A DNA stretch of 64,000 bases, taken from the IMG/VR virus record IMGVR_UViG_3300028601_000021, positions 64,001 to 128,000 of that record, one strand, 5' to 3'. A program made the translations under genes and the position numbers. Shown here piece by piece: positions 1-64,000 of the stretch. This DNA comes from a virus (lineage: Duplodnaviria; Caudoviricetes). Numbering within the stretch: position 1 is the first letter of the stretch; every line of letters begins with the position of its first letter. The notes under the pieces were generated by a model. It was not told the origin of the DNA. It worked only from the letters and a program-made list of their open reading frames with translations, and made no database searches.

Positions 1-30
1 GAGTTCTGGTGTAGTGTCGAGAATCGGCCT

Positions 31-2055
31 ATGGATTTAACTTCATACGTTGATTCTATCATCGGTCTCTTCAATGATCATAAAGTCAATGATCGCTGTA
101 AAGTAAAGTGTATACCTGGAATAGACCACCTGCTGATGCCCTCTACTAGATACACTTTTCTAGAAGAATACAGGCGTATATTACTGGACAACTTCCCGAA
201 CTATTCCATCACTATTAATGAAGTATTGAAAACGCTTCACAAATATGAATTACCTTACACCAGTATATTGACAGATGAAGGTATCGATTATTTAGTCGAT
301 CAGACTATCCTGCAATTGGGAGAATTGGAAGTATCTAGGATACACAAATGGATACATCAAGCCAAGACTAGAACTAAAGAAATAGCTCATACGGCTATGT
401 TTAAATTACTGTTCTGTTTATATAGTTTAATTAATAAAGATACTATCGTAGAATTCATACCATCTATAAATCTAGGCACCTGTATGTCTGGTGAAGGTAG
501 AATAATAATGATAGCACTGTTAACGGTATGGAGGGACTTGATAGAGATAGACAAATACGATTACCACCCCACCTTAATCCTGAAATTAAAAAAAGGTATA
601 AACAGAATAGGTGACTATAATCATGATATAGTTATTAGGTTATATGAGTTTTCTATCGATAAACCGTATATCCGCTACTTGAACCTAGATACGGTTTACA
701 ATCTACCCTATTACCGATATATGACACCGTATAGTGAAATCTCTGCTATGAGTTGTTTTAATGGTGACACCACTTTACATATGCTCATAGGTGATCAGGT
801 ATATCCTACAATACCAGCAATGGATCTACTCCCTATTGTTTCTAACTTAGTTAGAGAAGAACATACCTGTCATCTATCTAACAGTAAAGTATACGAACTA
901 TTGGAATATGACATCTATATCCATGACACTATATCGAATAAGTATGTGAAATGTTTATATTTTATCATCAACGCCGATAATGACAATTGGTATAAATTAT
1001 CTATCTCATTCACCAGTAGAGTGGGTGTAAAATTTATCCATAACTTTTATCTCACTGCAGAACACGTGTTACCTACTTTAGATAATAATTTTCTGGAAGT
1101 TAAAGATATAACAATCGGTGAATTGTTATTGCCCACAGAAGATTATAATCGATATAAAGCTGAAGTGGTAGATGTTGTTTACATGGGGCATATGGGTGAG
1201 TTGGGCTACGACTTAGAAACGACTAGTAATACTTTTGATTTAGGTTATTTATGTAGCCACAATTGTCGTACTAGGATCATAGAAAAAGTCATAGCCAAAG
1301 ACCAAGATTATATCAGCAATAAAGGGGATTTGATAAATGCTTATCTCAATTTGCCCAGGATAGCAATTAAGTCCAATTATCGTATCGATAAGTTCTTCAC
1401 TAATTTGGATATCACCCTTTCTATATTGGTGTTAAAGTTATTACAGCGTATTGATAGAACGATGTGTTTGTCTGCACCTTTTTCATATACCACATTCAAT
1501 GCTTCTGAAATAGAGAAATCTATTCAATTTGTGGCTGAGAATATTCGCCACCGGGAAGTGAACATATCTGTTGGTAGTACGGTATCCATAAGCTTCGTAG
1601 GCTTAGCCGAATGTGTGTATGCTTTGACTGGTAAAGTACACGGTACATTTAGTAAATCTTCTACTTTAGGTATCGATATCGCTAAGTATCTATATGACAC
1701 TCTTCATAGGTACACTGAAGTATTGGATATTAATATAAAGCTATCCGGTAAATATCATGAAACTTTATCTGGTAGATTTGTCACTATCGATCGTAGGTAT
1801 TTTGGTTATATCGACGGTGTAACTGATAGAGATAGATATCAGGATAGTTTTCATATACCGGATAAATGTAGGGACAGCTTAGCTCATCAAATAGACAAAG
1901 AGGTACCTTACCATAGGCTATGTAAAGGTGACTCTTGTTCTAAATTTATCTTGACTAAAAACGATACCAATACGGTGTCTTCTATAGATAGAGATATCGA
2001 GCTTATATGTGAAAGTGATATCGGGCAATTTTCATTACGCACTAATGTAATTTAA
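31..2055 (+). CDS. nrdD: Diverged class III (anaerobic) ribonucleotide reductase NrdD-like protein with intein; C-terminally truncated; may begin upstream of the window
   Basis: NrdD-like blocks SINLGTCMSGEGR, PTLILKLKKGIN, LNLD, AMS-[intein]-CRTR, ISFVGLAECVYALTG, RFVTIDRRYFGYIDGVTDRDRYQDSFHIP. No CxxC zinc site or RxxGY glycyl-radical loop. The frame is open back to base 1. Confidence 0.8.
   Translation: MDLTSYVDSIIGLFNDHKVNDRCKVKCIPGIDHLLMPSTRYTFLEEYRRILLDNFPNYSITINEVLKTLHKYELPYTSILTDEGIDYLVDQTILQLGELEVSRIHKWIHQAKTRTKEIAHTAMFKLLFCLYSLINKDTIVEFIPSINLGTCMSGEGRIIMIALLTVWRDLIEIDKYDYHPTLILKLKKGINRIGDYNHDIVIRLYEFSIDKPYIRYLNLDTVYNLPYYRYMTPYSEISAMSCFNGDTTLHMLIGDQVYPTIPAMDLLPIVSNLVREEHTCHLSNSKVYELLEYDIYIHDTISNKYVKCLYFIINADNDNWYKLSISFTSRVGVKFIHNFYLTAEHVLPTLDNNFLEVKDITIGELLLPTEDYNRYKAEVVDVVYMGHMGELGYDLETTSNTFDLGYLCSHNCRTRIIEKVIAKDQDYISNKGDLINAYLNLPRIAIKSNYRIDKFFTNLDITLSILVLKLLQRIDRTMCLSAPFSYTTFNASEIEKSIQFVAENIRHREVNISVGSTVSISFVGLAECVYALTGKVHGTFSKSSTLGIDIAKYLYDTLHRYTEVLDINIKLSGKYHETLSGRFVTIDRRYFGYIDGVTDRDRYQDSFHIPDKCRDSLAHQIDKEVPYHRLCKGDSCSKFILTKNDTNTVSSIDRDIELICESDIGQFSLRTNVI
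754..1263 (+). mobile_element. Mini-intein (170 aa) without homing endonuclease, in NrdD
   Basis: Starts CFNGDT, has block B LTAEH, block F GYDLETTSNTF and ends SHN followed by +1 Cys (CRTR). Confidence 0.9.
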
Positions 2056-2082
2056 CTATATTTAGAGTTGAGAGGATCTCCT

Positions 2083-2556
2083 ATGTCTATGCATACGTAT
2101 ATAGGTGTGATATCCATAAAAGCTGAACCTGGTGTTAACGATAAAGGAGAAGAAGGTTATTTTTCTGTTTCATCGGAAAAAGGTTCCAGGGTATGGATAC
2201 CCAAAGATAGGTTTGATAAAATGTACCTTGGGTTGGATACTGAAGATAAGAAAGTCAGTCAGGAAGATGTCGATACTTTAGTAGCTAAATGGTTATTCCG
2301 TAGATTGGATAAACGTACTATTATTGGTACGGCTATATTGAAATCTGGGTTTAGAGTATATGCCACTGCTAGTAGTGTCGATCCACAGCCTACAGATACC
2401 AATCCAGGGGTGCAACTATGTAAGCAGCGTCTCTATGATAAGATATGGAATTATATCGGATTCGTAAGTCAGTGGGCCTTTAAAGGATTACATCACACTG
2501 ATCTGGAAAATCCCATATACACAGATATCACTGATTTAGAGAACATGGATTTTTGA
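2083..2556 (+). CDS. Phage Gp49/Gp66-family-like protein
   Basis: LKSGFRVYATASSVDP...GVQLCKQRLYDKIWNYIGF pattern. ATG at 2083 follows GAGGA. Confidence 0.6.
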   Translation: MSMHTYIGVISIKAEPGVNDKGEEGYFSVSSEKGSRVWIPKDRFDKMYLGLDTEDKKVSQEDVDTLVAKWLFRRLDKRTIIGTAILKSGFRVYATASSVDPQPTDTNPGVQLCKQRLYDKIWNYIGFVSQWAFKGLHHTDLENPIYTDITDLENMDF

Positions 2557-2635
2557 ATAGAGTAGATTACGGTACTAACTCTGTACCTTGGGCAGTAGAT
2601 AGGTCTTTCCCTAATAGTGAAGCTTAAGTAATACA

Positions 2636-2676
2636 TATATAGCCACAGTACCTATCACTGGTACTGTGGCTATATA
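2636..2676. terminator. Family palindrome between convergent genes
   Basis: TATATAGCCACAGTACC-loop-GGTACTGTGGCTATATA. Confidence 0.7.
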
Positions 2677-2678
2677 CT

Positions 2679-5255
2679 TCAACTATTTATTCTAACGTAG
2701 GTATTGACTTCTCTATCAGGAAGCAATACATTTTCTATTCGCAAACAGATATAATCGCAATCATTGAAACTATTAATAACCATAGATCCGTGACTAACAA
2801 TAAATAACTGTTGAATGACTTTCTTACTAACCAAATCATGTAAACACTCTATCAACTTCTGCGTGTGATAACTATCTATACCACTACCGATTTCATCTAG
2901 AAAGATAGGATATTTATCCAATTTCTTAGTCTGTAGTAGTATAGCTAAAGTCCAAGCTAAATTAACCATCTCTCGTTGACCTTTACTCAACTTAGCTATA
3001 TCTCTTACTGTCACATCACCTACTTCTATAGGGAATGTGAAGTCTAATGATTTGGTATCGTCTATAGGACAGATATGTAGTCTGTAGCTGAATACTCTGG
3101 AAATGAAGTAGTTGGCATTGTGAATAAGATTATTTAGATATGAGACCATGTAACCATGAGGGATACCGTCATTTGGTGATAGACTTTTCTCTATCAACTC
3201 ATATTTCCATTTATCAAACTCTATCTTATTTATCCACTTAACTATTTCTTCATCATATCGAGCTATCAGACCTTCCTGCTCTTTCAACAAACCATCTATC
3301 TTTACTAACTGATGATGGATATCCTTCTTCACCATATCGCAAGATAACAATAGCTTATTATGATACTCTATGGATTTCACAGCTAAGATAGCAGCTGCAC
3401 CATTTTCATAAGTATCCTCATAGGTAGATAACTTATCTAAGATACGATCGAATCTATTTATCTTATCTAAATTAGCTACTAGACTGAGCTTGGTGTTATT
3501 ACATTGGTCGTAATCAGATAGTAAGCTATCTAACTTATCTGACTTTTCCTTCAATACCTTAGTCAAGAACTCTACAGAAGTAGTATTGGATTTAGTAGCC
3601 ACTTCCAGTTCCTTCTGAATAAGGACGATACGTTCCGATATCTTGGTGTATTGGGTGTGATTCTTGGTATTGATGATGCCGTCTTCTATCCTTCTAATAG
3701 CACTAGATGGATTTACTTCCAAGATACGGAATAATTCAGATAGCTGAAAGCTAGTAGCTAAGCTGTTGTATTGTTGTCTAAGCGCAGAGATACTTTCCCA
3801 TAGACGATAGAAAGGTATTTGTTCATTATACTTAGCTGCTAATTTTTCAAATGCTGTTTCTCGCTTAGCTAAGTATTTAGCTGCTCTGTCGTGTTCACCT
3901 TTTAGAGTAGCTTGTTTCAATAGTAAGCCTTGCTTCTTACTGACAAAACCTCTACGTAGCTTACATTGCTCTAAAATGCATTCATCCGGGACTTCTGTCG
4001 CTATAGAGGATAATTCTTCTCTTGTCTCTTTTAGCTGCATAAAAGCCTGGGAAGCCTTATACTTTACTTCCTCTATACGGTACTTTAGCTTATCCAAGGC
4101 CGATTGGACTGCACGTACTTTTACTGGCTTCCATAGCTGTACCGGCTTATCGATAAACTGTAAACACAAGTCCTTGAAATTACTCTGTAGTAAAGCTTCT
4201 GCATCTCGTAGAAGAGCTGGAGTGAATACAGGTAAATTATCTCTTACCTTGTATTGGGTCAACAACTCTTTCAGTTCTTTCAACTCTTTCTCTAAAGAAC
4301 TGCTATGGTTATCCATCGTGTTCTTAAGATGCAACTGATACTTCTCCATCTCTTTCTTTATCTCATTGGCTGAGTTAGAAATAGTAGAGATAGTCTCAGT
4401 GGTACTGCGTAAATCCATAGTGAATTTAATACGGTCGTTCTCGGCATTAGTCCTAGATACTTCTCTATAATTAGGTAAGTCTTTATAAAGAGATTTACAA
4501 TAAGAAATGATTTCATCAGCAGGCAATACCTTCTGTCCATTTCTTACCTTGTGATTGTAATCTTGTATCTGCTGTCTGTACTTGTTGTTAAGTTGTTCGA
4601 TATGCTGTTCTAAAGCATACATCAACTTATCCAATAATCTACTTTGTTCAACTAATACTTCCTTATTCCTATAAGTAGCCGTAAGAGTATCTTTATCTAA
4701 GAGTTTAGCTTCTACTTCTACTTTCCTATTATGGAGCATAGCTAGGTTATTCTTAAACTCTCTGATCTTAGATAGACTCTTTTTATGTTTTTCTAATAGT
4801 AGAGATAAGTCTACAGGGTTCATAGAGATAAAAAATGACTTACGCTCACTAGGTCCCATACGACAAATATCGTACTCCATATGACATAAGCCTTTTACCT
4901 TAGGAGTGTAACCTAGGTACTTCTCTACCAATTCCTGTTGCACACCAGTGACACCACTGGTATTCAACTCCTTACCTTCTACCTTAAAACTATGTGCACC
5001 ATGTCTGTTACCAAAATCAGTAGTGAGGATGTAAGATTTACCTTCATGTTCGATGTGATGCACTAACTTACCGTTCTTTTCGAAATCAGGTCTTGGTGGT
5101 GGATAGGCAGAAAGTATCTGCAAAAAGGTACTCTTTCCGCTACCATTACCACCCATCACTATATTTATAGGTTTGACTAGGTCTACCTCTAGACTATCTA
5201 TTTCAGAGAACTTAAATGACTTAAGTCCTTCTATATAGGCATGTGTGATATTCAT
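2679..5255 (-). CDS. sbcC: SbcC/Rad50-like SMC ATPase
   Basis: Walker A GGNGSGKST, long coiled coil with central CxxxxC hook-like motif, signature LSKGQ, Walker B IFLDE, H-loop IVSH. Confidence 0.92.
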   Translation of the reverse strand: MNITHAYIEGLKSFKFSEIDSLEVDLVKPINIVMGGNGSGKSTFLQILSAYPPPRPDFEKNGKLVHHIEHEGKSYILTTDFGNRHGAHSFKVEGKELNTSGVTGVQQELVEKYLGYTPKVKGLCHMEYDICRMGPSERKSFFISMNPVDLSLLLEKHKKSLSKIREFKNNLAMLHNRKVEVEAKLLDKDTLTATYRNKEVLVEQSRLLDKLMYALEQHIEQLNNKYRQQIQDYNHKVRNGQKVLPADEIISYCKSLYKDLPNYREVSRTNAENDRIKFTMDLRSTTETISTISNSANEIKKEMEKYQLHLKNTMDNHSSSLEKELKELKELLTQYKVRDNLPVFTPALLRDAEALLQSNFKDLCLQFIDKPVQLWKPVKVRAVQSALDKLKYRIEEVKYKASQAFMQLKETREELSSIATEVPDECILEQCKLRRGFVSKKQGLLLKQATLKGEHDRAAKYLAKRETAFEKLAAKYNEQIPFYRLWESISALRQQYNSLATSFQLSELFRILEVNPSSAIRRIEDGIINTKNHTQYTKISERIVLIQKELEVATKSNTTSVEFLTKVLKEKSDKLDSLLSDYDQCNNTKLSLVANLDKINRFDRILDKLSTYEDTYENGAAAILAVKSIEYHNKLLLSCDMVKKDIHHQLVKIDGLLKEQEGLIARYDEEIVKWINKIEFDKWKYELIEKSLSPNDGIPHGYMVSYLNNLIHNANYFISRVFSYRLHICPIDDTKSLDFTFPIEVGDVTVRDIAKLSKGQREMVNLAWTLAILLQTKKLDKYPIFLDEIGSGIDSYHTQKLIECLHDLVSKKVIQQLFIVSHGSMVINSFNDCDYICLRIENVLLPDREVNTYVRINS

Positions 5256-5381
5256 ATATACGCTCTCTTAAGGCTACAGGGGGTGTAAAGTAAGGTCGTT
5301 CTTTTTAATTTTATACCCGCTACAGACCAAGCATGATATACTAGTATATCTTACAATTTTTACTTAAGGAGTGATATATCC

Positions 5382-6071
5382 ATGAGCTCTAATACCCCAT
5401 CAGCAGATTTGGGTGCATTGCCCATTCCGAATATAAAAACAGTCGTACATTCAGTATTAAAACCAGAGCTCAAAGCTTTAGTGGATGTAGTACAATCTGA
5501 AATTCAATATATGCGTAATTGCATCGAAGAGCAGAATGTCGCTATCCTGAGATTACAGACTATCTTTGCGCAGCAGACTAATCTCATCATTGATCAGGTC
5601 ACTAAGCTGTCCGATACTGTCATCCAGGTCAATGAACTAGAAGCCAGTAAAGCTAGTGAAATCGAATTCCAGAGAGATCGTTTTACTTACAATAATGCTA
5701 TTGAAACTATCCATGGTTCACTTACTCATATTGAAGGTGAACTTATCACTTTGATCAATAACGATACCGATCATACTAGTGCATTGTCTAGTTTACAATA
5801 TATCGTAGCTCAGCAAGTAGCCAATAGTGTAGCTCAGATAGATCTACTCAATAGTTTAGATGAACGAATGGATAGTGCGGAAACTAAACTAGAAACACTT
5901 GAGCAAATTAGCACTACTGTCGATCACGTCACTAATCTTCTTAATGGTATCAATGGCGATATCGTGTCTACCAATGAAGCTTTTGGTGCATTTCAGACTA
6001 CAGTAGCCACTCAACTACAGGAAGTCAGAGATAACATCGCTGCCATCGAAGCATTTCTAGCTGCTAACTAA
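5382..6071 (+). CDS. Coiled-coil protein, possibly virion fibre-associated
   Basis: 229-aa ORF with heptad pattern and AAGGAG RBS. Confidence 0.55.
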   Translation: MSSNTPSADLGALPIPNIKTVVHSVLKPELKALVDVVQSEIQYMRNCIEEQNVAILRLQTIFAQQTNLIIDQVTKLSDTVIQVNELEASKASEIEFQRDRFTYNNAIETIHGSLTHIEGELITLINNDTDHTSALSSLQYIVAQQVANSVAQIDLLNSLDERMDSAETKLETLEQISTTVDHVTNLLNGINGDIVSTNEAFGAFQTTVATQLQEVRDNIAAIEAFLAAN

Positions 6072-6083
6072 ACAAAAAAAATA

Positions 6084-6118
6084 TACACCACAGTAGCCGT
6101 GATAGCTACTGTGGTGTA
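6084..6118. terminator. Family palindrome between convergent genes
   Basis: TACACCACAGTAGC/GCTACTGTGGTGTA, with an A-tract on the left. Confidence 0.7.
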
Positions 6119-6125
6119 CACCTTA

Positions 6126-7103
6126 TTAAATCTTAGAAATAGACTCTATATGTCTAGTATTAGTAGCCAAATACCTGCTCATCCAAATAGGATAAACTTC
6201 ATTCACTATAGTGTCGATATCCGCTACCTTGAATCGCATAGTGAGACTAAACTTCCATTTACATGGAGAGAAACTACATATAGCACAATCAATGAAACCC
6301 ATCTGTAATAAAGAACAAATAGATCTATACTTAGTAGATATATCCCTTTCAGGCTCTAGTTCTTTCAAACTAAAAGTGAAATCGATATTCTTATTCTTCT
6401 TAGTGGTCTTGGTATTGTACTGCATAAGTAACAACAATCTACGTTCCGCATCTGTCATAAAAGGAAACAATATAGCAGAGTTACCGGTACCCAAATACTT
6501 ATTAGATTTAGATGTCCAATAAGTAGCTACTCTATCTATACAAATATCAAGATGTTCCTTGTATACATCTTTATTGATGTATGTTTTGTGTATACCATCA
6601 TTAACAATACGAAACACCAAATGTAATACATTAGGTTTGCATAAATTAAAATCCGTGAAAGATAACAGATATTTCACTAATGCTGTTTTGTATGCTTGTA
6701 TGAAATTATCAAAATCCAATATCTGGATATAAATATCCATCGGATCATCTCCAGCATCAGCGACCGATAATCTTATCAGACCTAATTCAATGAGCGGTAA
6801 TAGATATTCAGAATAGTCAGGATGACGCAGATTAGTTAATTCACCTACTGCTACTCTAGCTTTAGGTCCTTTATCGACATGAAACAAAATAATGTGTTTG
6901 AGCAGTTCAAGAGTTTTGTGTCCTTTATCGATATTCTCCATAAAAGGGAAATATTCGGTCATACTCTCTAAGTCAAGATGATGCACTCTGTATAAATCTC
7001 TATACGATCTACTGTATGTCCCTTCGGCGTATAAACTCTGTACGAATGATGTTAAGTTATTAGCTATGTAATAAACTAATTCCATTTGGTTTACGGTATA
7101 CAT
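6126..7103 (-). CDS. Hypothetical protein
   Basis: 325-aa ORF with GGAG RBS, directly after the radical SAM gene. Confidence 0.6.
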   Translation of the reverse strand: MYTVNQMELVYYIANNLTSFVQSLYAEGTYSRSYRDLYRVHHLDLESMTEYFPFMENIDKGHKTLELLKHIILFHVDKGPKARVAVGELTNLRHPDYSEYLLPLIELGLIRLSVADAGDDPMDIYIQILDFDNFIQAYKTALVKYLLSFTDFNLCKPNVLHLVFRIVNDGIHKTYINKDVYKEHLDICIDRVATYWTSKSNKYLGTGNSAILFPFMTDAERRLLLLMQYNTKTTKKNKNIDFTFSLKELEPERDISTKYRSICSLLQMGFIDCAICSFSPCKWKFSLTMRFKVADIDTIVNEVYPIWMSRYLATNTRHIESISKI

Positions 7104-7111
7104 AAATACTC

Positions 7112-7942
7112 CTATGTATGTTTACAACCATTCATGTGGAACTTATAAGCGGCATGTATCTGCTGATATATATCCTTTTCGGTAGTTGCTTTAGGATAAT
7201 GGTGTTTATCTAATTGTGGGCAAGTGCTCGCTACTCCATTTGGAAATAACCACAATGCTTTTAACGTAATACATTTCCTATCACATCCATTACAACCCAT
7301 ACCTCTGTTCTGTTGGATACCAGTATATCTAGCCTTTATAATCTTATCAGGATACTTAGCTCTCATATTTTGAATGAAATTTACATATCTAGTGTTGAGA
7401 GCTTCGTCACCATAAAAGTCTACAAAGAACTTTATAGGTAGATCCAATCCAGTATAATACTCTACTAGTTCTTCACCTAGTTCATCTGTTAGATCATTGG
7501 TATATACAGCTTGTATTTCTACTGGAGAAAATGACATAGCTTTATAATCGTCTAACTGACCAGGTAATACATGTACTCGCACTTTACCCACATTGTATTT
7601 CATAAGAAACCAATCCATATTGTGAAATATGGTACCATTGGTATTTATGATGGTGTGTACTTCTGAAGCTAATCCACAATTCACTAATTCTATTAACTGT
7701 TTATATACTCCAGGTTCTCCTCCACTTATATTCAATATAGCTTTTTCACCTTTAGCCTCCATGTAACTACCATAAGCACGTATGTATGATTTAGCCAATT
7801 CATTATCTAACATACGAGGAAGAGCATTCTTCTCTTGGAAGTCGTTCAAACAAAAAGAGCATTTACGATTACACATGTTAGTCACTAGGAGTCTAAGTCT
7901 GAACTCATCTTTGTGCTTATTGATATCCGCTATTTCTTTCAT
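7112..7942 (-). CDS. Radical SAM protein (MoaA-like fold)
   Basis: CNRKCSFC, ISGGEP, INTNG and C-terminal CxxCxxxC...C cluster. Confidence 0.88.
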   Translation of the reverse strand: MKEIADINKHKDEFRLRLLVTNMCNRKCSFCLNDFQEKNALPRMLDNELAKSYIRAYGSYMEAKGEKAILNISGGEPGVYKQLIELVNCGLASEVHTIINTNGTIFHNMDWFLMKYNVGKVRVHVLPGQLDDYKAMSFSPVEIQAVYTNDLTDELGEELVEYYTGLDLPIKFFVDFYGDEALNTRYVNFIQNMRAKYPDKIIKARYTGIQQNRGMGCNGCDRKCITLKALWLFPNGVASTCPQLDKHHYPKATTEKDIYQQIHAAYKFHMNGCKHT

Positions 7943-8038
7943 GACTCATATATTCCACGTTGTAAGTATAAGGAGGTATCGGGTACAATAGTATACCGGT
8001 AAATTACACATATTTACACATCCTAGGAGGATAATTAA

Positions 8039-8587
8039 ATGGCCTTGAATGACATCCCACTCATGTATAAACCGAAGCACTTCGAATTATATGAATTGGT
8101 ATACCCGGAAGTATACGACCAATATGCTAAGATGAATAAACTGCACCTTATCTGGGGTGTATTAGATCGATATGCACTTTGGACCATCGATCAGCTGAGA
8201 GAACTCTACGGTCCCTGCACTATCAATAACTGGTATCAGAAAACTGATAAAGGCTACACTATTCGTAAAGGTAGTGGTGTATTCTCTGAATCTGGCTTAA
8301 GACGTTCAGATACCGATACAGGTAGCGTATTGTCACAGCATAAGTTCGGTAGAGCTTTCGATCTCAAGTTCAGAAATATCCCTGCTCCTGAAGTGGTAAA
8401 GGAGATGGATAAGTTGGGTCTGTTTAAAGGTGGTGGCTGGCGTAGTGACCCAGACACTAAATACGATGCTTATCGCTATCTCACCACTATAGAAAGATCT
8501 TTGAATGGTGTACCGTGCAGCTGGTTACATATCGATACTAGATTGTACACCACGGGTAATGGTGCTATCATAGCACTGGATATCTAA
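8039..8587 (+). CDS. Peptidase M15-type peptidoglycan endopeptidase
   Basis: R...SQHKFGRAFD...WLHID zinc-binding motifs. Confidence 0.85.
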   Translation: MALNDIPLMYKPKHFELYELVYPEVYDQYAKMNKLHLIWGVLDRYALWTIDQLRELYGPCTINNWYQKTDKGYTIRKGSGVFSESGLRRSDTDTGSVLSQHKFGRAFDLKFRNIPAPEVVKEMDKLGLFKGGGWRSDPDTKYDAYRYLTTIERSLNGVPCSWLHIDTRLYTTGNGAIIALDI

Positions 8588-8607
8588 AAGAAATAGACGA
8601 TACAAAT

Positions 8608-8645
8608 GCTACTACTCTACCCTATCATTGGGGTAGAGTAGTAGC
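8608..8645. terminator. Family palindrome between convergent genes
   Basis: GCTACTACTCTACCC/GGGTAGAGTAGTAGC. Confidence 0.65.
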
Positions 8646-8651
8646 TATATC

Positions 8652-9002
8652 TTAAACTTTATAAACGAAGCAAGGTACGCCTTGTCTATCTGCTAGATCT
8701 ATAGTGGACTTAGTGCCAGGACTGACACCATCCCAAATAGCTATAACAGCATCTGCTACTCGTACCATAATGGCATTTCGTTTATATCCAGCAGACTTAT
8801 CCAATTTACCATTGACTTTCCATTGAGCAGGATATCTTTCTACTGGTATGTCATTACGTCTAGCGTATTCTTCACCTAATTGATCTACACCACGAGCAGT
8901 ACCACTAATGACTGTAGTGATATCAAATCCACTAGCAGCTACAGCTTTAGCTACTACTTCATAATTCATTATACCTCGACTACCAGCTATGACTACTCTC
9001 AT
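8652..9002 (-). CDS. YspA/SLOG (DUF2493-like) protein
   Basis: VVIAGSR, VISGTARGVD, AGYKRNAIM, WDGVSPGTKSTI. Confidence 0.85.
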   Translation of the reverse strand: MRVVIAGSRGIMNYEVVAKAVAASGFDITTVISGTARGVDQLGEEYARRNDIPVERYPAQWKVNGKLDKSAGYKRNAIMVRVADAVIAIWDGVSPGTKSTIDLADRQGVPCFVYKV

Positions 9003-9056
9003 CTATATCTCCTTTTGTTCAAATAAAATGTATATACACTTCCTTTTATTTAAAAG

Positions 9057-9713
9057 TTATAGGTATGAAGGATCGTCCGTCACATGATATTGTATCCATG
9101 GATGATCTATTTCCTTATTACCTTGTCTGCGTCTTAATTCGCAAAACACCTGATTATGTAGTTGTAAACATCGGTTTGCGCTCATATTAAACATCTTTCC
9201 TATCTCCTTGTAGGTATACCCTTGAGTATAGAGATAAAATATCTTGGCTTTTCTACCCGAGGTATCGAAAGTAGCTATAATGTCTAATAGCTTTTTAAAG
9301 TCGTGTTGAGTATCGACTTCGTCATACGAATAATCTTCTATACACAATAGGTCATTTAATTGAGATAGTGTAAATGGTTCATTGTCTTCATCGAATGTAT
9401 TGTTGAGCAAACATACTTCCCTAGGAAAAAGTTCTGCAAAAGAAATACCTAAGAAGTTACAAGCATTTAAAACAATGGGCCGTATCATACCTTCATTTGG
9501 TTTAAATGAATAAACAGGAGAAATTGTACCCAACTCTATTGCTCTATAGACATAACGATCCTTTCTAGATCCACCAATGACCTCAATAAAATCATTTATA
9601 TTGTAACCTGCATTTCTCCTTTCTTCTGCTAGATAATTTTCATATTCATAAGGAACCCACTCCAAATGAGATAGTTTACCTTTAGCATTCAAAACGTGAT
9701 CTCCTTTACCCAC
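9057..9713 (-). CDS. Regulator with XRE-like HTH and sigma70 region-4-like HTH (start uncertain)
   Basis: RRNAGYNINDF...IELG...FLGISFAELF, and C-terminal GYTYKEIGKMFNMSANRCLQL. Confidence 0.6.
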   Translation of the reverse strand: MGKGDHVLNAKGKLSHLEWVPYEYENYLAEERRNAGYNINDFIEVIGGSRKDRYVYRAIELGTISPVYSFKPNEGMIRPIVLNACNFLGISFAELFPREVCLLNNTFDEDNEPFTLSQLNDLLCIEDYSYDEVDTQHDFKKLLDIIATFDTSGRKAKIFYLYTQGYTYKEIGKMFNMSANRCLQLHNQVFCELRRRQGNKEIDHPWIQYHVTDDPSYL

Positions 9714-9763
9714 TACACTACTTTACTGAAATAGTAAAGTAGTGTAGTGGAGTGAATTTAAAA

Positions 9764-10069
9764 TCATCTTACTTTAGGAAGAATACGATTAGCCAATTCG
9801 ACAATAGCGCTAACCAATTCTTGCTTAGTTTCTTCATTACTGAGGACTTGGTATATAGTACTGATAAACTGTACATTCTCAGGGATAGGGATACCGCTAT
9901 CCAGCTTTTCCTTATAGTTAGCTGGAAGAAAGATACTGAGATTCATATCCTTAGTAAGTACCAGACCACAGTCATCTCCATCATCTGAAAGTACAAGTGA
10001 ATATTTCATCTTTTCTTCTTTAGGTTCATCGACCATATCAGTCTCTGTAATTTCATTTACATTAGGCAT
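9764..10069 (-). CDS. Hypothetical protein (probably early)
   Basis: 101-aa ORF with AAGGAG RBS and a TATATTAC motif about 100 bp upstream. Confidence 0.65.
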   Translation of the reverse strand: MPNVNEITETDMVDEPKEEKMKYSLVLSDDGDDCGLVLTKDMNLSIFLPANYKEKLDSGIPIPENVQFISTIYQVLSNEETKQELVSAIVELANRILPKVR

Positions 10070-10167
10070 GGTATTTCTCCTTGTGAAAATAATAGATACC
10101 CATACAGTCTAGCAGTGTACGCCAATCGTACACCGCCAGCTGCATGAGTACATATATAGTCACTTTA

Positions 10168-10175
10168 GTAATATA
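10168..10175 (-). promoter_or_regulatory. phiKZ-type early promoter TATATTAC
   Basis: Exact motif upstream of 9764-10069. Confidence 0.7.
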
Positions 10176-10195
10176 TACTCGAAAGTATACAGAAG

Positions 10196-11335
10196 TTACA
10201 ATCTACCTAGGAAATAAGACTTCAGTGGTCTTCTACCACATGATCTTTTCTTAGGTTCCGGACAATAACCAAGAGCATCGCACTTAGGACCAAAGACGTC
10301 ATTCCTAACTAACTCGTGATTGTAGTTCTGTACCAGTCTCTTAGCATCTGTAGCTATACCTCTGATTTCCCATTGAGCACATGTGCACATACGCTCATTC
10401 AGGAAACCCATAAAGCTATTCAGATTAAGTGTCATCACCACTTCAGTCATAGCCGCATTGTGGTACAGATATCTGAGATCTTCATTAGGTGGTTCATCAC
10501 CAGTAAGATCTACTGTAAGTTCTTTAAGAGCTATAGTGTCTACCATATTGGTGAATATGGTGCCCATGAAATGAGCTCTAGTAAAGATATTCTTATCGAA
10601 CTTAGGAGGTACGATGACCTCCATGATTTTTACGCCACAATAACGCTGGCTACGTTGGGAATAACTAGCCATACGTTTTCTGACTAACTGATGACTAGTA
10701 GCTCTACTGCATCTAATGACGAAGGTAAAGTTAGCATGTTCAGTTACTGACATATGTCTACTAGAGATACATTTATCCACCAGGTCTCTACACTTATCTT
10801 TATTTCCTTTAATATCGATAGTACCTATAGCTCTATTAAAGATATCCATAGGGTCTTCGTCGGAATAGCAAGTAGATGCACCAGTGTAGATAGCTTCCAA
10901 CGGATGATTAGTGACATTCATTAATTGGATACTAGGTTTAGTAGCTTTCACAAAAGGGATATCAGGATAATCTTCTTTTGTAAAGATACGATCAAATAGT
11001 TTTATACTACCGTCATCATATCCACTATAGATAGTAATAGGTCTATCCAACTCATGACTAAAATCCATAGCTATAAACTTGATAGCTTTAGATATAGTGA
11101 CTTTATTGACTTTTTCTGGTACAATAAAGTTAGCATAATGGATATTGTTAGCTGTATCATCCTTATAGATATCCAGCATATTAGCTACGCCTTCAGATAA
11201 AGGATGATGTATATACTCACGGTGAGGGATATCTTGATCCCATTTACCTTTAAGCATATTGAACTTATCTTCCTGTTCCTTTTTATCCACTACGGTACTT
11301 TTCCATACCAGGATATAAAATAAAATATCATTCAT
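10196..11335 (-). CDS. thyX: FAD-dependent thymidylate synthase with N-terminal extension
   Basis: HMSVTEH, SRATSHQLVRKRMASYSQRSQRY, ERMCTCAQWEIR, GPKC...GYCPE. Confidence 0.92.
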   Translation of the reverse strand: MNDILFYILVWKSTVVDKKEQEDKFNMLKGKWDQDIPHREYIHHPLSEGVANMLDIYKDDTANNIHYANFIVPEKVNKVTISKAIKFIAMDFSHELDRPITIYSGYDDGSIKLFDRIFTKEDYPDIPFVKATKPSIQLMNVTNHPLEAIYTGASTCYSDEDPMDIFNRAIGTIDIKGNKDKCRDLVDKCISSRHMSVTEHANFTFVIRCSRATSHQLVRKRMASYSQRSQRYCGVKIMEVIVPPKFDKNIFTRAHFMGTIFTNMVDTIALKELTVDLTGDEPPNEDLRYLYHNAAMTEVVMTLNLNSFMGFLNERMCTCAQWEIRGIATDAKRLVQNYNHELVRNDVFGPKCDALGYCPEPKKRSCGRRPLKSYFLGRL

Positions 11336-11344
11336 GTTAGATAC

Positions 11345-11719
11345 CTATACCTTGCATTTATTCATGACTGAATAGATCTTAGTAGTGGTCGTATCTAAGA
11401 TTTCAGCTATGACTGCTACACTCACGTATTTAGCATAGAGAGCACAAGCTATTTCTTTAAATTCATCATCACCCAATAGAGTAGGTGTGAATGGTATAAA
11501 TGTCTCTTTTTCAGCTACATATTTATACCGTATCTCTGATACATTTATGTTCTCATTATGGATGTGTCTAAACTTCAACAAAATATATGAATAAGCATAA
11601 ACAATATCCATCTCCACATCAGGAGTATAATCCGCACCATATACATCTTCTAGGACCGTAGGAAACGCTTTAGCGAAAGCTTTCCATACCTTACTACTTT
11701 CAAATGTAGGGATATCCAT
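11345..11719 (-). CDS. Hypothetical protein with possible C-terminal HTH
   Basis: VSVAVIAEILDTTTTKIY. Confidence 0.5.
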   Translation of the reverse strand: MDIPTFESSKVWKAFAKAFPTVLEDVYGADYTPDVEMDIVYAYSYILLKFRHIHNENINVSEIRYKYVAEKETFIPFTPTLLGDDEFKEIACALYAKYVSVAVIAEILDTTTTKIYSVMNKCKV

Positions 11720-11721
11720 AG

Positions 11722-12675
11722 TTATACCTTCCTGTATGCTCTAGTGTGAAGTAAGGTCATCCCTAACTTTTCCAGATACCTGTGGTATTCAGTATCACCA
11801 CAAAGAGCATGAGCTAATACGATCTTTACCTTAGGATAAGCTTGACGGATATCGTAGAGAAATACCTTACCTGCATTTTCATCTAACTCTATCTTTTTAA
11901 AGCTAGACTCATGTAGATATTCGATATTAAAGATAGCTTGGATCTCTTCAGGTTCCACGGTATAGAACATACGTGCTTTAGATACTCCACCGACCATCCA
12001 ATTCATGTAAGGTAGGCTTTGATTATACATAAAGAGATTATCAGTCAGCGATCTCACTATCGGATTAAGCTTTCTTCTAGTACCAGCTAAACGAGGTGAT
12101 ACTTTTATAGCATCCATCCCAGCATATCTAGTCAACTCAAAAGTACTCTTAGGATGCTTACCTTTAGGATTAATGATAGCAGCATACTGATAAGTATATG
12201 GAATGAATCCCAGATGAGCATACTGTTCAGTAACAGTACCATTCACACTACTACTATTAATAGTAAGACTAGAAACACCGATACGTTTACAGATATCCTG
12301 ATACATATCAGTGAGACCACGTAAGATACCTTTACCTCTATGCTCTTCTTCTATGTAAACAGTCTCTATCATCATAGAGAGCTTATTACCGACAGTACGA
12401 GCTATACCGGCACCGACATAGGTATGTGTGGGTTTGTGGTATACACCTACGATAAAAGTATCTTTACCGTATTCTTCCCACCAGATCTTCAGATCAGCCC
12501 AGAAGTTATTATTACGCACACTCTTACAAATGAGATCGTAATACGGATCTATAGCACACATGTGCCTATGGAGCTTTACATCTAAAGTAAAGATATCCTT
12601 ACACAACACCATACGTCCTTCATCTTCTTTGACAGCAGGAGTATGGAGTATGTTCAATTTATAATCAGAGTGCAT
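11722..12675 (-). CDS. GNAT-family acetyltransferase-domain protein
   Basis: IETVYIEEEHRGKGI acetyl-CoA motif, YAHLGF. Confidence 0.75.
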   Translation of the reverse strand: MHSDYKLNILHTPAVKEDEGRMVLCKDIFTLDVKLHRHMCAIDPYYDLICKSVRNNNFWADLKIWWEEYGKDTFIVGVYHKPTHTYVGAGIARTVGNKLSMMIETVYIEEEHRGKGILRGLTDMYQDICKRIGVSSLTINSSSVNGTVTEQYAHLGFIPYTYQYAAIINPKGKHPKSTFELTRYAGMDAIKVSPRLAGTRRKLNPIVRSLTDNLFMYNQSLPYMNWMVGGVSKARMFYTVEPEEIQAIFNIEYLHESSFKKIELDENAGKVFLYDIRQAYPKVKIVLAHALCGDTEYHRYLEKLGMTLLHTRAYRKV

Positions 12676-12684
12676 GATAGACTC

Positions 12685-13605
12685 CTATACTAATTTAAAT
12701 CTACGTGCTTGCTTCAACCTGATATTGATAGCCTCAGGGATACGTTCATTGAGACCACAAAGACCACAAGGATTAAGTTCATCTTTTATCAAATGATAAA
12801 TACCTTCGTAATCTTGGTTATCTACATGACCGATAGCTGTACAAAGCTGAGATACTCCATTATGGATCTTACCATCCACTCCAAAGATGGGAGAAGTATA
12901 AAGCCCACGGTGTTCCATACTGACCATGACTGCAGCCAGATCATCCTGTTCATGTGAAATCATGATCATCTGCATACAGTTAGGTACTGCTGGTTTCTTA
13001 TCTTTCTCTCTGACAGGAGGAAGATTAGCACCTCTACCCAACCTGACTATCTCGATGTTATCTTGCCAATCAGGATCAAACCTAACTTTACTCTCTACCG
13101 GGACAGCTGTGATCTTATCTTCACTACCTTCAGGAATCTCAATAAGATCAGCTGCTACTGCTTCTCCGAATTCCAGAAAAGCTTCTTTACTGAGCATGGT
13201 CTTATTGTAATCAGGATAGTACTTATGGTGAGTAGTGACCAAAAGCAAACGTACCATATCCAATCCTAAGATACTACGGAGTCCTTTTTCCTTTTCAGGA
13301 TCACCCAACCAACTACCATTGGATTCTAGGATGATATTCATATCAAGTAATTCATTAGCGATATGAGTGATCATCTCAGCAAATTCAGGGTGTTCAGTAA
13401 ACTCACCACCACTGACTACTAGATTAACAGGTCTCATACTGGTAGGGATACTACTGAGTAGTTCCATAGAAGCAGGAGGAAGGTGTTTGATAAAGGATAT
13501 AACTGAATTCAAAGTAGGCCAATTCATATGACGACCTTCAGGAGTAGCATCTACAAAACAATGCTTACAATTACCATGACATTTAGTAGTGAGCTGTAAA
13601 AGCAT
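12685..13605 (-). CDS. Radical SAM protein
   Basis: CHGNCKHC, VSGGE, ESNG. Confidence 0.85.
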   Translation of the reverse strand: MLLQLTTKCHGNCKHCFVDATPEGRHMNWPTLNSVISFIKHLPPASMELLSSIPTSMRPVNLVVSGGEFTEHPEFAEMITHIANELLDMNIILESNGSWLGDPEKEKGLRSILGLDMVRLLLVTTHHKYYPDYNKTMLSKEAFLEFGEAVAADLIEIPEGSEDKITAVPVESKVRFDPDWQDNIEIVRLGRGANLPPVREKDKKPAVPNCMQMIMISHEQDDLAAVMVSMEHRGLYTSPIFGVDGKIHNGVSQLCTAIGHVDNQDYEGIYHLIKDELNPCGLCGLNERIPEAINIRLKQARRFKLV

Positions 13606-13646
13606 ATGAGACTCCTTTGGAGTAATTTACAAATTTAAAGTAAGGA

Positions 13647-13828
13647 CTGGATGCCGCACTACAGGTGATGTACTAGTCCCACCCGATATATCAGCTATAG
13701 TACGACATCCAGAGTATATATAGATATAAAAGATATTAGTGCTTCCCCAAACACTACGAGCTTTCGCTACTATATAGAAAGAGAGAGGAGAGCTACGATC
13801 TCCCTCTATACACTATCTTTTATATCTA
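13647..13828 (-). ncRNA. Candidate structured RNA or leader (four-way junction plus long hairpin)
   Basis: A perfect 15-bp closing stem encloses three hairpins, one with a GAAA tetraloop. A second 23-bp hairpin has three C/T differences that form G-U pairs only on the minus strand. Confidence 0.45.
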
Positions 13829-13929
13829 CTCTTTGTCCTAAAAGATATAGAGTAAAAATAATCCTCTACAGATACATCTCCAAAATGGTATACCCACCAT
13901 ATCCTTTTAACACACCCATAGGTAATACC

Positions 13930-14742
13930 ATGCAAGATCCTATCCAATTAGCTTTAAATCGTATTTACTTTAAGATACCTAGAGAAATCCTAGAAGCTAC
14001 CTTCACTCCCAGTGTCCGTGGTATCAGTTTAGATATGTGTATCATCAATGATGTCATCCATAGTGTCATCTTAGCCGATTGCAATAACGGTGGTGGTAAG
14101 TTATCTAAGATAGCACTAACTACTGAAAATGCTGTATGTCTAGATCCCCCATTACCCTACAGTTTAGGCGTATCTAATACTTGGTCCGTTTATCGTATCT
14201 TACCTCATGCTAGAGAGAATAGATCTATCAATGCAGCTATATCTATTCGCATCCCATATAGCTTAGCTGGTGATGCTATGGGAGCTCAATCTATAGCTGG
14301 TATGGGTACAGGTAGACACATTAGTGATATGGCTTGTCTAGCACTTAACTCACATACACATACCGATCATATTTCTACCCCTACTCCTATCTTACTAGCT
14401 GGCGATGTAGTAAAACTCAATCCTCCTCAGTTAAGTCATCTGGATTGGATTTTAGAATGTCGTATAGCTTACGATGAGAACTTCACTAATATGGACGTAA
14501 ATATCATCCCTACCTTTGGTGAATTAGTAGTAGCTGGAGTAAAGGCTTATATCTTTAATAAGATGATATTTGCTGTAGACCGTACTTATCTCAGTGGTGG
14601 TCAGGAACTAGGTATCTTTAAGACTACTATCGAAAGCTACAGTGATCAGTATGAGAGATATGAAGAGTTGATTAAACAGTTCAATAGTATCTCTGTATTA
14701 GAACCTGAGAGACTACGTAGTATTTTGACTTATATGTTGTAA
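13930..14742 (+). CDS. phiKZ-like conserved virion structural protein
   Basis: N-terminal PIQLALNRIYFKIPREIL and C-terminal KAYIFNK...GGQELGIFK...YSD resemble conserved jumbo-phage virion proteins (from memory). Confidence 0.6.
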   Translation: MQDPIQLALNRIYFKIPREILEATFTPSVRGISLDMCIINDVIHSVILADCNNGGGKLSKIALTTENAVCLDPPLPYSLGVSNTWSVYRILPHARENRSINAAISIRIPYSLAGDAMGAQSIAGMGTGRHISDMACLALNSHTHTDHISTPTPILLAGDVVKLNPPQLSHLDWILECRIAYDENFTNMDVNIIPTFGELVVAGVKAYIFNKMIFAVDRTYLSGGQELGIFKTTIESYSDQYERYEELIKQFNSISVLEPERLRSILTYML

Positions 14743-14954
14743 AAGTTTACATGGATAAAGGCTACAGGGATACAGCCATTGGCTGTATCCCTGTATAGCC
14801 GTACTTTTAACACTTGTGTTAGCAGTATAGCACTATCGTGCTATCTCATATTTAGGGTGTGTAATTAATTACACAGTAGTAGATTTCATTAACGTAGAAG
14901 TAGTAGGTGACACTATGTGGTAAAAGTATGAGGAAATCCATACGGAGTCTTGGT

Positions 14955-15046
14955 CCACCACCCTTCCCCCCTCTCCTAGGTTTCCCCTATCCCCTACCCC
15001 TTAACAAACCCCACCCCTACCCCATCCTACCACACCCCCTAACCCT
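14955..15046 (-). repeat. C-run tract (G-quadruplex potential on minus strand)
   Basis: Ten runs of three or more C within about 90 bp. Confidence 0.8.
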
Positions 15047-15114
15047 TAAAGGAGTATAATCACAATATATAGATCGTGTATCAACTATTACATAAATTTA
15101 ATATTAATAAAATT

Positions 15115-15200
15115 ACTAAATTAATAATTCTTTAAATCTTATTAAAATAACTACTAAAGTAATAATTTCTAAATCTTATTAAAAGTACATACTAAAGTAG
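15115..15200. repeat. 38-bp imperfect tandem repeat, about 2.3 copies
   Basis: Units start with ACTAAA at 15115, 15153 and 15191. The first two share TAATAATT and TAAATCTTATTAAAA. Confidence 0.85.
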
Positions 15201-16050
15201 TACTCTACGATTAGAATGTGATAAGACATACACCATCTACAATAGCTACTCGCTACTGTAGATAGATAGGTGAATAACTGATAAAATACTATTTAAAATC
15301 TATGAGGATAATACTAATTAAGTAGTGTGTATTTTTTTACAAACAGTAACTATGTTATAGTTGATAAGTAATTATTATTAAGATAATAGTACTACTGACA
15401 AACTAAGCTAATTAAAAGAACTTATACTTAATATACAATAAACGTATTAAGTATAAAAAGATAAAAGAAATAATTTGATAAGATATACTGTCACTACCAC
15501 AAAGTAGTGACAGTATATCTATATATGAAATTTAAAGTAATAGTAAACAAGAGACTAGTATTTGATAAGTAGATAGCGAATGCTGATATTTAAATAAAAT
15601 AGTAATAGTTAGTTATGAAATATTTAAAGTTATTTGAGATACATTACTACTTATACTACACCATCTATGTTGTGGTATGAATGGTAGAAGAGATATGGTG
15701 TTTATAGAGTAATACTGAAATAATGATAACTGAGTGATAGCTAAGTGTGTATAACGTGATACATCATAACTTATATAATACATATATGTTGTGGTATATC
15801 TAGTAAGAGAGACAATAGATAGATGTACTACTGATACTATTTACGTTATTTAAAGATATGATAAATATACTTTATTTGTTTATCTTTAAATATCTATAGA
15901 TAAGTATGTGTGATTTACTGTATGTTTTCTATCTGGATATTTATAAAAAAGAGATAGCAGTACTATCCTACTGAGTGATGTTTTTATATGATATAAACTA
16001 TATACTACTACAGCTATCACTTAGATAGCTGTAGTAGTATATGAGATATC

Positions 16051-16251
16051 TTATTTCTTTTCGAAGTAGCTAGCTGGATCTTTAAACTTAAAGTCCATAG
16101 CTTCTAAGGATTCTACCGTAATAGGTGTATCATCCTTCCATACCTTGATCAAATCCTTTACTGCATCTACACCATATTTACCTGCTAAGATCAAAAGCAT
16201 CATAGCAGTTTCTTTATTCATCTGCAGTGTTTTAGTTTCTTCAGTAGACAT
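16051..16251 (-). CDS. Small hypothetical protein
   Basis: 66-aa ORF coupled to the lipoprotein gene. Confidence 0.6.
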   Translation of the reverse strand: MSTEETKTLQMNKETAMMLLILAGKYGVDAVKDLIKVWKDDTPITVESLEAMDFKFKDPASYFEKK

Positions 16252-16258
16252 GGTTATA

Positions 16259-16819
16259 TTACTCCTGGATTAAGAGATTAGAAATAGTATCAAACATAAA
16301 GATATCTGGGATATTGATATCCTTACCTGTGATACCACTATAGGTCTTAGCTACTTCATCTTTCATTTTATAAAAAGACTTAGCTGAGAGTACTAGAGTA
16401 TTGATGAGTTTATCTTTAGTGCTATCTGCTGACATCTTATCTGCATACATATAGGAAGTAAGAGCTGCTCTAGCTAAGTTCTGATTGGTACGTACTACGT
16501 CACCTACTTTAATGAGAGTGACTTTCTGTTCTTCAGTGATGACACCTTCAGTATAGAGATCACCTAAGATCTTAAAGGACATATCAGCTACGATATCGAT
16601 AGACTTGATAGTCTTTACAGAGTTAAGTATAAGTACTTCATCTAACTGAGGTTCGGCTACTTCGACCGTGGTAGCGTTAGTGGTATCCACTACTACAGTA
16701 TCGGTAGTAGTGTTAGCCGGTACTTCAGCTTGTTTATTAGAACAAGCAAAGAGCATAGCTAGGATCATAAAACCCAACATAGCTTTTAAAGTCCAGATAG
16801 AGATAAATTTCTTACACAT
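16259..16819 (-). CDS. Lipoprotein
   Basis: Hydrophobic signal with lipobox LFAC, Thr-rich linker and helical domain. Confidence 0.7.
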   Translation of the reverse strand: MCKKFISIWTLKAMLGFMILAMLFACSNKQAEVPANTTTDTVVVDTTNATTVEVAEPQLDEVLILNSVKTIKSIDIVADMSFKILGDLYTEGVITEEQKVTLIKVGDVVRTNQNLARAALTSYMYADKMSADSTKDKLINTLVLSAKSFYKMKDEVAKTYSGITGKDINIPDIFMFDTISNLLIQE

Positions 16820-16877
16820 ATACCATTCCTCTTTATGCTTAGGTTATAGGGTGAAAGTGATGGTCATACCATATCGG

Positions 16878-17843
16878 TCATAGTGTCAGTGACCACTTAC
16901 GATAGGTAGGTATACCTTTTATGATATCATGTAATATGCGACTATCTGGTGTAGTATCTACAGGTACTTCATAAGCTATAGATTTTAATGTGGGTACTAC
17001 TTTCAGTAAAGTATCACACAACTTTTTAGTCATGGTATCTATGGCTATTAAAGTTTTAGAAGTACTATATACATTAGCCATAGTCAACCAACGTATGTCA
17101 TCATTGCTGTATAGTTGATCTTCTATCATTTTTATACTTAAGTAAGGATCATCTAATCTTGTATCCATGAGAGATATCCTTTTATATAACTTGTGTTTAA
17201 TACCGGCTTTAGTGGCGATATGATCTATATATGGAGAAGGATCAGTAGCGATAAGTTTTAGATCTATACCAGGATAGTGTTTCACTTTATGATCTTTAGC
17301 TCTATCGAATAGGTCATCTATAGGTGTTATGTGGAAAGTACTAGTGTGACTATATCCCAATCTTTCATATATCGTATCTATAGGAGTATCACCTACTTTC
17401 GTACCTACTACGGTATGTAGACGAAATTCATCTACTTCCGTTAGCTTAATTAGATAATTATGTATATTTTTAAATATACCTTTATTTCTATAACTAGGAG
17501 CTACATATATACCTTCTATCGTAGAATACGAGGAAAATGGTGTAGTCTTTATGAATGCTATAGCTATCAGATCATCCGTATCTAGATCTATCACACCATA
17601 TAACTTAGTAGCTCCTTTAAAAGGATTATCTAATCTATATCTTATCCATTCAGATAAATCCTTTTTAGAAACGAGATATCTGTCGTGGTGGTATAGGTGA
17701 GCATGTTTAGCCACTGTAAGATGATCAGATTCCAGATGGGTATCCATAGCTTTGGCTATAGGTAGATATTTTAGTATTTGTTCTCTGGTGAAATGATGTA
17801 TAGGAGGATATATCTGTCCTAAGATAAGATTATTTGGTAACAT
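16878..17843 (-). CDS. GNAT-family acetyltransferase-domain protein
   Basis: IEGIYVAPSYRNKGI, YERLGY. Same size and layout as 11722-12675. Confidence 0.75.
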   Translation of the reverse strand: MLPNNLILGQIYPPIHHFTREQILKYLPIAKAMDTHLESDHLTVAKHAHLYHHDRYLVSKKDLSEWIRYRLDNPFKGATKLYGVIDLDTDDLIAIAFIKTTPFSSYSTIEGIYVAPSYRNKGIFKNIHNYLIKLTEVDEFRLHTVVGTKVGDTPIDTIYERLGYSHTSTFHITPIDDLFDRAKDHKVKHYPGIDLKLIATDPSPYIDHIATKAGIKHKLYKRISLMDTRLDDPYLSIKMIEDQLYSNDDIRWLTMANVYSTSKTLIAIDTMTKKLCDTLLKVVPTLKSIAYEVPVDTTPDSRILHDIIKGIPTYRKWSLTL

Positions 17844-17934
17844 CCTTAAATGCTCCTAAAAATAAAATGATATAGTGTATTTAAAATAGCTACATGTGAC
17901 ATGGGTATCCCCTGTGTCACATGTAGCTATACGT

Positions 17935-19026
17935 TTAAGGTTTCCAATTAACAGTAGAAGCTTCTTCTTTGTTTCTAGCTATGATGTATTTAGCCATAGC
18001 TATAGCTGATTCCTTGGTATTCGTATAGGTCACGAATCCATTTCTGTGACAGTACTTCACATCGTCGATACCTGTATTCTCATAGATCTCCTTAGTCGAT
18101 AGACCTCTGATCTCTATAGGAGCAGGACAACGAAGACTAAAGCTACGACCAGGATGTACTGGTAGACTATGGATAGCCCAAGCTGCATCTTCTTCATCTT
18201 CTGAGGAAGAGATGATGAGCTGATACTTATCCAAGATATCCCATTTAGACCAGAGCATATCCTTCCAAGGTATATCCTGGGGTATAAAGAGATATTCTAC
18301 ATCATCACTGCTTTTACTGGTCTCTTCCAGATACTTTCCACCCACAGAGATCAATAGTTCTGTTTCTATATAGTTTCTGAACCATTGATAGGTAGAGAGT
18401 AGACAAGCTAAGAAATGCTTATTGTATTCCATAGGCATATTCTTAAATCTGTGTCTGGTAGGATTAGCATTTGCTATCATGTTACCGACAGCATTGGCCA
18501 CGCCTTCACTGGACAATTGACCGTTATCGGCATTATCTATCCTTTTGATAATCTCAGTGATTTTACCGTACACCTCATAAATAAGATTACCGTTTATAAA
18601 CACAGAGTCTACTGTACGGTCACAAATATCTTCTATGATATCTTGTCCGTATTTCAACCAAGTGAGACCAGCACTAGCATAGAGGGTACCGTCGGGATAA
18701 CAGATATCGAAATCATGCTGATGATGATCAAATCTGTTATTGACCGGATCATAGTACTGACCTACATCGATGACATAATCACCTTTAGTCTGCCAGTATC
18801 TATCTCTATTTCTGACGATATAGACTTTATCCTTATTCTTGAGTGGCCCAAGTAATAGCATAGCTATACCGAACACTTCATCGGCATGATGCCTACCTAG
18901 ATGAGTAACTATCAAAGGTAGGCTATCTGCTTCTTCGTTAGTGGGATTACTACCACAATACCAAGTCTTATCGTCTAATGTCAGTGTTACGGGAATCATC
19001 TTCTCCGTATATTTAGCCATATACAC
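17935..19026 (-). CDS. MYG1-family (DHH-like) exonuclease
   Basis: VTH..HHADEV, IDVGQYYDP..RFDHHQ, ASAGLTW, IDNADNG, YCHRNGF. Confidence 0.9.
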   Translation of the reverse strand: MYMAKYTEKMIPVTLTLDDKTWYCGSNPTNEEADSLPLIVTHLGRHHADEVFGIAMLLLGPLKNKDKVYIVRNRDRYWQTKGDYVIDVGQYYDPVNNRFDHHQHDFDICYPDGTLYASAGLTWLKYGQDIIEDICDRTVDSVFINGNLIYEVYGKITEIIKRIDNADNGQLSSEGVANAVGNMIANANPTRHRFKNMPMEYNKHFLACLLSTYQWFRNYIETELLISVGGKYLEETSKSSDDVEYLFIPQDIPWKDMLWSKWDILDKYQLIISSSEDEEDAAWAIHSLPVHPGRSFSLRCPAPIEIRGLSTKEIYENTGIDDVKYCHRNGFVTYTNTKESAIAMAKYIIARNKEEASTVNWKP

Positions 19027-19042
19027 ACCTCTTTAATTTTAT

Positions 19043-19621
19043 TTATCGTAAAGTGCACTTAACTAACTTTCTCCCGTTTACAAATAAGGAATGGAACCAA
19101 GGAATATATTTTTCGACGACAGAAGTATCATCGAGGTATTTCCTACGTAATTCCAAATAGAAAGAAGTACCACTGGGTAAGGTTCGGTGACTTATGATGT
19201 ACTTCAATTTCTTATCCTTCCAATCATAGATTTCCTTATCCGTGATCTTTCTTTCGATGATTTCGTGTTCCTTCTTCTCCGTATTGAAATCGTTGATGTC
19301 ATGGTGGACACGGAGATGGATATCCAATACTTCGATATGGAATAACTGGATACCGAACAGCTTACTGTCATAATCGCCAGTGTCGATATGAGTGATATCG
19401 TGTTTGAGAAACCACAGTATCTTTTTCAATTCACCTGCTTTCAGTAGCGGGTATCTACCGATGTTAGGTAAGCAAATAGTAATGTCCGTATCACTACTAT
19501 CTAGATGATAACCAAATCTACGGCTACCACATAAAAAGACATGATCTTTATTACCGATGGATTCTTCCAACATACGCATGAACATACGTACTGGAGGTGT
19601 GAGATGTGGATATCGAGTCAT
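19043..19621 (-). CDS. Pol-beta-superfamily nucleotidyltransferase, paralog 3
   Basis: FLCGSRRFGYHLDSSDTDI and DIHLRVH. ATG at 19621 overlaps the upstream TGA and follows AAGGAG. Confidence 0.8.
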   Translation of the reverse strand: MTRYPHLTPPVRMFMRMLEESIGNKDHVFLCGSRRFGYHLDSSDTDITICLPNIGRYPLLKAGELKKILWFLKHDITHIDTGDYDSKLFGIQLFHIEVLDIHLRVHHDINDFNTEKKEHEIIERKITDKEIYDWKDKKLKYIISHRTLPSGTSFYLELRRKYLDDTSVVEKYIPWFHSLFVNGRKLVKCTLR

Positions 19622-20265
19622 CACATAAACTCCTTGGGATGATGTAAGTAAGAGGTGATCCACCAATAAAGACGACGTAATACATTGGGATTCTTATCCA
19701 CGTATTGTTCTTTTAAAGAGTTATAAATATTAGCTCCTTTGATAGGATAATCTGAAGGATCGTTCAACCTATAGTACTTGATCTTATCGATGATACGTTT
19801 ATGTACACGTCTTTGTACTAGCTCATGTACTGCCTTTTCCTTTTCAAAGGTATAGAGGTCTGTATGTACTCGTAGGTGTATATCAAAAGCAGGTATATGA
19901 AATACCTTTGCTCCAGTATACTCTGTATCCCATCTATGTTCGACACTATTATCCTCTACGAGCAGTTTATCTTTTTCTATACCTTTAGGATTTATACCCC
20001 GGATAAATTCAAATAAGTCTAAGTAGAGGAGATGTTCTACTGATAGCTTTTCATTACCTACAGTTTTGTAGTAGATAGTGATATCCAAATCACTGTCGGG
20101 TAGATAGTAACCGAATCTACGACTACCACATACGAATACAGCTTCGGTGCCTAATTCTTCCTGTAGGGATAGTGTTGTCAGTATCCTACCCATGTCACGA
20201 GGATTAGTACAGGTCATGGTGGATAGTTTATCGTATGCTTTTGTGACTTGACCTACTTTAAGCAT
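19621..20265 (-). CDS. Pol-beta-superfamily nucleotidyltransferase, paralog 2
   Basis: FVCGSRRFGYYLPDSDLDI and DIHLRVH. Confidence 0.8.
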   Translation of the reverse strand: MLKVGQVTKAYDKLSTMTCTNPRDMGRILTTLSLQEELGTEAVFVCGSRRFGYYLPDSDLDITIYYKTVGNEKLSVEHLLYLDLFEFIRGINPKGIEKDKLLVEDNSVEHRWDTEYTGAKVFHIPAFDIHLRVHTDLYTFEKEKAVHELVQRRVHKRIIDKIKYYRLNDPSDYPIKGANIYNSLKEQYVDKNPNVLRRLYWWITSYLHHPKEFM

Positions 20266-20861
20266 GATTTGTCCTTTTTGTTAAAGAACCCAAAGAGTAA
20301 ACCACCCCAGTCTTTAAACCTAGCTATGGCTTTATCCTTGTATTTGTTCTTCAGGATATCGATAGCAGCCTTTCCATTATAAGGTTTTCCTTCTATCCTG
20401 AGATCTATTATATCAGATATATCGCTATCACTGATACATTTATCTATGAGCTCAAGTAGCTCCTTTTCTTTATTAAAGAGACGGAGACTATTGTAAACAC
20501 GGATATGTAAACGATGTAAAGGTAAATGAAAATAAGCTACGCCTTCATCGTTCGGAAGAAAGTCATCTAGATATTCTTCTTGTACAGTACGTAGAGTGAT
20601 TGTTTCCCAACTCGACATGTGCATTTGGAAACTTCTAAAATCAAAAGCATCCTGTAAAAGATTTAAGATATCGTGCATCTGACATCTATCGCCTGTGTTC
20701 ATATAAATAGTAATATCAGTCTCACTTTCAGGTAAGTGATACCCGAATCTACGACTACCATGAACGAATAGATGTTCCATTGGATTAACTAATTCTAATT
20801 GCAGTCCACTGATAACTGAAGCCGTATCTTTCGGTACGTACATAAATATATCTCTACTCAT
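20253..20861 (-). CDS. Pol-beta-superfamily nucleotidyltransferase, paralog 1 (ExD variant)
   Basis: FVHGSRRFGYHLPESETDI and RLHIRVY. AGGAGG RBS. Confidence 0.75.
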   Translation of the reverse strand: MSRDIFMYVPKDTASVISGLQLELVNPMEHLFVHGSRRFGYHLPESETDITIYMNTGDRCQMHDILNLLQDAFDFRSFQMHMSSWETITLRTVQEEYLDDFLPNDEGVAYFHLPLHRLHIRVYNSLRLFNKEKELLELIDKCISDSDISDIIDLRIEGKPYNGKAAIDILKNKYKDKAIARFKDWGGLLFGFFNKKDKSCLK

Positions 20862-20925
20862 AAATACCTCCTTGATAAAGAGTAATGGCTTATATAAGGT
20901 TTGTTAAATATAACTTCTCATTTTA

Positions 20926-20933
20926 GTAATATA
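20926..20933 (-). promoter_or_regulatory. phiKZ-type early promoter TATATTAC
   Basis: Exact motif upstream of the nucleotidyltransferase operon. Confidence 0.75.
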
Positions 20934-21027
20934 TACTTAAAGTAAAGATGATAGACCACTCTATAAATACACAACGTAGCGATCCTATGTCTACCTTATA
21001 AATTTACTACCTATAAAGGATACACGT

Positions 21028-22362
21028 ATGTCCTCTACTATCAAAGCTTTATTAGAGAAAGAATTCCCTATAACGATCACTAAAGCTGTATTCCAGAATC
21101 TTATCCGTTATCTTATCATGTTTGAAACTAGGGATAAGAACGCTTTAGCACTTAACTCTCCTTACTTAGGAGTCATCCCAGTATTCTTTACTAATCAAGA
21201 TCAAGATATGTTCTTCGATATCTTTAATACCAGTGGTAAAGAATTCAATAAGTATCTTAAGAATAATAAGTTTGATAATTTGGTCATGGGTCTACAACGT
21301 GGTGAGTTAAAGAAACTCATCATAAAGCTAGATGCCGTCGATAGTGCTAGAAAGGTACAGTCTGATCCATTCAACATCTTTATTACTTACGTAGTGCATA
21401 AGATTCATACTTCTTCAACTAAGTCTATCGGTATTTCTGATAAAGAGAAAGAGACTTTACTACTTACAGTATTTAAGATCTTTCAGTATAAGTTCTTTAC
21501 TAGCTTAGTGAATCATCGCTTTAGGTATAAAGCAGATGAAGGTGTGATGCAAGCTACCGTCAATGGCTTATCTAATAAGTTTGCTATTACTAAGTATGGT
21601 ACTTGGAAGAAAGTCATCGAAGTACGTGCAGAAGAACTCATCTCTAACGATAGCATCCACAAGGACACTATCGCTAAGTATGATGACGATGGTAAGATCC
21701 TTTACCTTATCACTGATATCCAGACTAGGATACGTAATCAGATCAATATCGTTACTTCAGCTTATTATGTCAAGAAAGAACAACATGATGAAGTAGCTAG
21801 TTATGGTATCACTGGTAATGATATCGAAGGTGAGAAGATAGTAGTTAATCAAGTATCTGTATTTGACAGTATGACTTCTAATCTCACTAATGAGATGATG
21901 TCTGTCCATCAGTTCATTACACCAGAGTTAATTACCTTGATGTGTAAGATGCATACTAATATCCGATATGACTTGTTTAAGTCTGTATTGATAAAGTTCT
22001 CTGAAAAAGCCTTATTGCAGGCTAGAGCTAAAACTACGGATAAAGGATTAGATGAAGTACAGACGATTAACAATCAGGATACTTATTTAGGACTACGTAT
22101 TTTCGTAGCTAAAACTATCCAGAAATCGTACAGATATTGCATCCAAAACAACGTAAATATGAATAGCAAGGTAGAGATACTGAAGGCTATAAAAGACGTA
22201 TATAGCAGCTCACGTATCAACGATCCTAACATCCTTTCCATTAGAGATAGCGCTGCTGTATTTATCGATGGTTGTAATATTAGTCGTAGACCAGCTACAG
22301 TCACTTCATTAAAGATAGCCCTTATCCTTTACATCATCGTAAAATCCTTTAGATATCTGTAG
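21028..22362 (+). CDS. phiKZ-like conserved virion structural protein
   Basis: QYKFFTSL..HRFRYKADE, LSNKFAITKYGTW and DIQTRIR pattern recalled from phiKZ-like virion proteins. Confidence 0.6.
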   Translation: MSSTIKALLEKEFPITITKAVFQNLIRYLIMFETRDKNALALNSPYLGVIPVFFTNQDQDMFFDIFNTSGKEFNKYLKNNKFDNLVMGLQRGELKKLIIKLDAVDSARKVQSDPFNIFITYVVHKIHTSSTKSIGISDKEKETLLLTVFKIFQYKFFTSLVNHRFRYKADEGVMQATVNGLSNKFAITKYGTWKKVIEVRAEELISNDSIHKDTIAKYDDDGKILYLITDIQTRIRNQINIVTSAYYVKKEQHDEVASYGITGNDIEGEKIVVNQVSVFDSMTSNLTNEMMSVHQFITPELITLMCKMHTNIRYDLFKSVLIKFSEKALLQARAKTTDKGLDEVQTINNQDTYLGLRIFVAKTIQKSYRYCIQNNVNMNSKVEILKAIKDVYSSSRINDPNILSIRDSAAVFIDGCNISRRPATVTSLKIALILYIIVKSFRYL

Positions 22363-22369
22363 GTCAATT

Positions 22370-22708
22370 ATGGTAGATACAAGTAACCTCCCCATAGGTA
22401 CAAAGACTCCTCCTACTGTAGAAGTACCTTCTACTCCAGCTTTACCTGAAGTCATAGTCAGTGCTGCTATCATGAATAGAACCGGTAGTGTCATCTGTGG
22501 TGCTAGACATTATGATAGATTCATGCATGAGCAATTAGATACTACTTCTGGTGATTGGGGTAGAAAGGATATCGTGCAAGGATTCATCACTAACAAGAAT
22601 AGATTTGTGGATAGAGTAGAAGGACTAGCTATTGCCACTGCACAGAAACAAATCAAACGTATGGTAGGTGGTGGTGACGTACGTCTCTATAGTGAAATGC
22701 TTTATTGA
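22370..22708 (+). CDS. Conserved phage hypothetical protein
   Basis: GARH...QGFITNKNRFVDRVEGLAIA...LYSE. Confidence 0.7.
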   Translation: MVDTSNLPIGTKTPPTVEVPSTPALPEVIVSAAIMNRTGSVICGARHYDRFMHEQLDTTSGDWGRKDIVQGFITNKNRFVDRVEGLAIATAQKQIKRMVGGGDVRLYSEMLY

Positions 22709-22724
22709 CCATAGGTGGTGATAT

Positions 22725-23198
22725 ATGAATTTTGTAGCCGGTATGGAAAAAATACGTATGATCTTCAGTGAAGATGCCCATACGTTTGGTTATGAAGGAA
22801 AGCATTACGACGTGAACTACTTAATCGATTACGTCACTAGTAATAAAGATATAGTAGCTAAACCTATAAAGAACCCTATCGATCGTATTATAGATACAGA
22901 TATCCAAACCACTTGGGGTTCACTTAAATTGAACAAGGGTAGTGATCCTACACCACTACCGATAACATTCAAGAATTTGTTATCGCACATAAATAGAATC
23001 AATAGATCTAATTATCAGAAATATCCTATTGTTGTATTGATGGAATTCAATTCAGATAAAATGCGTATTTTAGATGGGGTACATCGAATACTCAAAGCTG
23101 AATTAGATGGTAAATCTATGATACCAGCATACTCGTTAACCACAGAGAACATGGTTGAATTTACTTCTAAGTATTCATCTTCTGCGAAATGGTCCTGA
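22725..23198 (+). CDS. ParB/Srx-like domain protein
   Basis: YPIVV...RILDGVHRILKA. Confidence 0.65.
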   Translation: MNFVAGMEKIRMIFSEDAHTFGYEGKHYDVNYLIDYVTSNKDIVAKPIKNPIDRIIDTDIQTTWGSLKLNKGSDPTPLPITFKNLLSHINRINRSNYQKYPIVVLMEFNSDKMRILDGVHRILKAELDGKSMIPAYSLTTENMVEFTSKYSSSAKWS

Positions 23199-23214
23199 AT
23201 TACAGTTATTGAAA

Positions 23215-23255
23215 TATACTACCACAGTAGCTTTAGTAGCTACTGTGGTAGTATA
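23215..23255. terminator. Family palindrome between convergent genes
   Basis: TATACTACCACAGTAGCT/AGCTACTGTGGTAGTATA. Confidence 0.7.
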
Positions 23256-23262
23256 CCTATAT

Positions 23263-23823
23263 TTAATTAAAACAACGCTGCTTTAACCAACCCTTATAAT
23301 ACTTACGTTTTACAGGGTTTTCTAAAGTACGCATTAGATAATAATGAGCCTGTTCCATATTCATAGCTTTAGTGACGAATTCACCATGACCTTTAGCTAC
23401 TACTTCTAATAGTCTACCTCTAGTATCCTTACCATATCCACCATCGGTATCTAGATCTTTACCAAATTCATTCTTATAATTAAGAGCATTCAGTACTGTC
23501 TGAAGATTAGTAGTCATCGCAAAAGGACCTGGATTCACTATCTGGTCGAACATCTCTTCAGCTAATTCGATAGGGAGAGTAGATAAGCTATACTTGTTCC
23601 ACAACACATGATAGAAATCTACTACTGCTTCCAGTAAAGGACTACCTGTATTCAAAGAAGTATGGCCTTTAGCAATCAGATCCCATCCAGACCAGGTGGG
23701 GTGATTGGGTTTTGATATACCACAACAACTAAGACCACCTGGGTCATCAGGATCATTAGTCAACACCAGTCCTTCTATCCGTAACATCTTAATTATAGCT
23801 GCGTATACTTCGGGTTCTATCAT
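23263..23823 (-). CDS. Glycoside hydrolase family 108 endolysin with peptidoglycan-binding domain
   Basis: EG..NDPDDPGG..CGIS, FD..VNPG, DGGYGKDT, YYKGWLKQR. ATG at 23823 follows AGGAG. Confidence 0.85.
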   Translation of the reverse strand: MIEPEVYAAIIKMLRIEGLVLTNDPDDPGGLSCCGISKPNHPTWSGWDLIAKGHTSLNTGSPLLEAVVDFYHVLWNKYSLSTLPIELAEEMFDQIVNPGPFAMTTNLQTVLNALNYKNEFGKDLDTDGGYGKDTRGRLLEVVAKGHGEFVTKAMNMEQAHYYLMRTLENPVKRKYYKGWLKQRCFN

Positions 23824-23944
23824 GTTTATTCTCCTATAGGTGAAATGGATGTGTGCTATAGCATGAGTATACGACAAAAAATAAATTAATCTATTACTCC
23901 ATGTAGGGATAGGTAGCTATTGTAGCTACCTATCCCTGAAATGA

Positions 23945-24145
23945 TTACTTGACGTATACGCTGTAAAGATGACCGCAATCTGCCCAGTACAGGGCGATCG
24001 CATTATGTATCCGGAATATGGATACTTGGTCTTCCTCGTGGATCTTGGTGGTAATAACTTCTGCGGTATTGTCACCAACCGGCTGGTTGATGATACGACC
24101 AGCTTCCACCAGAGCATTGTATTCTTCCGTGGTCATGGGTGTCAC
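23945..24145 (-). CDS. Small hypothetical protein (true start may be upstream near 24222)
   Basis: ORF track; lies in the GC-richer minus-strand cluster. Confidence 0.45.
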   Translation of the reverse strand: MTPMTTEEYNALVEAGRIINQPVGDNTAEVITTKIHEEDQVSIFRIHNAIALYWADCGHLYSVYVK

Positions 24146-24239
24146 GGTATCACTTCCCTGACATCGGTCCCAGTGAACATAAGGATTCGACCATCTTGGA
24201 ACAATTCATAAGATGTGTCCATGGTAATTCTCCTTCTAT

Positions 24240-24533
24240 TCAAAGTTTGCGAATGAGGGACATTGCCACCCCAACAGGCTTTGTGGTACTACCTGATAGA
24301 TAGGCAGCTATCCTGCCCCTGAGGAGTTCTATATCCTTCTTGGTCATCCACATTATCTTACTGTCGTGCACACCAGCATACACCAACTGATGGTGGTCCA
24401 ATATCTTCTTTGCCGCAGGGGTGAGTTCCCGTGTGTCAGAGGATACTAGATTCAATCCACCGAACATTAAGTCGTCAGCCTTAATGAGTATGAGTTCCGG
24501 CCAAACGACATTAATGTATTCTATCAACTCCAT
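24240..24533 (-). CDS. Hypothetical protein
   Basis: 97-aa ORF with AAGGAG RBS. Confidence 0.6.
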   Translation of the reverse strand: MELIEYINVVWPELILIKADDLMFGGLNLVSSDTRELTPAAKKILDHHQLVYAGVHDSKIMWMTKKDIELLRGRIAAYLSGSTTKPVGVAMSLIRKL

Positions 24534-24593
24534 GATGATTCTCCTTTGAGATGAAACTGGTATATTTACTAAAGATGGCAGCGATTAGATCTT

Positions 24594-25412
24594 CTACTCT
24601 TCTTTCTGCCCAGAGCTTTTCATCTCAGTCAGACTGATGGTTACTGATTCCTTCTTAGGATTGTGCTCCACCACGACTAGACCGACCACTCCCTCATGGG
24701 AGTAGAGGTGGCTTACAAACTGCGTCGACTGACGCAGGATGACATCGCCTTCGATGGATCGGAAGTTGTCGGCTTCCAATTGTGCCTTTGCTGCTACCAA
24801 GTTGCGTCCTGCTTGTGACAGAGCCTTATACTCCTTGTTGAGCTCGTCGCCCTCAATAAGAAGATTGATGACCCTGATAGCTTCTTCGAAGAAGTCAGTG
24901 ACGTCCTGTACAGACCCGTCCCTCGGAGGGAAGAGACGATTGGCTTCACTCCAGACCCAAAAGCCATGGAGCGAATCGATTACGTCGTCCCACTCGCAGT
25001 CGAAGAAATGTCCATCGGGGTTGAGCTCCGACAGATATTGAGACTCAAATGTGGATTCGCGCCACAATTGATTATTGATCTCTTCGAGCTTATGGACGCC
25101 ACGGATGTCCACTAGCGCAACCACCGTCCAGAAGAGATCGTGGCCCTTTTCCTTCAGGTTGAGGACCCTGAGGACACCACCGAGGGTGTCCAGATCAAAG
25201 TGACTGACGCCGATGACATCCACTTCGATGCCCAGGTTGTCGCCCAGGCACGGACATGGGTTGGACGATCTCTCGCCATGGTGGGCGAGAGTGGCTACGG
25301 AACCTTCGACCACTACAGAACCGTATTCCGCCTCGACAGTGGCGGTATGGGAAAAGTTGGAGAGATGTGCAGTCAGGGACTCGGGATTGGAAGAAATGAA
25401 AATCTTGGTCAT
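24594..25412 (-). CDS. Hypothetical protein, possible DHH-like phosphoesterase
   Basis: LAHHG and SHFDLDTLGG motifs, AAGGAG RBS, visibly higher GC. Confidence 0.5.
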   Translation of the reverse strand: MTKIFISSNPESLTAHLSNFSHTATVEAEYGSVVVEGSVATLAHHGERSSNPCPCLGDNLGIEVDVIGVSHFDLDTLGGVLRVLNLKEKGHDLFWTVVALVDIRGVHKLEEINNQLWRESTFESQYLSELNPDGHFFDCEWDDVIDSLHGFWVWSEANRLFPPRDGSVQDVTDFFEEAIRVINLLIEGDELNKEYKALSQAGRNLVAAKAQLEADNFRSIEGDVILRQSTQFVSHLYSHEGVVGLVVVEHNPKKESVTISLTEMKSSGQKEE

Positions 25413-25633
25413 GATATACTCCTTAGTGTATTGAAATTTGTTTTACTACTTTTATTCACCAGAAGTATAACTGGTTTATCGGATAGGTACTAAAGCATTA
25501 TACGTAGTTTACGCATCGTACTTCACTTAATTAATATATATGTACAAATAGATTGACCAGCACTTTGTACATATATACAAATAGGCACTTTGGTATGTCG
25601 ATTTATATCCCCATTAAAGATAGGAGTCTATTT

Positions 25634-26491
25634 ATGAAACTAGTATTGAATCCCGATAAGCTACCTAGGATCACTGCTCTTTCCGATAATGCTAAAGTGG
25701 TATTAGATAAGAGATACATCATTAAAGATAAAGAAGGTAACCCTCTCGAAACATATGAACAGCTTTTCTATCGTGTTGCTAAAACAACAGCCGAAGTAGA
25801 AAGAAACTATGTGGATGGAAAAGTAGATATCGATAGACTGATGATCGATTTCTATTATCTGATGGCCAATATGGAATTCTTGCCTAACTCACCCACCCTC
25901 ATGAATGCAGGTAAACCCGATGGTCAGTTGTCTGCCTGTTTCGTACTTCCTGTCCACGACAATATGGAATCTATTTTCGATACATTGAAACATACTGCTC
26001 TCATCCATAAGTCCGGTGGTGGTACTGGATTTGATTTCAGTGAACTACGCCCTAAGAATGATTCCGTAGGTACTACCGGTGGTATCGCTAGCGGACCTCT
26101 TTCTTTCATCAGTATTTACGATGCAGCTACTGAACAGGTCAAACAAGGTGGTAAACGTAGAGGTGCTAACATGGGCATCCTACGTATCGATCACCCTGAT
26201 ATCATGGAATTCATTCATGCTAAAGAAGAAGATGGTAAGTTCAGTAACTTTAACTTCTCCGTAGCTATCACTGATAAGTTCATGGAAGCAGTAAAGGCTG
26301 GTAGTACTTACGATCTAGTATCTCCTGTAGATGGTCATGTAGTCCAGACCATGGATGCTAAAGAAGTATATACCATCGTCGTGGATAAAGCTTGGCGTAG
26401 TGGCGATCCTGGTATTGTATTTATTAAATATACCACTACAGTACTTGTAATAGGTACTGTAGTGGTATATGGGTTAACTGTAAATAGGTGA
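25634..26491 (+). pseudogene. nrdJ: N-terminal part only of class II (B12) ribonucleotide reductase
   Basis: VLDKRY, FLPNSPTLMNAG, QLSACFV, GGGTGFDFSELRP, QGGKRRGANMG, NFNFSV, GDPGIVF. Homology then stops at a hairpin, before NPCGE. Confidence 0.85.
26428..26470. terminator. Family palindrome at the nrdJ truncation point
   Basis: ATATACCACTACAGTAC/GTACTGTAGTGGTATAT. Confidence 0.7.
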
Positions 26492-26800
26492 TACTCGATG
26501 CATGATGTCAGTCATCATTTCAGTAAGAGTAGTTTTATTTACTGCTGGTAAATACAGCAGCTTATTGAAGATCCTATCCTTAAGAAATACTCTGACGTCA
26601 TTGTCCACATCAGCCTTTATAATCTGTGCTCTTTCTTTGGGTAATCTATACACCAATACCTTAGTATCTTCTGGTACATCGATAGATTCATATGAACCTA
26701 ACAACAAGTCATTAGTATTCAACTTGTCCATATACCACTTTAAGGTAAAGTTATGTATGAATATACGTAGAGCAGCATCTGAGACAGTATCGTCTACCAT
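26474..26800 (-). CDS. Hypothetical protein
   Basis: 108-aa ORF with GGAGG RBS. Confidence 0.6.
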   Translation of the reverse strand: MVDDTVSDAALRIFIHNFTLKWYMDKLNTNDLLLGSYESIDVPEDTKVLVYRLPKERAQIIKADVDNDVRVFLKDRIFNKLLYLPAVNKTTLTEMMTDIMHRVSPIYS

Positions 26801-26813
26801 AACATTACCTCCT

Positions 26814-27500
26814 CTAGTCTTGTGACGGTGTGATCCTAGCGTACGAAATTCCGTACATCTCTATAAGATGTTTGGGAGTTACCGTCATTTCGTAAATAGT
26901 ACCTGGTGTGTAGATATCTTCATCGTTGATGTCTGCTTTTATTTCATCTGTAATAAAGCAAGAACTACGATCATTGGCTTTAGGAAGAGAACCGATATCG
27001 TATCTCAATACGGAATACGGAGCATCTTTATACATCTTGTGAATGGTGAGATAATGATCACAAGAGACCGGATTTATGACACCTTCCGCATTTTCATCCA
27101 CAGTAGCTCTGCAATTGATATGATTGACTACACCATCTTCATTCATACCAGCTACTTGGATGTACAACTTTATAGGTATTTCCATATCTACAGTAAGAGG
27201 TAACAGATCAGTGAAGCCCAACAAGTCTGTGGTGTAGAAGTATCTACAATTCTTATTATTGAGATTACCGGGAAAATATTCTTTCCATTGTGCAGTGATG
27301 ATCATAGCTTCGATCATGTCAGTTGAACTACCGACCATCATAGCTTGAAATCTATTCTTGTTTCCGAATAGAAGAGTTTTAGCAAAGAGTTCCCATTGAC
27401 CAGGACCTTTGAGATGAGTGTTCTTTACAGCTAGTGCTACTTCTATATTAGCAGGTGTTTTCAATTCATAGATTAATTCTATCGTAGGTGTTTTATCCAT
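26814..27500 (-). CDS. Hypothetical protein (probably early)
   Basis: 228-aa ORF, AAGGAG RBS, TATATTAC upstream. Confidence 0.65.
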   Translation of the reverse strand: MDKTPTIELIYELKTPANIEVALAVKNTHLKGPGQWELFAKTLLFGNKNRFQAMMVGSSTDMIEAMIITAQWKEYFPGNLNNKNCRYFYTTDLLGFTDLLPLTVDMEIPIKLYIQVAGMNEDGVVNHINCRATVDENAEGVINPVSCDHYLTIHKMYKDAPYSVLRYDIGSLPKANDRSSCFITDEIKADINDEDIYTPGTIYEMTVTPKHLIEMYGISYARITPSQD

Positions 27501-27557
27501 GTAGACAGTACTCCTTTTTGATAAGATATTTTAGTGGATGTAATAATTATCAATATA

Positions 27558-27565
27558 GTAATATA
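27558..27565 (-). promoter_or_regulatory. phiKZ-type early promoter TATATTAC
   Basis: Exact motif upstream of 26814-27500. Confidence 0.75.
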
Positions 27566-27633
27566 TACTTGAAGGAATAATGAATAAGGAGATATAGCTA
27601 CAGTACCTATGATAGGTACTGTAGCTATATGTA

Positions 27634-30099
27634 TTAAAAGAATCTACTCAATTGAGCAGCAGAAGCACTATTGATACCCATGGATCTATTTGCTATAGAT
27701 CTAGCATGTGTATCCATTTGCATCTTAGTAATAGGTTCTGTTACTATTTCATCTTTATCCAGCATCCTACGCAAATCATTTAACTTACGTAAATAACTAT
27801 GACGGATAAGTTCACTAGGAGGACAATTATCTAGTAAGTCTTCTAGCTTCTTTATCTGAGCATTTATTTCTGTGTAGAAGGATTTAAGATTAGGATCGAT
27901 ATCTTTACCAGTAGAAGAGATACTACTTAAGATGTGATCTTTACTTAATCCATACATATGTAGATTCTTACCAAAGAAGAGTAGATAGCTAGCTAATAAG
28001 TAAGCTATGACTAAGTCATCATGTCTACCATTACCATGGTCTATCCTACCATTCTTGATACAAAGAGCACAGAATTCTTTGATCAGAGTTTCGTCTCTTA
28101 CTCGGCTGTGATTGAGATTTAAGGACTTCAGTAGAGTACCCTTGTATAGCTGATTTCTACTGTTTGGACCATCTCCACCACTAGTCACAAAGCCAAATAA
28201 TTTACGATTTAATCCATCTGCAGGTTCTGTGTAGATATTGAAATCTTTGAATTGATTCTCATCTCTACACTGCACTGCTCTATTATAAATCCTAGTCCAA
28301 GGATTAATACCTCTATTGACTAAGTCATCGATGATGTAATCTAAGATAGCTCTACCAGTAGACTTAGCTTCAGGTATATAAACCATATTTGGATAAGTGA
28401 CCATGAGATCAGCAGCACGTCTAGCTAATCGTATGATATTACTATCGTTACATCTCAGAGTACCGACTACGCCCATATCAGCAGGGTCCATAATAACAAA
28501 GCTAGTATAGTCATTACCGATCTGCTCTCCACTATCCATGCTGAGGATAAGACTTTTATTTTTAAAATCAGCAGTATCCAATACCTCTTTATGAACATAC
28601 CACCTAGTCATGTAGTTATCTTCCATATCTATGTGTTTAGGTTCCTTCATAGATTGATGGATGAGCTTTAATAAGTTTGGTGGGATAGGACCGAATTCCT
28701 GACCTGCTTTCCATAAGTTTAAATAGTCACGATCCACATCTTCCTGTGAACTAGCAGAAGTACGTAACACTACTTCTCGTAACCAGGCATCAGTCTTACC
28801 TAACTGTCTATGACTAAAGACAGCATAGACCATAGTCTTACCTTTAGCACTATTCTTCTTAACTAGATCTATTAAGTCTGGCTTATCTTTACAGTCGTAC
28901 ATACGTTCAGTAAATGCAGCAGCTTCGTTGAATAAGTTAAAAGCAAATCTACCAGTTTCAGTATCTGGTCTACCAGCAGTAGTCGTATAGATGTTACCAT
29001 GTCTCTTACCGGCTTTAGCGGCATCTTCACCTGCACGGATAGTAGCAGCGATAAGAGTAGGGAAGGTAATCCATATATAGTTAAAGTAAGCTATTTCGTC
29101 TATGTGCGCTGTAGGAACTGTCGCTCCCATTTGGTGTTACGATAGAACCGATTCCGTTCCACCTCTGTACATTGGTTTGTACAGATCAGACTATATCACA
29201 ACCCATAGTTTTGGTTATGGGTCCCTACTATTTCGAGACCTCTTGGTCCCTACGCTACTCATTCCCAGCAGACTCCGTTTCGTCTACCTTGTTTTCGCTA
29301 GTCGTTAGGCTTATGCCTAGACGATGATGATCATCTAGGTTAGCACGGTAGGTTATCCCAATGATAGGACTTTCCCCGTTTAAGTAGGTTTTTTATACTA
29401 GATTACTCTAGTAGGCCGCAGAGTTGACAGTTTACGGCCCAATTTATAGGCATCACGTTCATTGTTAGAGTTTACATAGGTACGATACTGATTCTTAAGG
29501 GCAGTATAAGACAGACCTTCTTTAGCATCTTTATCTTTACTGAAAGCATCTTTCTGCAATAGATAGCTAGGTAAAGCATCCCTGATATCTTTTAGACGAG
29601 TGACGTTGTCCTGGAGTAGACTTTGGTCCTTAGTCATCATAGCGATATCGAATTTATAACCTTGGAAATACATCTGATGGGACATGATACCCTGAGTACC
29701 CATAGTCTTACCAGTCTGTCGAGGTTGCACTAATCCGATATCGATATCGTTGTAATACAACCAGATAAGAGCTAAGTTACCACGGTGGAATTCAAAAGGG
29801 ATAGCTTCACCACCAGTAGTAGGAATATGCACTACTTCTCTGAAATAATACCAATGGTTTCTTTGACATTCAAAAAATATACGACTAACTATTTCTGGTG
29901 TAAGGTTAGCTGGGTTATGTGGATCTATGTGCATGAGTAAAGGATCATGGATAGCCAACATAAACTGATTATTCTTCACACCCATGGTTTTTAATACACG
30001 AGATATATGAATAGCTGAGATATTCTTAGTGGTCTCGTGTATAGTAGCTGGGTATTTATACCAGTCTTCTTGAAATTGTATAGTGGGTAATAGCTTCAT
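27634..30099 (-). CDS. terL: Terminase large subunit, two exons (30099-29434 and 29127-27634), 719 aa spliced
   Basis: Walker A PRQTGKT in exon 1. The junction reads AYKLGR|GATVPTAHIDE (Walker B). Exon 2 has TTTAG, nuclease SMD and HDDLVIA. Confidence 0.92.
29128..29433 (-). mobile_element. Group I self-splicing intron, 306 nt, no ORF
   Basis: Exon ends GGCCGU and pairs with IGS GCGGCC (U-G pair). P-like AAACGGGGAA, Q-like ACCGUGCUAA, R CUAACGACUA, S GAUAUAGUCU, P3 CCUACU/AGUAGG, terminal G. Confidence 0.92.
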
Positions 30100-30207
30100 G
30101 TGAGCCCATCCTATGTATGGTTCTGACCATATTTTACAAAGAGATACTTATAAGGCTATAAAGATAGTCTTTAAAATTTAGCCGATATGATTAAGAGGTA
30201 GGTGTAT

Positions 30208-32643
30208 ATGGCTTCACCTTATTTATTGAAAGGTTTCTATAAGAAAGGTCCGGGTGGTAACAGTCAGTTAGTAAGGTTTGGGTCTGATGCTATTGTGTTG
30301 GAAAGTGGAGCTACTCTTACTAGCCACATAAATGACATGTCGGCCCATTTACCTTTCTCCGATATAGAAAATGCTATTATCCAAAGGATACATGCTGCTA
30401 TCGGTAGAGTACTAGATGGTGGTGACGGTAGTAGTTTATTGAATAAACATGCTACTATGCGTTTATTATCCGAAGATATCTCATTGGTATCTAATAAAGT
30501 AAATGGTTTTTTGACAGATTTAGCCGATGGTGGGGTGATAGATAAGTTATCCGAATTGGTTTCTAAATTAGATCTACATGATACTGGTATATCGAATATA
30601 CAAACATCTATTTCAGTATTACCTAGTTTAGTATCTCAACTGAATACAGCCATAGTAGATATATCTAACACCAACAACAATCTCAATGCTCTATCTGATA
30701 CTGTCGATACATTAATACCTCTATTGGATCAATACACGACAGTAGTGAATACGCTTACTACTATTCAGGCAGCTATAACCAGTATCAATGGATCTATTGC
30801 GGTGATACCGTCTTTAAGCGATACTACCGCTGCTCATACTGCAGCTATATCGACTATTAACGACACACTAACCACCGCAGTAACTAATATAGATACTCTA
30901 TTGCCACTGATAGCTAATTACAATACATTATTAGCTACCGTTACCTCTCAAGGTATGGGAATAGATAGTCTACAGACTGCAATGGCCGGTATCGGTACCA
31001 ATGTCACTTCTCTGAATAGTGAAGTAACTGCGTTGTCGGATGATCTAAATGACACTAAAGTAGTAGTCACGTCTCAAGGTACTAAGCTAGCTACTTTAGA
31101 AAGTGATTTAGCTACGACGGTATTATCTGTTTCGAACAATGCCACAGATATAGACACCATAGAGTCTACTTTAGTTAGTCATACTAGTTCTATTGCTGAT
31201 TTAGAAAATGAGTTATCTACAGTAACAAATACAGTAAATACTCATACTCTAGAATTGACAGATATCAATGCGGATATCACTAATCTACAAACAACTACGG
31301 ATACATTAAACTCTAGCTTGGTCATAACTAATCAACATATATCTGCATTAGAAACCTCACAAGCTACACAAGATTTAATCTTATCTAATATAAACGATGC
31401 ATTGGTCACTGTTGGGTCAGAGATAGATACTCTGGAAGATATATCCAATAGCAATGCGACTACTATTGTGGGATTGACATCTGCACTTCAGGCTACTCAA
31501 ACAGTAGTGGCTACTCAAGGTAGTGATATAGTGGCATTGAACACGGAAGTGGATTCTATATCGAATACAGTAGAGGAGCTAGTTTCTAACATCTCACCTA
31601 GAGTAATAGGTGTTTGTCATTATGCAGGAGCCAATGCTCTTAATAATTTTAGACATATAAATCAAGAAGGTAATTTCCTTTCTGGATTTAAATATTACAC
31701 TAGTGCCATCTACACAGATAAGATGCGGGATGTGGTTATTGGTGGCGATCATATGAAAGAGATAGATACTCTTTATATAAAGACATCCATATCCGGTCCC
31801 GTAGGTACCGATAGTGAAGGAAAGAAATGTTGGTGGATATCACCAGATCCACTACCTGGATTTAGACCTATGCTGGCCTTTAAAAGAGATGGCGTAATTA
31901 AGCCACACGTGTATATTGGTAAATACATGGGCTATTACAGTACTCCAGAGACACAGCCGACTACAGGGTATAGTAGATCTACTTATGAAAATAATTTAGC
32001 TACTTACAAGAATGTAGATGGTGTAACTGGTTTTCGTATGGTGGATATTTACGATTTGGGTTTATTGCGTACCCTATTGTTAGTATTTGGTGGTAGCGCT
32101 GATGTAAAGACAGTTTGGGGTGATAACTTTTCTAATGTAGTTAAACCAGATACAGGTAGTACTGGTGCTAAAGCTCTAGGTATATTCGATTTATGGCGTT
32201 CTTATCATTATTGTATCGATAAATTAAAAGTCAGTAGAGATAGAAAAATAGAATTAGTGAATCCTTTCACTGGAGCTACTATTTATACTGACCTAGATAT
32301 GCCATATAGTACAGCGAATCGTTATTTATCCGAAATAGTATTAGGAGATTTACAGATAGGTGAAGATATCCATAATTATATGGAATTATTCTTACCTGCT
32401 GCATTTGTCACTGATATCAGAGATGCTGCTTTTATGGACGGTGTGAGATTCACTAGTTCCAGTGCTAATTCTGAAAAAGATGTATATATAGGTGGTTCTC
32501 CAAGAGATAGTAGCACTGACTACATTTCTCCAGGTGGTGTCACTGATAAAACAAGATTATTTTGTGGTATCTTTATGTGTGTTATGGAACACAATGTTAA
32601 TCACACTAGCTCCTATGGATCTATGCGATTAGCTAAATCGTAA
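30208..32643 (+). CDS. Tail fibre-like protein: long coiled coil plus C-terminal receptor-binding domain
   Basis: About 400 aa of heptads, then VYIGKY, LGIFDLW, IGGS and terminal GSMRLAK, reminiscent of CLec/Mtd-like fibre tips. Confidence 0.6.
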   Translation: MASPYLLKGFYKKGPGGNSQLVRFGSDAIVLESGATLTSHINDMSAHLPFSDIENAIIQRIHAAIGRVLDGGDGSSLLNKHATMRLLSEDISLVSNKVNGFLTDLADGGVIDKLSELVSKLDLHDTGISNIQTSISVLPSLVSQLNTAIVDISNTNNNLNALSDTVDTLIPLLDQYTTVVNTLTTIQAAITSINGSIAVIPSLSDTTAAHTAAISTINDTLTTAVTNIDTLLPLIANYNTLLATVTSQGMGIDSLQTAMAGIGTNVTSLNSEVTALSDDLNDTKVVVTSQGTKLATLESDLATTVLSVSNNATDIDTIESTLVSHTSSIADLENELSTVTNTVNTHTLELTDINADITNLQTTTDTLNSSLVITNQHISALETSQATQDLILSNINDALVTVGSEIDTLEDISNSNATTIVGLTSALQATQTVVATQGSDIVALNTEVDSISNTVEELVSNISPRVIGVCHYAGANALNNFRHINQEGNFLSGFKYYTSAIYTDKMRDVVIGGDHMKEIDTLYIKTSISGPVGTDSEGKKCWWISPDPLPGFRPMLAFKRDGVIKPHVYIGKYMGYYSTPETQPTTGYSRSTYENNLATYKNVDGVTGFRMVDIYDLGLLRTLLLVFGGSADVKTVWGDNFSNVVKPDTGSTGAKALGIFDLWRSYHYCIDKLKVSRDRKIELVNPFTGATIYTDLDMPYSTANRYLSEIVLGDLQIGEDIHNYMELFLPAAFVTDIRDAAFMDGVRFTSSSANSEKDVYIGGSPRDSSTDYISPGGVTDKTRLFCGIFMCVMEHNVNHTSSYGSMRLAKS

Positions 32644-32657
32644 ATAGTAACTAACTA

Positions 32658-32722
32658 AGGGATAAAGATATTATAGCGTAAGTTTAAACTATGATGTCTT
32701 TATCCCTAATTTTCTTTCTTTT
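32658..32722 (+). terminator. Intrinsic terminator or attenuator hairpin
   Basis: 19-bp stem with two G-U pairs on the plus strand, followed by a T-rich tract. Confidence 0.6.
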
Positions 32723-32743
32723 AACCGTCATGAGGAATTTTAA

Positions 32744-33307
32744 ATGCAAGCTAGAGTAAAAGATGTAAACGGAACTAAGATCATCACCGGTGGACCTTCT
32801 CCTGCCAAGATGAATTGTGGTCTGAATGAAAAGATCGTCCCGGCTAATGTCGATTATCCCGAGATGACTTCTCCTATCCTTTACATGTACACTGGTCCTA
32901 CGATCACTATCGCTGCTGATGGTGAGTCTGTTGATGTCAAGTACACTGTCGTGGAAAAGTCCATCGAAGCTATCAAGGCTGATCTCCTGGCTCCTTTCGG
33001 TGCTGTGTTTGATGAGATCGACAAACGCAGTCTTCGTGCCGTCCGTAGTATCCTTACTGCCCAGGCTGGTGGTGGAGAAGCTGATCCTAAGGATATCGAG
33101 ACTGCTTCTTTCTACGAGACTGGTGCTGTCACCAACCGTGCCATGGTAGCTGAAATCAATGCTGCTACTGAATTCTCTTTCTTCCAGGAAAACTACCAGC
33201 GTCTGGTGCCCTTTAAGCCTTGGGATGCCATTATGGTAGAAGTTCCTGCTGAAGAGACTCCTGAAGCTCCTGTCGAAGAACCGCCTGTCGAAGAGCCTGT
33301 CGTTTAG
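32744..33307 (+). CDS. Hypothetical protein, possible fibre assembly protein
   Basis: Follows the fibre gene; IDKRSLRAVR motif; acidic PVEE tail. Confidence 0.5.
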   Translation: MQARVKDVNGTKIITGGPSPAKMNCGLNEKIVPANVDYPEMTSPILYMYTGPTITIAADGESVDVKYTVVEKSIEAIKADLLAPFGAVFDEIDKRSLRAVRSILTAQAGGGEADPKDIETASFYETGAVTNRAMVAEINAATEFSFFQENYQRLVPFKPWDAIMVEVPAEETPEAPVEEPPVEEPVV

Positions 33308-33330
33308 TATCGGTAAGGTACAAAAGTATA

Positions 33331-33366
33331 CTACTAGAGGAGTACCCTTCGGTACTCCTCTAGTAG
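33331..33366. terminator. Family palindrome between convergent genes
   Basis: CTACTAGAGGAGTACC/GGTACTCCTCTAGTAG. Confidence 0.7.
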
Positions 33367-33379
33367 CTTATACGACTAA

Positions 33380-34123
33380 TTATTTCCTAGCAAACTCGTC
33401 ATAATAAATGACCTTTTCGCTGTTCGTATTCCAAATCTCTGTTACGTCTTCTTTTGAAAGTAAGCCTAATTGTACAGCTCGCTCATAAAACGTAGCAAGA
33501 TATCCTTCATACATAGGCATGTCCTGTAAGATCTCAGTACTACCAAAGTACAGTGCACTGTACCTACGCATCTCTCTTTCCTTACAGAAACAGAACAGCA
33601 TAGTTTCAGGTACACCACAACTACCAGTAGCTACAGCCTTGACAGGGCATCTGCAGGATAAGATAGCAGAAACAATAGCACCGACGATACAAGTCTGTTC
33701 ATTAGGTAATTTGTTACCTAAGTAAATAGTAACCGTATCTTCTTTACTACGGCTATCTAAGAATCTAGTGATCCTATTGATGTATTCATTAGTGAACCAA
33801 TGTTCAGCTCTCAACCAAATACGGTAATTGTTACCGGTACGTCTGATAAAGATAGGCATGGGAGGAGGTCCCTGTCTACCCATAGCTGGATTCATCTGTG
33901 GTATATTTACTTTATTCTCTTTCTTATTGGAAAGTAAAGAAGAAAAGTAATCGTACTGTTCCATACCAGGTACAAGAGATTCATTAGCTATGATGACTTT
34001 ATCATCATCGACGATAGTAGTTTCTACTTCTACTTTATCGATATCGTCCACCACTACTTCTGTCTCTACTTTAGGATCTTCCTCTACCATAGACAGGAGG
34101 TAATCAAATTCATTCGATGTCAT
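33380..34123 (-). CDS. Degenerate ClpP-fold protein (catalytic Ser and His not evident)
   Basis: Co-linear with neighbour (VTIYLGN, VKAVATGSCGVPETML, ALYFGS) but lacks the ASAG Ser and the MxH His. Confidence 0.6.
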   Translation of the reverse strand: MTSNEFDYLLSMVEEDPKVETEVVVDDIDKVEVETTIVDDDKVIIANESLVPGMEQYDYFSSLLSNKKENKVNIPQMNPAMGRQGPPPMPIFIRRTGNNYRIWLRAEHWFTNEYINRITRFLDSRSKEDTVTIYLGNKLPNEQTCIVGAIVSAILSCRCPVKAVATGSCGVPETMLFCFCKEREMRRYSALYFGSTEILQDMPMYEGYLATFYERAVQLGLLSKEDVTEIWNTNSEKVIYYDEFARK

Positions 34124-34910
34124 CTAACATACCTCCCATATCTAAACGCTGATTCATATCCTGAGAAGAGATGAATACATTCTCTCTACCTACAGCGATA
34201 CGTTCGAGTTCATCTTCAGTGATATGACCTTTCTTGGCAGCTACTGAGAGTAGACATTTCTTTACGTACTCTACCTGAGCAGCAGCCCTACTACGGATAC
34301 CTTCACTATTACCAAAGTCCATGTGACTAGACATATGGTACATGAAGTTAGCCATAGGACCAGCGATACATACATGTCCAGCAGACCAAGCTAAGCTACC
34401 GGCACTGGCACAGAGACCTCTAGCGATACAGAATACCTTACCTTTACAGGTATCAATACAGCTAGCGATAGCTGCACCAGTAGCTACATAACCACCAGGA
34501 CTATCGATGTAGATATAAATCTTATCGTTCTCAGTCATCACTTCCAAGATATCCAGTAGATCGATATATTCATTTACGTCTCTGATTTGACCAGTGATAT
34601 AAGCAGTGACTACTAAACCACCCTCTTTGTTCTTGTAAATGAATACAGGACAATAAGGCATAGCTTTAGCTGATTCGACATGAGGTTGACTATATTCCTG
34701 GAGATTAGCAATAGACATGGGATCAGTCTCTTCAATCAACTGCATATCACTACGGTATTCTTCATACCAAGGAACCATGGTGTCTTTAGTACTGGTAGGT
34801 ACTTGCTCTTCACCGATATCGTCACCATCTTCATCTACGGGTATGGATACATCTTCCACATCCATATCTAAAGAGATACGTGAGATATTTGTTTTAAGAT
34901 TTTTAAACAT
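34110..34910 (-). CDS. clpP: ClpP-like serine protease with acidic N-terminal extension
   Basis: IYIDSPGG, GLCASAGS, FMYH. Confidence 0.85.
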   Translation of the reverse strand: MFKNLKTNISRISLDMDVEDVSIPVDEDGDDIGEEQVPTSTKDTMVPWYEEYRSDMQLIEETDPMSIANLQEYSQPHVESAKAMPYCPVFIYKNKEGGLVVTAYITGQIRDVNEYIDLLDILEVMTENDKIYIYIDSPGGYVATGAAIASCIDTCKGKVFCIARGLCASAGSLAWSAGHVCIAGPMANFMYHMSSHMDFGNSEGIRSRAAAQVEYVKKCLLSVAAKKGHITEDELERIAVGRENVFISSQDMNQRLDMGGMLDDIE

Positions 34911-34916
34911 AATGAC

Positions 34917-35723
34917 CTATCTCCTTAAAAGAGCGTGGTGTAAGCTATGGCGATTACCATCCTTACCGATAAAGGTCTTATGACCAGGGATATATTTAGC
35001 ATCGATAGGAGTAGCGCTTCTAGTGATACGGATATGCTTGGTACCGAATAACTGTACGAATTCAGTATCGGAAATGATAGAAGATTCCATACCTACTGCA
35101 GTATTGGATACAGGGAAATCTTCAGGTCTGAGTTCTAATGATTCAGTGGCAGGAGAGAAACGCTTACTGGCTTCTTTAAATCCACCACTATGAACAGAAT
35201 CAAAAGTAACCAAGATCTGGATATCACGTACTCGCTGACCTGTAGAAGGATTGACAGTTTCCTGACAAAGACTACGTACAGAGAAGCTGGTATTCTCATG
35301 AGGATTCTCAAGAGATTCTTTTAGATAAGGACCATAAGGACCAGAAGGCTTGAGATCTCCCAGTACAAGTACACCACCATTAGCTAAAGCTTCAGTAGCA
35401 GTATATACTTTTCTGAAATGATGAGATTCTTTCTGCTTACAGATTTCCATAAGACGAGTGAGATCTTCCTTAGTACGGACAGGAGGATGGTCACATTCGC
35501 CATAGAGACTACCAGCTTTCAGCATCATATTAAATCTACTAGTGGGATCAGTGATGCATTTGATCGTCGGTTCCGGATTATAGAAGAAATCATTGAGAGT
35601 AGGTACACCTAATACCATCAACGGTACACCTCTGTAATAACCATCGGCATCTGGTTTAAGTGCCTTTAGTTTCTTACCATCCATGGTATCCATGGTTTCC
35701 ACTACGAAATAATATTTAGTCAT
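34917..35723 (-). CDS. Prohead (head maturation) protease, phiKZ gp175-like
   Basis: LYGECDHP, SHH, PSGPYG, FSVRS, TFD; C-terminal ATE and GME candidate self-cleavage sites. Confidence 0.85.
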   Translation of the reverse strand: MTKYYFVVETMDTMDGKKLKALKPDADGYYRGVPLMVLGVPTLNDFFYNPEPTIKCITDPTSRFNMMLKAGSLYGECDHPPVRTKEDLTRLMEICKQKESHHFRKVYTATEALANGGVLVLGDLKPSGPYGPYLKESLENPHENTSFSVRSLCQETVNPSTGQRVRDIQILVTFDSVHSGGFKEASKRFSPATESLELRPEDFPVSNTAVGMESSIISDTEFVQLFGTKHIRITRSATPIDAKYIPGHKTFIGKDGNRHSLHHALLRR

Positions 35724-35821
35724 GAGAATTCACACCTCTTTTTATAAAAAAATATAGACATAGATTACCTATACCATAGAGGATACCAGTACTTTTTAGG
35801 TAGCTGGTATCCTCTATAGTT

Positions 35822-36253
35822 TTAGCATCTGTCATCCATCCCGTGTTGTTCTAACAGAAATCTCATCTTCCTGTTAATATCAGCCACAGTAGGAGAATCA
35901 TTTTCTCCAGCACAGACCATGTTCATTGCCACTCTAGCTCTGAGTTCAGTGCTAGCTTCGGGGTACTGATTACCGCATTCTTCACATACATATCGGTATA
36001 CGTCGAATTTAGTTACATGAGATTTCACTACAGTGTGCTTTCTCACGTACATAGTACCTCTACATTTGTGGCAGCAGAAATCCACCATCGGATATTCAGG
36101 ATGATCCATATCACCTTCGATGATTTCATTGTAACTATCGATGCTGTCGATATCCTCTTTGGTATATCCATTCTGATTAAAGGCATCAGCGATGTCATCA
36201 CCTTCCATCAGTACCTTTTCCCCATTCTTCCATCGGATCAAATAAGTGGACAT
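35822..36253 (-). CDS. Zinc-ribbon hypothetical protein
   Basis: CHKC...CEEC. Confidence 0.6.
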   Translation of the reverse strand: MSTYLIRWKNGEKVLMEGDDIADAFNQNGYTKEDIDSIDSYNEIIEGDMDHPEYPMVDFCCHKCRGTMYVRKHTVVKSHVTKFDVYRYVCEECGNQYPEASTELRARVAMNMVCAGENDSPTVADINRKMRFLLEQHGMDDRC

Positions 36254-36329
36254 AAGTAAAGCTCCTCTATGGGTTTAAGTAGTTTATATCAAATAAATGA
36301 TATATATCTCAAATAATTTGATATGACTA

Positions 36330-37007
36330 CTAAGCTCGTAACTGTAATTCGATAGCCGATGCTTGATCACTTTTATTGATCAATGCACTATTCAAACTAG
36401 CATTACTATAACTACCCAGGAGCTTACTCATAGTGTCGTCAGGACCGTAGGCCACGTTACGTATTCCGATGAATATGGGAGGCTTTTTCATGTCCGTATG
36501 TCGGTACTTTTTAAAGACATCTTGACCATCTCTAAATAAATGACTATAAAGAGTTTCAAAGACTACGTGGTTGATACCAAAGTTGATATCACATACTTCT
36601 GCAATCTTATCAAACAACCAAGGTATGTTTTCGTAAGTAATGAATTTAGGTAGACGACCTAAAGCTACAAACTCTACCCACAGTACATAAGCTAGCTTAT
36701 CGTTACGTACGATATCATTGGTGACCATTATCTTATCACCCTTATGTAACTCCACTACCAAATACTGATCTTCATCGATAGTTTCATTATAGGTATCACT
36801 AGGGGATATACTGATAACTGCAGTAAGTAATAGACCCAACTCTACTTTATCATCTATCACCATATGAAATACACCAACAGTATTGATAGTATCCGTCTGA
36901 GTTAATAGGTCATGAGCTTCATAACGCTTAGGTATATAACACTTACAGACATCCCCTGTAAATATCGTACAATTAGACTTCTCGTCTTTCACAAAGTATT
37001 TATTCAT
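36330..37007 (-). CDS. Virion RNA polymerase beta-prime C-terminal-like subunit (phiKZ gp176-like)
   Basis: C-terminal FIGIRNV...SKLLGSY..SLNSALI..SAIE resembles the beta-prime C-terminus. Located near the prohead protease, as in phiKZ-like phages. Confidence 0.6.
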   Translation of the reverse strand: MNKYFVKDEKSNCTIFTGDVCKCYIPKRYEAHDLLTQTDTINTVGVFHMVIDDKVELGLLLTAVISISPSDTYNETIDEDQYLVVELHKGDKIMVTNDIVRNDKLAYVLWVEFVALGRLPKFITYENIPWLFDKIAEVCDINFGINHVVFETLYSHLFRDGQDVFKKYRHTDMKKPPIFIGIRNVAYGPDDTMSKLLGSYSNASLNSALINKSDQASAIELQLRA

Positions 37008-37011
37008 AGGG

Positions 37012-38304
37012 TTACCTATTTCCAGTCATCAATTGAATCAATTCAAACTGCGCTTCTCTTAAGTTACTAAAAGGATATTGATCCTTCTTGAGATATAGAT
37101 CTGTACCTACAGGTATTTCACTACTGTATTCACTATCGAAATACACCATATCTTTAGTGTTATTCATATATAGTAACTGTAATGAAGTGTACTTAGATTC
37201 AGTATAAGGTATGATCTGATGAGTAGACTTATTTCTCAATACACCTTTGAAAGCATTTGTCATAGCCACGTGGTAATCTGCGTAACTATCGCAAGGAGTA
37301 CGGTGTACGTAGATATGTGGGTTATCGATAAAGATAAGGAAAGCATCATTACAAGTATCGGCCCACATCATCTGCTTGAGATAAGTGTCTACAGTGTAAG
37401 GAGCTTCTACTACCATGTCATCTCTATTCATAGCTACTTGTTTCATCAATAGCTGCTTATCTAGAGCTAAAGTGGAAGGGTGTACTATGAAACTCTTGTG
37501 ACTGGTAGTCAGATACTCATCAGGGAAATAGATCATTCCACCCAACACTAACAGTACCGTATGAGTCAAAAAATTATATCCATCAGGTAAGATGAATTCC
37601 CAATCGCAATTTATATATCTGTCATTAGTTCTATTACGATAAACGACAGTGGTATCTCTAATAGGAGCAATGGTCATATTACCCAGTGGAGTAGTATCGA
37701 TCAATACCGCATCTGCTCTATGTTCTTTACTGGTGTCCCAGAGTAACTTAGCACCATCACGGATATATAACTGATCTTCAAATACCGTAGGTTGGGTACA
37801 GAATCCATTAACTACAGGGATACAGTTATTGAAATTGATAGGCACTTCTTTAGTATTCTCTATTACTAAATCAGGCATGGACCATCTGAACTGCCATACA
37901 TCTCTAAGATCAGGTGTCTTGATGTTACAGTAATGAGGTTCTAAGCCTACATAATGAAAAGGATAGAAAGTACTAAAAGTAGTCTTAGGGCTATCTGTAC
38001 CTGAAAAGAAACCGAAAGGTTCAACAGCATATCCCACGACATATTCTTCTCTAAGACCATCCATGAATTGCTGCCAAGTAATAACAGTATTGTCGTATCT
38101 TTCTTGAAGGATAGTAGCTGCATCTAAGGTATATGTCTTATGTTGTATATCATCAAAGATAGCTACTGCGTATTGAAAAGGTTTGTCATTGATAGATTTA
38201 GCGATACAATCTATGAGAGCTAATTCAGAAGGAAGATAAGCAGCTACCTGCTTACCACATCTGGTGTATATGTATTTTAAACTGTACATCTGGTGTATCC
38301 TCAT
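37012..38304 (-). CDS. phiKZ-like virion structural protein
   Basis: 430 aa; NCIPVVNG and VLLVLGG motifs. Confidence 0.5.
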   Translation of the reverse strand: MRIHQMYSLKYIYTRCGKQVAAYLPSELALIDCIAKSINDKPFQYAVAIFDDIQHKTYTLDAATILQERYDNTVITWQQFMDGLREEYVVGYAVEPFGFFSGTDSPKTTFSTFYPFHYVGLEPHYCNIKTPDLRDVWQFRWSMPDLVIENTKEVPINFNNCIPVVNGFCTQPTVFEDQLYIRDGAKLLWDTSKEHRADAVLIDTTPLGNMTIAPIRDTTVVYRNRTNDRYINCDWEFILPDGYNFLTHTVLLVLGGMIYFPDEYLTTSHKSFIVHPSTLALDKQLLMKQVAMNRDDMVVEAPYTVDTYLKQMMWADTCNDAFLIFIDNPHIYVHRTPCDSYADYHVAMTNAFKGVLRNKSTHQIIPYTESKYTSLQLLYMNNTKDMVYFDSEYSSEIPVGTDLYLKKDQYPFSNLREAQFELIQLMTGNR

Positions 38305-38420
38305 TTATATATGGAATTGCTATACCATCGTGGGTAATTGTTAGCTAAGTACCAAAAAAGTAAGATACCTCCTTTACTCACACGGTAGTACCACCGTGGT
38401 ACTACCGTGTGAGAGGATGT

Positions 38421-39104
38421 TTATTCGGAGAGATGGGGGAGGCTGGCCACATACTCTTGCAGAGAGGACAATGCAGCGGCATTTGCATCCATCTCATGCG
38501 AGAGATTGAAATATGCTTCCTTGTCGCTGCCATCTCTGAGACTAGCACAGGCCACCTGTATCTGGTCCATGTCTGCGAATATGCCCACAGACTGCGTGGC
38601 ATGGCGACGCTCGTGCACCACGAGAAACAAAATGAAAGCCTTTACATATTCTACGGTGACTCTAGTTCCACCGAGAACTTCAAAAGTTTCCTTCATCTCT
38701 CGGATGATAGCATCCACGTAGTACCAGATGTACCCGTGCTGCTTACGTCGTGATTCGGCCATCTCTTCGCCATAGATACCTTCCGCGAGCATAATCTCAA
38801 TAGCTCGCTCTGACATGGCTATGGTTCCTTCGCCGATAAGACACTCAGCCGCAAACACATTATCCATGTGTTTGTAGAACTCATTGCAGTTCCACTCATA
38901 GCCGATGCAGAATGCGGCCTCGTACATATCTACGGTATCGAGCATCTTTTCAGTACCGTTAGACTGAGAGATGAACCCAGCCAACGTATCCGTAAACACT
39001 TCTTTTACTTCTTCATTAGAAGTAAGTTCCGTACCCTTATCGAGGCAGATACGGAAAAGTTTAAACATCTCACTCATAATCTTAATACCGGGGCTCATTG
39101 ACAT
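38421..39104 (-). CDS. Putative zincin metallopeptidase-like early protein
   Basis: HERRH (HExxH) and EMDANAAA. GGAGG RBS before ATG at 39104; promoter-like TATATCAC upstream; GC-richer. Confidence 0.6.
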   Translation of the reverse strand: MSMSPGIKIMSEMFKLFRICLDKGTELTSNEEVKEVFTDTLAGFISQSNGTEKMLDTVDMYEAAFCIGYEWNCNEFYKHMDNVFAAECLIGEGTIAMSERAIEIMLAEGIYGEEMAESRRKQHGYIWYYVDAIIREMKETFEVLGGTRVTVEYVKAFILFLVVHERRHATQSVGIFADMDQIQVACASLRDGSDKEAYFNLSHEMDANAAALSSLQEYVASLPHLSE

Positions 39105-39148
39105 ATATCCCTCCAGAAAGGTTATGTTGTGCACATTGATTCGAGTAA

Positions 39149-39156
39149 GTGATATA
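39149..39156 (-). promoter_or_regulatory. Early promoter variant TATATCAC
   Basis: One mismatch. Related variants occur at 25531-25538 and 36297-36304 ahead of other accessory genes. Confidence 0.55.
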
Positions 39157-39225
39157 TATCTGAAATAAATTGATAAGCGATATATACTACCGTAGTACCT
39201 AAATGGTACTACGGTAGTATAAATA

Positions 39226-40932
39226 TTAGAATAAGTTATTATCAGGGGTATTGTAACCACCACGTACTAAGACCTGGCTACTATACACATCTACCGGTAC
39301 ACCTTGTAACAGCAGGAAGTCACTACCTGGGATTTCTTTGAGGAATTCCACGATAACAGTATTTCCTACTAATTGGTCGGTATTACCGATAGTAATTACG
39401 TTCCATGCTTGACCATACTGCTCTACCGGTACAGGGGTAGTGATGATCATATTACCGGTACGAGCATCTCGTATAGTAAAATGAGTAGGTACTACTGGTC
39501 CTGTCTCACTAAAGGCATGATACATAGGACGACTCAGATAGTAAAAGCTCTCTAAGAACTCTACCATACTAGTAAAGATCGTAGTAGGTACAAAGTACTT
39601 AGTGATATCACTATCGTAATGAATGACAGGTCTACGGTGCAAGGTGACATCTACACCATAAGCATATTCATCGTGCTTACTATCTTTCAGGATATAACGC
39701 TCATACATATTACCTGGTTTAAGAGTAATATAGATATCCTGTAAATAGATCACTGGATCTGTGGCATCGTAGAAAGGAGCTACATCTACACTGATACGTA
39801 ATCTCTGTTCTACACCGAATCTATTACCAATAAATTCAGTATCATCAATCAAAGAGATATAGTCAGTAATGCGATGTACTCTATCACGTCGATCCGTATA
39901 CAAGTAATACTCTAACTCATAAGTACGAGTAGTATAATTCCATACAGGAACGACAGATACCTTACACCCATAAGTAGAAGTATTATCCACCACTACCAAT
40001 TGTTTCACACAAGATAAATATCGATACTTACCTTCAGTGGTATTGATAGTAGAAGTCTCTCTACTAGATAAATGATACTTGATAACTAAAGGCTGTTTAT
40101 AACCAGGGAAGCTAGGAATGAAATCATCGATACCATGGATAAAACATCTCTGATTATCGACAGGGATATCTTTTCTTGTACCATCGGCATATACGACATA
40201 AGGTACGATATTGAGATGATCTACATCCTGCTTACGATAGATGAAGAAGTCTTCACCTCTGGTCTGTAAACAAGTAGCACCGAATTCCACGATAGGATTA
40301 GCTTCGGATGCTAAATCATTTAACAGTACGGCACGTCTACAGAACAGTACCACGCTAGCACACTGTACACCAGCAGTATCGAATAACTGCATAGTGACTT
40401 GCTCACCATCAGTCAGTGCATGAGTAGTGTGGCAATTAGTAGATACTCGTACTGTATCCATACCAGTGATATGAGACATAGGGATACGGTCACCACGTAC
40501 TCTACCATCCGCATCGACATAGATAGACAGTACTTCTACGATACCATCAGTACTAGTCCGTACTAATCTGTATTCATGGATAGATTGACCGAAGAATACC
40601 AACTTGGCATCGACATTCAACAGAGTAGGTCTGACCCTATCGTCATATAACAAGAAGAACATATCGTTACCATAGGAAGCTATGGAGATATTGTCTTCTT
40701 CATTCAACACTAACATACGCTGAGCACGGATGTCGTGTTTATATCTTTCATCTACGCTATGTACATAGTAGACGATACCAGTCTCTTTATCGATGACAGG
40801 ACTGGGTGGTTCTAATATATACTTACCAGCAGCAGAAGGATCTGCACCATCTACGTCTGGGTCATAGACCTCATGTAACCAACAAGTAGCCGGTACATTT
40901 TTCTTAAATACTACTACGCTACTATCAGCCAT
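39226..40932 (-). CDS. Virion structural protein, phiKZ gp26-like
   Basis: Size and synteny divergent from the sheath gene. Confidence 0.6.
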   Translation of the reverse strand: MADSSVVVFKKNVPATCWLHEVYDPDVDGADPSAAGKYILEPPSPVIDKETGIVYYVHSVDERYKHDIRAQRMLVLNEEDNISIASYGNDMFFLLYDDRVRPTLLNVDAKLVFFGQSIHEYRLVRTSTDGIVEVLSIYVDADGRVRGDRIPMSHITGMDTVRVSTNCHTTHALTDGEQVTMQLFDTAGVQCASVVLFCRRAVLLNDLASEANPIVEFGATCLQTRGEDFFIYRKQDVDHLNIVPYVVYADGTRKDIPVDNQRCFIHGIDDFIPSFPGYKQPLVIKYHLSSRETSTINTTEGKYRYLSCVKQLVVVDNTSTYGCKVSVVPVWNYTTRTYELEYYLYTDRRDRVHRITDYISLIDDTEFIGNRFGVEQRLRISVDVAPFYDATDPVIYLQDIYITLKPGNMYERYILKDSKHDEYAYGVDVTLHRRPVIHYDSDITKYFVPTTIFTSMVEFLESFYYLSRPMYHAFSETGPVVPTHFTIRDARTGNMIITTPVPVEQYGQAWNVITIGNTDQLVGNTVIVEFLKEIPGSDFLLLQGVPVDVYSSQVLVRGGYNTPDNNLF

Positions 40933-43597
40933 AATAATCTCCTCCAGCCGTGATGCTATCTTCTGGCATATATAGTTCGATGAATCGTCTTACGATATTG
41001 TATTTGTCCACAGTCGTTGTGTATTGCTGATATGAAGGATAGTAATCGATGAATGCAGGTACACTACCTTTATTCTGTACGATATCTATATCTTTCAAAT
41101 AGAAGTATTCTTCTAACTGATTCTTGAATCTATCAGCATCTGGATCATCAGCTATACCTCTATCATTAAAGATGACATCTCTAATGATGGTATTCATGAA
41201 TACGCTATAAAGCCTATGATTCCCTGGCACCAATAATAAACCACTTAAGTCTGGTGACTTACCATAGAAATACGTATTAAGTACCTCTAATCTAGTTTTG
41301 TCATCGTTACTATGGAATCTATCGATGAAATCCTTTACTACTTGAGGTACAGCAGTCTGTACTTCAAAGGTACTACCATTTTCATATTTACCAGTAGGTA
41401 ATAACAGATGAGTACCATAATTGAATAAAGTGTTCTCACTGTAACCATTGACATGACAGAGTGAAATAGAAGGGAACCAAAGATTAGCTGGAGTAGGATC
41501 GTAAATATGATCTGCTTTTACAAATCCATGGGATAAGTCTTCTACTTCAGCGATATTGAGATATATTTCTACTTGGTTATCGGACTCTTTGAAATACTCA
41601 AAGGATTGAATCACTAGTTGTTTAAAAGATACACCCAATTCATCTTTTGCAGTATGAATAGTGTAATCTATGTCACGTACTAAGTATCTGCCATTTAGAT
41701 AGATATTTTCATTCTTAAAGTTCAAGATAGGGGAAGTGATACTGCTACTACCCATAACGTATCTACTGAGATCTACCACTACGTTACTACCATTGGTGAT
41801 AAGACTATCTAGTACCATATTCCAATAATAACTACACTTATTGTTCAACAGTACGTACTGTTTTAGATAAGCATCTTCACTAAAGAATATCTTAGTGATA
41901 CCGTCTGTTGTCAATGTGGTATATAGACCTAATTCCTCAGTGACATCTACATAACGTACACTACTAGTCTTATCCACACCTTTATACTTACCTTGTTCGA
42001 AGGTATCTACTTTTTCATAGATAGTAAAATCAGTATGGGGCACTTCAAATACATTACTAGTACTGTTGGGTACAAAGTAAGGTATGGATCTATTGTCATC
42101 TAAGTACATAGCTAAAGTGATCATGTCACCTACATGAGTGACGACCTCATTAGCTAAAGATACTTCGATGAAAGTATCATCCTGATAAGATACCTGCACA
42201 TACTGCTGATGTACTTTCTTACCATTTAAATAGACGATAGGTAATACTTGGTGACCACGATAGATATAAGGCTTAGTGAAAGTAAGAGATCCCACGAAAG
42301 CATCAGTGACTTGGGTGTGTACGATACGTTCACAGATAAGAGCTAATACATGGTAGTATCCCAATCCCTCTACATACTTAGTCATATTACCAGGTACTAT
42401 CTTCTCATAGACATCAAACAGTAACTGCAAGTATACAGTCTGTTCTAATTTGTTAGCTGTCCAGAAATCTAATTCAGGATGCTTTAATAATTTCTTACCT
42501 AAGAGAAAGTCTATGATATCATCATCACTGTGGGTATAAAGTAAATCGATGTAAGACTTGTCCCGTAGTAACATATTGTCTTTATCATGGATACGTACCT
42601 TTACATGTACTGTTACTTTTTGTGTACCTAAATGATCTCTAAATGCATCGATGATGTAAACAGGTATACTCATATCGTTATGAGTTACTTGACCTACTGT
42701 GGTATCGGCACATCTATGTAAATACACACCTTCTACTGGTAATCTACCAGAAACTGTTTTCTTACGTACATAGAAATCACAAGTATTATGAGTAATGACT
42801 TTGTGATCTGGATTCAATGCTTTAGGTACATGTATCAGCTGTTTATATGTATGATCCTTTTCAGAATAATACATCTGGATACTACTATCGAAATCAGTAA
42901 GGTCTACATCAAATGCAGCTACGATATTAGTATCGTAAATGAGATCGATGTAATCACCGATAGCAGGTACGTAATTAGGATGAGTACATTCCAGTCCATT
43001 CACGTACATGGTAGTCTGGTATAAGTTAGCTGCGCTATTAAAAGCTTGCTGTACACTGTACAAATAACTACCATCGTAATCGGATTTAGGTATCAAAAAA
43101 CTATGAGCAGTTATATCGTTCAATAAATCACTATCGAAATATACAGTGAAATATACCTCGGACAATTCCTCTACAGTCAAGAACTTATTCACCATAGGTT
43201 TAGCTACAGCGATATATAAGGCAGTACGAGTTTGGTTGTATCTTAAGTACATCTGTCCCTTATGGAACATGTGACCTCTAAAAGAGTACATGTTAAATAA
43301 AGTACGATGGGTATTGCAGATGTCTACAGCTGATACCCAAGTATTACTAGGTATACTGAGATGTAGACACATGTCACTATCGGATAAACCGTATACGAAA
43401 TAAGGTGTATTCCTGGTAGGTAAGGGCATCGATGTACCCTTACTACCAGTGAAGTTACCACTATGTGATCTAGGACTCAACAGACTGGGTCTGATATTTT
43501 CCCTGTACTCACTAATAGGCTCATTCCATACCTTATCTACGATATATTGATTCAGTACTGCTGGGATGATGTAATCTAAATCCATAAGGATACTCAC
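40925..43597 (-). CDS. Virion structural protein, phiKZ gp27-like
   Basis: 890 aa; VWNEP, QVTHNDMSIP, YLNGRYL; synteny. Confidence 0.62.
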   Translation of the reverse strand: MSILMDLDYIIPAVLNQYIVDKVWNEPISEYRENIRPSLLSPRSHSGNFTGSKGTSMPLPTRNTPYFVYGLSDSDMCLHLSIPSNTWVSAVDICNTHRTLFNMYSFRGHMFHKGQMYLRYNQTRTALYIAVAKPMVNKFLTVEELSEVYFTVYFDSDLLNDITAHSFLIPKSDYDGSYLYSVQQAFNSAANLYQTTMYVNGLECTHPNYVPAIGDYIDLIYDTNIVAAFDVDLTDFDSSIQMYYSEKDHTYKQLIHVPKALNPDHKVITHNTCDFYVRKKTVSGRLPVEGVYLHRCADTTVGQVTHNDMSIPVYIIDAFRDHLGTQKVTVHVKVRIHDKDNMLLRDKSYIDLLYTHSDDDIIDFLLGKKLLKHPELDFWTANKLEQTVYLQLLFDVYEKIVPGNMTKYVEGLGYYHVLALICERIVHTQVTDAFVGSLTFTKPYIYRGHQVLPIVYLNGKKVHQQYVQVSYQDDTFIEVSLANEVVTHVGDMITLAMYLDDNRSIPYFVPNSTSNVFEVPHTDFTIYEKVDTFEQGKYKGVDKTSSVRYVDVTEELGLYTTLTTDGITKIFFSEDAYLKQYVLLNNKCSYYWNMVLDSLITNGSNVVVDLSRYVMGSSSITSPILNFKNENIYLNGRYLVRDIDYTIHTAKDELGVSFKQLVIQSFEYFKESDNQVEIYLNIAEVEDLSHGFVKADHIYDPTPANLWFPSISLCHVNGYSENTLFNYGTHLLLPTGKYENGSTFEVQTAVPQVVKDFIDRFHSNDDKTRLEVLNTYFYGKSPDLSGLLLVPGNHRLYSVFMNTIIRDVIFNDRGIADDPDADRFKNQLEEYFYLKDIDIVQNKGSVPAFIDYYPSYQQYTTTVDKYNIVRRFIELYMPEDSITAGGDYYG

Positions 43598-43612
43598 CTG
43601 CAGGTAATAGAT

Positions 43613-44668
43613 TTATTTAAATCGACTCTTTCCGTCATTAGCTAAGCTACCAATAAAGGTAGGACTGTTATCCAATTCATATAAGAAACGCTTAGTCTCT
43701 TCATGAAGTCTATTGGCTTTCAATTCGAAATAAAGCTTGGTTTTACCATTGGACATAGCCACCACCAATTGGTGTACCCAATAAGGGGGATATTCTATAG
43801 CTATCATCGATGAAATCACGTCAGTACCTATACTTTTTACGGTACGGAAGAATATCTCGGGACTAAATCCTCTTACTCTATCTGGACCTAAAGTACTGAC
43901 TAGTTTACATACCTTAGTGGTATCTAAACCATTGACTGTTTCTTCAGCCATAGCAGAAATAAGACCATTTAAAACAGTAGTATTTCCTAAGAAGGTACAA
44001 CGATTAAACAAAGTAGGGCAGGTTTTATCTGCACTATCTTTATCCAATACCTGGCACATGTACATAGCAAATACAGCAGCAATAGTAAGCTGTTCTTGTA
44101 AGGTAAGATCGTATAATTTAGCGATTATACCAGAGATCGTCATACTATACGACTTTACTATGTATACTCCCAATGTAGGAGTAAGCCAAGTCTCACTATC
44201 GTTATAAGACATCACTAAAGCACCTTTAACAAATAAAGAATGCATAGCGTGCATATCGGTGACTTGATACTCACCAGGAGCATTGCGATTACTTCTTAAG
44301 ATATTACTTAAATTGACCACGACTTTCCCATAGAACTCAGGGAAAGATGACAATATCTGAGCTTCAGATAATTGAGCAGTATCTAATACCACTTCATTAG
44401 ATAAGAGTAATTCAGGAATACCTGAAGCATTCTTATCAAAATATAATGGAGAGAATAGAGCTGAAAGTTTTCCTTCATCCCTCAGATGGCGGAATATAGT
44501 ATTAGAAGGCGTCTCCAACAAAGGCTTATCCGCATAAAGTCTTTCTACTATATGGGGTGCGATACCGTATCTTCTATTGGTAGCAAGAAACTTTAACGCT
44601 TTCACAGCGGTAGGTTTGATGCCAGCGAATTGGGCAAAATCGATATTATAAAGATGCTTTTTTGCCAT
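43613..44668 (-). CDS. Virion structural protein, phiKZ gp28-like
   Basis: AIEYPPYW; immediately divergent from the sheath gene. Confidence 0.6.
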   Translation of the reverse strand: MAKKHLYNIDFAQFAGIKPTAVKALKFLATNRRYGIAPHIVERLYADKPLLETPSNTIFRHLRDEGKLSALFSPLYFDKNASGIPELLLSNEVVLDTAQLSEAQILSSFPEFYGKVVVNLSNILRSNRNAPGEYQVTDMHAMHSLFVKGALVMSYNDSETWLTPTLGVYIVKSYSMTISGIIAKLYDLTLQEQLTIAAVFAMYMCQVLDKDSADKTCPTLFNRCTFLGNTTVLNGLISAMAEETVNGLDTTKVCKLVSTLGPDRVRGFSPEIFFRTVKSIGTDVISSMIAIEYPPYWVHQLVVAMSNGKTKLYFELKANRLHEETKRFLYELDNSPTFIGSLANDGKSRFK

Positions 44669-44825
44669 GATTTTTATACTCCAACTAAATTAGTTTGGTG
44701 GGTAATTTGTTTCTAGTGTATTAGGTACTACGTCCCATTTTATAGTAAGACAGGATAGTTTACTATACGATTGTGGTCGGTACGTGTAAAAGGATCTTAT
44801 TATACTTTTCAAGGAGTTTTAAAAC

Positions 44826-46868
44826 ATGTCTAATTTAACTATGTGGACATTCCCGCACTACGAAGTGAGGGTAGAAGATCTTTCTATCTACACTCCGGTG
44901 TATCGGGAACAGTTGCCTTTGCATCGTCCCGTGTTTTTCATGAGAATGCAAAAAGGTCCTATCGGGGTTCCGGTATGGAATTCTGACATCAATTTCGCTA
45001 ATCGCATCTGCGGTCGTGGTACTTTCGACAAGAACAACAAGTATCACAGTCGTGAATCCGTATTCGCAAAACGAGTCTTCGGTCGTCAGGGTTGTTTCCT
45101 TGTTCGTCTTGCCGATGACACTGCTAAGTTTGCTTCTATCGTACTCGAATGTCACATGACAGAGATGGAAGTTCCGCAGTGGGAACGTGATGAGTTCGGT
45201 AACTATTCGTATGATACCGAGGGTAACCGTATTCCTGAAATGACCACCGGTGCTACTCCTGTTCAGGTTACTGTTCCTGGTTATGCCTTGAACTGGCAAG
45301 CACGTGAAATGACTGCAGATGAGACTCTTAAGGGAATCGAAATCAAGACAGTCACTTCTGGTGTTGGTGGTGGTGTAAGTACCAAGGTAGTTCCTGTACT
45401 GGCACTCCGCGCTCTGTATCCTGGTGAATACGGTAACGATCTCGCATTTAAGCTTTTCTATGACAAAGACAATATGGAACCTGCTATGGCCGATTCCATT
45501 GGTTCCTTGACTTATATGTTCCAGGCTATGGATCGTACATATGGTCAGGATACGATGTCTCCTGTTCGTACAGTTTATAGTGATCCGATGGTGTCCTTTT
45601 CTATGAAGGATAGAGCTATCGATACTCGTCTGGATAAGAACATGGCCCTGAGCTCTGTTATCCAGGAACAGTATTATGATAATTATGCTAAGCTGTCGAA
45701 TCTTCCTTTCTCGACGTATCTGTATTCTGATAACGTAAAGCTTATCAGTGATGTAGTTGCTTTTGCTGAGAATGATTTGGATGGTCTCGAAGAAAGTGGT
45801 TGGATGTTTAACATCCTCAATGCCACCACCATGGATGGTATCCCGCTTAAGGCTACTTATATCGCCACTACCTCTCCTGCTGGTAACTGGGCAATCAGCC
45901 TTAACAAGAACTATCTTATCTATCTGAAGGGTGGTAGTGATGGTGACATCTCTGATGAAGCTATCGAAACGCTTACTCGTCAGTACCTTATGGATGACAT
46001 TTATCCTGACTTGGCTGACAGTGCTCGTTATCCCATCACTCATGTGTACGATACCGGTGTTGCTCTGGAAACCAAGAAAGCTCTGATTGAGTTCCTCGGT
46101 TATCGCGACGACGTCAAGGTTATTTTGTCCACTCAGGATTGTAACCGTGATCGTATGAATATCAAAGATGAAGATATGTCCGTTGGTGCTTCTCTTCATG
46201 CTGCTTGTATCCTACAGCCTGAATCTCAGGTCTTCGGTACAGAAGTGTGTCGTGCAGAGATCTATCAGCAGGCTGGTTATCTGAATGATAGCACCATCTA
46301 TGATGGTATCCTGCCTGCTACTCTCGATGCCCTCGCTAAGCGTTGTCGTTGGCAGAGTCGTGGATTCATTGAAGGTATGCCTAAGGGTATTCCTGGATCT
46401 GAAGTGACGATGTTCCGTGAATGGAACTGGACTCCTTCTAAGCCTGAGCATAAGCAGAAGAGTTGGGACACTGGGCTTAACTACTTCCAGTACTATGACA
46501 TGACTCGTGTCCATTACGCAGACATCCGTTCCGTCTATCGTTATGATACTTCTGTCCTGTCTTCGGCTATCTTTACTGATGCCGTGGTCTATGCCAAGCA
46601 TGTGGTCCGTTACAACTGGTCCATTCTGTCTGGTCTTGAAATTCCTTTCGCTCGCTTAGCTGAACGTGCTAAGACTAACGTCTTAAACGATATGCTGACG
46701 ATGCTTAACAATATGTACGGTGTCGATGTAGAGTTCTACCAGACTGCTGAAGAAGCTAAGATTGGGTACATCTCCCATGCAAAGGTCAAGCTGATCGGTT
46801 ATGCTCCTAATCGAGTCTGGATCGTAGATATACAGTGTTACCGTGACGGCTATACTCCGGAGGCATAA
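44826..46868 (+). CDS. Contractile tail sheath protein (phiKZ gp29-like)
   Basis: 680 aa; PLHRP..KGP, TFD, YDTG..LETK, PES.FGT, SVYRYDTSVL; strong codon bias. Confidence 0.85.
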   Translation: MSNLTMWTFPHYEVRVEDLSIYTPVYREQLPLHRPVFFMRMQKGPIGVPVWNSDINFANRICGRGTFDKNNKYHSRESVFAKRVFGRQGCFLVRLADDTAKFASIVLECHMTEMEVPQWERDEFGNYSYDTEGNRIPEMTTGATPVQVTVPGYALNWQAREMTADETLKGIEIKTVTSGVGGGVSTKVVPVLALRALYPGEYGNDLAFKLFYDKDNMEPAMADSIGSLTYMFQAMDRTYGQDTMSPVRTVYSDPMVSFSMKDRAIDTRLDKNMALSSVIQEQYYDNYAKLSNLPFSTYLYSDNVKLISDVVAFAENDLDGLEESGWMFNILNATTMDGIPLKATYIATTSPAGNWAISLNKNYLIYLKGGSDGDISDEAIETLTRQYLMDDIYPDLADSARYPITHVYDTGVALETKKALIEFLGYRDDVKVILSTQDCNRDRMNIKDEDMSVGASLHAACILQPESQVFGTEVCRAEIYQQAGYLNDSTIYDGILPATLDALAKRCRWQSRGFIEGMPKGIPGSEVTMFREWNWTPSKPEHKQKSWDTGLNYFQYYDMTRVHYADIRSVYRYDTSVLSSAIFTDAVVYAKHVVRYNWSILSGLEIPFARLAERAKTNVLNDMLTMLNNMYGVDVEFYQTAEEAKIGYISHAKVKLIGYAPNRVWIVDIQCYRDGYTPEA

Positions 46869-46871
46869 GAA

Positions 46872-47912
46872 ATGGCTGATAACACTCAGATGACCACTGA
46901 GTTCATGAAACAAGCGCTGTACGCTAACACCACTCAGATGGGTGTTGCTGGACGTACTGGCGTGGCAAATATGATCTCCGGCGGTCAGCTCGGTTCTGGT
47001 ATTCGGTTTACAGATTTGGATGCTGCCAGTCCTCTGGTATTCAATCCTGCTGTAATTGTCGTCACCCACGTACCTGCTATGTGGAAGACATATCCCAAAA
47101 TGCAGGAGATGTTGAAGTCTCTTGTAGAAACCCATGCTAAGTCTATCACTGGTATCGATTTCGGTTACCAGATGGAGACTCAGGATACTCCTGTCGGACA
47201 TGACGGTCAGACTCAGAAAGTACCTACTCGTAGTACTCGTAGTCAGGTATCTCCGTCCATGACCTTTCAGGAAGTCTCCGGTAACCTGATTTGGAACTTG
47301 GTGCGTATGTGGATCTGTGATATGCAGCATCCTGATACCAATGCTTCTAAGCTCTCTGCTCAGATGGAAGGTGGAAGCATTCCGCCGTGGTTGATGTCGG
47401 CTTACTCCATGTCCATGGTAGCTATCCAGTTTGATCCCACTGGTCTCCCTGAACGCATCATCGATGGTGCTTTCTATACGAACATGTTCCCGACTGATAC
47501 GACTGAACTCGGTATCCAGCGCTCTATCGGTACGAGTGAAATCAAGGAACGTACTATTCCTTTCACTGGTATCGTACAGCACAATGAGAATACTCGTGAA
47601 TTGGCTTATCAGGTGGCTAAGATGCTTAACTTGCATAAGATCAATTACGACTTTTCTCTTCCTGGGCTCACTGGTCAGACCAATCCCCAGAAGGGAAGTA
47701 TCACTGAGACTATCAGTAAGCTCGGTCTTTACGATCAGGCTCTGGGAGTCGAGATGCCTGCAGTGACTGCATTTAAGCCTTTGGGTGAAGATCAGTACAC
47801 TGATCGTGTCACTGGCGGTAGTGCATTCTCTCCGGATAGCGATAGCACGGCACCTGGTGGTGATGGTAGTGGATTCACTGATCGTCAGCCGCATCCCGCT
47901 ACTCAGGGTTAA
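46872..47912 (+). CDS. Tail tube protein (phiKZ gp30-like)
   Basis: Follows sheath; LVETHAKSITG, NMFP motifs. Confidence 0.8.
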   Translation: MADNTQMTTEFMKQALYANTTQMGVAGRTGVANMISGGQLGSGIRFTDLDAASPLVFNPAVIVVTHVPAMWKTYPKMQEMLKSLVETHAKSITGIDFGYQMETQDTPVGHDGQTQKVPTRSTRSQVSPSMTFQEVSGNLIWNLVRMWICDMQHPDTNASKLSAQMEGGSIPPWLMSAYSMSMVAIQFDPTGLPERIIDGAFYTNMFPTDTTELGIQRSIGTSEIKERTIPFTGIVQHNENTRELAYQVAKMLNLHKINYDFSLPGLTGQTNPQKGSITETISKLGLYDQALGVEMPAVTAFKPLGEDQYTDRVTGGSAFSPDSDSTAPGGDGSGFTDRQPHPATQG

Positions 47913-47941
47913 TTAGCGTCATATAGTTGAATTAGACAGTG

Positions 47942-47982
47942 TATACTACCGCAGTACCTATTACAGGTACTGCGGTAGTATA
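47942..47982. terminator. Family palindrome between tail tube and portal
   Basis: TATACTACCGCAGTACCT/AGGTACTGCGGTAGTATA. Confidence 0.7.
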
Positions 47983-47992
47983 TATAACTGTT

Positions 47993-50770
47993 TTACATTT
48001 CTTCTATAGCTGTGCTATCAGCTGGAGGTTCATTGGTTCCAGTCTGTTCAGTTTCACTAGGAGCAGTTTCTTCTTCCATGCCAGTAGCATCCATGTTGGT
48101 AGGTTCTTCCATACCACCCATGTCGTCCATACCGCCACCAAAGTCATCACCACCGCCCATGTCTCCGCCCATACCGTCATCCATTCCGCCACCCATACTT
48201 CCACCAAAGCTATCACCACCACCAAATCCATCTGTAGTAGCAGTGGTGAGTTGTGTTCTACTTTCTTCAAGTAACTTAGCAAAGTTATTAAGAGCCTGAC
48301 TGAATTCCACCCACTTAATCTGATCTTTAGCGAGATCTTCAACACCAGGTAATTCAAGAGTATTGAATCCACCCAATCTATTGAAAATATCTTCACAGGT
48401 GTACTTCTTCCAGAATGCTCTAATAATACCAAGCATACCTTGGGCTTTCATGTCTTCCTGGCCCACTAACTCATTGGAGAATAGGACGTTAGACAACTCA
48501 TCAACTGTAGCCAAGTATTCTTTCAACTCTGTATACTGAGCCTTATCAGGAGCAATATTCGGAGTAGGTAATCTTAACTGGATATGATCGATGATCTTAG
48601 TCAATACCAAAGGTATATCTTTAGTGTCGACGATACCTTCATTGGTATTGGCCGTGGTGTTGACTTTATCATTTAACTTACCCTTACTCTTGATGATATT
48701 CAAGATACCTTCTTTAAGAGTACGTGAGTATTTGATATAAGTCTTTACGAATTGTTCCATATGTCTACAGAGGGTATTCTGATCTTTCTTAATCTGCTTA
48801 CTGAAAAACAGATTACCTGTAACTACAGAACGACTGTATTCTGTTTCGGATAACTGATTAAGCGCAGCATAAGGTACACCCAATGCGGTAACTAACATGG
48901 TGTCGAATGTAGACATAAGGTCGTTGTCTACCTTTACACTACTACCAGCCTGATTGGTATTCTCGATATCAAATCCTTGAATACCAGCCATGTTCTTAGG
49001 TGAGATAGTGAGTGCATTTCTAGCGATGTTTCTACTGATATCAGTAGGATCGATAGACAACTTCATCTTACGCTTATCGATAAACTGATTAGCTACCATA
49101 TCCATGATTTGTTCATAGTTAGTAGTCTTCTCGTCGAAGGTAAGACTGATGTTGTGATGGTTGACACTATCATTGGCCATAGCCATAACAGAAGCTACCA
49201 TAAATGTAGCACGCAGAGATAAGATGAAATGGATATCTTCCAATAGACTCTTACCTGTACCATTTGATCTATAATCAAAACAAAGGTAGGTCATAAGACT
49301 AGGTGGTACGAATACCATACCAGTACGCTTATGTTCCAATAGTCTAAAGAACATGACGTTAGCGATACCATTTGCCTTCTCTACATCCACACTGTCTAAA
49401 CCCATACCAGTCAGTTTAGCTTTGATGTAATTATCCAAGAGATGATCGAATACGCTATTGGACATCGCTTTAGAATATCTATCTAACTTATTGCCACCAC
49501 AAGAACTACCGAACATAGCCTGATGTGCAGCGCCTACACTACCACCACAGCATCCACCACTACCTTCATCTGTAGCAGCTAAAGGATGCCCAAATTCATC
49601 TATCAATACTAAATAACCTAAATGCTCTTTAGGGTTACCGGGTACATGAATAGGAATGACAGATTCAGGAGGAAGTACCATGTAGAAAGGATGACCTAAT
49701 TCTTTCTCATCATTCTCTTCATACTTCTGCATAGATACTAATTCATCAATACGATAGTACATATAAGAATTTAAGCTTTCCTCGTACTTACGTTCTAAGT
49801 TCTTTTTCTTAAAGTTCTTATATTCACCAGCGAATTTGATGATCTCTGGATTCTCAGATAACTTAATGACATCACCTTCATCTAATTTCTTAGTGAGTGT
49901 GACATTCATAGATTCTAAGCTAGTCAAGATTTCATCTGGTATCTTTTCATCATCGGTGAAAGAAAAGATATCAGGATTAAGAGGATGGAGATCTTCCAAC
50001 ACTGCTTTATACAGATCTTGCTTTTGGTCATTCTTACTCATGCGCTGTGCGAATGATTCGGTACCAGCAGTAGTGCTAGATATGATCTTCTTATCCCAAA
50101 TCATATCCATAGTTTTCTTGGTGTAATAGACATTAGGATCTAATAAAGATTCATTGGCTATCTTGGCACCATTTTCTGTGGAGATGACTCGCATCGTAGA
50201 CGTATCACTTTGTAGTCCATCTTTCTTAAATGCCTGGAAATGAGTAGATGGGAATGTGAAGATAGGTACAGAACCGGCACCATACAAGCATTGCTTACAC
50301 CAATCATCTGCTTTACCACCTAAGTTTAATACTTCATTGGTAAAGTTAGTGATGTATTCAGCTATTTCGGTACGGAGAGATTCATCCAATTCCTCTAACT
50401 CATCAATAGCACACTTAAATACTCCTTCCTGGAGATCATTAGGTGACATAATTGTAGAGACACGAATAATACTAGCCTGATTGATTTCAGGTGCTAATAG
50501 TTTCATCTTTTCGATATCGAAAAGGATACGACCTATCTCATCGTGTACTGGAGCAAAGTATTGCATCATCCCTTTAGGATTAAGAATTTGCTGACTTGCC
50601 CTAGGGTTAGTTACATGTGTGTTCCTGAAAAAGGTATTCTGTTCACTTCTACTATATTTAGAAGAGTATTCTACGGTGGAATTCTGATTGTCAGGTACCT
50701 TATCGTCTTTGATACCCATTAGCTGGGATAAAGCTTTGGGTAAGATTCTGGCTGGGGTATTTTCGGACAT
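47993..50770 (-). CDS. Portal protein (phiKZ gp129-like)
   Basis: 925 aa; ESVIPIHVPGNPKEHLGYLVLIDEFG, FDYRSNGTGKSLL; acidic Gly/Met-rich tail. Confidence 0.8.
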   Translation of the reverse strand: MSENTPARILPKALSQLMGIKDDKVPDNQNSTVEYSSKYSRSEQNTFFRNTHVTNPRASQQILNPKGMMQYFAPVHDEIGRILFDIEKMKLLAPEINQASIIRVSTIMSPNDLQEGVFKCAIDELEELDESLRTEIAEYITNFTNEVLNLGGKADDWCKQCLYGAGSVPIFTFPSTHFQAFKKDGLQSDTSTMRVISTENGAKIANESLLDPNVYYTKKTMDMIWDKKIISSTTAGTESFAQRMSKNDQKQDLYKAVLEDLHPLNPDIFSFTDDEKIPDEILTSLESMNVTLTKKLDEGDVIKLSENPEIIKFAGEYKNFKKKNLERKYEESLNSYMYYRIDELVSMQKYEENDEKELGHPFYMVLPPESVIPIHVPGNPKEHLGYLVLIDEFGHPLAATDEGSGGCCGGSVGAAHQAMFGSSCGGNKLDRYSKAMSNSVFDHLLDNYIKAKLTGMGLDSVDVEKANGIANVMFFRLLEHKRTGMVFVPPSLMTYLCFDYRSNGTGKSLLEDIHFILSLRATFMVASVMAMANDSVNHHNISLTFDEKTTNYEQIMDMVANQFIDKRKMKLSIDPTDISRNIARNALTISPKNMAGIQGFDIENTNQAGSSVKVDNDLMSTFDTMLVTALGVPYAALNQLSETEYSRSVVTGNLFFSKQIKKDQNTLCRHMEQFVKTYIKYSRTLKEGILNIIKSKGKLNDKVNTTANTNEGIVDTKDIPLVLTKIIDHIQLRLPTPNIAPDKAQYTELKEYLATVDELSNVLFSNELVGQEDMKAQGMLGIIRAFWKKYTCEDIFNRLGGFNTLELPGVEDLAKDQIKWVEFSQALNNFAKLLEESRTQLTTATTDGFGGGDSFGGSMGGGMDDGMGGDMGGGDDFGGGMDDMGGMEEPTNMDATGMEEETAPSETEQTGTNEPPADSTAIEEM

Positions 50771-50929
50771 AAACTATGTACTCCTCTACTGTAATGAGGT
50801 AATTAAACTGTGTGGTAAATCGTATACGATCGTCTTCGTAGGTATAGTAGTATATATTTGACCGCTTATCCTATAGTGGATAATCCAATGAATATCGCTA
50901 TGCCGTGCATAGTAAAGGAGAGACTATAT

Positions 50930-53083
50930 ATGTCCACAGGACAAATAGAAGTATACCGTAAGGAAATATTTGATTTCTTACGTACAGTCAGTATAAAGTT
51001 TGAACCGTTCTCGTATACTCTAGGTAGAGCTTATATGGAGGAACACGGTTATACTGATTTTAATGATGTATGGAATCCTTATTTTCAAAACTTATGTGGT
51101 GATTATGCTTATTACGATACTCCTATCTATGTGTACGCCATAGAGGATAATCAAGAGCATATACTGACTAAGGAATTCTTAGCTACACATCCTAAAACTG
51201 CAGCTATGTATCGTATCCCTAATACGGAATACTTTACTTTATGCAAGAAGTATCCTAAACAGGAAGGATTGATTAAGAGTATTATCTATCCTGCTAAAGA
51301 TATACAGACAGTGATAGCTGCACCTAATTTATCAGTATTGGCTTATGATGCTAATATACTCCATATAGATGAAAGAGAATCTTTAATATCCGAATTAGAG
51401 TCTTTCTTATCTATGGTCAATACTAGATGGTGGGTACCTGAATATTGTTATGAAAATCTATATCATGTATCCTTTTGGATGTTACTATGGCAGACTTTAC
51501 CTAATGTATTGTTAGCTAAAAGAGTAGATAACATACATACCCCAGCGGTGCATCCTTTTCACATATGGGAGTACTTAACTTCCCATGGAATAGGGGATTA
51601 TAGAGACATACTTTCCTCTAATCAAGCAAAGTGGCTTTATCGTAACCTACCTTGGGTATTGAAGAATAAAGGTAAGAATAATACTCTTATCGAATTAGCT
51701 AAACATCTCTTAACTGAGATGCGAGTACATATGGGTGGTGTGACAATCAAACCCAATACTTATGATAGTATAGATGATTGTCTACCTACTCCAGAATTAG
51801 TAGTGAACCAGATAGAGACAGATGCTATCTTATCTCAAATGACTTTACCTCAGTTGTTGAATAAGATAGAAGCTGCTAAGTTAATACCTGCTACAGATGC
51901 AGATGAAAGAGTAGAGATAGCTACCACTTTAGCTACTACTGAAAAAGATAAGTTGAAAACTAAGTATGTGGAATTCGTACGTAAGAATACCGATACTAAG
52001 TGGGAAAGATTACTGGTAGAATTCTTATTTGATTCTTTCATGTACAGATTCATCAATAACGATTTACAGTATAAATTAAAGTATACCGATAGCGTTATGG
52101 GCGGTGGGTATAGTTTATCTGTAGAAGATAGTGTGGCTTTATTGTATTATGCCTTACATAGGCAATTTGGTACTGAAGTCACTTATCTACCCAATAGTGT
52201 ATCTACTAGGATATGTTATCATCGTACTAGACCAAATGTGAATACTCTACCTAAGTCTTTTCATATCCTAGGTGAGAAGTATTACATTAAGTCATATGTA
52301 GATGTAGAAGGTATGACAGATAGGATACCTTACTATCCTAGGATGTTTTTATCCCATGATGAATATCTTGATTTCATAGCCTCTCAATTTCAATGTATCT
52401 TATTAGATGTGGTGAATGTACACAGTAGTGGTCATAGACTTTATCACGAAGCTATGACTTATTTGTATGGGCATCTATTGGTCAATAAGAGACACGAGCC
52501 GATATCATTTGGTCCTGATGTCACTACTTATAATGTACTTAGATCCAGGAACTTAGATTTAGAGGCTATCATTTCATATTACGATAGTACGATAGATCTT
52601 AAAGAGAATTATCGTATCTTATCTGATACATTAATGTCTACTTTGTTTCCTCTGGCTAATAGTAGATTTACATCACTCATAGGTGTATCTTCATATGAGA
52701 AAAAAATATATGAAGGGCTACGTAGTTTGTTTGTACAATTATGCAGTTACAATATCTCATTCTTAGATACAGATAGGGATTATCAAGAATACTTCGGTAT
52801 CCCTGCTATGTTAGAACATATAGAAGCTAGAACCAGTAAGGGTAATACTCATCTATATCTAACTGGTACTTACGATGTGATAAATAGACCTGTGGGTACT
52901 AGACCTATTTCGCCAGTACCTATTGGTATGGAAGCGAACAATATCTCTCCTGCTAGTCTATTCACCTCTTCTATGGAAATAGATATAAGAAAAGATATAG
53001 ATTTAGGTGCACGTAAGGCTACTGCTACCATATGGGCACCTACTGGTATATCTATGAGTATCATCAATCCAGCTACCCCTTAA
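50930..53083 (+). CDS. Virion structural protein, phiKZ gp128-like
   Basis: AVHPFHIWEYLTSHG, WLYRN, QLCSY; divergent from portal. ATG at 50930 follows AAGGAG. Confidence 0.65.
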   Translation: MSTGQIEVYRKEIFDFLRTVSIKFEPFSYTLGRAYMEEHGYTDFNDVWNPYFQNLCGDYAYYDTPIYVYAIEDNQEHILTKEFLATHPKTAAMYRIPNTEYFTLCKKYPKQEGLIKSIIYPAKDIQTVIAAPNLSVLAYDANILHIDERESLISELESFLSMVNTRWWVPEYCYENLYHVSFWMLLWQTLPNVLLAKRVDNIHTPAVHPFHIWEYLTSHGIGDYRDILSSNQAKWLYRNLPWVLKNKGKNNTLIELAKHLLTEMRVHMGGVTIKPNTYDSIDDCLPTPELVVNQIETDAILSQMTLPQLLNKIEAAKLIPATDADERVEIATTLATTEKDKLKTKYVEFVRKNTDTKWERLLVEFLFDSFMYRFINNDLQYKLKYTDSVMGGGYSLSVEDSVALLYYALHRQFGTEVTYLPNSVSTRICYHRTRPNVNTLPKSFHILGEKYYIKSYVDVEGMTDRIPYYPRMFLSHDEYLDFIASQFQCILLDVVNVHSSGHRLYHEAMTYLYGHLLVNKRHEPISFGPDVTTYNVLRSRNLDLEAIISYYDSTIDLKENYRILSDTLMSTLFPLANSRFTSLIGVSSYEKKIYEGLRSLFVQLCSYNISFLDTDRDYQEYFGIPAMLEHIEARTSKGNTHLYLTGTYDVINRPVGTRPISPVPIGMEANNISPASLFTSSMEIDIRKDIDLGARKATATIWAPTGISMSIINPATP

Positions 53084-53110
53084 AGACTTTATATACGGAG
53101 TATATTTATT

Positions 53111-53944
53111 ATGGATAATGTGAATGCAGTAGCTTATGCTACTAAGTCCTTACTGAGTGGTAAAATAGAACTTTGTCAGATGTTACCTATCACATTTGAA
53201 GAAGATCTTACTTCCACTTTGAACTATAAGCATGGGGTATTTGCTAATACCAGACCTGAAACTATCCCTAAAGTGAAATACTTTGGTATCGGTATCGGTG
53301 GTCGTTATTTGGTAGATGATGCTGCTCTTACTAGTGCTTATAAGCCAGCTATGGATGACATGGATTTATACATGCCTATCCCATTTAGATTGGTACCTAT
53401 CGATGAAGACTTGAGTAGTGCCGAACGAGCCAATTATCGCATGCGTGTACGTAAGACTATCAATGGTGTAGAGTACTATGCTTATTATCTTAAGCTCATC
53501 GAGTACAGTGAAGGCCTTAAGTTCACTCGTATCAATCCTGCTACTCAGGAAGAAGAACCTTATGAGTTAGATCCCACTAATCTCACCCCTATAGGTAAGA
53601 AACCCAGTACCTCAGGTACTACGGATGCTACTATCCAGGAAATTAAAGCTTCTGTAAAAGCACAAATCACTTTTACTGGAGCTGAAGTCACAGAAGCCAT
53701 TAACATCATGTTCAATGGTGACTTGCGATATGCAGTAATTTCTGAACTTGGTCTTTACATGGGTGAAGATAAAGTAGTCAGTAGTGTCACACCTGCAGGT
53801 ACCAGTATCTCCTATAGTGAATCTATCTATACCCAGATGGTCATCAAGAATACCTTTAATGGTACTGATATGTCCCAGAATGGTAGTGTGGAGAAGAGAG
53901 ATATTGTGTTTACTTCCGGTACACCTATGATCTTGCTTGGATAA
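53111..53944 (+). CDS. Virion structural protein, phiKZ gp127-like
   Basis: YFGIGIGG, PIPFRLVP..DL..ERANYRMR, YYAYYLK, AVISELGL. Confidence 0.65.
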   Translation: MDNVNAVAYATKSLLSGKIELCQMLPITFEEDLTSTLNYKHGVFANTRPETIPKVKYFGIGIGGRYLVDDAALTSAYKPAMDDMDLYMPIPFRLVPIDEDLSSAERANYRMRVRKTINGVEYYAYYLKLIEYSEGLKFTRINPATQEEEPYELDPTNLTPIGKKPSTSGTTDATIQEIKASVKAQITFTGAEVTEAINIMFNGDLRYAVISELGLYMGEDKVVSSVTPAGTSISYSESIYTQMVIKNTFNGTDMSQNGSVEKRDIVFTSGTPMILLG

Positions 53945-53965
53945 AAAAATACACACAGAGTATAC

Positions 53966-54006
53966 ACTCCTACTACAGTACCTATATCGGGTACTGTAGT
54001 AGGAGT
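53966..54006. terminator. Family palindrome between convergent genes
   Basis: ACTCCTACTACAGTACC/GGTACTGTAGTAGGAGT. Confidence 0.7.
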
Positions 54007-54013
54007 ATCTCTA

Positions 54014-54247
54014 TTAATAAATAAAACATATGATCTGATCTGTGATAGTGTTCTTTTTATCCTCTATCTCTTTTTGGATAGATACATAATCCAATCCTAA
54101 AGGGATAGCTATTTTCATCAGATCTTTAGACTGTTGTTGTTTTTGTATGAGTTGTAATTGAAGACACCTGGCTTGACTACGTAGTGTATTTAGATGATTA
54201 ATCAAAGCAGCTTTTTGTTCATCAGATATAGACCGTTTTCCTGGCAT
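54014..54247 (-). CDS. Small hypothetical protein
   Basis: 77-aa ORF with GGAG RBS. Confidence 0.5.
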   Translation of the reverse strand: MPGKRSISDEQKAALINHLNTLRSQARCLQLQLIQKQQQSKDLMKIAIPLGLDYVSIQKEIEDKKNTITDQIICFIY

Positions 54248-54314
54248 TTATCACTCCGTAGAATGCATATATCCTACTATCAATAGGATTGTACTGATAG
54301 TAGGATATAGTGGC

Positions 54315-54800
54315 TTATTCTTCCAATTCCTTAGATTTACCATTCACCACTTTAGCATCATCTCCGCACCATCTTTCTGGTACGAATACAGTCTGTGGTT
54401 CTTCTTCTTTTGTCAATACACATTCTCTACATGTAGGTGGTACTATCTTGATTTCCAATATATCCACACTACCACCTCTGAACAAAGTAGCTATCCATCC
54501 AGAGGATAATCGTTCGTACCACACTAAGCATTTATCAGGATCGTTATAATGATTACCTAAATACAATCTAATGGTGTGATCTACTTTATCCACTATTAAA
54601 GTTTCATCTTCCGTTATTTTATTTATAAGTTCTAGAGCTTTTACTTTGAAAGTTGGGTTGAGAGTATACTTTTCTATGATGGGTCTAGCTAGATCCAACA
54701 ATTCCTCTCTAGTCAATTCCATGTGATTTACTATCATAAGTGGGACCTCCGGTATAGGATTGCCACTATGCGGAAACAAAAAAGTAGTACAGGCTCCCAT
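54315..54800 (-). CDS. Hypothetical protein (true start probably downstream of the palindrome)
   Basis: ORF track; the annotated ATG lies inside a 28-bp palindrome. Confidence 0.5.
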   Translation of the reverse strand: MGACTTFLFPHSGNPIPEVPLMIVNHMELTREELLDLARPIIEKYTLNPTFKVKALELINKITEDETLIVDKVDHTIRLYLGNHYNDPDKCLVWYERLSSGWIATLFRGGSVDILEIKIVPPTCRECVLTKEEEPQTVFVPERWCGDDAKVVNGKSKELEE

Positions 54801-54839
54801 ATGGGAGCCTGTACCTGTAAATATGAAACAAACAGTCCT

Positions 54840-56675
54840 CTAGTTAGTACGGTAAATAACCAATGCATCTTCCAGGGTGTTACCTGAATAGTACTTATCT
54901 GTTTCCATATCAGTACCAGTAAGGTCCAACTGAATGACAGGATACTTATTAGCCAGATCTATCAAGATCTGATGAAGTGCATTCTTAGCTGTATCTGAGT
55001 GATAGCCACTTTCGGCTTTCAGCTTAGTAGCTCTGGTGGGAAGTTTGAGGTTGGTAATAGCCTTTTGCTGTCTACGTACCATGATAGTACGATTAGCCAG
55101 CTGAGAGAGAACAGACTTATCGATAGAATCATGTTCATCTCTGATCAGGTCATGAATCATTCTGCTATTCATACCACGGTACCGTAAACCGTTGTCTTCC
55201 ATAGCAAGAGCATAATTCATATCCTCTTCATTGGTGGTTACACTAAGGAACATCCAATTACGTACATCACATACTGCATTGATAGCATGACGTACGCAAC
55301 GGAGCAGGTGAAGTACCCAAGACTTAAACTTGGTGTATTCTTCGATACCTTTCATGTCATTCTGATTCAGAGCTTTACAGAGATCGATGATATCCTTGAA
55401 TTCACTGATGGTGATAAAACTATTCTGACCATCAGCGGGATCGACATACATCAATGATACCATAGCAGCTTTATTGAATTCTTCCACTGCAGTGGTCTCG
55501 ATGTACTTCTTCAGCTTATGGTCAGTGATACCTTTGATGGTATCGATCAGACCTTTAAAGTTTTCCAGAGTATTGAATGCCACTTTCTTACGTGCTTCCT
55601 TTACCTGATTGAGTACTTCGAGTACCTTAAGCAAAGGAGTATCGACTACTACTTTCTCGTAATAAGAAAGATGATAGAAGTAACGGGGATATTCAGATTT
55701 GATAGAAGAACTTCTGATGGTGTTCATGAAGTCGTTCTTTGCATTATCCCAATTGGAATACAAAGAATGCATTTCCACATCCATTACCAAAGCTTCAGTG
55801 CCACCATCTGTACCGTATACCACCATGGACTTTACTTTCTGTCCACCAATGGTATTGATGATTTCCATGATAGCTTCATTTTCTTTGGTACGATCAAGGA
55901 TGGTGACATCTTCTTCTACTTCATCGAAGGTCATACCACCGAACAATGTGAAATCGCTATCGTCGTTTTCAGTAGCACGGATAGCTTCCATGACAGCATT
56001 GTTCACTACATTGGGTTTGTAAATGGTATTGGTAGCACTTGCTACTTCTACCGGATTAGCCACTGCTTGTACTGGTTGGGTGTATTCCATTCTGGTTACC
56101 GGTGCGTTCCTGAGTTCAGTTTGATTGTGACTAGGTGGTACCTTCACATTTAACAATGCTTGGGTATTTACCTTCGGTCCGTATACTTCGGACAGAGGAT
56201 TACCACCAGCATTTGTCATGCCCTGGTTGATCATACCACCACCCATCATTCCACTGGGTGCCTGTACCATGACGCCATTTACGATAGTACCGGGAGGATA
56301 AGTCTGCCCCTGAGGGACTACTACTCCAGGCATCCCCATCTGCTGTGGCTGCATGATCTGTACCTGCTGCTGACCTCTCATCATCTGGCGTATCTGATTA
56401 AGCATAGCCACCACGTAAGTATACATGGCCTGATGAAGATCCGTTGGATTGAAAGGCATCTGATACTGCTGACCAGTATGAGGATTGTACTGAACCAATC
56501 TACTACCGAAATCATTACAGAAACGTACCAAACCACCACTATTTATAGTGTTCTGTATGGCATTTACTTCGGGATGACTGATCTGTCCCTGATTCAACAT
56601 CTGCTGAATTACAGCTCCAAGAGATTGCATAGCTGAACTCTGTAATTCATTCACACCACTATTGACTGGATACAT
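54840..56675 (-). CDS. Conserved jumbo-phage protein with Q/M/G/P low-complexity segment
   Basis: 611 aa, AAGGAG RBS, downstream of the non-virion RNAP subunit. Confidence 0.55.
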   Translation of the reverse strand: MYPVNSGVNELQSSAMQSLGAVIQQMLNQGQISHPEVNAIQNTINSGGLVRFCNDFGSRLVQYNPHTGQQYQMPFNPTDLHQAMYTYVVAMLNQIRQMMRGQQQVQIMQPQQMGMPGVVVPQGQTYPPGTIVNGVMVQAPSGMMGGGMINQGMTNAGGNPLSEVYGPKVNTQALLNVKVPPSHNQTELRNAPVTRMEYTQPVQAVANPVEVASATNTIYKPNVVNNAVMEAIRATENDDSDFTLFGGMTFDEVEEDVTILDRTKENEAIMEIINTIGGQKVKSMVVYGTDGGTEALVMDVEMHSLYSNWDNAKNDFMNTIRSSSIKSEYPRYFYHLSYYEKVVVDTPLLKVLEVLNQVKEARKKVAFNTLENFKGLIDTIKGITDHKLKKYIETTAVEEFNKAAMVSLMYVDPADGQNSFITISEFKDIIDLCKALNQNDMKGIEEYTKFKSWVLHLLRCVRHAINAVCDVRNWMFLSVTTNEEDMNYALAMEDNGLRYRGMNSRMIHDLIRDEHDSIDKSVLSQLANRTIMVRRQQKAITNLKLPTRATKLKAESGYHSDTAKNALHQILIDLANKYPVIQLDLTGTDMETDKYYSGNTLEDALVIYRTN

Positions 56676-56699
56676 ACTTTATTCTCCTTATTGGGTATG

Positions 56700-58232
56700 T
56701 TATCTGCTGGGCAAGTCTTTATCTAGCAAATCGATATCTGCAGCATAATCTGGTTTTACAAAACAACCATCTCCCCTTGTGATTTCCACATAAGGATTGA
56801 TACTACCAGATACACCAGGACTACTCGATGGGATAGATAAGATGGATTCCACTACGGGAAAGCTAGTGTGGAATCTATGTTCTTTGGCGGTAATAAGATT
56901 GACTGTCTTCTTATTAGTACTGTCTTGGTTGGCTGCTTGTCTGACTTTCTTACCCATAAGAGAGAGTAATTCATTGTCATTGTAACAAGTGATACCACGG
57001 ACCAGACTACTTTTATAGATACCAGTGATCTTAGAATTAGGCATACGGAACAAACTACGTACTGCCTTATCATTAAGATTCTTCTGTCTCTGTAGAGTAG
57101 TGTAGCATCTGGTGAAAATAGCTTTAGTTAGATCCACCATCAACAATTCCAATACGCCTACTTTCTTTTCATACAGATCATTAGGAGCATGGTTGATTAA
57201 CCATTCATCCAAATGACTAAATACATTCACAAATAGATCGTGGATGTCTTCGCAAATCACACCTTGCTTTGCTAATTCCATCTTAGTGATAGGATCGAGA
57301 TATGTAGCTAAGCTTTCCAGATGAGTACTAGCTTGGCTACATGCTAAACTGGTCTTATACTTAGGACCAAAGATAGCTCTACCTAACATGATCTTGTAGG
57401 CACTATTCTCCAAATCGAATAGATCTGCAAATGTATAGAAAGTAAAGAAAGAGAACAGATACACCATAGATGCTACCATACGGCGTATGGTTACCTGGGA
57501 CATCAATGATTCATTCACATTCAAATACACGTCATCTCTACATCTGAATGTCATATACCCATCGATGGGATTATGAGATTCCGATAGATACATATCTTTC
57601 TGGGATACCCCGAATGCATCCAGAGTACCTACAAATCCACGAGTACAAAGAGGATACAACATCAGAGCTGTTTTGATATCGTTCTTAGTTCTCTTTCTAG
57701 ATTTATAATGCACCTTAACAGTAATGATTGTATCATAGAAAGATTTACCTTCCATAGATACATAGCTGTATTGTTCGGTACGCCAGAAATGCATGGGGCT
57801 ACGCATTACTTTAATAACGATACAATCTTGAGTACGATAGATGATACGTTCGATAATAGCCAATTGTACATAGTACTTTGTATCATTAATGACAATACAA
57901 CCATTATGGAGATACGGTACATATATGTGTGTGGTATACAGCTGCTGCTCGAATTCAAAGGTAAACTCTATCAGAATCAATTCAGATTTCTGGATATTGT
58001 ATTTGCCTTTAGTGATGGAATGTTCCATCATCGCATCTATACGTTTCTCTGGAGAAAGGATAGTGTATCCTTTATATGTGATAGCGCCATTGAAAAGCTT
58101 GATAGCTTCTCTGAATACCGTATCAATATAAGACACACTCTGGTCTACTTGTTCTTTTCTGTAATCCTTTAATAGATAGTTGTTAAATTCTGGTAGCTGA
58201 TGCCTTATAGCACCTTGTATTTCATTCCACAT
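56700..58232 (-). CDS. Non-virion RNA polymerase beta N-terminal subunit (phiKZ gp123-like)
   Basis: HIYVPYL, YLDP, FHTSFPVVES...SSPGVSGSINPY. Confidence 0.75.
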   Translation of the reverse strand: MWNEIQGAIRHQLPEFNNYLLKDYRKEQVDQSVSYIDTVFREAIKLFNGAITYKGYTILSPEKRIDAMMEHSITKGKYNIQKSELILIEFTFEFEQQLYTTHIYVPYLHNGCIVINDTKYYVQLAIIERIIYRTQDCIVIKVMRSPMHFWRTEQYSYVSMEGKSFYDTIITVKVHYKSRKRTKNDIKTALMLYPLCTRGFVGTLDAFGVSQKDMYLSESHNPIDGYMTFRCRDDVYLNVNESLMSQVTIRRMVASMVYLFSFFTFYTFADLFDLENSAYKIMLGRAIFGPKYKTSLACSQASTHLESLATYLDPITKMELAKQGVICEDIHDLFVNVFSHLDEWLINHAPNDLYEKKVGVLELLMVDLTKAIFTRCYTTLQRQKNLNDKAVRSLFRMPNSKITGIYKSSLVRGITCYNDNELLSLMGKKVRQAANQDSTNKKTVNLITAKEHRFHTSFPVVESILSIPSSSPGVSGSINPYVEITRGDGCFVKPDYAADIDLLDKDLPSR

Positions 58233-58266
58233 GATCTACAAACTCCTTGGTGTGTAAAGAGGTGTA

Positions 58267-59505
58267 TTACAGAAAGAACATAAAAGGTAAGATACATTTC
58301 GTAAAGGACCACACTCCTCCTAGAAACGACCCTATACCTGCCATTACTGTCTTCAATGCTAGGGTGATACCTATCGCACTAGGTACTATCACTGCTGCTG
58401 CTTTTATGGCTGTAGACCAAGCTGCAGATTCAGCTGCTTTAGTAGATAATGCTTCTTTTTCTACTTTAAGTGAATGGATAGTAGTCTCTTTATCCATCCG
58501 TTCTAACTCACTGTTCATCTTTACCCTATCGTGGATGAGATGATCGTTGGTACGATATCTATCGATAGTGTATTCTTGTTGTTTGATCTCGTGCTTTTGC
58601 TGATCGATAGTGGATTTTAATCTACTTACTTCAGCTTCTAATTCAGCTATCTTATCTGTATATTTGACTAAGTTAGCTTTATACTGTCGTTCTTCTTCAT
58701 CCTTCTTATCCCTAAGGTCCGTAATCATAGTACGTACTTTATTGATAGAAGTACCGAATACCCAGGTATCGTTACCTAAATGCACTTCATCTACACCGTC
58801 GAAGATAGCATCTGTATCATCAATAGTGTAGGTCAATCTACGAGACACATATTCTTTATTCTCTACATCGTACTGTACTGAGGATGCAGCAGATACACTA
58901 ATGAAAGGATATTCATGTCCATGACATACTGGAGTATGCATGACTAAATCACCTACAGCCCAGAATAGATTGGAAATCTTTGGATCTGGGTGATTAGCTA
59001 TAACAGAGATAGTGTGGTTGTTGATACTATCTTTAATATCGTTAACTGCTTTCTCTATCAATTCTTTCTTGGTGGTACCTATACGAGGATGGATCTCTTC
59101 TAATCTACCTTTATGTAATTCAAAAGATAGAGCCATATCTAATTCAGGTACGAATATGGCATCCTGCATAAGTTCTTTAGAAAGTACAGTGACTTCAGTT
59201 ACTAGTTTATTAGGGTGGAACTTGAAGGTATCAATACATTTATCACGTCTACCTAATGTACGATGAGTAGATATTACTACTTTACCACCATCATCTTGAA
59301 CACCAGCGTAATAAGGTGGTACTTCTACTGGTTTACCAGTATAGTCCAATACATGGAGTATTCTAGAAGTTTGATTCAATATAACAGTTTCACTATACCA
59401 GCTACTGCAATTACAATGCAATTCATTGCAGTTTTCTTTCACTACGAGTTTATAGGGAGGGGTATGCTGCAAAGAAGAAGTAGAGAACGTAGGTGCATTG
59501 GCCAT
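58267..59505 (-). CDS. Hypothetical protein with coiled coil and C-terminal hydrophobic segments
   Basis: 412 aa; TATATTAC upstream at 59681. Confidence 0.6.
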   Translation of the reverse strand: MANAPTFSTSSLQHTPPYKLVVKENCNELHCNCSSWYSETVILNQTSRILHVLDYTGKPVEVPPYYAGVQDDGGKVVISTHRTLGRRDKCIDTFKFHPNKLVTEVTVLSKELMQDAIFVPELDMALSFELHKGRLEEIHPRIGTTKKELIEKAVNDIKDSINNHTISVIANHPDPKISNLFWAVGDLVMHTPVCHGHEYPFISVSAASSVQYDVENKEYVSRRLTYTIDDTDAIFDGVDEVHLGNDTWVFGTSINKVRTMITDLRDKKDEEERQYKANLVKYTDKIAELEAEVSRLKSTIDQQKHEIKQQEYTIDRYRTNDHLIHDRVKMNSELERMDKETTIHSLKVEKEALSTKAAESAAWSTAIKAAAVIVPSAIGITLALKTVMAGIGSFLGGVWSFTKCILPFMFFL

Positions 59506-59680
59506 GTGAGAAATCTCCTTGACGCTTATACCTAATAGAATATAGGTGTGAAATTTTTATATACTCTAGTAGATAATAAATTTATATAAGGCTACTACAG
59601 CACCATTTACGGTGCTGTAGTAGCTGGTATGTATATAGATAAAAGAGTTTTAGGAAATAGATGATACCACTTCCAATTAA

Positions 59681-59688
59681 GTAATATA
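59681..59688 (-). promoter_or_regulatory. phiKZ-type early promoter TATATTAC
   Basis: Exact motif upstream of the operon containing the non-virion RNAP subunit. Confidence 0.7.
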
Positions 59689-59710
59689 TATCTAAAGCCT
59701 AAATGACGTT

Positions 59711-61129
59711 TTAGTTAAAAGCAGTAAATAAGACAGTACCTATTTCTCTGACATCCTTAGGGATAATAGAGTCTACGATATCAGTATTCTTCTTAGACAT
59801 AGTGACTACATTCTGCATATTTAGAGCAGACCTAGTACCGTAGGTTTTACCGGATACTAGTTTAGTCTTATCTACTTTTAAGGTAGCAGCTGCATTATTG
59901 TAAGCTGTTATTTTACCAGTCTTATCTTCACTTAAATCCATATTGGCATTTAAGAAACGTAAATCAGATAAAGCATCTACCATATCAGTAGGACTTAAAG
60001 TAGTAGCTACGGTATCGTAGGTATAAGGATCTCCATTATAGACAGAAGCATCCTTTACTTTATTCTTCAATACTAAACTACTTCTATTATCGAAATAGCT
60101 ATTGCAATTCAATAATTGACTAAGTAATGCATTGAGACCCAAACTACCAGCTAGTAATAACAACATATCGTAAAGGTCTTTGTTATTACCGTAATTAAAT
60201 AGTCCACTAAATCCTACATTACCGCATAAAGATCTAGCTAAGTCATATAAGCTATCTACGTCATTGTTACTTACATTAGAACTTGGCGATATACCTGGGA
60301 TAGCATTACCGTTAGCATCACTGCGTTTAGGATAATTCAATCCAGTAGGTAGTAAACTATTCAAATCCAATAACTTATCGGTCACACCGTCTATAAATGG
60401 TAATTTATCAGATAAGAAAGAAGCACTATCTGTCAATTGATCAGTGAGATTAGTAGTGGTGTTATTAAAGAAACCAGTAACGCTATCTGGTAACATACCT
60501 AAAGCACTATCTAAGGCATTCTTACCAAAGCTAGCTACGCTACTGGTGATCTTACCAGCTATACCGGATACACTACTAGTGACAGTAGAAAGCATACTAC
60601 CGACATCCAATCCCTGAAAAGCAGACATAGCACCACTCATATTACCTGAGATGCTACTAGCCATAGATTTCAGAGCACTAGTGATACTACCACCACTAGT
60701 GAGATTCTCTATCCCTGTACGAGACGATAGGGTATTCAACATATCCGTAGGTAAAGATAGATTGGATAAATCTACCACACCAGCTATGTCGGTAGGAGTA
60801 GAAGCTATACCGATAGTTTCTTTTACGGATTTAGTGATAAAGGATACTGGTTGAGCTAAAGCAGCACTACTATCACCAGCTAAAGATTGTACCTTGGATA
60901 AGGATTCACTACTACCTTTAGCTACGATATCGGCGATACTACCCATCTTACTATCTTTCAATACAGCAGAAGCATCTTTAGTAAAAGCATTAGCTGTTTT
61001 AGTGAGACTATCTGCTATACCACTGACATTACTAGTGGATGCTAAACTAGATGCTTGTGATGTAGCTGCAGCTACACCTGATTGGATCTTACTGAGATCT
61101 ATAGAAGACAAATCAAATTTACTAGCCAT
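59711..61129 (-). CDS. Ser/Ala-rich hypothetical protein, probably virion
   Basis: Low-complexity N-terminal half; directly follows the virion RNAP subunit. Confidence 0.5.
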   Translation of the reverse strand: MASKFDLSSIDLSKIQSGVAAATSQASSLASTSNVSGIADSLTKTANAFTKDASAVLKDSKMGSIADIVAKGSSESLSKVQSLAGDSSAALAQPVSFITKSVKETIGIASTPTDIAGVVDLSNLSLPTDMLNTLSSRTGIENLTSGGSITSALKSMASSISGNMSGAMSAFQGLDVGSMLSTVTSSVSGIAGKITSSVASFGKNALDSALGMLPDSVTGFFNNTTTNLTDQLTDSASFLSDKLPFIDGVTDKLLDLNSLLPTGLNYPKRSDANGNAIPGISPSSNVSNNDVDSLYDLARSLCGNVGFSGLFNYGNNKDLYDMLLLLAGSLGLNALLSQLLNCNSYFDNRSSLVLKNKVKDASVYNGDPYTYDTVATTLSPTDMVDALSDLRFLNANMDLSEDKTGKITAYNNAAATLKVDKTKLVSGKTYGTRSALNMQNVVTMSKKNTDIVDSIIPKDVREIGTVLFTAFN

Positions 61130-61134
61130 AGTAA

Positions 61135-61809
61135 TTATCCTTCAGTGACCACATTGGCTTTGATATGCATACCAGCTAAGAGAGTCTGGTAAACCATAGC
61201 ACTACGGGATACACTACCTGTTTCATTTAAAGTCACATGAGCTTGACCATTTTCCTCTAGCTCTCTCTTCAGACCAGCATAGGCAGCGATATCACCACCT
61301 CTATACTTAGCTAATTCCTGAGTAGTGTGCTCCAGTCCTTTAGATAATAAGAACTGCATTTCGATACGAGATAAGCTAGCTGCTTTATCTGGTTTCACTA
61401 CTTGACCAGAGAGTAGATCGATACGTTTATCACTATCGGGTATAGAACGCTTGTGTGATAAGATTTGACTGACTCTGCGCACCGGTAGTTTCAGTACTAA
61501 GTATTTCTCTGGGGTGAGGTAGGATTTACCAGTAACTGGATCTTTAAACTGAATGCGTTCAAATAATTCCAGATTCAGACTATCTGCTGCTTTAAAGAGA
61601 TCTTCCATCTTTAAATTGATCTTAAGATTAGGTACGTAGATATAGATCTGTGTTTCACCTTTTCTCATAGAAAGCATGTAGTCGTGGAATGCTTTGTCAT
61701 CTAAAGCAGCGAAGAAAGCTTTATACCTCTCTGCATTAGTACCACCTGGATCTATCATCATCAGATGCTTAATTATATATTCTTCTACTTTCTTACGTTT
61801 GGGTGTCAT
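61135..61809 (-). CDS. Virion RNA polymerase beta C-terminal subunit (phiKZ gp149-like)
   Basis: LPVRRVSQ...K..IP...IDLLSGQV...SRIEMQFL..KGL..T.QEL..YRGGD matches the beta C-terminus. Confidence 0.85.
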   Translation of the reverse strand: MTPKRKKVEEYIIKHLMMIDPGGTNAERYKAFFAALDDKAFHDYMLSMRKGETQIYIYVPNLKINLKMEDLFKAADSLNLELFERIQFKDPVTGKSYLTPEKYLVLKLPVRRVSQILSHKRSIPDSDKRIDLLSGQVVKPDKAASLSRIEMQFLLSKGLEHTTQELAKYRGGDIAAYAGLKRELEENGQAHVTLNETGSVSRSAMVYQTLLAGMHIKANVVTEG

Positions 61810-61941
61810 ATAAGTATTTCCTTTATTTAGAGAATAAATGGACTATAAGATCGTGATAAGATAGTGACCGGATATACAGGAAAAAATTAACACCGTCATC
61901 GGATAAATAGCAGGAGTACCACTACGGTACTCCTGCTATAA

Positions 61942-62337
61942 TTATTCATCGGTAGGACAAGTAAATGTATCACCTTGAATGGTACAAGGACCTTTGGGTG
62001 TCATGAGTGTGATATCTTCGGTATCGAACATCTCTTCCACCACACGACCGTGTAGTTCATTTCCCGGTTCATTCAATTCATAGGTGATCTGAAGTTGACC
62101 CATGTGTCGGAAATACCAGGCATTCTGAACTCCTCGGATAATCACCTCACCTGTTTTATTGTCTACCACCCACGGAAGTCCATCGTAGGCCTTACTTCCG
62201 ATGGAATAAGTATTTCCTGTTTCAGGAGCAGTTACTTCCATGGGTGTGGGTGTGGTCTCAGGAGTCTTGGGGTGCATACCACCGATGCATCCGGTTACAA
62301 ACAAAACAATGAAGAAATAGATACTCTGCCATTTCAT
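61942..62337 (-). CDS. Exported lipoprotein-like protein, paralog A
   Basis: Signal peptide with VTGC lipobox-like motif. Confidence 0.6.
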   Translation of the reverse strand: MKWQSIYFFIVLFVTGCIGGMHPKTPETTPTPMEVTAPETGNTYSIGSKAYDGLPWVVDNKTGEVIIRGVQNAWYFRHMGQLQITYELNEPGNELHGRVVEEMFDTEDITLMTPKGPCTIQGDTFTCPTDE

Positions 62338-62747
62338 TGCAGGATCTCCTTCACCGATTCATTCCATTCATCCAATCCGGGACATTCCACGTGCTGGAGA
62401 TCAGGGATACCGCACTCCTGGTTATCCGGAGTAAGTACCTTGACCTTAGTCCATGCCACTTCTGTTTCCTGGAATTCTCCATTCACCGCATATGTCATAA
62501 TGACTACACCACCACCGATGACCTGAGCCAACAAGAGCTCTTCAATAATCACTTCCCTGGTAGCCTTATCTACCACCCTCGGTGCTACGATGACAGGGTA
62601 TTCACCACCATCACCTTCGACACTTTCATCGATGTTGAAGTCGAACATTTCCTCATCAGTGAGAGGAGGATTGTCCTGAGCCACAGCCATGGTACCGACG
62701 AACATCAATACCACCAGAATCATAATTGTGTAAAAAGTCTTTTTCAT
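62334..62747 (-). CDS. Exported protein, paralog B
   Basis: Signal peptide ending AVA. Confidence 0.6.
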   Translation of the reverse strand: MKKTFYTIMILVVLMFVGTMAVAQDNPPLTDEEMFDFNIDESVEGDGGEYPVIVAPRVVDKATREVIIEELLLAQVIGGGVVIMTYAVNGEFQETEVAWTKVKVLTPDNQECGIPDLQHVECPGLDEWNESVKEILQ

Positions 62748-62776
62748 AATATCAATTCCTTATTGGTATTTAAAAG

Positions 62777-63109
62777 TTAAGGACAGACAAAGTTTCCATC
62801 CGACATTACACCACACTCACCATTCTCATTGAATATCTTCACCTTATCATAAAGATATTCATTAGCCACAAAGCTCTGGGCTTCATCGTCGATATTGAGA
62901 ACACGCACTACTCCATTACAGGAGCTGTAGTATGCATCGATCACGTGGTTTACATACACCCTACCGGTGTAAATATCCATAGCCCAGATACCTTCCTTTG
63001 GGACAGAGATATCTTCTAGTGCCGGGGTGTTTACTGGAGTGATATCTGTGGCATTGACGGATACCACGTTCAATACCACCATCAGAATAATCATCAGGAA
63101 AGTTTTCAT
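62777..63109 (-). CDS. Exported protein, paralog C
   Basis: Signal peptide ending VNA. Confidence 0.6.
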   Translation of the reverse strand: MKTFLMIILMVVLNVVSVNATDITPVNTPALEDISVPKEGIWAMDIYTGRVYVNHVIDAYYSSCNGVVRVLNIDDEAQSFVANEYLYDKVKIFNENGECGVMSDGNFVCP

Positions 63110-63636
63110 ACTGCAGTCATCCTCTCAAGTTTTTCAGTCATGATGGTTTTAAGAACATAATTCACACAGCCAATTTTCAAGATGTCAATAATGGTGTAAT
63201 CCTCCAACTTAGTAGTCCACCGCTTATCGAACTTATCGGATTCCTTCATATCCACAAATGTGGTGTGGTGTGGTTTTCCACCGTTATGCGGGATGTATGT
63301 TTCGATGATGGTTTCATAGGTCTTGCCCATCACATCGATGGTAGCGCGACCATTGAAGGAGATACCTGCCTGGAAATAATACGTGTGACGCAGGACCGTG
63401 TAATCCACACCAGCTACTTCCTTACACTTGGTGCTCCCTTCGATGGACCTGTAGACATTCAAGAATGCTTCAAATTTCGTACCATCGATATTAAAAGAAA
63501 ATCCGTTCACAGTACCGGTATCGGATCTACAGATCAATCCGATAAGTACGGTGTTGTCTAACTTAGCCGCCACCACATTAGCTAAGCCGCAATCATGAGC
63601 AAACCCGATCAATTCATTGATGAAAGCTTCTTGCAT
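63106..63636 (-). CDS. Hypothetical early protein
   Basis: ATG at 63636 follows AAGGAG; TATATTAC at 63677-63684. Confidence 0.6.
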   Translation of the reverse strand: MQEAFINELIGFAHDCGLANVVAAKLDNTVLIGLICRSDTGTVNGFSFNIDGTKFEAFLNVYRSIEGSTKCKEVAGVDYTVLRHTYYFQAGISFNGRATIDVMGKTYETIIETYIPHNGGKPHHTTFVDMKESDKFDKRWTTKLEDYTIIDILKIGCVNYVLKTIMTEKLERMTAV

Positions 63637-63676
63637 TTTATCTCCTTTATTGAGGTAAATGGTTAAATTCATATTA

Positions 63677-63684
63677 GTAATATA
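63677..63684 (-). promoter_or_regulatory. phiKZ-type early promoter TATATTAC
   Basis: Exact motif upstream of 63636. Confidence 0.7.
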
Positions 63685-63761
63685 TAGCTATTATTCCTTG
63701 AAAAACTATAAAAAATATACACCACAGTAACTACTACAGCTACTGTGGTGTATAATACTAA

Positions 63762-63992
63762 TTAATCTCGTGTGGCGGCTTCTGCTACATGGCGACGTAC
63801 ATTTCGCATGACTTGTCCGATACATGCGGTTTTGATTACGTGCATGATATCTTGTCGTTGTAACAATTCAAAATCATCAAGATTGAATTCTTTAGCTGAT
63901 TCTATTTTACCAAATACTTTATATTCGGCACCAAATCCATCTTCACGAATAATTGTTTTGATATACATTTCCAACACCGGATCGTGTTTCAT
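63762..63992 (-). CDS. Hypothetical protein, possibly partial at window edge
   Basis: Frame is open to the window end; weak similarity to the C-terminus of 63106-63636. Confidence 0.5.
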   Translation of the reverse strand: MKHDPVLEMYIKTIIREDGFGAEYKVFGKIESAKEFNLDDFELLQRQDIMHVIKTACIGQVMRNVRRHVAEAATRD

Positions 63993-64000
63993 TAAACCAA

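Follow-up and report, generated by a model that had tools for sequence, protein, structure and literature searches.

Organisation of the locus

The locus is found on the (-) strand of a 64,000-nt stretch (hereafter the window) of an uncultured phiKZ-like giant (jumbo) phage, and comprises three overlapping genes coding for nucleotidyltransferase (NTase) paralogs of 192-214 aa, which we called NT1, NT2 and NT3, followed by a gene of the MYG1/UPF0160 family, a hairpin and a GNAT acetyltransferase gene (Table 1). The original prediction, made from the sequence alone, had described an early operon of three overlapping genes of about 200 aa with MYG1, followed after the hairpin by the GNAT. The three genes and the order of the features were confirmed, but the GNAT lies outside, since it is preceded by a conserved terminator and is absent from the relative L002. 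Thus, the unit consists of four genes, NT1-NT2-NT3-MYG1, bounded by a phiKZ-type promoter and an intrinsic terminator.

Table 1 Features of the locus (positions in the window)
Feature	Position	Strand	Description
Promoter	20925..20935	-	TATATATTACT, preceded by TTTAAG; phiKZ-type, presumed early, virion RNA polymerase
5' leader	20862..20924	-	First ~30 nt TAAAATGAGAAGTTATATTTAACAAACCT, then AAGGAGG ribosome site
NT1	20253..20861	-	202 aa; small Pol-beta-fold nucleotidyltransferase paralog (predicted), E-x-D; acidic, pI 5.7-6.2
NT2	19621..20265	-	214 aa; D-x-D paralog
NT3	19043..19621	-	192 aa; D-x-D paralog; basic, pI 7.2-9.2
MYG1	17935..19026	-	MYG1/UPF0160 DHH-family 3'-5' exonuclease (predicted activity); PF03690; aligned full length with human MYG1
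Terminator	17882..17930	-	Intrinsic; long hairpin (19-bp-class) and T-run; RNAfold -32.2 kcal/mol
GNAT	16878..17843	-	321 aa acetyltransferase; Pfam Acetyltransf_1, phrog_1249

The stop codon of NT1 and the start of NT2 overlap by 13 nt, and the NT2 stop shares one base with the NT3 ATG (TGATG), which argues for translational coupling of the NT genes. This ATG, placed behind AAGGAG, is the start of NT3, the mechanical ORF call beginning 45 nt earlier at a TTG. MYG1 follows NT3 after the predicted 16 nt if a GTG start is used, and after 22 nt from the better placed ATG at 19020, which is the likely start and gives a protein of 361 aa. From this arrangement, we predict that the four genes form a single co-transcribed and translationally coupled unit. 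The suggestion that the system is undescribed was borne out, as no described system matching the four-gene unit was found in PHROGs, PADLOC, NCBIfam, 50,697 GenBank phages and the literature searched; its novelty is in the combination of three NTase copies with a predicted RNA-trimming exonuclease, which has no earlier description.

Promoter, leader and terminator

The unit begins 65 nt downstream of TATATATTACT, the core of which, TATATTAC, is at 20933-20926. Taken alone, the TATATTAC 8-mer occurs 8 times in the window versus 10.3 expected, and so shows no over-representation. The extended TATATATTACT is present in ten copies in the 156 kb record, all of them intergenic and 5-176 nt upstream of a gene on the same strand, and since 92% of this record is coding, chance alone would not account for the promoter call. 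The motif is invariant in nine related contigs, at -72 to -78 relative to the NT1 start, and matches the phiKZ and 201phi2-1 promoters and consensus tabulated in PMC7058600 (Table 2). The TATATTAC core, the AT-rich context and the location upstream of genes are those of phiKZ-type promoters, and the promoter predicted ahead of the trio is thereby supported. The remaining genes behind copies of TATATATTACT belong to no known family. Early genes of jumbo phages are typically without a known family. The unit is probably expressed early, judging from this promoter class, which is that of the virion RNA polymerase.

The first ~30 nt of the leader (TAAAATGAGAAGTTATATTTAACAAACCT) are almost invariant in the alignment of related contigs, and the leader is conserved far above the NT1 coding sequence behind it, in which the window and L002 have a nucleotide identity of 57-77%. 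At the other end of the unit, the terminator hairpin that separates MYG1 from the GNAT is present in all relatives through compensatory changes, with an unrelated stem in L013. The GNAT protein scores 25.1 bits against Acetyltransf_1 (cut-off 20.7) over residues 79-164 and E 1e-6 against phrog_1249, and its full-length structural matches in the Atlas are GNATs of 280-345 aa; its architecture is probably that of a tandem-GNAT. Apart from L002, the relatives have a GNAT with 26-55% identity to it.

The three nucleotidyltransferase paralogs

NT1, NT2 and NT3 have about 30% (30-33%) pairwise identity, and all the motifs previously reported as common to them were found, in the forms GSRRFGY-x5-[DE]xD, FH(I/L), (I)H(L/I)RV(H/Y) and EK. 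The GSRRFGY-x5-D/E-x-D motif is invariant across the three paralogs and their orthologues, and contains the hG[GS] turn and, behind it, the [DE]h[DE]h strand that are characteristic of the Pol-beta superfamily. NT2 matches Pfam NTP_transf_2 (PF01909) with 27 bits (cut-off 21, E 6e-6), and NT1 and NT3 have sub-threshold matches to Pfam Polbeta. The two independent AF2 models, of NT2 (pLDDT 73) and NT1 (pLDDT 69), display an alpha/beta NTase core, and in fold searches with both models all the rows with Z ≥ 6.5 are Pol-beta-type NTases, with Z up to 8.9. The Pfam matches and the model-based fold searches agree with the assignment to the Pol-beta superfamily made originally, and NT1-NT3 are predicted to have the Pol-beta nucleotidyltransferase fold. 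The trio belongs to a rare, tiny and unnamed family of small nucleotidyltransferases of this fold, with about 30 members across the searched databases, all in phage-like contigs, and with GGSRRFGY-x5-SDxD, an (I)H strand, F-x-E-x-K-x-x-H and G-x-x-IY-x-x-L as hallmarks.

It had been noted that the first paralog has E-x-D and lacks the third Asp. Indeed, NT1 has E-T-D in every orthologue, and its residue before IHLRV is R or K, against D or E in NT2 and NT3. The missing Asp, which would be the third catalytic carboxylate that Pol-beta enzymes have on a neighbouring strand, probably means little, since this position varies across the wider family, in which H130 and K144 (NT2 numbering) scarcely vary. 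In NT1, the G-S, R-R, E-x-D, H119 and K133 residues are kept in all orthologues. The Trp/Phe-rich C-terminal tails proposed for the three proteins are present and conserved, but their amphipathicity does not exceed that of internal helices, with an ordinary hydrophobic moment, and the trio has no transmembrane segment; the suggestion of membrane tethering was therefore not supported.

The best match among solved structures is GrpB (2nrk), with Z of 8.9 for NT2 and 7.8 for NT1 over 145 and 148 of 165 residues (~90% of the GrpB chain), values in a range where, according to the tool, likeness may reflect only a common arrangement. Other fold matches include RNA-specific PAP, TUTase, TENT5 and CCA enzymes (Z 5.8-7.0), NF45/NF90 (Z 6.4-7.0), OAS/cGAS (Z 5-7), ANT(6), LinB, ANT(2'') and MenT1, and also CdnC, CdnE, CdnB and CdnG (Z 5-7), which match in the N-lobe and in only a part of the helical lobe, with no CD-NTase match in PADLOC. 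The Atlas structure search leans to MTPAP/PAP-like domains. At the sequence level, the best matches are PDB 2rff (E 9e-4), PADLOC PDC-S09 (E 6e-4) and, weakly, MntA (E 0.006).

The MYG1 exonuclease

The fourth gene product matches MYG1_exonuc (PF03690) with 171.8 bits (cut-off 22.1) over profile positions 2-315 of 318, and aligns over its full length with human MYG1 exonuclease, the structure of which is solved (E 3e-22). Residues D100-H101-H102 and H327 do not vary in the MYG1 alignment, and align with DHHQ and VHASGF of the human protein, a 3'-5' RNA exonuclease for which the DHH and the C-terminal histidine residues matter (PMC6582341). The sequence thus identifies a genuine MYG1-type DHH protein, as originally proposed, with intact catalytic and RNA-preference residues and a predicted 3'-5' exonuclease activity.

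No MYG1 was detected by tblastn among the 50,697 GenBank phage records, and the bacterial and other viral relatives found are 27-33% identical to the phage protein. The expectation that NTases and MYG1 would be linked in related phages holds for a narrow clade of close relatives, but none of 80 bacterial and 14 further viral loci with MYG1 showed such a linkage, and single-copy members of the NTase family occur without MYG1. In close relatives, synteny is expected anyway. The unit itself is rare and accessory.

Evolution of the three copies

Six contigs have identical synteny, and in the tree each NT paralog is monophyletic, with a long stem, within one clade, indicating that the triplication is old and that NT1-NT3 are ancient paralogs, each separately retained. 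The omega values (0.08-0.24 for NT1, 0.10-0.21 for NT2 and 0.07-0.25 for NT3) point to purifying selection on each copy. MYG1 has values of 0.02-0.12, and the NTases evolve 2-3 times faster. Single NT genes have been swapped between related phage lineages in a mosaic exchange, and near-identical NT2 alleles occur alongside NT1 alleles that are only 60% identical, which argues against a tightly co-evolving interface. This gene-sized allele swapping suggests that the NTases may face a variable host factor.

Possible function of the unit

The most likely function, which we propose tentatively, is the tailing and trimming of RNA 3' ends. The unit would be made early, from the promoter class of the virion RNA polymerase, and would act on RNA 3' ends in the infected cell, with the NTases adding nucleotides without a template, perhaps differing among themselves in the nucleotide or RNA they prefer, and MYG1 trimming from the 3' end. 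The outcome could be the turnover of host RNA by a tail-and-degrade process, or the removal and subsequent rebuilding of damaged or blocked RNA (tRNA) 3' ends. This proposal is favoured by the presence of PAP, TUTase, TENT5 and CCA enzymes in the fold lists and of MTPAP/PAP-like domains in the Atlas search, by the DHH and specificity histidine of MYG1 and the RNA exonuclease activity of its human counterpart (PMC6582341), and by the promoter, terminator, gene overlaps, retention of three copies and mosaic exchange of single NT genes. Against it, the structural likeness is weak (Z < 9) and is no greater to RNA-tailing enzymes than to GrpB, CD-NTases or small-molecule NTases, and the N-terminal motif is closest by sequence to MNT/KNT-type enzymes, which are protein or small-molecule modifiers. 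In addition, the NTases have only ~200 aa, lack an identifiable RNA-binding domain and show no strongly basic character, the 156 kb record (54% of the genome) contains no tRNA genes, CCA enzyme or other RNA-end machinery, the linkage to MYG1 is restricted to close relatives, and the early timing is derived from the promoter motif.

A somewhat less probable explanation is that the NTases transfer AMP or UMP to host proteins, in the manner of MntA with HepT, or to metabolites or antibiotic-like molecules, as in the case of ANT, Lin and possibly GrpB, the three paralogs having three targets and MYG1 being a passenger that shares the transcript but has a separate function. The minimal MNT/KNT NTases are the best sequence matches, GrpB tops the fold lists that also include ANT(6), LinB, ANT(2'') and MenT1, a size of ~200 aa suits such enzymes better than RNA polymerase-like NTases, and single-copy relatives without MYG1 do exist. 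However, neither HEPN nor another known partner is found nearby, the sequence matches are far under family cut-offs and span only the GS...DxD motif, the GrpB likeness has no counterpart in sequence, and the tight co-transcription predicted with an RNA exonuclease is left unexplained.

Slightly less likely again is that the unit acts in counter-defence against immune systems based on nucleotide signals, with MYG1, in the manner of the DHH enzymes NrnA, GdpP and Pde2, degrading short linear or cyclic oligonucleotide alarm signals that the NTases bind, cap, extend or mimic. Cleavage of dinucleotides by DHH enzymes is established, and this role would fit the presumed early promoter, the rarity and accessory status of the unit, the CD-NTases and OAS/cGAS in the fold lists, and the faster evolution and single-gene swaps of the NTases, which are typical of arms-race loci. 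Yet the average omega is purifying rather than diversifying, none of the described anti-CBASS, anti-Pycsar, anti-Thoeris or ring-nuclease families resembles the unit, with a PADLOC match at the motif level only, and the demonstrated substrate of MYG1 is RNA, the RNA-preference histidine being kept. More improbable still is a largely non-catalytic heteromer, in which one or more pseudo-enzyme paralogs pair with an active one, as in NF45/NF90 and the GLD-2 partners, or regulate or localise MYG1. The start/stop overlaps imply stoichiometric co-synthesis, NF45/NF90 is among the fold matches, and the conserved aromatic tails, peculiar to the trio, could be docking elements; the E-x-D of NT1 and its lack of an acidic residue before IHLRV would also agree with a pseudo-enzyme, but the NT1 motif residues are retained in all orthologues and the position of the "missing" Asp varies within the wider family.

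Comparison with known systems

The trio resembles the MNT/NTP_transf_2 proteins (PF01909; 2rff, MntA) in the G-S-x-x-x-G-x(5-6)-S-D-x-D motif, in the small size and in the score of NT2 above the PF01909 cut-off. However, the match covers only ~45 residues, and NT1-NT3 are set apart by an insertion of 30-50 aa, a distinctive (I)H-L-R-V strand, an EK..H helix and the aromatic tail. An identity with MntA was rejected, as only NT2 matches its NCBIfam model, with 16.5 bits against a cut-off of 60, and so was a HEPN-MNT type VII toxin-antitoxin, as no HEPN family is present in the operon or in neighbouring genes. The GrpB/UPF0157 family (PF04229), including the C-terminal domain of Mycobacterium tuberculosis CoaE (6n39) besides 2nrk, gives the top solved structure for both models, but is not related to the trio in sequence (hhalign probability < 1% between the family alignment and 13 GrpB sequences, and no Pfam match), so that membership by sequence was rejected. 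GrpB has no established enzymatic role in the papers found (PMC2765170), and the match therefore says nothing on function.

The RNA nucleotidyltransferases (PAP, TUTase/TENT and CCA enzymes) share a Pol-beta core followed by a helical lobe and appear in the Foldseek, VIA and Atlas lists, but are 2-3 times larger, have dedicated RNA-binding domains, reach Z values of only 5.5-7.0 and give no sequence-level match. A CCA-adding enzyme or poly(A) polymerase was rejected, given the absence of PF01743 from the record, the size of ~200 aa with no extra domain, and Z values of 5.5-6.6. The CD-NTase/cGAS-OAS enzymes also have a Pol-beta core and a helical lobe, and the Cdn matches span most of the model; in contrast, they have ~300 aa with a full C-terminal lobe, and are bacterial defence enzymes instead of phage early genes. 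The association of NTases with a 3'-5' RNA exonuclease recalls tail-and-trim systems of RNA decay or repair. In common with the MYG1/UPF0160 proteins (human MYG1, PDB 24ah series), the phage protein has retained three motifs, H-x-x-x-x-H-x-D-E, D-V-G-x-x-Y-D and D-H-H-Q, as well as the C-terminal histidine of H-x-x-G-F, and it differs from the other members of this family in being phage-encoded and, as predicted, co-transcribed with three NTases.

Operon structure and promoter

The three tandem nucleotidyltransferase (NTase) genes NT1, NT2 and NT3 (the trio), together with the following gene for MYG1 (MYG1/UPF0160, a DHH-family exonuclease), form a bounded, co-transcribed and translationally coupled unit, whose products are three Pol-beta NTases, all of them maintained, and a MYG1 exonuclease that keeps its catalytic residues. 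The sequence features listed in the original prediction, namely the three overlapping NTase genes and their motifs, the MYG1 spacing, the promoter and the hairpin, were all borne out. A long hairpin with a T-run lies after MYG1, and thus the transcription unit is NT1-NT2-NT3-MYG1, with the neighbouring acetyltransferase gene (GNAT) beyond the terminator. The hairpin is kept in related contigs through compensatory substitutions, with an unrelated stem in its place in L013. GNAT is not part of the operon, as the gene lies past the terminator, is missing in the related contig L002, and in the other relatives shows only 26-55% identity. Its product (Pfam score 25.1 bits) matched GNAT proteins of 280-345 aa in the Atlas over the full length, with no clue to the substrate. 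The relatives have a conserved T-rich non-coding stretch of 295-452 nt after the MYG1 terminator, versus 91 nt in the window. Further downstream, the putative lipoprotein and the 66-aa ORF gave no family matches, and L002, L004 and L009 have a conserved copy of the pair (182 aa and 60-66 aa).

Coordinates of the features of the operon and its surroundings (window positions, except where a related contig is named)
Feature	Position	Strand	Remarks
NT1	20861-20253	minus	202 aa
NT2	20265-19621	minus	214 aa; 13 nt overlap with NT1
NT3	ATG at 19621 (most likely start)	minus	192 aa; AAGGAG ahead of the start; one base shared with the NT2 stop
MYG1	16 nt past NT3 (GTG start) or 22 nt (ATG at 19020)	minus	ATG gives 361 aa, as in orthologues
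Terminator after MYG1	17930-17882		long hairpin and T-run; -32 kcal/mol
Putative lipoprotein	16259-16819	minus	186 aa; signal peptide and lipobox-like LFAC; downstream of GNAT
66-aa ORF	16051-16251	minus	after the putative lipoprotein
Terminator	16000-16042		19-bp stem; after the 66-aa ORF
Endolysin	23263-23877	minus	GH108 and PG_binding_3 domains
TATATATTAC(T) copies	10168, 20926, 27558, 59681, 63677	minus	
T-rich spacer in relatives	L002 9410-9861; L004 3011-3322; L012 3197-3491		after the MYG1 terminator

The promoter sequence upstream of NT1 is TTTAAGTATATATTACTAAAATG. The published promoters are TATATTAC for phiKZ and TTTRARR-BTATATTAC-DWHDGTG for 201phi2-1 (both in Table 2, PMC7058600). 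On its own, the 8-mer TATATTAC shows no enrichment in the window (8 copies against 10.3 expected); the extended TATATATTACT has 10 copies in the 156 kb viral record, all 10 located in the ~8% that is non-coding, and each 5-176 nt upstream of a same-strand gene. For the TATATATTAC(T) promoter family, 13 of the 15 copies of the 10-mer in the whole record are intergenic, and the consensus downstream of it, T-W-W-W-D-T-G, is similar to the 201phi2-1 promoter in the literature. The genes behind the other copies of the motif belong to no known family, as would suit an early or accessory class; we infer early timing for the operon, and the TATATATTAC(T) family could be a guide to the presumed early regulon of the phage.

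The promoter motif and a leader of ~30 nt are invariant across nine related contigs, although nucleotide identity in the NT1 coding sequence that follows is down to 57-77%. Within the leader (20862-20924), the ~30 nt that directly follow the promoter, TAAAATGAGAAGTTATATTTAACAAACCT, stay virtually unchanged throughout the relatives. This stretch includes a 5-codon mini-ORF (MRSYI-stop) that is not preserved in this form in L011 and L013, and so the mini-ORF is less likely to be the object of the constraint than the promoter, the RNA or the initially transcribed region.

Fold and family of the nucleotidyltransferases

The AF2 models of NT2 (pLDDT 73) and NT1 (pLDDT 69) both give the Pol-beta NTase fold, as had been predicted. 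The best solved match to both models is GrpB (2nrk), with Z 8.9 for NT2 and 7.8 for NT1 and ~90% of the chain aligned, followed at Z 5-7 by NF45/NF90, CD-NTases, PAP, TUTase, TENT5, CCA enzymes and ANT/Lin enzymes; Foldseek returned no match with E ≤ 0.001 from either PDB or BFVD. Membership in GrpB was excluded at the sequence level (profile-profile hhalign against 13 GrpB sequences, probability <1%), and no established activity for GrpB was found in the literature searched. Since the fold matches are mixed and below Z 9, and the closest one has neither a sequence relationship nor an established activity, the modelled fold confirms the Pol-beta superfamily, but establishes neither subfamily nor substrate.

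The three proteins are mutually 30-33% identical and have in common the motifs GSRRFGY-x5-[DE]xD, FH, (I)HLRV and EK. The NTP_transf_2 cut-off was passed by NT2, while NT1 and NT3 gave sub-threshold Polbeta matches in Pfam. A profile of the trio found just 15 matches among 5.8 billion proteins, every one an orthologue of one paralog, and a broader profile yielded four more proteins, one NT3-type sequence and three short members. When 1.84 billion cluster representatives were searched exhaustively with an HMM, the only additions were proteins of 110-171 aa (E ~1e-5 to 1e-3). These short members carry the diagnostic motifs GGSRRFGY-x5-SDxD, (I)H strand, F-x-E-x-K-x-x-H and G-x-x-IY-x-x-L, and are encoded by single-copy genes on phage-like contigs, where their neighbours are small unknown ORFs and MYG1 is absent from the vicinity. 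Judging from these few matches, all of them on phage-like contigs, the trio is part of a tiny, unnamed NTase family known only from such contigs. Neither blastn with the locus nor tblastn with NT2, MYG1 or the short relative P0022 gave a match in 50,697 GenBank phages; a pattern scan of IMG/VR with the NTase alignment retrieved no relatives, PHROGs had nothing for the NTases or MYG1, and NCBIfam and PADLOC gave only motif-level matches for the NTases.

Specific to the trio clade are an insertion of 30-50 aa after the DxD strand and an aromatic C-terminal tail of 25-30 aa, and the residues conserved in the wider family are H130, K144 and G177 (NT2 numbering). The original prediction had noted that NT1 lacks the third Asp. 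The residue does differ, but its position is variable across the wider family, unlike those three; because E-x-D also falls inside the superfamily signature, NT1 is not clearly a pseudo-enzyme. The C-terminal tails, suggested earlier to be possibly amphipathic and membrane-tethering, have conserved aromatic motifs and no transmembrane or unusual amphipathic character. Membrane anchoring was rejected, as hydrophobic stretches do not exceed ~8 residues and the hydrophobic moment (0.2-0.56) is not above that of internal helices. The C-terminus of every NT1 orthologue reads K-[SI]-C-x-[KD] (window 20253-20290), in which the Cys, three residues from the end, never varies. Two NT3 proteins, those of the window and L012, likewise have a Cys near the C-terminus (…CTLR), which the other NT3 orthologues lack.

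Evolution of the locus

In a maximum-likelihood tree the trio and the short members are separated with support 100/99, and each paralog forms a clade of its own with a long stem, therefore the triplication is older than the sampled relatives. Pairwise omega was 0.08-0.24 for NT1, 0.10-0.21 for NT2, 0.07-0.25 for NT3 and 0.02-0.12 for MYG1, and all three NT copies, NT1 included, are maintained. The operon (17935-20861) is a gene-sized recombination mosaic relative to L002, L004, L009, L012 and L013, with breakpoints near gene borders. Between the window and L002, NT2 has 96-100% nucleotide identity and NT1 57-77%, and between L004 and L009 NT1 is 95-100% identical and NT2 70-85%. The NTase genes have been swapped one by one, independently, between related phages; cassette exchange is typical of genes facing variable host factors.

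The MYG1 exonuclease and its linkage to the NTases

The MYG1 protein (PF03690, Pfam score 171.8 bits) aligned end to end with the solved structures of the human MYG1 exonuclease (E 3e-22), retaining D100-H101-H102 and H327, the latter opposite the histidine in human VHASGF. The human enzyme acts as a 3'-5' exonuclease on RNA, with a catalytic DHH motif, and replacing H344 by Gln shifts its preference from RNA to ssDNA (PMC6582341). The bacterial relatives found, from Patescibacteria and marine Gammaproteobacteria, are only 27-32% identical to the phage protein. No MYG1 was detected by tblastn in the 50,697 GenBank phage records, nor any relative by a pattern scan of IMG/VR with MYG1 alone; a scan with a broader MYG1 alignment retrieved 14 loci in other viral contigs (23-33% identity over full-length matches, 30-46% over four partial ones), including five contigs of 167-361 kb and two giant-virus MAGs. 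With 14 such contigs versus none of the GenBank phages, MYG1 occurs sporadically among large uncultured viruses. The predicted NTase-MYG1 linkage stands for one uncultured phage clade, to which the operon is restricted, and does not extend further: no NTase of this family was found near MYG1 in 80 bacterial loci or in the 14 other viral loci. Candidate NTases directly downstream of MYG1 in two of these (L121 and L126; E 0.08 and 0.28) were rejected as weak HMM matches with no Pfam support.

Phage context

The viral record of 156 kb is ~54% complete according to CheckV, and the window corresponds to its bases 64001-128000. The gene adjoining the operon (21028-22362) has ~26% identity to 289 jumbo-phage records of the phiKZ, OBP and RSL2 type, and other large ORFs of the window matched tail sheath and virion structural PHROG families. 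On the basis of these matches, the source is taken to be an uncultured, distant phiKZ-like jumbo phage with a G+C content of ~37%. The endolysin is consistent with a Gram-negative host. Most early genes of jumbo phages, including those that form a nucleus, still lack an explanation, and many presumably serve host takeover or counter-defence.

Possible functions

The operon of three NTases and MYG1 is absent from the literature and databases searched, in agreement with its proposal as an undescribed system, and no publication was found that brings together MYG1, phages and nucleotidyltransferases. Its parts come from known superfamilies, and the NTase family is unnamed and unstudied. The initial interpretation holds in part, for the Pol-beta fold, the genuine MYG1 and the phiKZ-type promoter, but not for the tether. 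The operon is compact and cleanly bounded, and pairs an essentially unstudied NTase family of phage-like contigs with an RNA exonuclease absent from 50,697 sequenced phage isolates; the components all show clear catalytic residues and a size that lends itself to direct biochemistry. At present its value is limited by the narrow distribution, in one uncultured clade, and by a function inferred from sequence and models.

We tentatively favour a unit that is expressed early and acts on RNA 3' ends, where the NTases would add nucleotides and MYG1 would trim, because this is the sole reading that uses all four genes and the substrate class of MYG1 is the best anchored. The MNT-like motif and the small size of the NTases would also suit NMPylation of proteins or small molecules, which leaves MYG1 as a passenger and which we consider rather doubtful. 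The arms-race-like mosaicism of the locus, together with the recognised activities of DHH enzymes, would be in line with interference with nucleotide-signal immunity, an unlikely explanation in our view. The same gene-sized mosaic speaks mildly against a tightly co-evolved NT1-NT2 interface, and hence against a mainly non-catalytic NT heteromer, which seems improbable. Handling of nucleotide signals would represent a new anti-defence mechanism, and editing of RNA 3' ends would mean a new route by which a phage controls host RNA or repairs RNA damage inflicted by defences.

A more specific form of the RNA 3'-end reading, which we regard as a long shot, is a division of labour in which each paralog adds a defined nucleotide or serves a defined RNA, and the trio with MYG1, as a self-contained phage system, strips and rebuilds 3' ends of tRNA or other RNAs, neutralising host defences that hit acceptor ends. 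Candidate targets would be MenT-type nucleotidyltransferase toxins, CapRel-type pyrophosphorylation and 3'-end nucleases. The 156 kb record contains no tRNA genes and no CCA-adding enzyme, so a tRNA-repair context finds no support there, a weak indication with only ~54% of the genome covered. Compared with CCA-adding enzymes, the trio and MYG1 would, as such a 3'-end builder, constitute a minimal, split and non-canonical counterpart.
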